In this document: piece by piece, positions 1-64,000 of the stretch
Numbering within the stretch: the stretch's first letter is position 1
Layout: each line of letters begins with the position of its first letter
Assembly (NCBI GenBank): GCA_964016885.1
Contig: OZ024746.1
Span: 31,310,001-31,374,000, forward strand
Length of the DNA stretch: 64,000 nt
Origin: Eledone cirrhosa
Taxonomy: Eukaryota
Direction of reading: 5' to 3'
Notes under the pieces: model-generated
Told to the model about the DNA's origin: nothing
Database searches by the model: none
What the model saw: only the letters and a program-made list of their open reading frames with translations
Translations under genes and position numbers: made by a program

Positions 1-31
1 TATATATATATATATATATATGCCAACTTAC

Positions 32-100
32 CATTTATCTTCTTACATTTCGCTCCAGCAAACCTGAGATGGATTCTTTGAGACTTAAACCAGATTTACA
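32..100 (-). other. Possible exon ending in ATG, from a minus-strand gene continuing left of the window
   Basis: Minus strand tttatcAG|TGTAAATC...AGATAAATG|GTAAGT. Perfect donor, non-repetitive sequence; product unknown. Confidence 0.35.
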
Positions 101-1554
101 CTGATAAACATGTTACTGTTGGACTAACTGGATAATGCATAATACAGACTTAGTATTATTACTCTGTTGTTGTGCTCTTGTTGTTATATATTCGTTGTGT
201 GATGTTGTTGTTGTTGGTGGTGGCGGTGTTAATGTTGTTAGTAGTGTGATGTTGTTCTTGTTGTTATTATTGTTGCTATTGTTGTTATACGTTGGCGGTG
301 TGTGTTGATGTTTTAGTTGGTGGTGGTGTTAGTAGCGTGATGCTGTTCTTGTTGTTATTATTGTTGCTATTGTTGTTATACGTTGGCGGTGTGTGTTGAT
401 GTTTTAGTTGGTGGTGGTGGTGGTGTTAATGTTATTGTTGTTGTTGGTGGTGGTGTTGGTAGTGGTGGTGGTGGTGGGGATGGTGGTGGTGTTAATGATA
501 GTGGTGGTGTTGTTGATTGTTGTGTTGGTGGTTTTAAGGTTGTGGCTGTTGGTGTTGGTGGGAGGGATGGTGGTGGTGTCAGTGGTGTGTTATGTAGGGT
601 ACTGACATGGGTTGGACAGGTTGTTACATTCTGAGACTAGACTGGTCAGATGACCCCATTGTACAGTTCAGTTTGGCATTGTACTGGATGCATTTTATTG
701 TAGCACCAGCACTACTGCTTTGCAGAGTGTATTGAGTGCATTTTATCATGGCATTAGCACTCTACACAAGAGTGTATATATATATATATTTATTTATTTA
801 TATATATATATTTATATATATATATTTATATATATTTATATATATATATATTTATTTATTTATATATATATCACATAAAATAGATAAAATAGAGAAATGT
901 TTGACAACTACCATCAGTCATAGCAAAACTTCTATCGCAAAGAAATTAATTTTCTTTTAAATTCTTTTGAAAAAAAAGAAGAAACCCATTAAAATGGAGA
1001 TTAATTCCCAAGAAAAATAAAATTATGTTGAATCCTTTTATTTATTTTTTTTTATCTTTAAACATTGAGTATGAGCTAACTTCCGGTAGCAATCTGTTTT
1101 ATGTAAATAGGACAACGATGATGTCTGAAACTTCCTAAGCTCTGCTTTGCTGTTTGAAATTTATTACAATTGCATGTTATCCAGATTCTATAATGGCAAA
1201 TTTTCTCAAGTCAGAAATTTCCCAGACGTTACAAGTGATTGTCTTTTATTGCTGTTTCCATTCAGCAGTAAATTTACATAATTCAAAAAAAAAAAAAAAA
1301 AAACAGGAAATATGTTTGAAGAACAAAACTACTCTCACATCTCTTGAAGAATTTTATTGGAAACTTCCCGTATTTTTAATCAATATATTTAGTGATGTTT
1401 GTAAGCTATGGTTGTGGACACTGTATGACCAAATGGTTAGGAAATTAACTTTGCAATCATTGGGCCTTAGGTTTAATTCCACACAGGCTGTTCTGTTGAT
1501 TAAACAACTGAAACACTCATCATTGGAATCAATGGACGTCCATTTCTCCCATGG

Positions 1555-1995
1555 TGTCTTTGACACCATGACAGTGTGTCCATGACGTCAGAGTGTCTTT
1601 GACACCATGACAGTGTGTCCATGATGTCAGAGTGTCTTTGACACCATGACAGTGTGTTGATGATGTCAGAGTGTCTTTGACACCATGACAGTGTGTCCAT
1701 GATGTCAGAGTGTCTTTGACACCATGACAGTGTGTTGATGATGTCAGAGTGTCTTTGACACCATGACAGTATGTCAATGATGTCAGAGTGTCTTTAACAC
1801 CATGGGAGTGTGTCCATGATTTTGGAGTGTATTTCACACTGTGTGAGTGTGTCCATGATGTCAGAGCGTCTTTGACACCATGGGAGTGTGTCGATGATGT
1901 CAGAGTGTCTTTGTCACTGTGGGAGTATGTCCATGATGACGGAGTGTATTTCACACTATGCGAGTGTCTCCATGGTGTAAGAGTTTCTTTGACGC
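1555..1995. repeat. 39-bp minisatellite, ~11 copies, degenerating rightwards
   Basis: Unit gtgtctttgacaccatgacagtgtgtccatgatgtcaga; 13-aa periodicity in the overlapping ORFs. Confidence 0.95.
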
Positions 1996-2341
1996 CAGGA
2001 AATATGGCAAATATGCAATTCTCCAACTATTTTAACAAACACGAGACAAAGGAACAACAACAACAGCAACAACAATAGAGACTTGTGTAATAAATCTCAA
2101 TGGCTGTCGTGACAAATTCACTTGAGTTGAACATCAGAAATGCTTAACAAAGAGTGGAGAAATCAATACAACTCTCTGTTGATTCTATCAATATCTTTAT
2201 TGGTGTTGAAATTCTTGAAAAATGGATTTCTGGTGAGAATCCAAAGTGTTGAAGTTCGATATTGGATTTGTTATATTGATTTTTGAAAAAAAAAAATAAT
2301 AAACCTATCGATTATTGCAGGAAATTGGTTTAGTGCAACAT

Positions 2342-4600
2342 ATATAGTGACTATTGCTGTGTAAACTGTGTTATTGTGGTAAATACAGTTACTATTGCTG
2401 TGTAAACTGTGTTATTGTGGTAAATATAGTGACTATTGCTGTGTAAACTGTATTATTGTGGTAAATACAGTTACTATTGCTGTGTAAACTGTGTTATTGT
2501 GGTAAATACAGTTACTATTGCTGTGTAAACTGTGTTATTGTGGTAAATACAGTTACTATTGCTGTGTAAACTGTATTATTGTGGTAAATATAGTGACTAT
2601 TGCTGTGTAAACTGTATTATTGTGGTAAATACAGTTACTATTGCTGTGTAAACTGTGTTATTGTGGTAAATACAGTTACTATTGCTGTGTAAACTGTATT
2701 ATTGTGGTAAATATAGTGACTATTACTGTGTAAACTGTATTATTGTGGTAAATACAGTTACTATTGCTGTGTAAACTGTGTTATTGTGGTAAATACAGTT
2801 ACTATTGCTGTGTAAACTGTGTTATTGTGGTAAATACAGTTACTATTGCTGTGTAAACTGTATTATTGTGGTAAATACAGTTACTATTGCTGTGTAAACT
2901 GTATTATTGTGGTAAATATAGTGACTATTGCTGTGTAAACTGTATTATTGTGGTAAATACAGTTACTATTGCTGTGTAAACTGTATTATTGTGGTAAATA
3001 CAGTTGTAGTGACCTACATTCCGCGGGCTCACATACATTCTCTGTGCGTGATTTGGCTCAGTTCAGCCAATCAGCGCCAGTAGAAGAGGATGTATCCCTA
3101 CGCGCCCTGAGGAAGAAATTCCCCGCGAAGATTTGAAGAATCTCGCTCTTGTACCGGAAACTTCAAGCCAGCAACACGCATAATGTAACAGTGAGATATT
3201 GCACCCCTAGCCTCGCCGGCTTAACGGCGCAATGGCACATTCCCTTTTGTAACCTCTTTTTACCTGTAACTTCAACTATATAAATAAACAGACATTTCAT
3301 CTCTAATTACTGCGGTTGAAGTCGTTATTATGTTACTCGTGTCTCAATAACATCTTTTATCCATGCTGCTGGAATTGGCGACCTGACGAAAGGAATATTG
3401 TAAATAGATGGTAAATAGATCGAGGGACCTTCCCTCACGTCTATGTCAACAAGATAATCCAACGAGGATACTATCACTTACCACACTGGCAACTAACGAC
3501 CACTGATTCTACCACCCTGCTAAAGTGGCGATAACATCTATAACTAATACTGCTAAACAGTTACTATTGCTGTGTAAACTGTGTTATTGTGGTAAATATA
3601 GTGACTATTGCTGTATAAACTGTATTATTGTGGTAAATACAGTTACTATTGCTGTGTAAACTGTGTTATTGTGGTAAATATAGTGACTGTTGCTGTGTAA
3701 ACTGTGTTATTGTGGTAAATACAGTTACTATTGCTGTGTAAACTGTGTTATTGGGGTAAACACAGCTACTATCACTGTAAACTGTGTTATTGGGGTAAAC
3801 ACAGCTACTATCACTGTGTAAACTGAGTTATTGGGGTAAACACAGCTACTATCACTGTGTAAACTGAGTTATTGGGGTAAACACAGCTACTATCACTGTG
3901 TAAACTGTGTTATTGGGGTAAACACAGCTACTATCATTGTGTAAACTGACTTATTGGGGTAAACACAGCTACAATCACTGTGTAAACTGAGTTATTGGGG
4001 TAAACACAGCTACTATCACTGTGTAAACTGTGTTATTGGGGTAAACACAGCTACTATCACTGTGTAAACTGAGTTATTGGGGTAAACACAGTTACTATCA
4101 CTGTGTAAACTGAGTTATTGGGGTAAACACAGCTACTATCACTGTGTAAACTGTGTTATTGGGGTAAACACAGCTACTATCACTGTGTAAACTGAGTTAT
4201 TGGGGTAAACACAGCTACTATCATTGTGTAAACTGAGTTATTGGGGTAAACACAGCTACTATCACTGTGTAAACTGTGTTATTGGGGTAAACACAGCTAC
4301 TATCACTGTGTAAACTGTGTTATTGGGGTAAACACAGCTACTATCACTGTGTAAACTGTGTTATTGGGGTAAACACAGCTACTATCACTGTGTAAACTGT
4401 GTTATTGGGGTAAACACAGTTACTATCACTGTGTAAACTGTGTTATTGGGGTAAACACAGCTACTATCACTGTGTAAACTGTGTTATTGGGGTAAACACA
4501 GTTACTATCACTGTGTAAACACAGTTACTATCACTGTGTAAACTGAGTTATTGGGGTAAACACAGTTACTATCACTGTGTAAACTGTGTTATTGTGGTAA
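2342..4600. repeat. 41-bp minisatellite with two variant domains, interrupted by the LTR-like insert
   Basis: Unit ctattgctgtgtaaactgtgttattgtggtaaatacagtta switches to ctatcactgtgtaaactgtgttattggggtaaacacagcta near 3750. Confidence 0.95.
3005..3557 (+). mobile_element. Solo-LTR-like insertion (~553 bp) inside the 41-bp minisatellite
   Basis: Starts TGTAGT, ends GCTAAA (imperfect TIR), flanked by a CAGT or ACAGT duplication of the satellite unit. Contains CCAAT and AATAAA and is CpG-rich relative to the flanks. Confidence 0.65.
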
Positions 4601-4658
4601 TTTCAGACATTATCGTTGTATTTGATTTAGAGAGTTGCTAGCGCTCGATATATTTTCT

Positions 4659-6218
4659 GGCTCACCTCTCTCTGAGTTCAAATCCTGCTGGGACCCACTT
4701 TACATTTCACGGCTCACTGCTCTCTGAGTTCAAATCCTGCTGGGACCCACTTTACATTTCACGGCTCACTGCTCTCTGAGTTCAAATCCTGCTGGGACCC
4801 ACTTTACATTTCATGGCTCACTGCTCTCTGAGTTCAAATCCTGCTGGGACCCACTTTACATTTCACGGCTCACTGCTCTCTGAGTTCAAATCCTGCTGGG
4901 ACCCACTTTACATTTCACGGCTCACTGCTCTCTGAGTTCAAATCCTGCTGGGACCCACTTCACATTTCACAGCTCACTGCTCTCTGAGTTCAAATCCTGC
5001 TGGGACCCACTTTACATTTCACGGCTCACTGCTCTCTGAGTTCAAAATCTGCTGGGACCCACTTTACATTTCACGGCTCACTGCTCTCTGAGTTCAAAAT
5101 CTGCTGGGACCCACTTTACATTTCACGGCTCACTGCTCTCTGAGTTCAAATCCTGCTGGGACCCACTTTACATTTCACGGCTCACTGCTCTCTGAGTTCA
5201 AATCCTGCTGGGACCCACTTCACATTTCACAGCTCACTGCTCTCTGAGTTCAAATCCTGCTGGGACCCACTTTACATTTCACGGCTCACTGCTCTCTGAG
5301 TTCAAAATCTGCTGGGACCCACTTTACATTTCACGGCTCACTGCTCTCTGAGTTCAAAATCTGCTGGGACCCACTTTACATTTCACGGCTCACTGCTCTC
5401 TGAGTTCAAATCCTGCTGGGACCCACTTTACATTTCACGGCTCACTGCTCTCTGAGTTCAAATCCTGCTGGGACCCACTTTACATTTCATGGCTCACTGC
5501 TCTCCGAGTTCAAATTCTGCTGGGACCCACTTTATATTTCATGGTTCACTGCTCTCTGAGTTCAAATCCTGCTGGGACCCACTTTACATTTCATGGTTCA
5601 CTGCTCTCTGAGTTCAAATCCTGCTGGGACCCACTTTACATTTCATGGTTCACTGCTCTCTGAGTTCAAATCCTGCTGGGACCCACTTTACATTTCATGG
5701 CTCACTGCTCTCCGAGTTCAAATTCTGCTGGGACCCACTTTATATTTCATGGTTCACTGCTCTCTGAGTTCAAATCCTGCTGGGACCCACTTTACATTTC
5801 ATGGCTCACTGCTCTCCAAGTTCAAATCCTGCTGGGACCCACTTTACATTTCATGGCTCACTGCTCTCTGAGTTCAAATCCTGCTGGGACCCACTTTACA
5901 TTTCATGGCTCACTGCTCTCTGAGTTCAAATTCTGCTGGGACCCACTTTATATTTCATGGTTCACTGCTCTCTGAGTTCAAATCCTGCTGGGACCCACTT
6001 TACATTTCATGGCTCACTGCTCTCCAAGTTCAAATCCTGCTGGGACCCACTTTACATTTCATGGCTCACTGCTCTCTGAGTTCAAATCCTGCTGGGACCC
6101 ACTTTACATTTCATGGCTCACTGCTCTCTGAGTTCAAATCCTGCTGGGACCCACTTTACATTTCATGGCTCACTGCTGTCTGAGTTCAAATCCTGCTGGG
6201 ACCCACTTTACATTTCAT
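4659..6218 (+). repeat. 52-bp minisatellite, ~30 copies, derived from a SINE B-box region
   Basis: Unit ggctcactgctctctgagttcaaatcctgctgggacccactttacatttcay. Confidence 0.95.
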
Positions 6219-7121
6219 CTTTTGAGGTTCAATATAGAACCAGCCCAATAGTGAGGCTGTCTCCCCTCACCTTCTAACTGTAACAACCTCCATAGTAATA
6301 TAATGATATAGTAATGCACTGTACCATTGTTTGTATAGTAGTTTTGAATTGTAGTATACTGTTAACAATGTATTAATCTTGTCTTTCATCCTTACGGGGG
6401 TCGATAAAATAAAGTACCAGTAATGCACTGGGTAATTGCTGGCCTTGTGCCTAAAGTAGAAACAATTATTACTATGTTACTAATATATAAATGTACTAGT
6501 GTTGTATATATAGTTACTCTGTAAAGTGGTGGTCATGTAGGAGTCATGACAAAAAAGCACCCAGTACACACTGTAAATGTAATCAGCATTAAGAACGGCA
6601 TCCAGCTGTAGAAACCAAGCCAAAATCAGCCGTGTGAGTGTGAAACACAGTCCTCCAACCTGATCTCTCCCAAAGGGAAAGCCTATCCTACCCATGCTAG
6701 CATGGAAAATGGACGTTAAACGATGATGATGATGATGATGATGTTATCAATGTGCCAATATTGTGAATGTGTTACCAATGTACCAATGTCAGTATAGTTA
6801 CTATGTTACTAATGAATCAATATAGTGTAGTATATAGTGTAGTTTAACTGGAAGGTGAAATGTCAACTGTTCAGAAGTGAAAACAAATATCACCATTTCA
6901 CAGAGACAGCTCCTGTCTTCTTTCTCATGCATAATACATATACACACATATATTAATACATACATACATACACATATTTATACATACACACACACACACA
7001 CACACTCATGTATACATGCATCGCTATTTCACAGTAACAGCTCCTGTCCTCTCATACACACACACAACACACATACATACATACATACATACTCACACAA
7101 ATATATATGTGTGTGATTGTA

Positions 7122-7215
<94 letters not shown>

Positions 7216-7378
7216 TACATATATATATAGTATTGAAAATAGGGCAAGGGACCTGCTTTCCCCTATTTCTTAGTTTCTCTTGAGGAGGAGGTGGGGTGTT
7301 GTAGTGTCTACCCCCACCACCACATCATTCTTAGCCACACATTACAGTTCCTAAAATACATTTCCAGCACTGACTATG

Positions 7379-7438
<60 letters not shown>

Positions 7439-7498
7439 CATACATACACACACACACACACATGCATACATACATACACACACACACACACATGCATG

Positions 7499-7531
<33 letters not shown>

Positions 7532-7540
7532 GCATGCATG

Positions 7541-7584
<44 letters not shown>

Positions 7585-7744
7585 TGCATGCATACATACA
7601 TACACACACATATATACATGTATGTATAATGTATATATATATATATATACACACACATATTATACATATACATTATACATACATACATATGTGTGTGTGT
7701 GTGTGTATGTATATGTATATATATGTGTGTGCATATATATATGG

Positions 7745-7809
<65 letters not shown>

Positions 7810-8037
7810 CGGACGGACGATGATGAAAATGATTTCATTTGAGACCTCTTGTGTGATGAGCAGATCAATTCTTGAGGCAGATTCATCACATCGATAAAGA
7901 TCTCAAACCAATCATCTGTGGAACATATGTATTTTAAAGTTAAAATTTGTTATCTCATGCATTATATCATCATCATTATCATCATCATCGTTTAACGTCC
8001 ATCTTCCATGCTTATATATATAAATATATATATATAT

Positions 8038-8115
<78 letters not shown>

Positions 8116-8784
8116 CCCTAGTGTAGGTGATCTACACAATAAAACACCCAGTACACACTGTAAAGTGGTTGCGGATAGGAAGGGTATCCAGATGTAAAAA
8201 GCTTGCCAAACAAAGGATTGTGAGGACCTTTCAATTGTGTCAAAGACACGACAATCTCCCTCCCCAGTGCTGGTACCATGATAAATGCACTCAGTAGAAT
8301 ATGGAACTGTATGTGAGATGCGAACCCCCCAGCCTGTTAGGGAAGTCAGTAGCCCCCGCTTCAGTACTGGCTTGGTCTATGAAGACCCATCCAACCTTTG
8401 CTTGCAAGGAAAGCAGACCTTAATTAATAATAATAATAATAATAATTGTTTCTACTTTAGGCATAAGGCCAGCAATTACCCAGTGCATTACTGGTACTTT
8501 ATTTTATCGACCCCGTAAGGATGAAAGGCAAAGTCAACCTCGGCGGGATTTGAACTCAGATCGTAAAGGGACGTAACTATGCTGGAAAGCATGGCGTCCG
8601 ACCCTCTACCGATACTGCCAATCCACCGCCCCACTGCCATAAAAATAATGAAAGTGATAAATGTGTTGTAATGTGTGAGAGGGATAGTTTCAATGCTGGA
8701 ATACAACCAACAATCTATCAGATATTTCCGATACTGCCAATACCGATACTGCCAATCCATTAATAATAATAATAATGATGATAT

Positions 8785-9310
8785 CATCATCATCATCATC
8801 ATCATCAGGTTTAGCGTCCGTGTTCCACGCTTGCATGGGTTTGGACGGGGGTTTTCCCACTTGAGGCAAGAGTGGTTGTCTTGCTCGCATAGGACTGTCT
8901 GGCGGGTTTTCTACAGTTGGATGCCCTTCCTAACACCAACCACATTTACAGTGTGGGGCTGGGAGGTTTTTACCGTGTTGCCTACACGGCCACATTACAG
9001 CGTGGACTGTCTGGCGGGTTTTCTACAGCTGGATGCCCTTCCTAACACCAACCACATTTACAGTGTGGGGCTGGGAGGTTTTTACCGTGTTGCCTACACG
9101 GCCACATTTACAGCGTGGACTGTGTGTTTTTTGTCGTGACACCTACACGATCTCATTTGTTTCGGCCTGGATGTTGTGGGACCAACATAACTTTACATTG
9201 AAAGGGGCGGTGTGGAGGTGGTGGGACGGGGGTGTGTTTTGATAGAGGTGCCTACTGACTGTAGTAGGTTTTTACTTTGTATTTAGGTAAGGCGGGTCTT
9301 CTCTATTACT
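8785..9310 (-). mobile_element. RTE 3'-UTR-derived repeat with internal ~120-bp duplication; related copies at about 18363-18690, 22868-23090, 32680-33070, 50512-50870 and, in the other orientation, 55330-55570 and 6540-6740
   Basis: Near-identical to 60381-60790 (catcatcgtttaacgtcc...ggatgcccttcctaacaccaaccac...). Confidence 0.85.
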
Positions 9311-9312
9311 GA

Positions 9313-9383
<71 letters not shown>

Positions 9384-9674
9384 CCATATATGATGATAGT
9401 ATATATAAATGATATAATGTATGTGTGTTGTGAGAAATAGCAACTAAATTTCTTTCATATCATACCCTGCAATCTTACAAAATGGAAGATCACATTAAAT
9501 AATATAATCCTAGATACACTATGCCACCAAAAAAAAAAAAAAAAAAAAAAAAACTTGGTTACAGCTGGAAGACCTTTGATGATAGATCATAAGTCAACTC
9601 ATATCAAGTTTGACCTAGGGTTAAATAGCAACAACAACCACATTAGCCTACATCTTGTGGTCTCTCTCTTCCCC

Positions 9675-9750
<76 letters not shown>

Positions 9751-9865
9751 CCTTTCTCTTATCCCTACAGTCATTAAATATCAAATTACAACTGGTATTT
9801 AATGGCTTCTAAGAATCACAGACCTTGGTTACTAAAGACAGAGAGAGGTGTGGGGAGAGGAACAG

Positions 9866-9908
<43 letters not shown>

Positions 9909-10127
9909 GATGTGGGGAATAAGTGTCTCTTTTGTAACCTTTACAGAATGATGTTTCATGATGCTTCCTGATTTAATGACCTACCCCACTAACTCTTTTC
10001 TATCTGAATATGTGGGGTTGTGGTATTGGTGGTGGTGATGGTGGTATTAATTGATGGTATTGCTGATGGTATATTCAACCTGTGAAGATCTATATAATAA
10101 TTATATATATTGTATACTAAATTATAC

Positions 10128-10165
<38 letters not shown>

Positions 10166-10619
10166 TAAATAATATATATTATCTATACTAAATTATATGT
10201 CATATATATGTGTGTGTGTATACACACTAAATTATATATCATATACTAAATGCTTACTCCTTTCTGGCGGGTAACATCCTCTCCTTTCCAACATAGACTT
10301 TACATATCGTTGAATTTAGGCAGTTGTCAGTTGCAAGCAATTCATTTGAATTTACAAAATGAAAATATACAGCCAAATAATATATTCAATACTTAATTAC
10401 TTACATATTTCATATAAAAATAGAGAATGAAATTAAAATATATATCATATACTGAATTATATCTCATAAATACTAAATTACATAGCGTATATACTAAATT
10501 ATGTCCTAAATTATATAGCATATATCTTACATATACTAAATTACCAGTTCCCATTTATAAACCATCAACTCTTCATATATTTATTTATTCATTCTTATAT
10601 TTTATGTTTTTATTTCATC

Positions 10620-11640
<1,021 letters not shown>

Positions 11641-11889
11641 AATATTTATCAACAATTTGTTTATTGAATCATGAAACAACAAATTTAGCAATGATTTCTA
11701 AAAGTAATTATTATTTGTGAGCTGTTGTTGGTGATGGTTGTGAGGGAGGTAAACTACAGCTGTCATTCACAATCGGGTATGATTTGGTAGTGTGTACCAT
11801 GGTTTTGTTAAGGATTTAAGATAGTCATGCAGTCCTGAGCAAGGAGACACCCTCTTGCCCTTCCCCCCTCACATCCAGCAAAACAGCCA

Positions 11890-12430
11890 TGATGTGGCAA
11901 CTGGACGTGGCTAGAAGTAGCTACAGCTGGACTGGTCAAGAATGTGGCAGCCAGACATGGCTATAAGTGGACTAGTCAAGGATATGATGACCAGACAGGG
12001 CTAGAAGTGGCTACTGTTAGACTAGACTCGACTAGTCCAGGATGTAGCAGTTTGATGGGGCTATAAGGGGGTATTCCTGCACTGGACTGGTCATGGATGT
12101 GGCAGCCAGACAGGGCTAGAAGTGGCTACTCTTGGACTGCACTGGTCTGGTCAGGAATGTGACAGCCAGGCGGAGCAAGATATGGCTACTTCTGATCTGG
12201 ATTAGTCCAGGGTGTGGCAGCTAGATGGGGATAGATGTGGCTACTCCTAGACTGGACTGGACAGGTCCAACATGTGGCAGCTAGATGGGGCTATTCCTGG
12301 ACTGGATTGGCCTGAATCTGATGTCCAGGTAGGACTAGATGTGGCTACTCCTGGAATTGACTGGATAGGTCCAGCATGTGGCAGCTAGATGGGGCTTGAC
12401 TGGTCTGGAATATGACAGCCAGATGGGGTT
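11890..12430. repeat. Degenerate ~50-60 bp tandem repeat followed by (GTA)n to 12690
   Basis: Recurrent gtggcagcyaga...gctaga.gtggctact..ctggactgg. Confidence 0.75.
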
Positions 12431-12491
12431 AGTAATAGTAGTAGTAGTAGTAGTAGTAGTGGTAGTTGTAGTAGTAGTAGTAGTGTTAGTT

Positions 12492-12547
<56 letters not shown>

Positions 12548-12641
12548 AGTTGTAGTAGTAGTAGTAGTAGTAGTAGTAGTGTTAGTTGTAGTAGTAATAG
12601 TAGTAGTAGTAGTGGTAGTGGTAGTAGTAGTAGTGGTAGTT

Positions 12642-12681
<40 letters not shown>

Positions 12682-13670
12682 TTGTAGTAGTAATTTTTAC
12701 TTTTGTTTCATTTAATTTATTTTTGTTTAAGATTGTGAATCAAATGTTATTAGAAATCCATTAATGTCTAGTTCCAACATCCTTATGGATGTAATGGTCA
12801 TGTGACTAGCTGAGCATAAATGTGATTGGTCTATTGATGCACAGGTTTCAAGATCCAATCAACTGCAGTCTTCTGTTATAATTCCAATTATATTTAAGAT
12901 ACAAAGAATAGATCTCCATCAGTTGCAATGATGAGTGTTCCATGTTTTAGATCAAGATAACAATCTACTCACGGAATTAATACATAAATGGCTGAGTATT
13001 CCACAGACACATGTACCTATAACATAATTTTCAAGAAGATTCAGTATGACTTAATGTATGGTAAGGGTGGCCCTGTGAATTACTGATACAGTCCATCTGA
13101 CAGACTTCCAAACAGCTTCTGTCTACCCACTAGCAAGGCTTGAGTCAACCCATGACTATGGTAAATTAGACTTGACCAAGATACCATGCAGTGGGATTGA
13201 ACCTAGGTCCTTTTGATTACAAGAAGAAATTCTTAACCATTTGGCCATACTATGTCCACATTTATCCCTGTACTTCATTGGTGATTGATGTTTGACCTTT
13301 GGAAGGATAAAAAGTAAAATTGACCTCAAAGGGATTTCAAATCAACCCCAATACATGGCTTGTAATGTATTTTATCAAACTCTCAGAAGGATGAAAGGTA
13401 AAGTTAGCCTCTTTCCATGATAAGACTAGGGCCCCTAATGTTAAAACACCTGAGAAACCTCTTATGATAAACCACCATAGATTTGAGCTGTAACAACACA
13501 TAAACACATGTGTGTAAATATATATTTGTGTGTGTGTGTGTGTGTGATGTATGTGTGTGTGTGATATATGTGTGTGTGTATTTATAGTATATATATATAT
13601 ATGTGAGAGTGTGTGTGTATGTATATATTTATATATATATGTTTGTATATATTTATATATATATATGTAT

Positions 13671-14375
13671 CATCATCATCATCATCACCGTTTTACGTCC
13701 GTTCTTCCACGCTAGCATGGGTCAGACGGGTTGTCCTGTTGTGGGCAGTGTCTGGTCGGCTGACCATGCTTTGCTCATACAGGAACTGATTTGGCTTGAT
13801 TTCTACAGCTGGATGCCCTTCCTAACACCAACCTCATTTACAGTGAGTGCTGGGTGCTTTTTCGTGGCGCCTACACGTCCACTTTACAGTGTGGGCTGGG
13901 TGCTTTTTTTGCCGTGGCACCTCCACGACCACCTTGCAGTGGGAGGGTGTGGGGGCATATTGTCTATATGCTTCAGCTTGTACCCATGGGAGATCGGGTA
14001 CTCTGTATTACTGTGTGACGCCAGAGGTCACGGTCGTGTGTCATCGGCTTTGAGAGGTGTACTTGGGTAAGGTCGGCTTTTATCACCTCATCCCAGGTCA
14101 TCTTGGGTCTCCCCACTCCGCGGTTTCCATCGACTTCTAGTGCTCTGCACCTTTTTATGCAGCTGTCATCCTTCATACACATCACATGTCCATACCAATG
14201 CATCCACCTCTCCTGCACACAGCATTTGATTCCTCTCATGCTCAGTCTCTCTCTCAATTCATTTATGCTTTGTTGTTCACGTATATTACTATTACACATC
14301 CATCGGAGCATGCAGGCTTCGTTTCTCTCTAATCTACATAAGTCTTCCACCTTCAGCACCCAGGTCTCACTACCA
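13671..14375 (-). mobile_element. 5'-truncated RTE 3' end with UTR and (GAT)n tail
   Basis: ORF 13973..14359 closely parallels ORF 60791..61144; shared UTR block ggatgcccttcctaacaccaacc. Confidence 0.9.
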
Positions 14376-14416
14376 TGTATGTATATATTTATATATATAT
14401 ATGTATGTTCCCATAC

Positions 14417-14725
14417 AGTTCTGAGTTTTTCATCCTCAGTGTATACCCAAAAGTCAGCTCAAAAGTGACACAGAGGAGACTGAGGTTGGCTGGACATGCT
14501 CACCGACATCCAGAGTTGACATTGCACTCAGTGCTCCTTTGGGAGCCCCTACATGGACACACTAGAAGAGGAAGACCAAGGTTAACATATGTTGATGCCC
14601 TAAGGACAGACACTGGTCTGTTGGAGATGCAGGATATGGCAGCGATAATGAGGGACAGAGACCGCTGGAGAGAACTCGTCCATGGATCTCGGGAATTTTA
14701 CCCGCCTTAGATAGATAGATAGATA
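14417..14725 (+). mobile_element. C-terminal fragment of a second RTE-type LINE with a (TAGA)n tail
   Basis: RRLRLAGH..R....LLWEP..G..RRGRPRLTYVD, followed by tagatagataga. Confidence 0.8.
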
Positions 14726-15007
14726 TATGTATGTATATATATATTTATATGTATGTATGTATATATTTATATATGTATGTATGTATATATTTATATATGT
14801 ATGTATGTATATATTTATATATGTATGTATGTATATATTTATATATGTATGTATATATTTATATATGTATGTATATATTTATATATGTATGTATGTATAT
14901 ATTTATATATGTATGTATGTATATATTTATATATGTATGTATATATTTATATATGTATGTATGTATATATTTATATATGTATGCATGTATATATTTATAT
15001 ATGTATG

Positions 15008-15072
<65 letters not shown>

Positions 15073-15904
15073 ATATATATATTTATATATATATATGTAT
15101 ATATGTATGTATATATATATTTATATATATATATGTATATATGTATGTATATATATATTTATATGTATGTATATATATATTTATATATATATATGTATAT
15201 ATGTATGTATATATATATTTATATATATGTATATATGTATGTATATATATATTTATATATAAGTATATATGTATGTATGTGTATATATATGTATATGTGT
15301 GTGTATATATATGTATATGTGTGTGTCTATGTGGATGTTTATGAGTGTGTGTGAAATACAGCTGGGGCTCCTATCATTAAAATACCTGAGAAACATCATA
15401 TGAAATACAAATTTGTAGGTGACCAGCTAAACCTACATAGACATTAGCTATAATAACATAATATGAGAGAGAAATGGGATGAAAGATGCATCAAAGAATT
15501 TTTCTGTGAATATTTTATTCCCAAAGATGAAAGAATCTTCAAGAAGAAGCAGCTATTTTCTTTTTCATCTTTCTCCACCTTTATCGAAAATTTCATTTGT
15601 TTGAACAAAAACCTTTAAAGTCTAGGATCATGAGCTCCATCTATAGAATAAAATATAAAACCAGAGTGAATATATTTAGCCTTGAAGCAAAAGATGTTGC
15701 CTTTATTATGTTAATTATGTTAATTAGGTTTTACTTGCTGTCATAGCATTATTGACATTTCTCCAATATTCTATAATTGTCTTCCATACATTCCTAACCC
15801 ACCAAACATTCCCAACTCACCAAATTATTACATAGCTGTCTTCCATACATTCCTAACCCACCAACACTAACATAATCATCACCATTACAAACCTATGCAA
15901 CAGG

Positions 15905-16460
15905 TCCCTTGTGTCACCACACAAACCAGTGATCCTTCCACTGTTTCAAGAATATCTGGAAGGCTTCTTCTGGAATGGCTCTCAGCTCAGCTGTCACAGT
16001 CTGAATGATGTCCTCAGCTCAGTGGTATCTTCACTTTTGGGAACAACCCGAAGTCAGAAGAAGCCATGTCTGGAGAGTAGGGAGTCTAGAAAATTAGTGA
16101 ATTGCCTTTCTTTGCCAAGAAATCATGGATCTGTTGTGTCAAATAAGCCAGGGTGTTGTCATGATGCAACTGTCAGTTTTGTGAGGCCAACAGATCTGGT
16201 CTCTTGTGCCAAACTACATCATGAAGATGTCAGAGGACTTCCTGATAGTACTCCTTTGTAATTGTTTCTCCTTCTGCTGCATATTTGTGGTGAACAGTGC
16301 CTCAGTAGTTAAAGGAACAGTAAGCATTAACTTGATTTTGCTCCACACCTGATCTGATATTTTGGAGCCTTGGTGATATTGGTTGGTCCTTCCACTTTGA
16401 TAACTGAGCTTTGGTTTCCAAGTCAAACCGCTACACCCACGTCTCATCTCCAGTTATCAA
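15905..16460 (-). mobile_element. Decayed mariner transposase
   Basis: Reverse strand shows mariner-like WSKIKLMLTV, LHHDN.P and DFFLT..PK remnants with many frameshifts. Confidence 0.7.
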
Positions 16461-17136
16461 TATTTAGGAACCCAGGATCCTTGTTGCCAGTATCAAGGGC
16501 AGAATTAAAATGCAATAAGTAAGTAATACAATACTTCATGAGCTAGGCTGCCTGACAACGATTGACAGCTCCAGTGAGTTCACCAAAAACCACACATGCT
16601 GGCTGCCTAACAATGACTGACATATCCTGAGAGTTGAGTTCACCAAAAACCACATGTTGGTTGCTTGACAATGACTGACACATCCAGTGAGCTGGCCCAA
16701 AAACCACACATCCACATAACTATAAGTAGGTCCACTCCCTTCACTTTTATTTCCTTAACGTCATTACTTCCCACTTTTTTGACAGTTGTCATATATCTGT
16801 GTGAAAGAGAGAAAAGCTAAAAGTCAGATAAATGAAACTTGAAGTAAAAATGTTAAAATCTATACAGAATTGTGATATCAAAATGGAATTAGTATATGAA
16901 AATGGAATTATGATATGAAAATGGAATTATTATATGAAAACAGAATTATGATATAAAAATCATCCATTAATGATATATTTTAGTGTTTCCTTCTTTCTCT
17001 CTTTCTTCTTTTTCTGCCTTAATTTGTTGTGACAGATGATTCCATCATCAGAACTTAACCATTTAATTGAAGGTATTAGTAATTTTCTGATGTAGTTAAC
17101 TAGGCTAAATACACTCTCCCTCCTTCACTCGACCTT

Positions 17137-17208
<72 letters not shown>

Positions 17209-17530
17209 ACATAAAACATGTCTATAGAATCACCAGATAAAATATATACCATTTCCTCTCCCAATTAGCATAATTAACTATATAAAAAATCGATTAGACC
17301 AAGCTATAAGAATAAAGGCTTCTATGAAGAAATCTCCGACAAATAACCGAAACCAGCCCTTCGCGCCGGCTGCGACGGAATATTTATCGAGTATTTCGAC
17401 AGCGTGTATGAATCGCCCAGATATACAGTCAATTAAACAGAATTAGGTGTAAAATATTATGATATATAGCTCTGATTATTTAATTTATTAACTTTTCATT
17501 GAGCCACAAAGTGACCCGTTGCAAAACACG

Positions 17531-17561
<31 letters not shown>

Positions 17562-17575
17562 CTTTATATATATAC

Positions 17576-17656
<81 letters not shown>

Positions 17657-17665
<9 letters not shown>

Positions 17666-17800
17666 GACGTAAAATAAGAAAATTTTAAAATTAACTTACT
17701 TACTAAAATTTTCACTCCAACTAATTAGTTTCTGTAAGGGAATGAAAATTTTAGTAAGTAAGTTAATTTTAAAATTTTCTTATTTTACGTCTTTCATATA
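17657..17800. repeat. Perfect inverted repeat, ~58-bp arms, 28-nt spacer
   Basis: tgaaagacgtaaaataagaaaattttaaaattaacttacttactaaaattttca and its exact reverse complement. Confidence 0.9.
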
Positions 17801-17913
17801 ATTGTTCTGCATCCCCTTGCATAGAACCACAAAGGTACTAAGACATAACATATATATTTGCAGGCATGGGTATACATCTGTATACATATGTTGGTAGATA
17901 TACTAATTCTATA

Positions 17914-17963
<50 letters not shown>

Positions 17964-17982
17964 TATACATATATATATATAC

Positions 17983-18013
<31 letters not shown>

Positions 18014-18034
18014 CATATATATATACATATATAC

Positions 18035-18091
<57 letters not shown>

Positions 18092-18129
18092 TATAAACAT
18101 ATATATATATATATACATATATATAAACA

Positions 18130-18211
<82 letters not shown>

Positions 18212-18696
18212 ACACACATATATATATATATATATACACACATATATATATACATATATATATATATATACACACATATATATATACATATATATATATA
18301 TACACATATATATATATACATATATATATATATACACATATATATATATACATATATATATATCATCATCATCATCATCGTTTAACATCCATCTTCCACG
18401 CTTGCATGGGTTTGGACGGGAGTTTTCCCACTTGAGGCAAGAGTGGTTGTCCTGCTCGTATAGGACTGTCTGGCGGGTTTTCTATGGCTGGATGCCCTTC
18501 CTAACACCAACCACATTTACAGTGTGGGGCTGGGAGGTTTTTACCGTGTTACCTACATGGCCACATTACAGCGTGGACTGTGTGTTTTTTTGTCGTGACA
18601 CCTACACGACCTCATTTGTTTCGGACTGGATGTTGTGGTACCAACATAACATTACATTGGAAGGGGTGGTGTCGATGGGGTGGGGTTTATATACAC

Positions 18697-18728
<32 letters not shown>

Positions 18729-18771
18729 GCATACATACATACATACATACATACATACATACATACATACA

Positions 18772-18837
<66 letters not shown>

Positions 18838-19136
18838 AAAGTTCTATTTAAATTGTTGGGATACAACAAGCAAATATTTTTATAACTGATATAAAGCACT
18901 CAACAAATATTTGTTTGTTAATATTGTATTTTCTTTTTAAAGCTACAACTCCACTATCCTGGACCTTCCAACAGTAATGGTTGCATTTTTTAAGGGTTTG
19001 TCAATATTTATTTATATAACTGATCTATATTGTATTTTATCTGATGAAGGCACACCATAATTTAACTTGGTGTCCTTGAAATATGTATAATGAAATAAAT
19101 ATGGTTTTATAAATATAGTTTCCATTTGTTAATATC

Positions 19137-19175
<39 letters not shown>

Positions 19176-20489
19176 AACACATATGTGTGTGTAATAGAAG
19201 CTGTTTCACCAAACTTAATTCTGATTGGTCTTCTGTTACGATGGTGGGGAGGTTGGAGAGGTAATATACAGAAGGGTGAAGTTAGAGAGAGGTGGGATCG
19301 TTGTGGGGTAGGTCAGATGGCTGGTGGGAGTACTTTCGATGGTTGAGGGTGAGTAGATTAGATGGTCCAGGGAATAGGCAGTATCACTAGAGCAGCGGAT
19401 GTGGTAGTTGTGTTAGACGAGAAGACACAGCTTGATTTTTTTTAGGCACAGATATGACTGTTTACAACCACTGTATGACACCTTAGGCAAGTGTCTTCTA
19501 CTCTATCTGGCCAATGACCTGTCAGTGGAATTTCGTAAATAAAAACTGTGGAAGCCCATCGTATATATGTGTGTGTATGTATATGTGTTATATGTATGTG
19601 AGTGTGTGTTTATGTCCTGTAACTTAGGACAAGAACAGATAAATAAGGTAAGTACCAAACATGAAAAAATAAATACTGAAATGAATATGATCGACTAGGT
19701 CTCTTCAAGACAGTGCCCCAGCATGGCTACAGTCTAATGACTGAAAGCAGTAATTATGTAGAAAAATAATTGTTTCTACTTTTGGCACAAGACCAGCAAT
19801 TACCCAGTGCATTACTGGTACTTTATTTTATTGACCCCGTAAGGATGAAAGGCAAAGTTAACCTTGACGGGATTTGAACACAGACCGTAAAGAGACGTAA
19901 CTATGCTGGAAAGCATGGCGTCCGACCCTCTACCGATACTGCCAATCCACCGCCCCACTGCCATAAAAATAATGAAAGTGATAAATGTGTTGTAATGTGT
20001 GAGAGGGATAGTTTCAATGCTGGAATACAACCAACAATCTATCAGATATTTCCCTGATAGTGATTAAAGTACATGTTGGCAGCAATCTAGATTTTATCAA
20101 TATATATTACAGTTTTCCTTGTAAACTGATTCACATGATGGTAGCTTAATGGAAAGTCCAATTAATAAACGGAAATACACAACTTCCCCTATGGTCGACA
20201 TCCAAAAACTTTAAAAATATTTCAGTAATAAGTTATTCTCTGCTTCTGACTCCCCTCCCCCCATATCTCTCTATTTTTGTCAATATATGTGTGTGTCTGT
20301 GTTTTATATCTAAATAGGGACTAGATAAAAGCAGTGAATATGTAGTGGTTGTCAATCAGATATAGTTGTTAGTTAGCGATATCCACATAACTGTTGTTAG
20401 TCAGTGATACCCACATAACTGTTGTTAGTTAGTGATACCCACATAACTGTTGTTAGTTAGTGATACCCACATAACTTTTGTTAGTCAGT

Positions 20490-21190
20490 GATACCAAGTT
20501 ACATTCTGACCGGGTCACTATAAGTAGAGTCAGGTGCTCTCTTACCACCTAACATCTCCCTGAGCTGTCTGAGCTGTGTTCTGACCAGGTCACTGTGCAT
20601 AGAGACAGGTGTTCTCTTACCACTCAACATCTACCAAAGCTATACTCTGACCAGGTATACTCTGACCATGTGTATAGAGACAGGTGTTCTACCCCTCAAC
20701 ATCTACCAGAGCTGCACTCTAACCATGTCCCTGTGTATAGAGGCAGGTGTTCTACCACTCAACATCTACCAGAGCTGCACTCTAACCATGTCACTGTGTA
20801 TAGAGACAGGTGTTCTACCACTCAACATCTACCAGAGCTGCACTCTAACCATGTCACTGTGTATAGAGACAGGTGTTCTACCACTCAACATCTACCAGAG
20901 CTGCACTCTAACCATGTCCCTGTGTATAGAGACAGGTGTTCTACCACTCAACATCTACCAGAGCTGCACTCTAACCATGTCACTGTGTATAGAGACAGGT
21001 GTTCTACCACTCAACATCTACCAGAGCTGCACTCTAACCATGTCACTGTGTATAGAGACAGGTGTTCTACCACTCAACATCTACCAGAGCTGCACTCTAA
21101 CCATGTCACTGTGTATAGAGACAGGTGTTCTACCACTCAACATCTACCAGAGCTGCACTCTAACCATGTCACTGTGTATAGAGACAGATG
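20490..21190. repeat. 63-bp minisatellite (~8 near-perfect plus degenerate copies); a 30-bp repeat precedes it at 20380-20495
   Basis: Unit cactgtgtatagagacaggtgttctaccactcaacatctaccagagctgcactctaaccatgt; 21-aa periodic ORFs. Confidence 0.95.
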
Positions 21191-22104
21191 CATGGCTTGG
21201 TAGCTGCAGCAATAACCATCTTGTCCACCAGTGTAACATCTGTGGTCAAGTATGTAGGTCCACTATTGGACTTTACATTCCATGTATGTACCCTCATTTT
21301 TGGTCGCCACGAAGGGGAAGGTCATTGTTGACTTTAATGGATTACAAAGATGAAGTATGTGTGCGTTTGTGAGTGTGTCTATGTGCATGTGAATCTGTGT
21401 GTATAAGTTGTGTGTGTCTGTTAGTGAGTGTCCATGTATGGCGTGAATGTCTGAAGAATGTACTCCACAGTAAATGAATTACATACAATCGGTCTGTTTA
21501 GCTTGTCACACTCTCCTCTGGTGATCCTTCATTAGTACGTAATGGCGTCTACTCCTTCGTTAGTACATAACAATGTCTACTCCTTCGTTAGTACATAACG
21601 ACGTCTACTCCTTTATTAGTACATAACGACTTCTACTCTTTCGTTAGTGTAATGACTTTAATTTCATTTGTAATTAATTTACTAACGGTGTGTATTGTCA
21701 ACAAAACCAAGCTGGTTTTCGACGCCCCCACCACACATACACATGCAACACACATTTATTCTAAACAAATAGACACACCTAGACACACGTACAGATACAC
21801 AGTTACACCTACGCACAGACACACAGATACACTTAGGTACAGACACACACATACTTAAGCACATACACGTCCCAACACACATATAGACATAAATACACGC
21901 ACATACATGTTCGCTCATTTGTGGAAGATGTGGGGTGGAGGTGTGTTTAATTAAATACCAATGAAGACAATTATATAATTAATGAATGATTCAATGTTGA
22001 TTTCTTGTTTTTATTTTATCAATTAAACACACACACACATACATGTGTATACATATATATGTATATATACACACACGCATGCTTGTATATATATGATGAT
22101 GATG

Positions 22105-22176
<72 letters not shown>

Positions 22177-22177
22177 T

Positions 22178-22815
22178 ATGCAGAAAGGACATTAGCACAA
22201 CTAATTAGAGAAAGGGTCAAACTAGATGAGATGCAATTTGGTTTTGTGCCTGGGAAGAGTACAACAGATGCCCTCTTCTTAGTGAGACATTTACAAGAGA
22301 GTTCTTAGAGAAAAATAAACCACTATACTTAGCCTTTGTTGACCTAGAGAAGGCTTTGATAGGGTACCCCGATCTGTCATCTGGTGGTCCCTAAGGAAAC
22401 TAGGTGTTGAGGAATGGCTTGTGAGGACAGTGCAAACTTTGTACAGATGTACTCTCAGTAAAGTCAGGGTAGGAATGGAGTTTAGTGAGGAATTCCAGAT
22501 ACAAGTAGGAGTACATCAAGGTTCGGTCCCCAGCCCGCTCTTGTTCACTATAGTCCTCCAAGCCATAACAGAGGAGTTTAAGACTGGCTGTCCATGGGAA
22601 CTTCTCTATGCTGACGATCTGGTTCTTATAGCAGAATCAGTAGAGGAGCTAGAGAATAAATTCTGGCTATGGAAACAGCAGTTGGAAGCAAGAGGACTGA
22701 GAGTGAACCTAGCTAAGACAAAAGTGTTGATGAGTAGAAAAGAGGACAAAACTCTGATTCCGTCAGGGAAATGGCCATGTTCGATATGCAGAAAAGGAAC
22801 TGGCATAAATTCTAT
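22178..22815 (+). mobile_element. RTE LINE RT fragment, same family as 60381-64000
   Basis: LDEMQFGFVPGKSTTDALFLVR, GVHQGSVPSPLLF, ELLYADDL, SGKWPCSIC. Confidence 0.9.
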
Positions 22816-23404
22816 GCATATGTATCTATATATGTATGTATATATGTATGTATATATATATATATATCATCATCATCATCATCATTGATTAACGTCTATC
22901 TTCCACGCTAGCATGGGTTACATGGATTCCATTTAGAGACAAGTTGGGTTGGGTGACCGTGTCTCGCTCATATAGGAGTGTTTCCGGCTGGTTTTCTACG
23001 GCTGGGTGTCCTTCCTAATGCCAACCACATTGACACTGTCTTTTACACGTCCACTTTACAGTGTAGGCTGGGAGCTTTTTACCATGTCTTTTTATATATA
23101 TATTGAGAGAGAGAGTTAATGAAAGTGGAATAATCCACTAGGTAAGGTGTGTTAAGCTTGATGCGTTACATATAGTTCTGTTCATTTTTTAAGGCCCAAT
23201 ATAACAAGAAAAAAAAACAATATCAGATTTATTTAATAGTTAATGTAGTTACCATTCTTCTCTATGACCCCCCCCCCCCTCCATCTGTCAATAAGCTTTT
23301 AATGCTATGTTCAAAAATATTTTTAGTTTTTGAACTAAAAAAGGAAACTAACTAATTTTAGACTCCTTCTCCTGAAGTAAGTCTTAATTCATTCAAATTA
23401 TTTT

Positions 23405-23900
23405 GGTCGGAGGTAAAAAGAAAACAGAGTAAGCCAAAGAAAAGGTTCATGAATTCGTTGAAGGAGAACTTGAAGAATGTAAGACTTGATCCCAGAAACC
23501 TCGAAAGTCTCATAGTGAATCATTCTACCTGGCATTCAAAAATATGGGATGATGTGAAAATCTTTGAGCAAAACAGGCTAATGCATGTAAATATTAAGAG
23601 GAATATAAAAAAAAAAAACTGCCATTCAGAGAAGATGAAACTAATGGAACTTTCTCAACTTGTACGGTTTGTGGCAGAATCTGCCTGTCAGAGGCTGGAC
23701 TTCAATATCATATAAGATCACACAATAAGGTATTCCCTACTGACTATAGAATATACAAACCAGTTCACCCTTATCAATGCCACATATGTCACAAGATCTA
23801 CAAATCTCAAGGAGGTGTAATAAGGCATATCAAATTTCATCAAGCTGTCCAAGCTACACCAAAACTAATATGCAATTTATGTGGTCAGTATGTCTGATCT
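23405..23900 (+). mobile_element. Decayed RTE/BovB-like LINE C-terminus with C2H2-like fingers
   Basis: KKRFMNSLKENLK..W..FEQNR followed by CTVCGRICLS.AGL..H..SH and CHICHK motifs, with frameshifts. Confidence 0.65.
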
Positions 23901-24267
23901 AAAAAGCCATATATGATCTTATGCCAGAACTGAGCATCATGTACACTGGAGATCAAGCTTTGTATTGAGCAGTCAATCAGTATACACACATATATATAAT
24001 CAGAATTAAAAGGGGATCTCCTCCTTTTATTTCTGATTATAAACGTTCTGCTTATCTCCTATATTCATCGCTAACTCTTCATAAGCTCTAACTCTGCATA
24101 TATCGCAACACTTATTAAGATTGCATGAATAAACATTGAGCTACAAGCTGCATTTACGCCTGGCATTTAATCTTATATATCTATTTCTACTCTCATTCGA
24201 GATTTGAATATATTTTTCTACTTTTGACCCTTGCAAGCAGGGAAGAGCGGATGTAAAATGATGATGA

Positions 24268-24310
<43 letters not shown>

Positions 24311-25729
24311 CAACCCTTGTTAGCGGGGTAAAGTGAATGTTAAAACAATGATGATGATACTGGATGTTATCTGGTGGCATTATGGATGTCATTTACCATA
24401 TCCTCAAGTCAACACCAACTTTGTCAGAGAAATTGGGCAGACAGAAACTGTTTGGAAGCCTGTTGGATGGACTACTGTACATGTAATTCAAATGACCAGC
24501 CAAGTCACACACTGTGGCATGCTGAATCTCCCGGAGAATTCTGTTATGTGTAGACGTCTGTAGAATATTCACCTACTTATGCTATAATACAATTTGAACT
24601 GTACCTCTAATTGATAGGATCATCCTTGTCACACATTGTGTCTTGGTGAATCTCCCTGAGAAGTATGTTGAGGGTTAACAAGTTGGTAGTTCCATTGATC
24701 AAATAACTGCCCCACCTTCGTTGTCATTGGAACCTTGTAGTGAGCCATTTATTTACATGTTTGGAGAGAGTGTGGGGGAGGGTCAGACACAGAGATCAGA
24801 CAGACAGACAGATACATGGAGAAGAGGGAAGGAGGGGAAAGAAAAGACAGACAGACAGACACACATGGAGATGTGGGGGGGGGGGGAGAGGCATGGAGAA
24901 GAGGCTGATGGAGGAGAAAGAAAAGACAGACAGACAGACACATGGAAGGGAAAGGAAGAGACAAATATGGAGAAGATGGGGGGGGCAGAAAGACATGGTT
25001 TTTAGCTGACCTCATTACTATTTTGTTTATCATTTATTTATTTTTTCTAAAGAATGTTTATCTCCCAGATTAGAACATAACTTCTTCCTCCTCTCTCCCT
25101 CATCCCTTCCTCCTCTCTCCCTCATCCTTCCCTCCTTCCCCCCCCCTCTCGCCTCATACAATACTTTGAACTGAACAAAGATCTTTAGCTAAATCTAAGA
25201 CAACAACAACACAACTAACAACAATAGCATAGATTGTCTCAAACAAAAATAACACCACCACTACGAACAACAACAGTAAAATAGATTGTCAAACTGCAAC
25301 AACAACAACCTTAACAACAACAATAGTAACCATAGCAACAACAATAGTAACCTCAACAAATACACTGCAAGAGTAGTAACAATAACAACAACAGTAAGAG
25401 CAACAGCAACCACACCATCACTGCAACAATAACAACAACACCACCAGCAACACCAACACCACCAACAACAATGAAACTGTAGTTTATCTCCAGCCCATAT
25501 GTCATTTATTTAAATAAGTTTTGATCAAAGGACAAAATTCTTGTAATAAATCTCTGTAAAATTGTTCTCGTATTTCCAATTCCACAGTAGAATATCTTCT
25601 TTTGTCTTTAACAAAACTGAAGATTTATTATATGTATATTTATTATATATTATATGTTTAGACATTTTTTCTCATTGTTTAATATTTTCTCCATTCCTAA
25701 AATATCCACCAACAAAACTAGGCTGTCAA

Positions 25730-26095
25730 TCATCATCATCGTTTTACATCCACTTTTCCATATTTGCATGGAAGCTATTCTATCATAGCTTCCTTCCAAT
25801 TGTTGCATCCCTTTATTGATATCCACTGTCACCACCTTTACCCAGGTCTTGCTTGGTCTACTTTTACTGTAACTCCTTTCTATTGGGATTTCTTGGCACT
25901 TCTTCACCCAGCAATCATCCTCCATATGCATCACATGTCCATACCAGTGCAGTCTTCCCTCCTGCACACTACATCTGATTCCTCGTATACTCATTTTTTT
26001 TTCTCAGCTCATCTGTACTTCACTGCTCATGCATATTAACATCATACATCCATTGGAGCATACTTGTTTCATTTCTCTCCAGTCTCCACATATCT
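25730..26095 (-). mobile_element. RTE 3' fragment; similar decayed pieces at 34375-34740 (-) and 54010-54290 (+)
   Basis: IRGIRCSVQEGRLHWYGHVMHMEDDCWVKKC. Confidence 0.8.
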
Positions 26096-26838
26096 GCATT
26101 TCTGTATTTACTACCATTAAGTCTTCATAAAATCATTTTGTGCTGTGAGGGATGGGTAAATTGTTTTTTATTTAAAAAATGTTTTCCCTCAAATATATGT
26201 GTATATGTGTATGTAGGTATGCTCAGTTCTGGCATGTATATATATATATATATCAAATGTAAGTGTACAATCCAATCAAGAAGGAAATAGTAGAGATTAG
26301 TTTGTGAGAATTATAAGCCATTAGTGAAGAGGACAGTGTGCTCAATACATATATGATGCAAGACAAGTGTACAGTGAAAGCAAGCAGCAAAAGAAATATA
26401 AGCCATGCAATAAGTATATAGACAGAGCGTAAATATAAAAATGATAGTAGGAGAATAAACAACCAAATTTTTTTTTTTATATTTATTTGTTTACAATTGT
26501 TTCAGAGAACAAAATCACAATTCAATCTATGAGATGTACTATACATGCACCTTTGATGAGTTATAGTGCACCTGAGCACTGTACACAATAATTTCATTAT
26601 TATTATTTAAGATTGAGACATATAAATATATTAATCAGATATATATATATATATATACAATGATATTAAATAAATGGAAACTATATTTATAAAACCATAT
26701 TTATTCTATTATATATATTTCAAGGGTACCAAAATTTTGGTACGCTATCATCAGATAAAATACGAATTGTTTTATAAATTTTGACATAACCAAGGAAAAT
26801 ATACCTTAACAGTTCAAGTTTTCCTTGGATATATATAT

Positions 26839-26970
26839 ATTATAAAATAACAGGAGGCTGGACTGGTGTAATTCCTTAAAGGATTCATACTGAACCCAGT
26901 CATTGAAATGTTCATAGTATAATAAACCTTTAACGAATTACACCAGTCCAGCCTCCTGTTATTTTATAAT
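26839..26970. repeat. Inverted repeat with 36-bp perfect arms
   Basis: ATTATAAAATAACAGGAGGCTGGACTGGTGTAATTC at 26839-26874 and its reverse complement at 26935-26970. Confidence 0.9.
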
Positions 26971-27809
26971 AATTAACTCCGTACTCGCACCACCAACAAC
27001 ACAAACGAAGACGGGTGAGTTGCATTACGTCGAGTGCTCCCCCTAATATTACATCGAGGTTGACCATACGGAATGACCAGTTCTATCCAGTGGTGAACCA
27101 ACAAACCTAAATGTATATATATATATACACACACACACAGATATATATACAACAGGCTTCCACACAGTTTCTGTCTATAAAATTTCACTTACAAAACATT
27201 AGTTAACTCAATGTTGGTGCCACACTGTGACTCAACCCAAAGCCATCTATTTTCTTTCGTTTTTTTTTTCAGTCTATTCTTAAACTATCCACGACAAAAA
27301 TATACCACAGACATTTTTTTGTATCTTCACTTAATCTCTTTGTATGTGTTGGGTGGGGAGATTTAATTTCTTCTGTTTTCAATTTTTTCAAAAAATATTT
27401 AATTTTCTTTCTTTCCTTTGTTTAATATTTTTATTTAAATTTTTCATAACTTTTTTTCCATAATTTTATTTTAATATTTATTTTCATTATTTTATTTTTT
27501 CTTTCCATAATTTTATTTTCTTTCTATTATTTTCTCTTCTTTTTTTTTTTTGGCCTAATTTTTGGGGTATTTTTTTCTGGTTTCATTGTAAAAGCAACCA
27601 TTGGTACAGCATGTCCGAAATGTTGTCAGTGGGATAATCAGCCAGGTCTCTGTAAATAACTGTGAGAACAGGTAAACACACCAGACACATTTCTCACCTA
27701 TCTAATAACTCTGCTTCTAAACATTTCTTCTATCCTATAAGTTCCTTCATCTAAATATATCTCTACTTCAAAGTCGACTAATGCATGCCACTGTAAGTGT
27801 GTGTGTGTG

Positions 27810-27841
<32 letters not shown>

Positions 27842-28849
27842 CATATATGTATATATATATGTTTGTGTGTGCGTGTGTGTGTATATATATATATATGTGT
27901 GTATGTGTGTACAAATGGTGGTGGTTGTTGTAGTGGAGTGGTGATGGAGATAATAGTAGCAGATGTTGTGGTGGTGGTAGTAGTACCAAAAACCAATAGT
28001 GGTGGTAGTGGTGTGGTGATGGTGGTAGTAGTAGCAAATACTGTGGTGATAGTAACAGATGTTGTGGTGGTGATGGTGGTGGTGGTGGTAGTAGTACCAA
28101 TAGTGGTGATGACAGTAGTGGTCGGTGGTGGTGGTAGTGGTGGTGGTCAGTGTCTAAATTACCTGAGTCTCATCTGAACAAACTTAACCCACTTTTACAA
28201 AAGGATATAACATATTGCTGGCAAAATAGTCTCTACCATTGGTCACTAACTCTCTGTCCATCTGTGTGTCTGTATCTGTGCTTATGTGAGTCTATGTTTG
28301 TGTGTGTCTCTGTCTTTGTCTGTATGTTTGCGTGTCTTTGTCTTTGTCTGTATACAGATAAATAGATTGATAGAGAGTTTATTAGGGCTGATCCAGTAGC
28401 CTGTTAGTCTGGAGTCCCCCCCCCCCCCGCGCCTCATGCATGTGTTACAAGTTCCGCAGACAGTTAAACATTGTCTTAATTCTCTGAGGAACCTGTAGCA
28501 CACAGGGGAAACTCCAGACTAACAGGCTGCATGATCAACCTAAATAAACAATTCTGTATGAGCAAGACACAGTTACCCGACAAAACTTGCCTCTAATGGG
28601 ACAAACCCGTCTAACCCATGTTAGTGTGGAAAATAGACGTTAAATGATGATGATGATGATGATACTATTATATGTTATTGTGTGTGTCTGTAGTGAGTAG
28701 TGAATGTCAGTGTTCAACCTGTTTGTATATATCAATGTTGTATTATTGCGGCAACATGCTTCTGGTCGCTTTATTCTTAGTGTCACACTTTATTAACTTT
28801 TTGTGTTTTCTAGGTAGAAATATATCAATTCCTCACTCATTGAGTACTT

Positions 28850-29700
28850 CATGGAATTTCTGCCTACCCCTTTTCTGACATATTGATATCTGCCTCTTGT
28901 CCTCTTCCCTAGATATTAAGACTTTCATCTTTACTAAATTTACTCTTAGGTCTTTTTACTCTAGGTTCTCCTTCCATGTTTGAAATTTTGCTTCTAATTC
29001 TCCTACGGATTCAGATATATGGACTAGGTCATCAGCATATAGGAGCTCCCATGGAGTGCCAGTTTTAAACTCTTCAGTAATGGCCTGAAGGACAATGATA
29101 AACAGAAGTGAACTAAGGACTGAGCTCTGGTGGACCCCTCTCTACATGCACTTCAAATTCATCATCGTACTGATTACCAACTCTCACTCTGCTACTTGCT
29201 CCTCTATACATGGCTTGCATAGCCCTCACAAGCCATTCATCTACACCTACCTTCTTTAGCTACTACCAGATTACAGAATATGGGACCCTGTCAAAGGTCT
29301 TCTCCAGATCAACAAATGCTAGATACACTGGCTACCCTTAGTTAATTACTTCTCCTGTAGTTGTCTCACTAGAAAGAGGGCATCAATCCAAACTGTATCT
29401 TATCTAACTTAATTCTCTCCCTAATAATTTGTGCTATAACCCTTTACTTAACTTTCATGGCCTGGGCCATCATCTTGATGCCTCTTTAATTACTTCTCTC
29501 TAGTGCATCTCCTTTGTCCATGTAACAATTTACAATGATACTGCTGCAGCAGTCATTGGATATGACACCATCTAGCATGTATCCTACTATGCCAGATGTT
29601 TTTAGCATTTCAGCAACTATACCAGATGGTCCAGTTGCTTTCCCTACTTTCATGTCCTTAATTGCTTTATCTATCACACTGCTGTCAACTTTTATTAACT
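28850..29700 (-). mobile_element. Decayed RTE LINE RT fragment
   Basis: KAIKDMKVGKATGPSGIVAEMLK and reverse-complement ELLYADDLV; many indels. Confidence 0.85.
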
Positions 29701-30879
29701 GCCCTCTCTACTTTACACCATCTTCTATCACCACCACCATCTTCCACCTCACAACCCCACATCACTACCCTCCACAACCTCACCACCTTACACCAGCCCA
29801 CTATCAATCTGCTAAAAATGTCTTCAGTCTTCCATAGAACTCAACTGAACTCACCAAAATCTATTCCACCCATTCCTTCTATATATCCCTTTCCTCCTGT
29901 TTTCCTTCCCTCCATCCCTCCCCACTCTCTTTCCATCATCCTCTCTCCACCACCACCCTCTCCCACTCTCTCTCTCTCATATATATATATTCCGCCATAA
30001 CTGGAGATTCAACTTCAATTTGATTTAATTTAAATTCTTTCATATTTTCAGAATTACAATTAAAAGAAATAAAAAATATAAGAATTCTAGAAATCAAAGG
30101 AAAATTTGGAATATTCCAAAGACATTGTCTAACAATATTCTAGACTGTTCTATGGAACATCAGTCTGACATGGAACTTGCCACAAAGATAATTATCTTAA
30201 ATTCAATTAAAAAATTTTAATTAAAGAAACTCCTGATTTTTATATCAAAGTTAAAAATAAAATAAAACATTAATTCTAAAATTATATTTAACGATTGGTT
30301 GACTTAGGAAGAATTGGGAAATTTAGAATTTGAAAATATAGTTGCCACATCGCAAATAACTATAGATAATATAATAATTTATTTAATAATTTATTCAACT
30401 ATTATTTTAGTTATCTGCATTGTAGCAACTTTCTTTTCAAATACTCATTTCTGCCTTTGGTAGGGGTGGGGATTTTAAAAATGTCTTTAACATATTTTTG
30501 GTGCTACAGTATGGTCATAGCCAACAATGTTGCTGGCCTTCTTTTTACTGCTTAGTGAGAGAGAGAGATGTATGATAACTATGACTCATTACCAGGTCTC
30601 TGGAACTGATGAGAGGAAGGGGGCAGTGTCCAAGACTTTTCTCAGGGTCTTTGAGACTGTTGAGAGGAAGGAAGTTATCCTCTAACTAGAAACCTAACCT
30701 GAATGATTGCAACAAAGGTTTTAAGACCCTTTTCTCCCTAGTAATACAAGGGTTAACCTTGTGGACCCTGTGAATGACTGCATACTCATCATGGAGTCCT
30801 TTTTTCAAGCAATGTTTTATAGTTGGTTGCCTTTTCTGGCACCAACCCATTTAGTCAGCACTTTTTAAAAATTGACTGT

Positions 30880-31045
30880 TCATGAGAATTCCTATATGCC
30901 GAAGATCTAGTCTTCATAACAGAATCTGCTGCAGAACTAAAGAAGAAATTCCAGATCTAGAAGCAACATCTGGAATAGAAAGACCTTAAAGTCAACTTAG
31001 TAAAGACTAAAGTCCTAGTAAGTAGAAAAGAAACCAATCCCTTTC
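30880..31045 (+). mobile_element. Short RTE RT fragment
   Basis: Translates as FLYAEDLVFITES..LKVNLVKTKVLVSRK. Confidence 0.7.
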
Positions 31046-33254
31046 CCCGGGGAGGCAAATCTGCACCACATTTAGCAATCCACTTCCACAGTGAGACCAA
31101 TCTCCTGACAGAGGAGGACCAATCCCCTGCTCCAAGGAAACCAATATTAAAACGCAATACCAACATATACCAATATGTATGTGTAAAATAAACCTATGTT
31201 GGTGCCAAAAGTCCCTCAAATCACTGGACAACATCTGTAAATAAAGGAAGGAAACATTGATGAATGTAATCTGTTCCCCGTTATAATATGACCGAGATCA
31301 CTTAGTTGTGGATTGGTACCATGAGTAGGTAGAGTTGTCTGCCGTAGAAGAAAGGAGCACTGTTTAATCAGTCTGTGTCTGTGTCCCCCTAGCCAGGCAC
31401 TATCTGTAGCTGTCACACAAACTGTCTCCCTCTATGTGAACACTCAACTATAAGAAATAGCAGCCATATATCTCTCAAATCACACTGGCTTAAAAAGAAC
31501 ACATGAAATATAGTCGTGGCTACACTATGTCAGAAAGAGAGATGAGATCGTCATGGATGGAAGGTCATCTTTCTCAGGAATTAAACAACAAATACGTGTT
31601 TATTAGAAAATCAAATGTAAACCATAATGACATTACAAGCTTCCATATAATTGAATGCCAATTGTTGCTGCCTCAGATGATGACATAAAGGAATCTATGG
31701 AGTTCTCTGAACACCTTCTCCTCCCTTCCCTACTAGCTCACTCTCCTCCTTCTCCTGAAGAAATTTTGACAATGGATAAAAGGAAATCATGTATGGAAGA
31801 ATAGAATGGAAAGAAAAGGCTGACAAAAATAAAATAAACAAAAATGAGAGCAATAGAGAAAAAGTGAAGTTGGGTAGAAAAAGAACGAGGGAGACAAATA
31901 GATAGATTGAGAGAGAGATAATTAGAGAAAGAGAGAGAATGAAATGGATAGATAGACAGAGAGAGAAGGAGGAGAGAAAAGTGAAATGTGAAGCTAATTT
32001 TCTCAATTAAAATGATTCAATTACTTAGCTGAAATCATGACAATATTAATGGTTTCTGATTTAGGCACAAGGCCAGCAATTTGAAGGGGAGGGGAAAGTT
32101 GATTAAATCAACCCCAGTGCATTACTGGTACTTTATTTTATCACCCCGTAAGGATGAAAGGCAAAGCTAACCTCCGTGGGATTTGAACTCGGATATAAAG
32201 GGCCGTAGCTCTATGCTTCAAAGCATGGTGCCTGACGCTCTACCAATTCTGCCTAATGATTTCTTTTATTTGCCACAAGGGCATTGAATGAGAAGACATT
32301 ACAGAGACAAATTACATAAAGTGTGAGGGCTTACATAGAAATTGGATGAGGGGGAAAAAAAAAAGAATTTCATGTATATATGTATATATATATATACACA
32401 TACATACAGAGAGAAAGAAATACACATATAAATATGTTTAAACACACACACACACATAGAGAGAGAGAGAAAAACATCTTCACATATATGATGATGATAA
32501 AACATCCTCCTGATGTTAGAGAACCTTCAAATAGGGACAATTGGGGAACCCCACAAGAAATCCATGTTCGCCCTGGTTATCACGGGCAGGTGCCCTCTTC
32601 TGATATCCTTTCTTCAACCTACAGGATAATCCTGAGAGTAGAACCATTCACTCTTGCCATTTTCAATAAAGTCACCCATCATCATCGTTTAATGTCCATC
32701 TTCCACGCTAGCATAGGTCTGGACGGGAATTGTCCCACTTCAGGCAAGATTGGTTGTCTTGCTCGTATAGGACTGTCTGGCGGGTTTTCTACGGCTGGAT
32801 GCCCTTCCTAACACCAACCACGTTTACAGTGTATAACTGGGAGGTTTTTACCGTGTTACCTACACAGCCACATTACAGCGTGGACTGTGTTTTTTTTTTT
32901 TGTCGTGACACCTACACCTCATTTGTTTCGGACTGGATGTTATGGTACCAACATAACTTTACATTGGAAGGGGTGGTGTGGATGGGGTGGGGGTAGTGGG
33001 ACGAGGGTGTATTTTGTTAGAGGTGCCTACTGACTGTAGGTTTCGCTTTGTACTTAGGCAAGGCGGGTCTAAACATCTTTTATAAAATTTACTTGAGGAG
33101 ATTACTTCCCTCTCTACTTTCACCTTTCTTTTCAAATGGAGTTTGAAAATAAAAAAAAATAAAAATCGATGAGAGCTTAACCAAAGAGGAATGAGATCAT
33201 CCTCAGTCCTCTCAATTTTGTCCACCATGCAACTTCTTTTGTTATTCTCTCCAA

Positions 33255-33540
33255 ACAAAGAAACCTTCTTGCCCTTCCCAGTTAAAGGAGGGCAGTGGAG
33301 TGATCTTCATAATGGACTCAGCTGATAACTTGATTTGTCCTACATGCGACAACAGCTGTTCATTATAATCCCACAGGTCAGCGATGCCTGGACAGTAAAT
33401 GAGTGCATGCAGAACAGTTTTGTCATCATGGAAAGGTCCGTCTCATGGCAACACCATACCAGTAGAGTTTATCTCATATTGATAGAGCTCCTTGATACTA
33501 CTGCCAGGTCAGAGATTCTTAGTTGTCCATGAAGGTCCCT
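33255..33540 (-). mobile_element. Tx1/L1-like LINE C-terminal zinc-knuckle remnant
   Basis: Reverse translation gives DDKTVLHALIYCPGIADLWDYNEQLL (E/D-T..H...CP...W). Confidence 0.55.
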
Positions 33541-34005
33541 GTGAGCTGATGGAAGAGGTTGTGAACCACAAAATAGATACAAAAGGGGTGGGGTTTAATA
33601 AACTTAATAATAATAATAATATTTCAATAAGTAATGTATTACAGGAATTATAGATGAGATATTCTTTGACAACCAGGGTAGGTAGTCAGTGTATTAATGA
33701 GTGATTTTTCCCAAACATGTACAAAAAAGTGATATAAGTTAGTTTACCATGAAGAGAAATAGCAACCAAATGTCCTCAAAATCAGAATTACTGTCTTATA
33801 AATGGGAAGGACACATTTGATAATGTAGTCATACATAACTGGCCTGGAATACCCTTTATCATAGGTCTGCTTGATACTGACTGACCTGGGGTTAAACAGC
33901 AACAATAGCTATATTGAATCTACTAGCAACTTTGGTATTGAACAAAGATGAGCTGTAAGTGGGGACACACATGCATACCTATATATACACATATATCTCT
34001 CTTTC

Positions 34006-34043
<38 letters not shown>

Positions 34044-35156
34044 TGCCTATATATATATACATACATACACACATTCACATATATACATCCATAGACGCAT
34101 ATTCATATGTATATAGACACATACACACACCCAGAAGTGATCTCCTTCAGTTAAAACCACAGAAACTCAACCATAAAACACTGTCTGATATATTAATGCC
34201 AATTTCTAAACATCCATTAGTTACAACTAAGGTTTCTTCATAACTTAACCAACATTTTTTTTATTGAAACATTTAAATAGAATTTTGAGATAATGTAGTT
34301 GAAATATAATTATCTGTGAAAGATTTTAGAGAAATATTTCTACTCAAAATTATATTTTAGATTTATTATATCGCCATCATCATCGTTTTGTCCATTTTTC
34401 CAAGGTTTTTTCCAGCATAGCAGCCTCCCACTTTGTCATCTCCTGTTAGGTTCAGTGATTTGAAATCAGCTGACAACCTTAGCCCAGATCTTATTTGGTC
34501 TTCCTCTACTGTAGCTTCCTTCCACTAAGATTTTTTGGTACTTCTTCATCCAGTGATTATCTATACACATCACGTTCATACCAGTGCAAGCTTTTCTCCT
34601 GCACACTACACTTGACCCCTCTTATACTGTTTCTCTCCCTGCCTATCCGTACTTCACTGTTCATGCACATTAATATTACACATACATCTGAGCATGCTCA
34701 CTTCATTTCTCTCCAGTTTTTGCATATCCTTAGCATTTATGTGTGTGGCATCATGACTGTTTTATGTGTTTTTCCATGCTTTCACAGGTCTTTTCAAGCA
34801 CAGCATCCCTCCAATCATTTGTCATCTCTATGAGGTTCAGCTCTTACAATTTCTGCCTAAGTCTTCCTTGGCCTTACTCTGCTGCAGCTCCCTTCCACTG
34901 AGAACTCCAAGCAATCATCATACATGGCTTTTTTTGTGGCAATATATATTTTTCAACACTAAATTATAAATAATAATATACCATATTTGCCAGCCTATTG
35001 GGCACCCCTTCACATAAGACGTGCCCTCTTTTTAAAAAATTATATTTTGACATTTATAGGCATTTTTATGGACCACGTCCAATATTCGCTGATGCTCTAG
35101 GAACATAACCCCTACAAATACCTGGGGATAACTGCATCTATATATATATATACATA

Positions 35157-35276
35157 CAGGCTGCAAAATAGATATACAGTAATGAAAAACAAACAAAACT
35201 TATTAAATGAATCCTAGCACCACTATTATAATACTTGTATAATCCTTACTGTACACCTACTTTTGCAGCCCCCTGT
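35157..35276. mobile_element. Small Tc1-like MITE
   Basis: TIRs CAGGCTGCAAAATAGATATACAGTAA and TTACTGTACACCTACTTTTGCAGCCCCCTG. Confidence 0.6.
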
Positions 35277-36506
35277 GTATATATATACTGTAATATGTAA
35301 TAGACGATCCTGTTATAGTCACATATTAGTGACTCTACAGATACATTTTACTTTGCTCCTTCTCTCTGTAGCAAGAAGTTCAGTGAGGAATTTAATGTGT
35401 AATTAGGCATCTATGTGTTGTAGCTCAGTTTAATGTGTAGTGAGGTGTCCATGTATTCTGGCTTAGTACTCAGTCCTATCCTTTATTTTCGTTCCTTGCA
35501 CCATAACAGAAGAGCGTAAGACTAGCTGTCATTAGAAACTCCTGTCTAACAATGACCTAGTAGCCATAGTTGAAAACTAATGTTTGTTAATCCTTTATTG
35601 TTCAAACCAGCCAAAATTCTCTACCTCTTTCTGTTGAAACTAGCTGTAACTGATGTTAAGGTATTGTTCTCAAAATCTCATAGATTCGATATTATGTGAG
35701 ATAAAGCCTTTACCATTAAAATATAATAGTATATATAAAATGTGAATGCTAAAGGGTTAACTTCACAGAGCAGAATTGATAACCTTCAACAAGGGCTCAC
35801 ATGTGACCCACACCAGACAACTAACATCTAAGATGATGAGGTAACATTTAAAATGTCATATAACTCTTACATTGCTTGTGACTTTCGAAAACAATTAAGA
35901 ATTTGGAAAGATTTAGTAATAAAGCTAATATGAGACAATGAGAAAGTTAAACATCAGTGACACCAACTACTTCAGTGAGTCACAAGAAAGGTGATGAGTT
36001 CCATCCGAACTTCCTCTCCCCTCTCCATAACAAATAGACACGTTTTTGAATGTGTGTACACACACATATGTAAATATACATAGTGTGTAGACAAACTGTT
36101 TATATAAATATGTATATATGTACAAATATATATGTGTGACACTGTTGGTTAAGTTGTCTGGGGGTAATTTTACATAGTATCATCAGTGTAGGTGGTGGTG
36201 GGGTGTGAGATACTTTCGGGGGGGAGGGTACGGTGAGAGCTTCTTTAGTGGTGTGAGATGTCCGTTACTATGATGTTTGGTGACAAACTCTTAATGCTCT
36301 TGACATAAAGACTCATATTCTACTTGACATTCATAATTGGTTCGTAAGCTGGAGGGTAATATAGTTATATATAAATGTGTGTGTGTATATTTATAGCTGT
36401 GTACACACACACATGCACTGTCATTTTTCTGAGAAAATAAAATTTACACTCTACTTACATATATTCAATTCACATTCAGTTAATGTTTGAATGTTTTAAT
36501 TACTAT

Positions 36507-36551
<45 letters not shown>

Positions 36552-37029
36552 TATAGTTATACTTTGGGAGTCATGCTGCCAATAAAACACACACACCCAT
36601 ACAATCAGTTAAGTTTCATTAATACTTGGGTAGCTAGTGTTGGTGAATATTTCTAGGCTGTCTCCATTGACTTAGTTGTTTAGTTTGCATATTGACCCCC
36701 CCCCCCCCCTCCCACACATTTCTATTTATTTTATAACATGAGATTTCCAGTAATCATTTTTTTTGTCATGTATGTTTTTTAGTTTATGAAGAAAATTGTC
36801 ACAGGAATGCTACCACTTAAAATAAAATTTTGCCGGACATAGATTAACATAATAAACGATTGGGGAGGGGTATTTGAGACTCGATAGTAATTCATTCATT
36901 GGTTGGTTTAATAGTCAGTTATGTCACCTTCTCAATGACTATTTAACACTATCTCCTGGTTTCGACTTTGCTCCAGTCACTCCATCTTTTCTCTTTTTGT
37001 TTTATTGTTGTGTATGTGTGTGGGACAGT

Positions 37030-37260
37030 GGTCACTTTCAGTGGTGTTTCTATATGACACTGTCACTTTATGGCATGTCTCTGTGGTCTGTAGGAGTCAC
37101 CTTCCAGCTCACGCAGTCATCACCAGAATGGAAGCATACAAACCAATCCCTGGCACTGTGTTCGGACATGATGTGTGACCCAAATACATCACTAATGTTG
37201 CGGCGAGGCCAGATTTGAAGCCACAGATAAATTCTTTCGATAGATCCATGTTGCTTCCCC
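37030..37260 (-). mobile_element. Mariner transposase HTH remnant
   Basis: RRNISDVFGSHIMSEHSARDWFVCFHSGD resembles the mariner RNI..VFG...SE.T...WF..F.SGD motif. Confidence 0.6.
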
Positions 37261-37821
37261 TTTAATGGCATTGCAGAAAATTAGAAATGCATATCAATGT
37301 CTCTACTTATGTGTGCATGCACAACCCTCAACATTTCCAAAAAACTCAACTAAAATACCTCCTTTTGAAAAATGGAGGGAACTTTCTGTCCAACCCAATA
37401 TACAGTATATATATTCCATAAACTGCCATTCCAGCGCTATGCAACATAAACCTCTTCTATATCCAGTGGCACAAACATCCACTGACCACAAGCAAATACA
37501 ATTACTATCACTGATTCTGTACAAGCAGGCTTGACATATGAGAAGAGGACCTTCTATAGCCCACTTCTCTAGTGAGTGACCAAATTAGGACAAAAGTTTA
37601 CAAATCAACCTGACCAGAACACATAACATCCTATAATACATTAAGCAAGGCATTCATTTAAAGTATAAAACACACCTGTGACTATATCGCATTAAAATTT
37701 CAAGTCCCCAGTCTAAATTTGCAACCTGTCCACTAGTAAAGATACATTTGAATTAAACCTATTTTTAGATATTGAGCTGTGCCACATATTTATAGTCAAC
37801 AATTATATAAATATGTCCAAA

Positions 37822-37827
37822 TTTATT
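37822..37827 (-). terminator. Putative NACA polyadenylation signal AATAAA
   Basis: TTTATT on the plus strand about 170 nt downstream of the stop codon. Confidence 0.55.
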
Positions 37828-37993
37828 GTTTAAGAACTGTACAGAGAGAAGGAGAGAGAAAGACAAAAGAATATAGATTTAAAAAACATTGTACATGGTA
37901 AAAGACATAGTTGAAAGCAAAGTTTAAAAAAAAAAAAGAACTGCCAACGTATTTAAGGTAACGTTTATATAGATGTTTGTTATACAGGCTTCA

Positions 37994-38008
37994 CTACATG
38001 GTCAATTC
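37994..38008 (-). CDS. NACA: NACA last coding exon (ELTM-stop)
   Basis: Polypyrimidine tract plus CAG acceptor, then GAA TTG ACC ATG TAG. Conserved ELTM C-terminus; total protein 213 aa. Confidence 0.93.
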   Translation of the reverse strand, partial: ELTM

Positions 38009-38625
38009 CTGAAAAGAGAGAAGAAAAAAGAAACATCAATATATTTTCAGTGTTCAATATAGAATTAAAATAGGAAATTCCCAAGTCAACCATTCAATGT
38101 TTTCAAACCCCAATAATATTCTAGAGTTGTCTCCCTTAAAACAATGGCCGTTGTTTGATGCGCTATCACCATTCTACACAATTGTGGTGAAAGGGAAGAG
38201 AAATGTTTTTACAAGTGACAACAGTTTATGTAGTGATCAAAAGTAACATGGACCATCCCATTAGTTCAAGCGGGAAGCCAGCAACTTACAAGCCATGCTT
38301 AATGATCTCGTTGAAAGTAGCATGGGACACAAACATGAATGATTACATCTGACAAAGCCAGCCTCCATAGTAGTTGTCAGTTACAATAAACAGAGTACTC
38401 TCCCTTGAGAGTTGGTTCAACTATTGATCTAATTACCACTAAGTACTGCACTAATTAACCGTCATTTAACTAATTAACTACCAGCAAGGAAAGAAACAAT
38501 GGTTGGCAGATTCTTGTTTGTGTTAAAGTTAGATTTAGTTAAGATATAGAAGTTACATCTGGGAAGGGAAACCTAAAACCTACCTCTACAATACATCTGT
38601 AATACCAACTTACCCCACCCTGTCA

Positions 38626-38796
<171 letters not shown>

Positions 38797-38914
38797 TTAG
38801 TGTTACACTGGGTCATTCCTCTACTACATGTAGTGGACTCATACCCCTCACACCACACTTCCATACACCATAGTCAACAAATTCTCCTTAAAAACCAAAC
38901 ATCTGTATATTTAC

Positions 38915-39049
38915 CTCTTCTTCTTCAGATTCCTCCAGAATTGGTTGAGATAGAGGATTCTGTGCACCATCAGGACATGTGGCAGGGTTTTCTGGGGCTT
39001 TAAACTTCTCTGCAGCAGCCATTTGGGCCTGTTGACTCAAATCTTCAAT
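38915..39049 (-). CDS. NACA: NACA coding exon 4 (IEDLSQQAQMAAAEKFKAPENPATCPDGAQNPLSQPILEESEEEE)
   Basis: 135 nt, phase 0/0, AG/GT flanked. IEDLSQQAQ.AAAEKFK motif. Confidence 0.96.
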
Positions 39050-40087
39050 CTAAAACAGTCCAAAGAGAAACAATTCTTTCCTTAAATTATCAATCATCTA
39101 TCTACATCAGGGTTCAGGTTATAAATCAGACGGCATACATGATTTCCTACTACTGCCATGACATTTTACAATCACTGCTAAGTACGTGACACCACTGGTA
39201 TGACCATTCTGATTCAGATGTAGTCATGACGGCTTTGAAATATCAATACACATGGATTTAGGAACTCTTGCTCCAAACTAAGCATAAAGAGCAAATAAGG
39301 AAACATGAATATTCCTTAGTAAAAATGATCAAACTGGAGCATAGTAATGTTTTCAATAAAACATGTTTGAAAGAAAAGGTGTTCCCTATATATATATATA
39401 TATATATAAACAGTGGCAGGTAAGACAGTGGTTAAGAAGTTTCCTTAATCATATTTTATGTAAAATTAGTTCTACCATGTATTATATTCACATATTTCAC
39501 AATACCCCATCAGTTTGTTGAATTATAATTAGTAAAATTAACAATAACCCCAGATATTTAACTTACCCTGATATTTATAATGAAATTGAAATTATTCACG
39601 ATTAATGCTAAATATCTTAATTTCACAAAATTAAATCTTAATGGCTAGCACACTCAACAAGAGTAAATGTAAAAATATAGATTCACCATATAAGTTAATA
39701 TAGTGAATCAAAGATTATTTACACAAATTTATAACCATGTCAACAAAGTGTGTGTAAAAATAGACACCCCCGCTCCAGCTTGGCCAAGGGCACAACACAA
39801 AAAGCATTCACTCCACAATGTAAAGTGGTAGTGTTGGTGCCACAATAAAATGCTCCCAGGACAGGCTGTAGGAAGGGTATCAAGCCACAAAACCGTATAA
39901 GCTAGACATGGTCAACTGACCAGTCTTATCTTGAACGTGATATTAATGCTAATCAATGCAAGCATGGAAAAATAGATGTTAAGTGGTGATGCTGATGACA
40001 TATATATAGTGTATATTTGTAGATTATACATATACACATATAATAAACCTACCTGGGCTTGACCAAGTATCTGATGCTGGACTGTCA

Positions 40088-40330
<243 letters not shown>

Positions 40331-40604
40331 TTAGGCTGGTGTTCTAAAGTTTATAGGATTGCTGGTGATGGTGGTGGTAGTTGTGGTAGTGATGGTGTTG
40401 GTGATAGTTGGGATGGCAATAGTGGTGGTACTGAGTGTTGGTAGTAACAAAGATAGTGTTGGTGATAGTGGTAGTAGTTGGGATGGCTGTAATAATGATG
40501 ATGATAATAATAATAGTAGTTACCATGTTAGTGGTGTGTGTGATGCCAGTTAAGCTAAACTAAATATAAAATGAAAGAAAATTAAAATAAACAAAATATT
40601 TTAC

Positions 40605-40698
40605 CAAGTTTGGACATGGCCTTCCTGGCTTTTTTTTCACTTCTACTTTGTTTGGCTTTGCTGACCAGTTCCTCTTGAAGACCAGCTACTTGAGCCAC
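40605..40698 (-). CDS. NACA: NACA coding exon 2 (VAQVAGLQEELVSKAKQSRSEKKARKAMSKLG)
   Basis: 94 nt, AG/GT flanked. KQSRSEKKARKAMSKLG is the start of the NAC domain. Confidence 0.96.
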
Positions 40699-41701
40699 CT
40701 ATAGACAGACAAACACATTAACATTAATATAATCACACTAATACATGTCTAAATTAGTGTACAATTACACCAGCTTCATCAATATAGTTCTAGATCTTCT
40801 CATATCCATGTATTCCAAATCTTGGAGTCACCCTCATCCAGGTGACCCAAGCCCAGGACACATCCACGTTGTATTGTGCAGTACTGGGTGTTTCGCAACC
40901 TATACCCTCATCCAGGAGATCCAACCAAGATTGATCAAGCTTCAATCTCTGTGTTGAAATGGCATACATACTATTGACCTCACTGGTCTTACCTCTCAGA
41001 TCTTTTTATTGATCAGGGCCATTAAATCCTCAGCTGGGTCAGTGGAGTGCTAGTAGAGACAGTAAACACATGGAACCTCTGGAAGCCTAGCTCCTGTTAA
41101 AGGTGTATGACAAGTGTGGTGGGATTTGAGAGAGGGGGTAACAGCTACAAAATGGTTATGACTGATGTCATAATTTTAGGGTGGGGTGTGATGGTGAAGA
41201 TAGATAAGGAGTGCTAGTAGAGAGGATATGGATACATGGGTGGGTAGTACAGTGGAGAAGATAGCTGAGTGATAGAGGGGAGAGCTACTAATGGTGAGGA
41301 TAGCTACAAAGGAGTGATAGTGGAAGGGGCAGGGATATTGGTGGGCCAGGTCATATTTTATGCCAGTAGGGAGTGGATCTTCTCCAGTACAGCTTGTGCT
41401 TTTGAAAAAAAATTATCAATGTCCTATACCACATGAAACCACATTATCAAGACATTGTTACTATGGCTGCATCACATTAACAATTCAAGACTTTATTCTA
41501 ATACAAGTTTTCATAACAATCTGTCTAGTATTAAAGATACTATAAACATTTGAATGAAATACGTTTTTAGATATTTTCTGCTAAATAATTACAAAGAGGT
41601 GAATGGCAAAAATGACTCTTCCACAATGTAATTGCTTCAGTTTTCAACAGTCTCAGATCAAGCCATATACAGCCTGTAAAATATCAACTAATGCAGCCTA
41701 C

Positions 41702-41845
41702 CTGGCTTTGTTGTGATGTACCAGCACCATCATCTTGTAATTCTGGTAAGGAATCATCAGATTTAGAGTCAGAATCAGCATCATCATCATCTTCAACTTC
41801 TTCCTTCTTATTCTGAACAGGTTTTTCTACAGCTTCAGTTGGCAT
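41702..41845 (-). CDS. NACA: NACA coding exon 1 (MPTEAVEKPVQNKKEEVEDDDDADSDSKSDDSLPELQDDGAGTSQQSQ)
   Basis: ATG at 41845, acceptor AG at 41860-41859, donor GTAGG at 41701, phase 0. Acidic N-terminus with the SDDS.PEL motif of NAC alpha. Confidence 0.92.
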
Positions 41846-43639
41846 TCTGACTATCTTACTAAAATAATAAAAAAAAATCATTTCTTAGCAAAACCAAGAC
41901 TCTGTTTTACACTCCCCCACTGATTCTATGATATATAGCTTTGTCTGTGTGAGTGTGCGTGTGTGTTTCTCATTCCACTAAAAATTCCAAGTTTCATATC
42001 AACTCTTTTGATGTCAAACTGCCTGAAACCACCCTTTATTCTGTTTTCAAATGTTTATATTTATTTAAACAGCTTCTATCATAATTTTATGTAAGAACCT
42101 TTTTAAAGTTATGTTCCAAACACCAGCTTAGTAATGAGAAAGTTAAATTACTAAATCTCTTCAAATTCTTATATTAAACCCTCAGTTATTGTATTTTATG
42201 TTGAACTCCTCTATTATCATCAACATCATTTCACATCCATTTTCTAGTCTGAGACCAGGCAGATCAGAACCATAGAGTTTTACTCGTACATTCAATGGTT
42301 TCTATAATTGAATGTCCTTCCTAATACATATCCCATTACAGGGTAACATTTTGTGGCACTAACACTACCATTTTACAGTGTACTGGGTGCATTTTATCAT
42401 GGCACTAACACTATTACTTTAAAGAATGGACTGGATCTATTTTATGGTGGCACATCTCACATTCTACAATGTGCACAGAGTACATTTTCTCATGGCACCA
42501 GCACTACTGAGATTGTCATTTCCTTGACACATCTGAAATCTTCTCAACCCTTTGTTTGGCACGTCATGTGTACTGAGTGTTTTATGTCACCACTAGAGAG
42601 GTTGTGATCCCCTTGACACAACTTAAGAATCGAATCCTCTCAACCCATTGTTACAATGCTACATGTAGACAATCTGGCATTGCTACATGTGACCATACCT
42701 ACATGTAACCATTTTTAGTGCTACAATTGACCATTTTTCCATTGATACATATGGCCAATCCTACATTATTACTGTAGCAGACAAAATCTCAAAGCTCACT
42801 ATCTCAAGAAAATAGGAAGGACACACTGAAATAAAAATGTGTACCTATGTCTGCCATTCCTTGCAGATACTCATGTATGTATAACAAGAATTGTCAGGAA
42901 CTTAACTGAACCATGGAAAACAAATGCACCTTTAATTTATCCTAAGTTAAAGCATAAATAAAAAAAGTCAAAAAGAATTGAGGACACTCTTCGGTTGTGT
43001 CGCAACCCTTAGTCCTGCCGACAACAAAATGCACCCAATACACTTTGTAAAGTGATTGGTGAAGAGCCTTAGAAAACTCACCAAACAAAGGGTTGAAAGG
43101 ACTCTGCAAGTGTCTCAAAACATGACAACCTCTTTGTGTTTGTGATATGTTAACATGCACCCGGTACACCTTGCAAGATATAATCCCATCACAGCCTGTC
43201 TGAGAGATCAGTAGCCCAAATAAAGTACTGACTTGGTCTGTGACGACCTGTGCAACTCATGCTAGCAGAAAAACGGACATGATGATTATACTGTTAAAGT
43301 AGTATCGTTGTAATAATGTGAGGAGAGGAAAATTTGAGTTATTTGGCGGAACATAAAGGTCAAACTCAGTATAATGTGGTCTTATCATCATCATTTTACG
43401 TCCGCTTTTCCCTGCTTGCAAGGGTTGGACGGGTCCTATTCAGCACAGCATCTCTCCACTTGTCACAGTCCTTCGTCATCTCCTCGATGGAAATATAGTT
43501 GGGGTGGTCACAACTGTAACGTCTGATCTATAGTTCTGTCGAGGAACTAATTAAATAACCAGCCCGACCACATGTGCTTCATTTATTAACTCCATTGCGT
43601 CTCATATAATTCTATATAAACACACATATATTTATAGTG

Positions 43640-43925
43640 TTGGACATCCGTCGGTTTCCACGGTGAGTGTTCCAGCAGTTCGATCAATAAAACAGCTTGT
43701 TCGTGAAATTAATGTGCAAGTGGCTGAGCATTCCAGATGCATGTACCAAACACACACACACTAACGCAGTTAGACCCTTTGAATTACGGATACAGCTCAT
43801 TTTTTCAGCTGAGTGAACTAGAGTAACGTGAAATGAAGTATCTTGCTCAAGGACACAACATACCACCAGGAATCGCAGACATGATATTACGAGCGTGAGC
43901 TGAATACACTAACCTCTAAACCATG
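43640..43925 (-). mobile_element. Second SINE family (tRNA head plus gtgtccttgagcaaga core); related pieces at about 12930-13250, 24400-24720 and 54600-55000
   Basis: Reverse-complement GTTGTGTCCTTGAGCAAGATACTT core after a B-box-like motif; shared gtggctgag.attcca block. Confidence 0.6.
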
Positions 43926-44630
43926 TACATTCACATTATATTTAAAATATAAATCAAATATAAGGATAAGTACATGCATGTACAGCATGAAACGGTGTTT
44001 TAATTATAAACTCGGATACGAAACCTAAATATACCTTATCACGGATTACATACTTTTTTTTAAAACATTATAGAATCAATAAAGATCTTAAATTCAAGAG
44101 TCGCCATATATTTATCATTATTATTTGTAAAGTACCAGTAATGTTTTGGGTAATTGATGGCCTTGCGCCTAAAGTAGAAACAATTATTTGTAATACTATT
44201 AAAAATGCATTTGTTCATCCTCTTACAAACACCGATATATAAAATATATATATCTGTGTGTATATATATCTATATATCGTAAATTGAAAGCTTTTATTTG
44301 ACAGCGATTAAATTTATAGGAATAGTTGTCAAGATAAAGTAAAAGTGACATTAGATATGGTGAAATTATTATTACTACAAGAGATTATTTCTGTTTGACG
44401 GGACAGCAGCACATGTAGTTAGACATATATGGTTATATATGAAACAGACACGAGAGATATATGTATATCATGCTTGTTTGATCTGGAGTTGGCAACAGAA
44501 AGAACGATTAATTTCATGTCATCAATAAAAACAAAATTATTTGAGAACGATGGAGAAATTCAAATAATACAAGATAGAAAAGATTTTAGATTGCGATGGT
44601 AAACAAATAACAAGATATTGGTTTACTTAC

Positions 44631-44685
44631 ATAGAAGACGGCGACAAAGATATTTTGGAATGAGAGAAGAAACAGGAAAAGGAAG
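44631..44685 (-). promoter_or_regulatory. NACA: NACA non-coding exon 1 with pyrimidine-rich TCT/5'TOP-type start
   Basis: Minus strand reads CTTCCTTTTCCTGTTTCTTCTCTC...CTTCTAT|GTAAGT. Perfect donor at 44630-44625; TCT-like initiator near 44681, typical of translation-machinery genes. Confidence 0.7.
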
Positions 44686-44697
44686 TAGTTTAGTTTA

Positions 44698-44707
44698 GCG
44701 CATGCGC
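44698..44707. promoter_or_regulatory. NRF1-type palindrome GCGCATGCGC in the NACA proximal promoter
   Basis: Exact GCGCATGCGC about 15 bp upstream of the putative TSS in otherwise CpG-poor DNA. Confidence 0.6.
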
Positions 44708-45267
44708 AGATTCATCCCTCTTTTAAGGTGGACTGCTTTGTTTTTTTACTGTTATTAATAGTAAATCTATACACATTATATATGTTGTAGTTGTCCCAAT
44801 GTAAATAAGTATAATAATAGTTGATAACAGTAATTGAGAAAATCAGGTAAAGTACCAATGGAGACAGAACAAAAGTAGAGTGGCGCCTGTGAGGAAGCGA
44901 ACCCCGCATCTCTGTTCATTTTTTCCGTCTCCTGGAGTACTTCACCTGATTGTCTCTACTATTGCTTATAATGATTAACTATTGTTATTATAGTCTGTAC
45001 ATTGAAATAACTACCATTTCAGATTTACCCAATGTTTCTTAAGTCAGCTGGATGCTCATTCTATGTATCATATTATGTGTCATATTATGTATTAATATGT
45101 GGAACTCACGACCATACAATTTGAAAGTTTTTTTATTCACAGTTGTATAAAAATACAATATAATACTTACAGAACGGAAACACAAAAACAAAGGATATGT
45201 ACAAATATAAACGCTTAAAAGGGATAAAAAAAACATTAAAAAGAAGGAAAAAAAGGGGGGTTGCAAT

Positions 45268-46280
45268 TCACCACCAAGTGCGACAATCGGAAGCACAGCA
45301 CATCTTGTTAACTAAATACTTTGTGGCAAGCCAATACGCTCTAAGCATTGCCACGGGTTTTGGCGAGGCTAATACTCTGAAACAACCAGGCACCCTCACG
45401 AGCATCACCTGACACCTCAGTGAGGTGAGCCACCAGTGATGATAAGAACTTCCAGCGGCCTGACTACCAAACGTCTCGAATGCCACAGGCTGGAACAAAT
45501 TCGGCAACGGAAACAGTGACCCCCCACATTTACCGCGACGTCCATGATGTGGGAGGGAGCAAAAGAGTCACTGACTGTGACGTCCCAGGGATATTTACCC
45601 GAGCCAGGGCCGGTTTGATAATCAGGTTTAACTCGGTGTGTCGGGCAAAACGATCAGCATTCAGGCACCAGGAGTAACCATGTAGACCTGTGGAGTCGAG
45701 GGACCTACCACAGTGGCACCACAGACGTCAGCTCCCACGCGAAGTGCAATGGAGATGCAGAGCTCGTCCTGACTGAGAAGGCCACCAATGCTGGCTACAG
45801 TCCCCCGAGAACTTTGCGCTTGTAGAAAGTAAGCGGCACCTAGAAAATTGATCGGAATGGTCAAAGAGAGAGTTGAAAGTTTCCCTCAAACTCAGATTGT
45901 CCCTTACTCTCTGCTTCCGTCTATCCTCATTAGTAACGGGAACTGACAAAGCTTCATCCAACTCCTTGTTGGAACTAGTCCGAGTTGGGAAGGAGAGGAT
46001 GTCACCCACTAAAGGGAATCAAGCGTGGTTGGAGGAAAGAAAGCAAAGTAGAGACAAAGATGTACATTTGTGCAGACCGAGACCTCCAAACCGTTTGGGC
46101 TAGACAGCTTGGTCGCGGGACCCTGGAGTGAGTCGGACATTGACTAAACCCTGGAGCTCACTGAATATGAGGTCATCGAAGCGCCATGGAGAGACAGAGC
46201 CGAATACGTTAACCTCAAAGCTACGCGCATTCACTGTACTATAAAGGGACAAGATACATCGCATCACCTCCTCCTCGTCC
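45268..46280 (-). mobile_element. Decayed CRE-like non-LTR retrotransposon (restriction-like endonuclease region)
   Basis: LLSQDELCISIALRVG, RHTELNLII..L...NIP, WDVTVSDSFAPS, FQPVAFETFG. Confidence 0.7.
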
Positions 46281-46321
46281 CGCTACACTGACAGACTAAC
46301 TTACACAAACACACACACACA

Positions 46322-46588
46322 GAGTAGAACCTCCATTACGAACAATTTTTCCGAGCATAAGACTTCTCGATTGACGAACAGTGTCTCGAGTAACGAACAC
46401 GCAAACCGGCTACAACAGTTGACACAATACGCTGGGAGTATCAGCAGGAAAGCGTCACTTGCTATGTAGTTAGTTACTACGGTGATATCTATTTGTCTTT
46501 CACACAGTCTCTCTCTCCCTGTATTTCGGTCTCAACATTTCGTATGGGGGGGGGGTCAGTTTACGGCATTCGTGAACGGAGGTTCCAC

Positions 46589-46589
<1 letters not shown>
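46322..46589. mobile_element. Tc1/pogo(Tigger)-type MITE
   Basis: TIRs AGTAGAACCTCC.TT.ACGAA and TTCGTGAACGGAGGTTCCACT, adjacent to a TA run. Confidence 0.65.
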
Positions 46590-46627
<38 letters not shown>

Positions 46628-47108
46628 ATAACAGATTAAAGACCCCGACGGCTGAGCTCCGGCCGTTTCGACGACAGCTAGACCCTCTTTGTTTTATATA
46701 TATATATATGTTTTACGTAATTCAAAAGGAAAAGCAAAGGAAAAAAGAGTGCTCTATGTATAGAACAGAGCTGTTTAATTTCTGGATCACAGACGCTAAT
46801 AATATATGTCTGGATCGTTCGTCAGATAGAGTATCTGAGGAACGATCCAGACGTATATATTATCGTCTGTGATCCAGAAACCTTTGGTAATGGAATAGTT
46901 ATATTTTGTGTTCACTTTCTAATTAAATATATATATATACTAGATCTAATATATACATATATATATATACACTAGACCACCCGTGGCCCGTTGGGTCTCG
47001 TTCACTTAAAAATATATTTTTAAAATCATGTTCACTTAAAAATAATTTTTGAATAATTAAAATATACACAGATGTATATGATGTAAAAATGAAATTGGAA
47101 GGCCCATA

Positions 47109-47139
<31 letters not shown>

Positions 47140-47140
<1 letters not shown>

Positions 47141-48650
47141 CTAGCTGAGGTGCCCAGATTCGCCCGGGAGTACAGTAAAGAGAAGACGGATAAAAGAGAA
47201 AACGACTGTATTGGATGTGTTGTATGGTATGAGGTGAGACAAACACCACCAATAACACCCCCATCACACTACTACCAACACCACTACACCATCACCACCC
47301 TCCACCACCACATATTTTAAACTCCTGTCAAATAATTCAACAAAAGCACAACACACAAAAAAAGAAAAAGAAAGATAGATCTCCCCCACACCTCAGGAGT
47401 TCAAAGGGCGGGAGAGGGGATAGACAACTTAGTCGTTCTTTACAGAAGATGAAAACATTTGTTGTTTCAAAAAATATAGTAGTAGGATATAGAGGGAGAG
47501 ACAATTTGGTGGTCTAGTGAGAGAGGAGGAATTGTGAGGAAGAGTGAGGTATGTAGCGGTATAGAGTAAGGAGGAGAGAGTTTGTTGTTTCAGTGAGAGT
47601 GGGGGAATTGTTTGAGAGACAGGTATGTAGTAAAATATAGAGAGGGGGAGTGAATTTGGTTTAGTGAGGGAGGGGGAATTAAGAGAGTGAGTTATGTAGA
47701 GGAGGAGAGAATTTGGTGGTTTAATAAGAGAGAGGGAATTAAAAGAGTGAAGTATGTAGTGGAATATAGAGAGAGGGAGAGAATTTGATGATCTAGTGAG
47801 AGAGAGAGTGAGATGTGTAGTGGAATATAGAGAGAGGGAAAAGAATTTGGTGGTCTAGTGAGAGAGGGTGAGGTATGTAGTGGTATAGAATGAGGGGGAG
47901 AGAGTTTGTTAGTTTAGTGAGAGAGGGTGAGGTATGTAATAAGATATAGAGAGAGGGAGAGAATTTGGTGGTCTAGTGGGAGAGGGGCAATTGTGACAGT
48001 GAGTGAGGTATTTAGTGGGATATAGAGAAGGAGAGAATTTGTTAGTTTAGAGAGAGAGGGGGAATTAAGTGCGTGGAAGCGAGTGAGTTATGTAGTGGAA
48101 TATAGAGAGGGGGAGAGAATTTGCTGGTCTAGTGAGAGAGGGGGAATTGTGAAAGCGATAGAGAGTGAAGCATGTAGTGGGATATAGTGAGGAAGAGAGA
48201 GTGTTTGGTGGGCTAGTCAGAGAGTGGAAATTACGAGAGTGATAGAGAGTGAGATATGTACTGGTATATAGAGATGGGGGAGAATTTGGTGATTTAGTGT
48301 GAGAGGGCGAATTGTGAGAGAGTTAGGTGTGTAGTGGAATATAGAGGGTGGAAGAGAGTTTGGTGGTTTAGTGAGAGAGGGTAAATTGTGAGAATGATGG
48401 AGAGTGGGGTATGTAGTGGTATATAGAGAGGGGGAGAATTTTATGTGGTTTAATGAGAGAGGGGAATGTGAGAGTGAGAGAAAATTGGGTATGTAGTGGG
48501 ATATAGAGACAGTTTTGTGGTTTAGTGAGAGAGGGGAAATTGTGAGAGTGAGAGAGGGATGTATGTAGTCGGATATAGAGAGAGTATAATGAGAGAGAGG
48601 TAATATTTTTGAGAGAGAATGACAAAATAATTGTAGGATGGAAGAACATT
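47140..48650 (-). mobile_element. Helitron-like 3' end (hairpin plus CTAG) with an adjoining degenerate purine-rich ~60-75 bp tandem array
   Basis: Minus strand CCCGGGCGAATCTGGG..CTAG/T at 47140-47170, with a second ACTAG..CCCG motif near 46970. Repeats such as gtatgtagtggaatatagagag..agaatttggtggtttagtgagagag from 47480 to 48620. Confidence 0.5.
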
Positions 48651-48762
48651 TTTTAATATTGGATTTCACAGTAAAGTGGCTGTGTATATGAGTGTGTGTG
48701 TTTATATATATATATGTGTGTGTGTGTATATATATATATATGTGTGTTTATATATATGTATT

Positions 48763-48801
<39 letters not shown>

Positions 48802-49527
48802 GGTCACCAGTTGGTGCTACTGGTAACATGTATCCCAGTACAACCTGACTCATGGTCGGGTCGTTGGCGATTAAACTGGCAACCCCACCAAGGTTTCTTG
48901 GTTGAGGAGGGTGACTTTGGACATCCTGCAGGACTAAAAACAAAACCTGTCAAAGGGCAAAGGAGCTCTTAAGAGTCAATGGCCATCCAAAATCACCGGG
49001 AGAGATGACCCCTTAGCCTTTGTCAAGGCAGAATTCTAGGAGAAGGAAAACTCTGATATAACACCTGCAACTCTGATGGTATCCAATGATGTTGACTTGT
49101 TCTTCTTTTTGGTAAATATCATCTTGGTTAAGAGAGTGGGACTGGCTTTGTGCAGTGCCTTTGCTCACTATAAAAGCTTCACGGCACAGGCATTGCTTTA
49201 TATCTGGAGATCGCTCTGCACTTGTTGTCACATGGTACCATGGGCCCAGCACTGTCAATAATTGTCACAAGTGTAGTGTTTGTGCCAGAGTGCATCGGTA
49301 GGGGTTCTCCTACATGGATATAAAGTGGTGGCCGTACTCGAAAACGAGTTGGTAGCCACCACCACCATATATATATATATATATATATATAATCCAGCGC
49401 CGAAACATCGGTTCGTGAAACATTTACAGCTGACGATGGAAACTCCTTTCTCCTCCAATTCCGTCCTAACCACCATCATAAACCTTGTTTTTAGTAACCA
49501 CACAGCTCCTTTCGTTTCATAACTTTT

Positions 49528-49599
<72 letters not shown>

Positions 49600-50292
49600 A
49601 GTCATACACCCCTCCTCCCCATCCAATAATTATAATGTTCTTCTGAAACTACCAAAACACACATCTATTTGTATACGAGCTAAAATTTACGTACGTTAAA
49701 ATTTGTTATGTTTATCGCATATCGAATTTTTGTGACCATTTTTCAATGCAAAGAGCTAAACTAATCACTACAACTAAATTGGCCAAATTTGCCCCCCATT
49801 CAGAAATGCTTTTATCTCCCCTGATATATATATTGATATATTGATACATTCATTAATCAATATATCATATTGTATTTCATTAATCTCAACTGACAACAGA
49901 ATACAGGAATGACAGTTTTTCTCTGTTTTATGTCAATACATGCTGCTCGCACCTTGGCAACACAACAACAACATATATCCACAAAAGTGTGTTTATTTAT
50001 ACACCCACACTGTCTATTACTTTACTACATTATTGTAAGGACCCGATCTTCGTTGACTCAGAGGAAGGAAAAGATACACAACTTTTAAACGTCTGTATTT
50101 CCTTCTTAGTTTCTCTTTCAAATATTGTTTAAACTGACCAGTACATAACCCGTTGTGGTGTATAGTCCGAATAACTAACATTCGCTTTTTCTTTTTTTTA
50201 CCAAATTTGTTTATGGATTATACACACACACACACACATATTTAGATACACACACACACACATATTTAGATACACACACACACACACACACA

Positions 50293-50478
50293 CGAGGCGG
50301 TGCTGAAAGGTTTTTGGCCTTGGGTAAAAGAAAATACAAGAAGATCAGTTAATTATGATTTTATTCAACATATTCCCCTCACAGACTCCCACCCTTATAG
50401 CAGCGGTTCGTCACTCTTTCTAAGCCCTGTAAAAAAAGTACTCGACCCTTAAACCCAGGAACTTTTCTCTACCCCTCG
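50293..50478. mobile_element. Mariner-type MITE
   Basis: TIRs CGAGGCGGTGCTGAAAGGTT and AACTTTTCTCTACCCCTCG, followed by TA. Confidence 0.7.
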
Positions 50479-51065
50479 TATATATATATTACATTATCTA
50501 TAATATATATCATCATCATCATTTAACGTCCATCTTCCACGCTAGCATGGGTTTGGACGGGAATTTTCTCACTTGAGGCAAGATTGGTTGTTTTGCTCGT
50601 ATAGGACTGTCTGGCGGGTTTTCTACGGCTGGATGCCCTTCCTAACACCAACCACGTTTACAGTGTGGACTGGGAGGTTTTTACCGTGTTACCTACACGG
50701 CCACATTACAGCGTGGACTGTGTGTTTTTTTTGTCGTGACACCTACACGACCTCATTTGTTTCGGACTGGATGTTGTGGTACCAACATAACATTACATTG
50801 GAAGGGGTGTGGGTAGTGGGACGGGGGTGTATTTTTGTTAGAGGTGCCTACTGACTGTAGGTTTCGCTTTATATATATATATATATAGAGATAGATATAG
50901 ATAGGTAAATATACACGGGTGTGTATGATTGTGTATAGAAGATTATATTAATAAGAGGAATTCCAACTTTGTCTGATTTACTCGTTTTATTTACAATCCT
51001 TTAAAATATATATAATGGTATTATAATGAAATAGTATGATAGAATATTAAATTCTAAGTGTTAAT

Positions 51066-51104
51066 TGAACAAGTACTTTCATGCTTTCGCAATCTTCAGG
51101 TTCA
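51066..51104 (-). ncRNA. Candidate minimal type I hammerhead ribozyme
   Basis: TGAAC-CTGAAGA-T-TGC(GAAA)GCA-T-GAAA-GTAC-TT-GTTCA. Stem I TGAAC/GTTCA, core CUGAAGA and GAAA, palindromic stem III AGTACT, CUU cleavage triplet. Confidence 0.55.
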
Positions 51105-51157
51105 TGATATGTGGTGACAGTCGAGTTTGCAATTTTCTCGTCTGTCACCACATATCA

Positions 51158-51195
51158 TGAACCTGAAGATTGCGAAAGCATGAAAGTACTTGTTC
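51158..51195 (+). ncRNA. Second, inverted copy of the candidate minimal hammerhead ribozyme
   Basis: Same motif with a 4-bp stem I (GAAC/GTTC). Confidence 0.5.
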
Positions 51196-52034
51196 TATCA
51201 TACTATTTCATTATAATACCATTATATATATTTTAAAGGATTGTAAATAAAACGAGTAAATCAGACAAAGTTGGAATTCCTCTTATTAATATATATATAT
51301 ATGTGTGTGTATGTATGCATTTAAAGGGTGGAGTACTGATGGGGATTAAGAAATGACAACAGTTAAAAAGAGTACTCGATACGTTGCTAGAGTATAGGCA
51401 TCTTTATTTTATATAAAAATAATATCTACAAGACTAAAATTGTTTTCTTCATACGAATGAAACAGTTCTAGTTCTGTAGAAGTTATTTTTATATAAAATA
51501 ACCATATGATATATGTATCATCCCCATCATCATCACTATCATTAACATCACCACCTCCACCTCAAACATCATCATTAACATCACCACCCCACCTCCAACA
51601 TCATTAATATCACCACCTCTACCCCCAACATTATCATTAACACCACCACCTCCACACCCAACATCATTATCACCACCTCCACCCCCCAACATTATCATTA
51701 ACATCATCCACTCCACCCCCAACATCATCATTAACACCACCACCTCCACCTCCAACATCATTAAATCTGATGTCTTTACAATGAATGTCCACTTATAAAC
51801 CTGTTTATTATACTTGTCATCTCTTTATTTCTACCTAATGTTAGTCTTCTACTTTATCACCACCACTAACACCATCACTACCAATACCAACTCCACCACC
51901 AACAATACCAACTCCACTACCACCAACAGCAGCACCATTACTACCACTACTACCATCACCAACAACACCAACACCAAAAACACCCACCACCACCAACAAC
52001 ACCAGCAACACTACCAATAACTTTCATTATGTAA

Positions 52035-52212
52035 TTGGCAGTATCGATAGAGGGTCGGACGCCATGCTTTCCAGCATAGTTACGTCCCTTTACGATCTGA
52101 GTTCAAATCCCGCCGAGGTTGACTTTGCCTTTCATCCTTACGGGGTCGATAAAATAAAGTACCAGTAATGCACTGGGTAATTGCTGGCCTTGTGCCTAAA
52201 GTAGAAACAATT
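52035..52212 (+). mobile_element. tRNA-derived SINE (octopus OK-like); copies at 8443-8625 (-), 19767-19945 (-), 32050-32255 (-), 53045-53230 (-), 56280-56462 (+), 6380-6468 (+, partial), 44130-44185 (+, partial)
   Basis: A-box-like TGGCAGTATCGATAG, B-box GAGTTCAAATCC, conserved body ctttcatccttacggggtcgataaaataaagtaccag, tail gtagaaacaatt. Confidence 0.85.
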
Positions 52213-53272
52213 ATGTAAAATCTCCCTATTTTGCCTCATTTCTCCCTGTTTGGGTTTTAGAGGTTGGCAGGTCTGCAGTACACTCTATGAGGTGGTAGTG
52301 TTGGTGCCATGATAAAATATACCCAGTACATCCTGTGATGTGGTAGTGTTGGTGTGATGATAAAATGGTGGTGATGACAAGTGTATCTAGGACTACACTA
52401 TCCAATGTGTCTCATTTTTTTTAAGATGGTAGAAATGCTGATGAAATTGTTAAGAGGTTCCAGCCTCACATTGAGGAAGTGTCTTTACTATAGTCATGGG
52501 TCTGACACATTACATGTTTATTTAACATGTCTGTCTGTTCCATTCATTTAACATGTGTGTCGCCATTCATTACTGCAACACTTATCTTTGAAACCAAACT
52601 AGACCCATTTAATTTGAGATAGATTTGGATGCTATTTCTAACGGGTCGAACAACCACGTTGAGGTTCTTGTTGTCTTGGAGATAATTTAGTTTGTTTGTC
52701 ACCCAGAGACCAATATTGTCAACTTTGTGTGTGTGTGTATATGTTTGTGTGTATATGTGCATGTGTGTATGTGTGTTGTTATCTCTAAATAACACTACTT
52801 AACTGCCTGGAAACAAAACTGATAGTAAAGTTAGTGTTAATCTCTCTCTCTCTTTCTCACTATATATATATGACGATAGTGTTGATTATGATATATAGTT
52901 TGTTTATCTATATTATAATAACTGGACAATCATTTGTTAGTCTGTCACACACACACAATGCTCTATCATAAATGTCCTAAATATTTTTTATCTAGAATTC
53001 ATGGAACACAAATTAATGGTCACTTTAGGCCAATATGGAATAATGGTTTCTAATTTAGGCACAGCATCAGCAATTTTGGTGAGAGTGGGGGATATTTTGA
53101 CCCCAGTACTTAACTAGTACATTGTTTTATCAACTCTGGAAGATGAATGGCAAAGTTGGCTTTGGCAGGATTTGAACTCAGAGCAAATACTGCAAAGCAT
53201 TTTGTCCAATGCTCGACCAATTCATCCAGCCAAAGTATTGAAAATATTTGTATTTCTTTACAGGAATGAAAG

Positions 53273-53387
53273 ATGCCAAGTGCTGGAGGTGTGTGTCCAC
53301 CTCTAATTACACCTTTACATAATAAACCTATATCAAACTCATCAACTACTAAGATTAATTTATCTACTTTAATTCAGTTAAGTTCAG
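53273..53387 (+). CDS. DZANK1: DZANK1-like coding exon 1 (MPSAGGVCPPLITPLHNKPISNSSTTKINLSTLIQLSS)
   Basis: Acceptor CAG at 53263, in-frame upstream TGA, donor GTAAG at 53388. Resembles the DZANK1 N-terminus (recalled MTAGSVCVPQIIPL). Confidence 0.82.
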
Positions 53388-54386
53388 GTAAGTGGTTTTA
53401 GTAATTTCAATGATTTCATGAAAAATACTGTAACCTAGTATAACCTGCTTCATGGCTGAGTGGTCATTGACTAAACCAGCTCCCCCACCAGACCCTGGTC
53501 TGAGGAGGGGGGTAAGTGGAACTCCAGCAGCACAAAAGACAAGCTTTTAAAAGGGCAGATTAACTCCTCAAAATCAACAGCCATCCACCCCAATTATGGG
53601 TTAAATAGCCTCACCAACCTGCAAGTGACTAAATGTGAGTAAGGTTACACTCCTGACATGACCAAGATCAAACAGAAGTGGTTGAGGTCAACCAAGGAGA
53701 GTTTCCTTCAGCAGAAGTGAGAAAGCCCTGGATTTGATTAGATTTGCATGAGAAATTTAGTAGATAGAAACTGTGTAGAAATCCACCAAAAAGACAGTTT
53801 CTTTTTTTAGATGGTAGATTTAACTTTTTTGTTACCAACCCATCACTAACCACCTCTGGTTCTATGAAACAAAACCAGATATTTTAAAAAGTTCTTTTTC
53901 AAATTAAAACTGTTCAACAATTTGTTACAAGAACCAATTGTTAAGTTACAAATACTATCTAAATAATGAAATAATAATTTTAGTAAATTCTCCCAAATTA
54001 TTGATTAATTAAACTGTCCAATATCTGCATGTGATGTGTGATGCTTCATTGTAGTAAGACGTACACAGTGAATACAGAGAATATATGAAGGCTGGAGAGA
54101 AATGAAACAAACATGCTTCAATAGATATACAGTATTAATATGTATGAATGATGAAGCATGGATGAGCTGAGAGAAAAGCTGGGTATAAAAGGAATCAAAT
54201 GTAGTGTGCAGTAGAGAAGACTGCATTGGTATAGACATGTGTTGTATATAGACGATAATTGTTATATGAAGAAGTGCCAAGAAATTCCACTACCAATTCA
54301 CTACCTATAGTAAATAATAATAATATATTTAATGTTGCTGAGAATGTAGAGTTTAAGCTAAGCTGGTTGTCTCAATCTGTTTCCAG

Positions 54387-54540
54387 ATACACAAGGTTGC
54401 CGTATATATTTCACAACAGATGGGACAAGACCTAGTCCCTTTAAACGTAAAGTGGCAGGCAGAGAAATCACATTCAAGTATTTTGCTCCATTTACCCTGA
54501 AACATGGTAAAAGATCAATCAAAACCATTGCTGTTTCCAG
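54387..54540 (+). CDS. DZANK1: DZANK1-like exon 2, Fn3-associated-like domain (DTQGCRIYFTTDGTRPSPFKRKVAGREITFKYFAPFTLKHGKRSIKTIAVS)
   Basis: 154 nt, phase 1 to 2. IYFTTDG..P and TFKY..P.TL..GK..IK.IAVS match the DZANK1 N-terminal domain. Confidence 0.9.
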
Positions 54541-55065
54541 GTAAAAATATAGGATTTTCATCTTTTTCATTTAGCTTTTTATTACCTTAGTACCAAAAAT
54601 ACAGGTATGGCTGAGTGGTTAACTAGCTTGCTTCACAATCATTAGGTTATGGGTTTGATCTCACTGTGGGAAATCTTGGGCCAGTGTTATTTAGGTTAGC
54701 CTCGAGTTGACCCAAGCCTTGTGAGTGATACTGGGTCGACAGAAACAGGGTGGAAGCCTGTTGGAAGGACTGTATCTGTAATTGAAAGGTCCAGCCTTGT
54801 CACACACTGTGTTAAATTACAAGACATAAACACAAACACACACACACAAACATATATTTATGATGGTCTTCTGCACTTTCTATCTACCAAATTTCACTCA
54901 CAAGGATTCACTAAGGCTATAGTAGAAGAGACTTCTCCAAAGAGCTAAGTGGGATGATTTTACTGAAAACTATACAGTTGTGAAGCAAATTTCTTAACCA
55001 CACATCCATGCAACAGAATTTGTAACAAAATCCTTGCTCTGTTCAAAACTCTAAATATATTCTAG

Positions 55066-55207
55066 GGATGGTCTTCAGGAAAGTGCTGTGGTCACCAAAA
55101 CATTTTTTGTTGAAAACGTTCACAAATCCGAAGTTGAGGCTTCAAATGAATACAGCAACCCAATAAAGAGTGAAGAACCATTGAAATCCTCCTCTTATTT
55201 TACCAAA
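55066..55207 (+). CDS. DZANK1: DZANK1-like exon 3 (RDGLQESAVVTKTFFVE...)
   Basis: 142 nt, phase 2 to 0, donor GTAAGT. D..QS.VVTK.F.V motif completes the domain. Confidence 0.88.
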
Positions 55208-55986
55208 GTAAGTTCCTATTAATATATATTTCCTATATAAGTTCCTATTAATATATATTTCCTATAGAAGTTCCTATTAATATATATTTCACATTGCTCC
55301 AGTTTACTCAGCTGTAGAAATGAGATGTTAGGACTGGAGTCCCTATCATTCCACTGCAAAGTGGTTGTGGAGGTGCCACAGCAAAAAAGCACCCAACCCA
55401 CACTGTAAAGTGGACATGTAGGCGCCATGAAAAAAAACACCCAGCACTCACTGTAAATGAGGTTGGTGTTAGGAAGGGCATCTAGCTGTAGAAATCAAGC
55501 CAGAATCAGTTCCCGTCCCACCCTTGCAAGCAGGGAAAAGCGGACGTAAAATGATGAATATGATGATGATGATGTTAAGATGTGTGTGTTAATTGTACAT
55601 CACCTTTCTTTATTCACCTTTCTTTATTTCCAGTAACTTTCATGCACCAACACACTTTTCCTTGTCCTCCTCTTTCAATCTCTTCTATATTTCACCGTGG
55701 ATTGTTTCTCTGCCCAACACTGGCTGCTGGTCTCTGTCCACTGAGGCATGTTTGCCCATCACTATCATTGACAACATTTGGCTGTTTTAATGGCTGTTCT
55801 AGGGATGAGTTTTCTCATTTTTATATGAATTCAAATACACTCTCGTTTTGTCTCAATCAGAGACAACAATATTTATTCATTCATATATATATATATTGTA
55901 ATTTAACTGAGAAATACAAGAATAATATTTTTTTTACAAATTCTTCAGGTTTCTTTTAATATATTTTTATCTTCCATTAATGCCAG

Positions 55987-56128
55987 ACTAACCAATTCCA
56001 GTCTGAAGACAGGGAAGATGACAGAGATGACAAATTACTGATGCCTCTTCACCAATCCAAGGAATTTCCTGTTCATCATGCTTGGCCAGAGAAAAATGAA
56101 GATTTCTACAACTACCAAAATTCTACAG
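55987..56128 (+). CDS. DZANK1: DZANK1-like exon 4 (TNQFQSEDREDDRDDKLLMPLHQSKEFPVHHAWPEKNEDFYNYQNST)
   Basis: CAG acceptor after a pyrimidine tract, open frame, phase 0 to 1 fits both neighbours. Donor GTTTTG is weak. Confidence 0.68.
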
Positions 56129-56614
56129 GTTTTGAGATTTTAATCCTCTCATTACCATGTTTTCTAATGATTGCCTCTGTCTCCTGTGATTTTCAAATAA
56201 TTCTGAAAAAATCAAGAATTTGGAGGGATTTAGTAATATCACTAACTTTCTTATTATTAAGTTGGTGTTTGAGGGTGGTAGATTGGCAGTATTGATAGTG
56301 TGTCAGACAACATGCTTTGTGGCATACAGTTAAGGCCCTTTAGGTTGTGTGTTCATTACGGAGTCAGTAAAATAAAGTACCAGTAATGCACTGGGGTAGA
56401 TTTAATTAACTTTCCCCTTCATTCCAAAGTTTCTGGCCTTGTGCCAAATGTGGAAACAATTATTAAGTTGGTGTTTGGAACATAACTTAAAGGTTTTTAC
56501 ATAAAATTATGATAGGAGGTTTTTAGATAAATATAAACTAAGCATGCTTTGTTATCAAATGTGTTAATAATTAACTGTGGCACTGTTATAAGATATTTAT
56601 TAATATATTTGTAG

Positions 56615-56778
56615 AGATGCAGGAACTACGGAAATCTATCCAGCCCACCAACTATTCCGGGACACAGATCAATATGTTTGGAATGTCTCAAGGCATGCCA
56701 GGGAATTTCAGTGAATTCTTTAACCCCTTCCAGCCCAAGACTACACAGTATGGATTTATTACTGAACAAATGATAAGA
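56615..56778 (+). CDS. DZANK1: DZANK1-like exon 5 (EMQELRKSIQPTNYSGTQINMFG...YGFITEQMIR)
   Basis: TAG acceptor, GTAAGT donor, phase 1 to 0, open frame (ORF 56617..56838). Confidence 0.78.
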
Positions 56779-57444
56779 GTAAGTACTCAGTTTATATGGA
56801 GAAAGGAGCAATACCCATGGTCTTCAGAGACCCTCTGAAATGTTGTTGGTATTCTGTTTAAATGTTTACAGATCTACTCCTTTAGGAAAGACCTGAACAA
56901 GAAGGAAGTCCCAGAGGTCAGAGAGGACTGGTTATAGTGATTTAGTGCAGGGCAGGGAGAGGGGTTACTCTCAAAATTATTGGTGCTGGTGTTTGTTAAT
57001 TTATTTTGTTTTTGCAGTCCCCAATTTTTTTTTTTCTTTTATGTAGTTTAGTCAGAAGCGGAAAAGTCTGTGCCCATTAGATTTGCTGGGCCTCTGAGAC
57101 TTGGCAGAGATGGAAAAAAAAGTTTTTATTACAGAAATATTCTTTGTTAAACTATTTATTGTTGTATACAAGGGAGGTGTCTGGATTTATTGTTAGTGGT
57201 TGGTTGGTTGTTTGGTTAGTTGTTTGTTTGTTTGGTTAGTTGGTTGGTTTGCTAGCTGGCTGGTTAGTTGGTTTAGTAGATCTGGCTCAACATAAGCCAT
57301 ACCAGTGGCCACTGGGGAGACATGCACTCTTTTTACGCCCCTCTCACACATACACAGGCCCCAACAGATAGACACACACACACATACACAAATATAGATG
57401 TTGACCCACTACTACAACACTTGCTATATATTTACTTTTTCCAG

Positions 57445-57637
57445 GGCCTGAATGATAATAACAAGGCTGTAACTGTTGGTGAAATAAGGAACATCATTGA
57501 AGAATCTCAGAATAAACAGGCTCCTATTGTCAGACAATCTGTCCCCTTAGCTTTACCTGAGGTTCCTGTTGAGACAAAGATTATTGAACGTCTTACATAT
57601 AAGGACCCACCACTGCACGATGTCAGTATTGGTGAAG
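57445..57637 (+). CDS. DZANK1: DZANK1-like exon 6 (GLNDNNKAVTVGEIRNIIEE...KDPPLHDVSIGE)
   Basis: Strong acceptor TTTTTCCAG, donor GTGAG, phase 0 to 1. The end resembles the recalled P.L..ISPGRG motif. Confidence 0.83.
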
Positions 57638-58454
57638 GTGAGTAGGAGCATTTCCTTTTTAATGACTAATCCCTCTCAGAAGATGATCCTCTAAAAAATA
57701 TAATCATACATATGTAGCGACAAGGGTTCTTTTGTTTCACGTTGAAGTAGCTAGCTAATAGGTAGATGGCGCTGTATATTTCACAGATGTTATTTCTGGT
57801 GGCTGTACACATATATATATATATATTTAACGAAGGGTATTAGTAGAAAATCGTTAAATGGATTAACATGATAGTTAGATGTAATAACAAGAATAATGTT
57901 TTTTAGTTTATATATGGTTTACTTCACTTCAATCAAAAAGTACAATAAAACAGTTACTAAGAGTTGAGAAGGTTGACAATGTTATTTTGTTGTAGATCTG
58001 AAAACAGCAAGCGACGAGATAAAATCTGTTGGTGGTTAAAGTTTGTTGCAGTTGTCATAGTAGTTCTTGGCCTGAGTCTGAGACCATAGTGAGTGAGAGA
58101 GATTAATGGTCTGTAATTGATTGTATACCACATTGTTCTTTAGTAATGGTTTGTATACCTCTGAATAGTCTGTAGTAGTTCTCGTCGTTAGTCTATTCTC
58201 TCTGTATTTCCTTAGACCTCTAGGGTCTGTTGATAGCGGTGAATCTTTACATAGTTTGTTGTGTATCGTAGAGCTCTGATCTATCTGTTCAAGGTGGGAA
58301 AATATAGGCTTTATATACCTGTCGCTTTCTGCCTCTCACCTTGAGGAGATAGCCAACGCATCAACCTGTTTACACCAAAAGGGTGGTGACCTAGAATTTG
58401 ATCTTTAGGTGTCACCCAAGGTTCAAGGCGCGGACAGATTTCACTACATATATA

Positions 58455-58710
58455 TAGTATACTTTGGGCATGTGGTTAGAATGTCTCAGGAAAGAATTGT
58501 TGGACAGATTTTATGGGCAAAACCAACCAGCAAGAGACCCAAGAGCAGACCCCGAGCAAGATGGTTGGAAAACATTGACGAGCTTGACTGGTCACACTTG
58601 GTGATGCAGCCATATCAGTTAGAGACGGTTGCTTCTGACAGAACCTGCTAGGAGTATTTGGGGACTCTGCCTACATGACCCTCTCAGGAATAAGTGGGAG
58701 AAGAAGAAGA
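58455..58710 (+). mobile_element. RTE-type LINE 3' fragment with (GAA)n tail
   Basis: YFGHVVRM..ERI..IL..P..KRPKSRPRARW. Confidence 0.75.
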
Positions 58711-59524
58711 TATATATTTATATATATGTGTTTTGGTTTGGTTTCTACAGCTAGATTCACTTCCTAGCACCAATAATTTTACAGTGTGTCCATGTGTTGA
58801 GTGAAGAAGTTAGGAGTATACTATATATACACACACACACATATATATATATATACATAGTTAGCAAGTATTATTTATAGTTATCTGCATTGTGGGCAGC
58901 TTCCTCCAAAACCAAACATAGTTTCATACATATCATCATTGCTTTTACATCGCCTGTTCCATGCTGGCATCGGTTAGATGGGATGATTGGAGACTATATA
59001 TAGGTTGAACAATGAAAATTAGTGCTTAATTAAACAATGAACTAATTAAGCACTAAAACTTTCCCTTTTGTTTTCATTGTTCACCCTATGTATATGATTC
59101 TCTAGCTCATTTGAATACTCAACAAAATCTAATATGATGAGATCCTACCATAAAAACAAACTCTTATCACCTGATCTCATTAGGAGTTTTATTTCCATAC
59201 TACATAGAGCTCTATTAGCATTATTGGCTCTACCATAGACAGGTATTTACCAGTATTTATAGTTTAAGGAGACAACAGAGATACAAAAAATCTTATTAGT
59301 TTCACACTTTATATTGGAAAGAGGAAAGAAAGTTTGATGTGTCAGACTTAAGCCCTTCTTCAGGAGTACAAAATAGAGACAGAATCACATAGGAGAACCA
59401 GAAAAAGGTCCCTACCATTGCTCGCAATAGGATAACTTGTCTAACCCATGGCAACGTGGAAAAATGGACGTTAAACGGTGATGATGATGATGATATATAT
59501 ATAATATCCAATATTTATTTGTAG

Positions 59525-59628
59525 GTAATCTCAACGAACAAGTTCTACATGTTTACAGTCATTTATTGAAATACACTAAAGTTAACAGAGAATTTTGTTC
59601 TAAAATCTCACATCCCAAAATTGGCAAA
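59525..59628 (+). CDS. DZANK1: DZANK1-like exon 7 (GNLNEQVLHVYSHLLKYTKVNREFCSKISHPKIGK)
   Basis: 104 nt, phase 1 to 0, donor GTAAG. Matches the recalled DZANK1 block [30 protein letters not shown]. Confidence 0.87.
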
Positions 59629-59866
59629 GTAAGGTTCTCATATTTGATTTTTCCTTTTATACTCACCATTACCATCTGTATCGCATGATCTAATCATCTC
59701 ATTCCATTTCTTTTCACAACATTCATCTCTCTCTCTCTGACAATCCACTCATCCATCAACAATTCTTATCTCAAACAAAAGTTAATGGTAAAACTGGAAT
59801 ATTTAATCTCTAGATTATTGCTTGTAAGATTTTGTTAGAAATTGAACCCCTATCCATTCTTTCCAG

Positions 59867-59942
59867 GTTTTAACTGGTCATTTCACCGATGAAGGAGATT
59901 GCTACAGGATAACTCTGGTTATGGAAAAGCCTGGTATTCTAC
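59867..59942 (+). CDS. DZANK1: DZANK1-like exon 8 (VLTGHFTDEGDCYRITLVMEKPGIL); gene continues beyond the window
   Basis: TTCTTTCCAG acceptor, GTAAGT donor, phase 0 to 1. Resembles the recalled LISATVHEDGCEVSIRLNY. Confidence 0.82.
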
Positions 59943-60380
59943 GTAAGTTATTAATCAAATAAACTGTTCAAATTCGCAAACTGTTCAAATTTGTAATCAT
60001 ATATATATATACATATATATATAAAATAGAAGTAATATATCTACAGTATTGTTCATCTTTATCCTTTTTGTGACATCATTGTAAATGCTTTATTTACCTC
60101 TGAAGATTCCAAATTAGGGCATATCTATGGGTGCATTCAGATCAAATTTAATTTCATTCTGTAAGCATGCATGGCATTGCTTTATTTAGATGAAACAATT
60201 TGTAAGGAATAAAATATGTTGATAAGTGCCTATTGATTCACCATCATAAATATCTGTTTATATATATTTATATATATATATATTATCATATATATAGATG
60301 TATATATATATATATTTGGATCTAGCTGTTGAAACGGCCGAAGCTCAGCCGTCAGGGTCCTGTATATTATCATATGTATA

Positions 60381-63300
60381 TCATCATCTTCGTTTAACGT
60401 CCATCTTCCACGCTAGCATGGGTTAGACGGGAGTTGTCCCATTTGAGGCAAGGTTGGTCGGGTGACCGTGTCTCGCTCATATAGGACTATCTGTCAGGTT
60501 TTCTATGGCTGGATGCCCTTCCTAACACCAACCACATTTACAGTGTGGAACTGGGAACTTTTTACCGTGTTACCTACACGGCCACATTACAGCGTGGACT
60601 GTGTGTTTTTTTTTCGTGACACCTACACGATCTCGATCTCATTATCTCGTGGTGTTGGTGGGAGTGGAAGGATAGGGTAGGGGTTGTGGATTGGGGTGTA
60701 TATTTGGTTAAGAGGTGCCTACTGATTGTAGGTTTCGCTTTGTACATAGGCAAGGCGGGTCTTCTGCATTACTGTGTAGCGCCAAAGATCTCAGTCCAGT
60801 GACATTGTCTTAGAGAAGTGCAAGTGTGTAAGGTTGGAATTTATCAGATCGTCCCAGGTTTTTCTGGGTCTACCTACTCCATAACTACCATCAATTTTGT
60901 TCGCCCTGCACTTTTTTATACAGCTGTCGTCTTTCATGCGCATCATGGGACCATACCAACGTAGTCTTCTCTCAAGTAAACAGCATCTGATCCCTCTTAT
61001 TCCTAATTTCTCACTTAGTTCATTTATGCTTTGCCGTTCACGTATATTACTATTAGACATCCAACGGAGCATGTAAGCTTCGTTCCTTTCCAGTCTACGC
61101 AGGTCCTCTGCACGTAATGCCCATGTCTCACTGCCATGTAGCATTGCTGTTCATATGCAGGCATCATACAATCTGCCATTCATTTTTAGAAAGAAACCTT
61201 TTGTGGCCAACAGCGGTATAAGCTCTCTGAACTTTTTCCATCCCGTTCTGACTCTGGCTACTGTACTTTCAGAGCACCCTCCACCACTGCTGATTTTGTC
61301 ACCCAGGTAACGGAAAGTGTCCACTATTTCTATAGAACCATCTGGGCAATAGAAGGAGCTAGTATCCTGTGGACACTTGCTACTTATTGCACCTGAGCAT
61401 CGGCCACATATAAAGTCTACGTTCTTAGATAGTTTACCTGTGATCCCACTACATCTTTTATGTACCCATACTTTGCATTTGGGACATAAAATGGAATTTC
61501 TGCCTACTCCTTTCCTACACACTGAGCATGGCCATTTCCCTGAGGGCATCTGTACCCTATTTTCCTTTCTACAAACTAGAACTTTAGTCTTAGACAAGTT
61601 AACTTTAAGGCCTTTTGATTCTAAGCCATGCTTCCATGTTTGGAATTTCTTCTCTAGTGATTCAGCTATGAGCGTTAGATCATATACGTATAGGAGTTCC
61701 CATGGGCAGCTGGTCTTGAACTCCTCTGTTATAGCCTGAAGGGCAATAATAAATAGGAGGGGGCTAAGGACAGAGCCTTGAGAAACACCAAATTTTACAC
61801 TAAATTCTTCACAATATTCATTGTTAATTCTAACCTTACTGACTGTTTCTTTATACATAGCTTGTATAGCTCTCACAAGCCATTCATTCATCTACACCTA
61901 GTTTTCTAAGAGCCCACCAGATAATGGAGCGAGGGACTCTGTCAAAGGCTTTCTCCAAGTCAACAAAAGCTAAGTAGAGGGGTTTACTTTTAGCTAGGTA
62001 CTTCTCCTGTAGTTGTCGTACAAGGAAAAGAGCGTCTGTGGTACTTTTACCTGACACAAACTTAAACTGCATTTCATCTAGATCAATTTGCTCTCTGATT
62101 AGTTGCGCTATAACTCTTTCTGTGACCTTCATGACCTGGTCAACTAACTTAATGCCTCTATAGTTTCCCCTATCTAGAGCATCCCCTTTATCCTTGTAGC
62201 AGTTAATGATGATGCTGTTACGCCAGTCTTTTGGTATGACCCCATTCTGAACTACTTTGTTAACTATACGAGTGACCATAGTATGTCCCACCATTCCAGA
62301 TGCCTTCAGCATCTCAGCAACTATCTCCGAAGGCCCAGCTGCTTTGCCTGTCTTCATATCTTTTATTGCCTTACTTATTATACTACCTTTAACTTGCACC
62401 GCTGGTCCTTCTATTGGATTGATTTGGGGCAGACTATCTTTTTCCCATTTATTCTCCTCATTTTATAGTCTCTCGTAGTGACACTTCCAGGCTATCTTCT
62501 TATCAGTATCAGTGAGGATAAGTATACCGTTATCATTATGGACACACTTCTCCCGGACAATATCCCGGTTTTCCTTGACACATTTTCTAGCAATCCTGAA
62601 CACCTCCCGTTTTTGGTCCTCACGTAGAACATGCTTGAACTTTCTATCCTCTGTTTCCCTTTTTGCAAGGTACACTTGTCTCCTAGCTTCTCTCCTGGCC
62701 ACTTGATAGTGTTCTTTACTTCCCCCATCCTGCCATACTTTCCAAGCCTGCTTTTTGGCCTTGATTGTCTTCTCCACCTTACTGTTCCACCACCAATTTA
62801 CTCTCCTCCTGCCAATAGGTCTGCTCCAGCCACAGATTTCATCCGTTGCTTTCAGCAGGTTCACTTTCAAGAATTCCCACTGTTCCTCTATATTGAACGT
62901 CTCTAATTGCTCTTCCTTATTGTCAAAGGCATCAAGTAATAAGCTTTTAAATTTGTCACTGGCTACGGGTTCCTTCAACTTCCATATTCTTCTCCTCAAG
63001 GTAGGCCTCCTCTGTTGTTGAGTACATCTATTCCTGACTATGAGGTCACTAACTACTAGGCTATGTTGGGAGGTGCAGTCTTCATGGGGGAGGGATTTAG
63101 TGTTTACAATAGACACTTTGTCCCATCTTCTAGTAAGGATATAATCTATCTGGCTAGCGCGTCCCCCTGATCTATAGGTGATCAAGTGGTTTTCTCGTTT
63201 TTTGAAGTTTGTGTTACAGATAGTTAGGTTATTAACATCACAGAATTCCAGGATTCTGAAGCCCTCCTCATTTCTATTTTCAACCCCATAGCCTCCATGG

Positions 63301-64000
63301 ATTCCATCATAGCCATCACTATGTTGTCCAACGTGACCGTTTAGATCGCCAGCAATAATTAAGTAGTCGCTGTCGGTTATTTAGGAGGTAGACCAGATTG
63401 GGGTGCATAAGCGGATATTATTGTCACAGTAGTTCTATTTAGAACTAGTCTTATTTTAATTATTCTGTCATTCACTCTATTTACGTCAATTACCTTATCT
63501 ACCCATTTTTCAGCTAACATAATTCCTACACCACCCAGTCCGTTGTCATTTCCCAACCAGAATAGTTTATAGCATCGTTTTTTACCCACGATGAATCTGG
63601 CAGACCCACCTCTTCACCTCGTCTCTTGAATACAACAAACATCAACTTCTTTACGTTCAAGCATCTCTACAACCTCATTTGAGCGACTTTTCAATGTGCC
63701 TATGTTCATGGTACCAACTCTGAAGTTGGGAGGGTGGGATAGATGGGTTGGAGGGGCAGGGAGGGGTGTGGGAGATGGAATTATGTTGGTCATCCGTGTC
63801 TGAAATAAAGAGGGGTCCTTGTATTCTCGTCCTGCAGCGAGAGGTGAATTTATCTTTATCTGTGACATTGTCATTGAGTGCTTTAGACTTTCCAAATTCC
63901 GCAGTCCACCCATCAAACAGGTCTAAACTTAAGGAATAGTAACCACGGTGGTAGCTTTGCTATACTGATTTGTTAGAGAACTTACTATAAGCCGCTGAGT
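60381..64000 (-). mobile_element. Near full-length, disrupted RTE-clade LINE (APE endonuclease, RT, PHD-like finger, 3' UTR, (GAT)n tail) inside a DZANK1-like intron
   Basis: ORFs show VGTMNIGTL..DVCCIQETR, ISAYAPQ and QIDYIL (APE); NYRGIKL, AFVDLEKAFDRV and QGSVLSPLLF (RT; YADD degraded to YVYD); CSVC..C..C..WVHKRC..C..C; RLRWYG..GRPRKTW. Multiple frameshifts and stops. Confidence 0.95.

What the first reader, a model, noticed from the sequence alone, without database searches (positions are those of the whole stretch)
50944..51293. Palindrome carrying two inverted minimal hammerhead-ribozyme cores upstream of the DZANK1-like start codon
Seen: a ~350-bp palindrome whose inner arms each read TGAAC-CTGAAGA-T-TGC-GAAA-GCA-T-GAAA-GTAC-TT-GTTC(A), i.e. 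stem I, CUGANGA, a GNRA-capped stem II, GAAA, a palindromic mini stem III and NUH. Established: Penelope-like elements carry minimal type I hammerheads that work as dimers, and they often form inverted terminal repeats. Inference: a transcript of either strand carries one sense hammerhead plus its antisense copy, so folding could switch between self-cleavage and a long dsRNA. That dsRNA would be a candidate ADAR substrate, which matters if this is a cephalopod. Caveats: a U-U at the base of stem II and a CUU triplet may weaken cleavage.
Basis: partly seen in the sequence, partly recalled or inferred. Interest (0 to 1): 0.75.

Follow-up and report, generated by a model that had tools for sequence, protein, structure and literature searches.

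The report
Fold-back stub of a Penelope retrotransposon
This hairpin-shaped DNA is one short, protein-less, head-to-head insertion of a Penelope-like jumping gene whose hammerhead-ribozyme motif occurs over 5,000 times in this genome; its ribozymes are predicted to be locked in the hairpin rather than act as a switch, although a small excess of family copies that begin at the predicted cut site hints that the parent RNA likely does cut itself.

Summary
The palindrome and both minimal hammerhead cores are real. [quoted passage not shown] The locus has the standard Penelope layout: an inverted 5'-truncated copy, a ~53-nt tail on one arm only, and a (TA)n target. 21 such two-hammerhead palindromes turned up among 127 sampled arms. 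The proposed cleavage/dsRNA switch is not supported: on either strand the antisense arm is made first, and the ribozyme fold costs about 60 kcal/mol. ADAR editing is plausible but untested. The downstream gene is an annexin A6-like gene with an Fn3-associated N-terminus, not DZANK1; its ATG lies 1.98 kb away. Family-level extras: 57 of 100 arms start near a site 31 nt behind a TATA box (likely the RNA start); 26 of 34 fold-backs pair the two fixed 3' ends; junctions at the predicted cut site are ~2.6-fold enriched (34 vs 9-18), a possible fossil of in vivo cleavage. The scan noted the same architecture and readings before, on other DNA of this genome.

The parts
50870..50887 (.). (TA)n target, left flank
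   Evidence: sequence; most family arms end in TA or TA-rich repeats
50891..50943 (-). Penelope 'tail' (~53 nt), on the left arm only; in full-length copies it runs on into the 5' leader and ORF1 start
   Evidence: tail concept from PMC8557442 and PMC11167929
50944..51137 (-). left arm: pLTR from position -34 (relative to stem I start) to the first 3' end site; 98-99% identical to full-length copies
51067..51103 (-). minimal type I hammerhead motif; predicted cut after CUU between 51071 and 51070
   Evidence: sequence; cut position inferred from hammerhead numbering
51137..51293 (+). right arm: inverted pLTR copy from position -22 to the first 3' end site, no tail, 25-bp deletion after 51195
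   Evidence: centre junction and deletion junction each occur once in the genome
51159..51195 (+). minimal type I hammerhead motif; predicted cut between 51191 and 51192
   Evidence: sequence
51294..51302 (.). (TA)n target, right flank
   Evidence: sequence
53264..53387 (+). first coding exon (ATG 53273) of the neighbouring annexin A6-like gene; not part of the element

Best explanation
The palindrome is a short, promoter-less, head-to-head insertion of the terminal repeat of a Neptune/Nematis-type Penelope-like retrotransposon, likely made when the element's enzyme copied the 5' part of its RNA from both cut ends of a (TA)n target, and its two hammerhead motifs are predicted to be inert passengers locked in a hairpin. 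Steps: (1, shown) the arm is the pLTR of a 4.2-kb element with RT and C-terminal GIY-YIG. (2, inferred) The RNA starts at -40, 31 nt behind a TATA box in the pLTR. (3, from the in vitro work on PAc, applied here by inference) The RT starts at two internal sites on the RNA, and the tail is the stretch between them. (4, inferred) Each cut strand primes at one of the two sites, both cDNAs run off near the RNA start and are joined by microhomology; this gives one arm with the tail and one without. (5, predicted) If the host reads through the locus, it folds into a ~160-bp duplex, not a ribozyme, and would be an ordinary ADAR substrate. (6, inferred) In the parent RNA the hammerhead likely cuts occasionally, as a dimer or with protein help.
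For: 5,173 exact 37-nt cores (2,599 + 2,574; reversed-pattern control 0). Long copies share 3.1-3.6 kb upstream of the arm, with PF00078 and PF01541 in that order and a CX4CX2C linker. L033 has the same two-armed layout around a 3.5-kb body. Among 100 arms picked by a 3' flank anchor, 57 start at -48..-30, with the mode at -40. A TATA box (TATAAAAG or TATATAAG) begins 31 nt upstream in 63 of 73 matches that reach that far; 3 more scored at 33 and 7 had none; overlapping loci were not de-duplicated. Of 34 fold-back pairs, 26 join one tail end with one no-tail end, 8 two tail ends, 0 two no-tail ends (chi-square p=3e-4 against independent choice). Arms mostly share a subfamily haplotype (12 of 24 identical against 7.8% for random pairs). 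Hairpin MFE is -256/-253 kcal/mol, and the hammerhead fold is 59-62 kcal/mol worse. This locus was not re-copied as a unit.
Against: No RNA data could be tested, so neither the RNA start nor transcription of this locus is shown. Snap-back of a single cDNA is not excluded for this copy, and some short family palindromes have junctions that fit snap-back (19 of 100 strings, by eye). The tail here (~53 nt) is longer than the 30-40 bp described. The PF00078 scores (27.6-29.5 bits) are just under the curated cut-off of 29.6. Clade assignment rests on the linker motif, not on a tree.
Confidence: 0.88

Rival explanations
1. One reading: the locus is a regulatory switch in which the host transcript alternates between hammerhead self-cleavage and a long ADAR-edited duplex.
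For: Both cores are intact. The locus may lie in the first intron of the annexin gene: a splice acceptor sits 9 nt before the ATG and a candidate shared promoter with the NACA gene lies near 44.7 kb (inference). Heavy editing could in principle loosen a duplex (recalled).
Against: The antisense arm is transcribed first on both strands, the sense core is 97.5-99.9% paired to it in all prefixes, and the fold costs about 60 kcal/mol. There is one sense core per transcript. Intact cores are expected from the copy's youth (98-99% identity to full-length copies). Per-copy decay of the catalytic core (13 of 880 cells, 1.5%) does not differ from non-polymorphic flank (157 of 7,680, 2.0%; p=0.31).
Confidence: 0.03
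2. Same origin, but made by snap-back: one cDNA folds on itself near the RNA start and is extended into the inverted arm.
For: The arms are near-identical and share a haplotype. Small native hairpins lie at -40..-14 and +32..+44, and recurrent junctions there fit self-priming (by eye).
Against: The outer ends fall at two fixed, paired sites (26 of 34), which snap-back does not predict. The arms of this copy differ at -18, and both letters occur elsewhere in the family.
Confidence: 0.07
3. A MITE (non-autonomous DNA transposon with long terminal inverted repeats and a TA target) that carries hammerhead-like sequence.
For: Palindromic, about 350 bp, flanked by TA.
Against: The ends are asymmetric (tail), the centre junction is unique, family centres vary, and arms continue into RT/GIY-YIG ORFs.
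Confidence: 0.01

Closest known systems
Canonical endonuclease-bearing Penelope-like elements, Neptune/Nematis type (Craig et al. 2021, PMC8557442; passages read)
   Same: RT then C-terminal GIY-YIG with a CX2-5CxxC linker; pLTR with hammerhead; adjacent inverted 5'-truncated copy; one-sided tail; microsatellite target.
   Different: Tail about 53 nt rather than 30-40. The long copies seen have two overlapping ORFs (449 aa and 775 aa, second in the -1 frame, U UUU UUA in the overlap) where the paper's abstract speaks of a single ORF. A TATA-box promoter is inferred, whereas Drosophila Penelope is TATA-less (PMC2377424, passages).
[quoted passage not shown]
   Same: Type I topology, full catalytic core, 4-5 bp stem I, palindromic stem III region; the paper already reports dual motifs 100-700 bp apart on opposite strands.
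   Different: Stem II is only 3 bp, closed by U-U instead of the highly conserved G10.1-C11.1; triplet is CUU.
PAc, Poseidon element of the green anole, in vitro (Frangieh et al. 2024, PMC11167929; parts 1-2 of 4 and passages read)
   Same: AT-rich target, both strands cut and extended, two internal RT start sites that delimit the tail, hammerhead upstream of them.
   Different: Different clade. They saw no strand preference between RT start sites and no RNA-seq ends at the cut site; here the two ends are paired within an insertion, and genomic 5' ends are modestly enriched at the cut site.

Membership tests
EN+ Penelope-like element | RT with C-terminal GIY-YIG endonuclease upstream of the repeat | tested here: met
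   PF00078 (E 3e-6, 27.6 bits, below cut-off 29.6) and PF01541 (E 3e-6, above cut-off) in L149:1837-4161; also L031. Met for the family; this copy has no ORF.
EN+ Penelope-like element | Partial-tandem pLTRs flanking the ORF | tested here: met
   L145: two direct hammerhead copies 4,202 bp apart around the body
EN+ Penelope-like element | Adjacent inverted 5'-truncated copy and one-sided tail | tested here: met
   this locus; 26 of 34 fold-back pairs
EN+ Penelope-like element | Single ORF | tested here: not met
   ORF1/ORF2 overlap in the -1 frame in all long copies translated (L032, L033, L035, L145, L146, L148, L149); PMC8557442 Fig. 1 legend allows a frameshifted ORF1 in some PLE types, and I could not see which
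Neptune/Nematis clades | CX2-5CxxC linker before GIY-YIG | tested here: met
   CNDSRCGTC / CNDNRCGTC
Neptune/Nematis clades | RT phylogeny placing it in Neptune rather than Nematis | not tested
   no reference set fetched
Minimal type I hammerhead (PLE) | Core C3 U4 G5 A6 N G8 A9, G12 A13 A14, A15.1-U16.1, H17; stem I; palindromic 15.2-16.2 | tested here: met
   sequence of both arms; AGUACU palindrome pairs across strands in the predicted dimer
Minimal type I hammerhead (PLE) | G10.1-C11.1 pair closing stem II | tested here: not met
   U and U in 80 of 80 and 78 of 80 copies; U-U also closes stem II in at least two other motif families of this genome (by eye)
Minimal type I hammerhead (PLE) | Selection on the motif | tested here: inconclusive
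   0 of 37 motif sites against 17 of 113 flank sites are subfamily-polymorphic (p=0.007; several flank sites lie in a TA run that aligns poorly); per-copy decay equal; no covariation within the family
Minimal type I hammerhead (PLE) | Self-cleavage as a dimer | not testable with these tools
   only indirect: excess of 5' ends at the cut site
DZANK1 (neighbouring gene) | Zinc-ribbon and ankyrin domains after the N-terminal domain (domain list recalled) | tested here: not met
   homologs carry 8 annexin repeats, no such families; annexin exons downstream

The most novel reading that the evidence does not exclude
The genome holds a fossil record that this stripped-down hammerhead (3-bp stem II closed by U-U, CUU triplet) cuts in vivo. 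A minority of family insertions, on the order of 1%, begin at the predicted cut, including palindromes in which both arms end there and chimeras in which the RT jumped from that end into the ORF. Together with the RNA-start pile and the paired 3' ends, this would map start, cut and both priming sites of a Penelope RNA from DNA alone, and answer the open question whether minimal PLE hammerheads cleave in cells.
Probability: 0.55. Interest if true: 0.5.

Novelty: new member of a known kind. Interest (0 to 1): 0.25.

Why it matters
The locus itself is ordinary repeat DNA. The family matters modestly. The papers read here report low or protein-dependent cleavage in vitro and no in vivo sign of it, so an excess of genomic 5' ends at the cut site makes that question testable. 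The paired ends support a two-primer origin for the inverted copies typical of Penelope elements. Several hundred perfect ~160-bp hairpins from one family are also a ready source of dsRNA in an animal group known for heavy A-to-I editing (recalled).

Tried and rejected
Rfam: no hammerhead family matched; only hairpin-shaped miRNA models below their gathering scores. RNA evidence: no RNA holder listed. The three listed runs are contigs of one sample and one study, and no piece spans the palindrome, so they neither confirm the junctions nor show editing; their loose ends at 50944 and 50903-50906 merely repeat the two family end sites. Editing scars in DNA: no A>G or T>C excess in paired arms (10 A>G and 9 T>C of 141 changes in 68 paired arms; 5 and 13 of 84 in 59 solo arms); 1 of 127 arms had 3 A>G. 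Idea that the two arms come from two different RNAs: rejected for most (18 of 24 pairs differ at 0-1 of up to 11 diagnostic sites; 3 differ at 3 or more). Idea that -40 is a splice acceptor: copies keep the CAG and share no upstream exon, and the TATA spacing fits a start site better. A stimulatory structure behind the U UUU UUA site: none found (MFE -3 to -5 kcal/mol). Fused ORF1-RT relatives: none at E<=0.001 among 6,001 candidates, weak evidence. Lunse et al. on dimeric PLE hammerhead variants was not held, so I could not check whether U-U-closed variants were assayed there. Sequence look-up in earlier findings gave nothing. Literature searches for cephalopod PLE ribozymes, for genomic ends at the cut site and for frameshifted Neptune elements listed no paper on these points; only listings were seen for most hits, and no supplement was read.

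Full report
Observation. The palindrome is as described: outer arms 50944-51044/51193-51293 are 100% complementary over 101 nt, inner arms 97% over 62 nt, with an 11-nt loop. The right arm lacks 25 bp directly behind its hammerhead and differs at one base near the centre. Both cores are complete (minus 51067-51103, plus 51159-51195). Positions below are counted from the first G of stem I (0), so the predicted cut lies between +32 and +33. Rfam has no matching hammerhead model.

Family. A DNA search with the right arm gave 45 matches from 40 of 68 candidates scored. The exact 37-nt motif occurs 5,173 times and a 37-nt 3' flank 6,308 times, with 0 for both reversed controls. Six stretches around long copies showed 3.1-3.6 kb shared upstream of the arm in three of them. 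[quoted passage not shown] L145 holds two direct copies of the motif 4,202 bp apart. The left arm of the window is 98-99% identical to such copies. This is an endonuclease-bearing Penelope-like element of Neptune/Nematis type by the linker criterion of PMC8557442 (passages); no tree was built.

Anatomy of this insertion. The left arm continues for about 53 nt beyond the palindrome (50891-50943) and the right arm does not. Both ends meet (TA)n. PMC8557442 describes exactly this unit: an inverted 5'-truncated copy next to the pLTR and a tail at one end only. PMC4209133 (parts 1-2 of 4) already reports dual minimal hammerheads 100-700 bp apart on opposite strands. Among the first 100 listed exact cores, 44 lie in 22 divergent pairs, 13 of them with spacing of 140 bp or less like this one (counted by eye). 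If those 66 Mb of C1 are typical, about 670 such short palindromes have both cores exactly intact. The centre junction and the deletion junction each occur once, so this palindrome is a terminal product and was not re-copied.

How it was likely made. I fetched all 100 listed flank-anchored places; they yielded 127 arms, 100 with the anchor. 57 of these 100 start at -48..-30 (23 at -40), 23 further upstream, 9 at +27..+39 and 11 elsewhere. A TATA box begins 31 nt before -40 in two sequence variants (63 of 73 matches; 3 at 33, 7 without; overlapping loci not removed), so -40 is likely the RNA start. The window's arms begin at -34 and -22 and lack the TATA box. 3' ends fall at two sites: 29 at the no-tail site, 69 after the tail, 2 other. 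In 34 fold-back pairs the combination is 26 mixed, 8 tail/tail and 0 no-tail/no-tail (p=3e-4); in the 21 pairs that keep both hammerheads it is 18, 3 and 0. PMC11167929 (parts 1-2 of 4) shows in vitro that a Penelope protein cuts and extends both strands of AT-rich DNA, starts RT at two internal RNA sites, and that the tail is the stretch between them. The simplest reading is priming from both cut ends on the 5' part of one RNA, run-off at the RNA start, and joining. This step is inferred. Arms mostly share a subfamily haplotype (12 of 24 pairs with at least 9 scorable sites identical, 18 within one difference; random pairs 7.8% identical; 10 of 34 pairs dropped for too few sites). That fits one template but does not separate two-primer synthesis from snap-back.

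The switch. On both strands the antisense arm comes first. The MFE of the 389-nt unit is -256 (plus) and -253 (minus) kcal/mol; forcing stems I and II with a free core costs +62 and +59; in prefixes ending 12-50 nt into the sense motif its bases are 97.5-99.9% paired to the antisense arm. In isolation the motif folds weakly (-4 to -5 kcal/mol) and pairs as a dimer through the AGUACU palindrome and stem I (-18.0; -13.3 for the form with one active core). So the motif suits a dimer, but this locus cannot supply one. A read-through transcript would be a long duplex and, from established knowledge of ADAR, a likely editing substrate; this was not testable. Whether it is transcribed depends on the first exon of the downstream gene. 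An acceptor 9 nt before the ATG implies an upstream exon, and a candidate shared promoter with the NACA gene (PF01849) lies near 44.7 kb. An intronic position is therefore likely but not shown.

The neighbouring gene. The exon at 54387 matches Fn3_assoc. All 7 proteins found are octopod annexins, about 92% identical over this exon. They map exon by exon from ATG 53273, the two scanned carry 8 annexin repeats, and annexin exons follow within 20 kb past the window. The DZANK1 label reflects only a shared N-terminal domain (recalled).

Is the ribozyme under selection and does it cut? In 80 anchored copies that span it, the catalytic core changes at 13 of 880 cells (1.5%) against 157 of 7,680 (2.0%) at non-polymorphic flank sites (p=0.31), as expected for dead copies. 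None of 37 motif sites, but 17 of 113 flank sites, vary between subfamilies (p=0.007; some of the 17 lie in a poorly aligned TA run), which suggests constraint in the active lineages. There is no covariation within the family. Other hammerhead-like families in the fetched DNA keep the core while stems I, II and the 4-nt palindrome differ, and at least two also close stem II with U-U (by eye; their link to Penelope elements not tested). The G10.1-C11.1 pair called highly conserved in PMC4209133 is absent. For cutting, matched whole-genome patterns that need a foreign base right before the native sequence gave 34 junctions at +33 against 10 (+27), 9 (+30), 18 (+36) and 16 (+69) (binomial p=3e-5). 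After removing 2 double counts and 4 apparent mutants from the +33 set only, 28 remain (p=0.002 against the four uncurated controls; p=0.09 against +36 alone). Of the 30 +33 loci read in context, three have both arms ending at +33 (L208, L213, L220) and three join +33 to ORF sequence in sense (L195, L207, L215). In the anchored sample 9 of 20 starts between -29 and +104 fall in +27..+39 (13 of 134 positions; p=5e-5; three come from fold-back pairs or share a locus). A by-eye tally of 100 of 426 matches gave 18 starts at +24..+31, 64 at +32..+37, 3 beyond, and 15 native copies with small changes; 19 of the 64 are two recurrent fold-back junctions. Against this: the peak is broad, a small native hairpin at +32..+44 can favour junctions there, and PMC11167929 found no RNA-seq ends at the cut site of its element and no need for cleavage in vitro. 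I put in vivo cutting at about 55%.

Earlier notes of this scan. After I had drawn the two-site, start-site and cut-site readings from my own calls (notes), a look-up showed that other windows of this genome were read the same way. An earlier look-up had already mentioned two fixed outer ends in a retrozyme family and ADAR scars in other Penelope fold-backs; the latter prompted my check for scars, which was negative. These notes are not independent support.

Papers seen. PMC4209133 parts 1-2 of 4; PMC11167929 parts 1-2 of 4 and passages; PMC8557442, PMC6765202, PMC2377424 and PMC6431247 passages; bioRxiv 10.64898/2026.07.22.740005 part 1 of 5. Lunse et al. was not held. No supplement or figure was seen; PMC8557442 Fig. 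1 and the supplements of PMC4209133 may already show a frameshifted ORF1 in this clade or a U-U-closed variant.

Verdict. A real but ordinary fold-back Penelope stub; the switch is not supported. Interest 0.25, carried by the family-level hint of in vivo cleavage.

Noticed in passing
L149:581-1927 and 1837-4161 (also L032, L033, L035, L145, L146, L148): Full-length elements have two overlapping ORFs (449-aa ORF1 with no Pfam family; 775-aa RT-GIY-YIG frame in -1) with a U UUU UUA slippery heptamer in the overlap in every long copy printed; candidate programmed -1 frameshift in an endonuclease-bearing Penelope element; no stimulatory hairpin found.
   Followed up: partly
L148/L149 (G000:C1:21871995-21880759): Two long copies sit head to head, both starting at +32/33 (the predicted cut site) and ending after the tail: an 8.8-kb palindrome that looks copied from cut, unit-length RNA.
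   Followed up: partly
window 19041 (+) and 26754 (-): Two further minimal hammerheads of another AT-rich family with a long stem II; similar motifs occur as inverted pairs in introns of the annexin gene past the window (L067, L071).
   Followed up: no
window 53264-59944 (+) and L067-L068: Annexin A6-like gene whose N-terminus is an Fn3_assoc/CHB_HEX_C domain, conserved in octopods; an unusual domain combination for an annexin.
   Followed up: partly
window 44629-44850: Candidate bidirectional promoter: pyrimidine-rich first exon of a NACA gene on the minus strand, a GCGCATGCGC box, and a plus-strand donor at 44848 that may end the annexin gene's first exon (inference).
   Followed up: no
window 59003-59085: A small imperfect palindrome in an annexin intron, possibly a MITE (by eye).
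   Followed up: no
window 61150-63930 (-): Broken LINE with APE and RT frames in an annexin intron; RTE-like by recall.
   Followed up: no
L183:306-926 and L169: Tandem array with 310-bp period carrying a hammerhead with U-U-closed stem II and CGCG palindrome; retrozyme-like.
   Followed up: no
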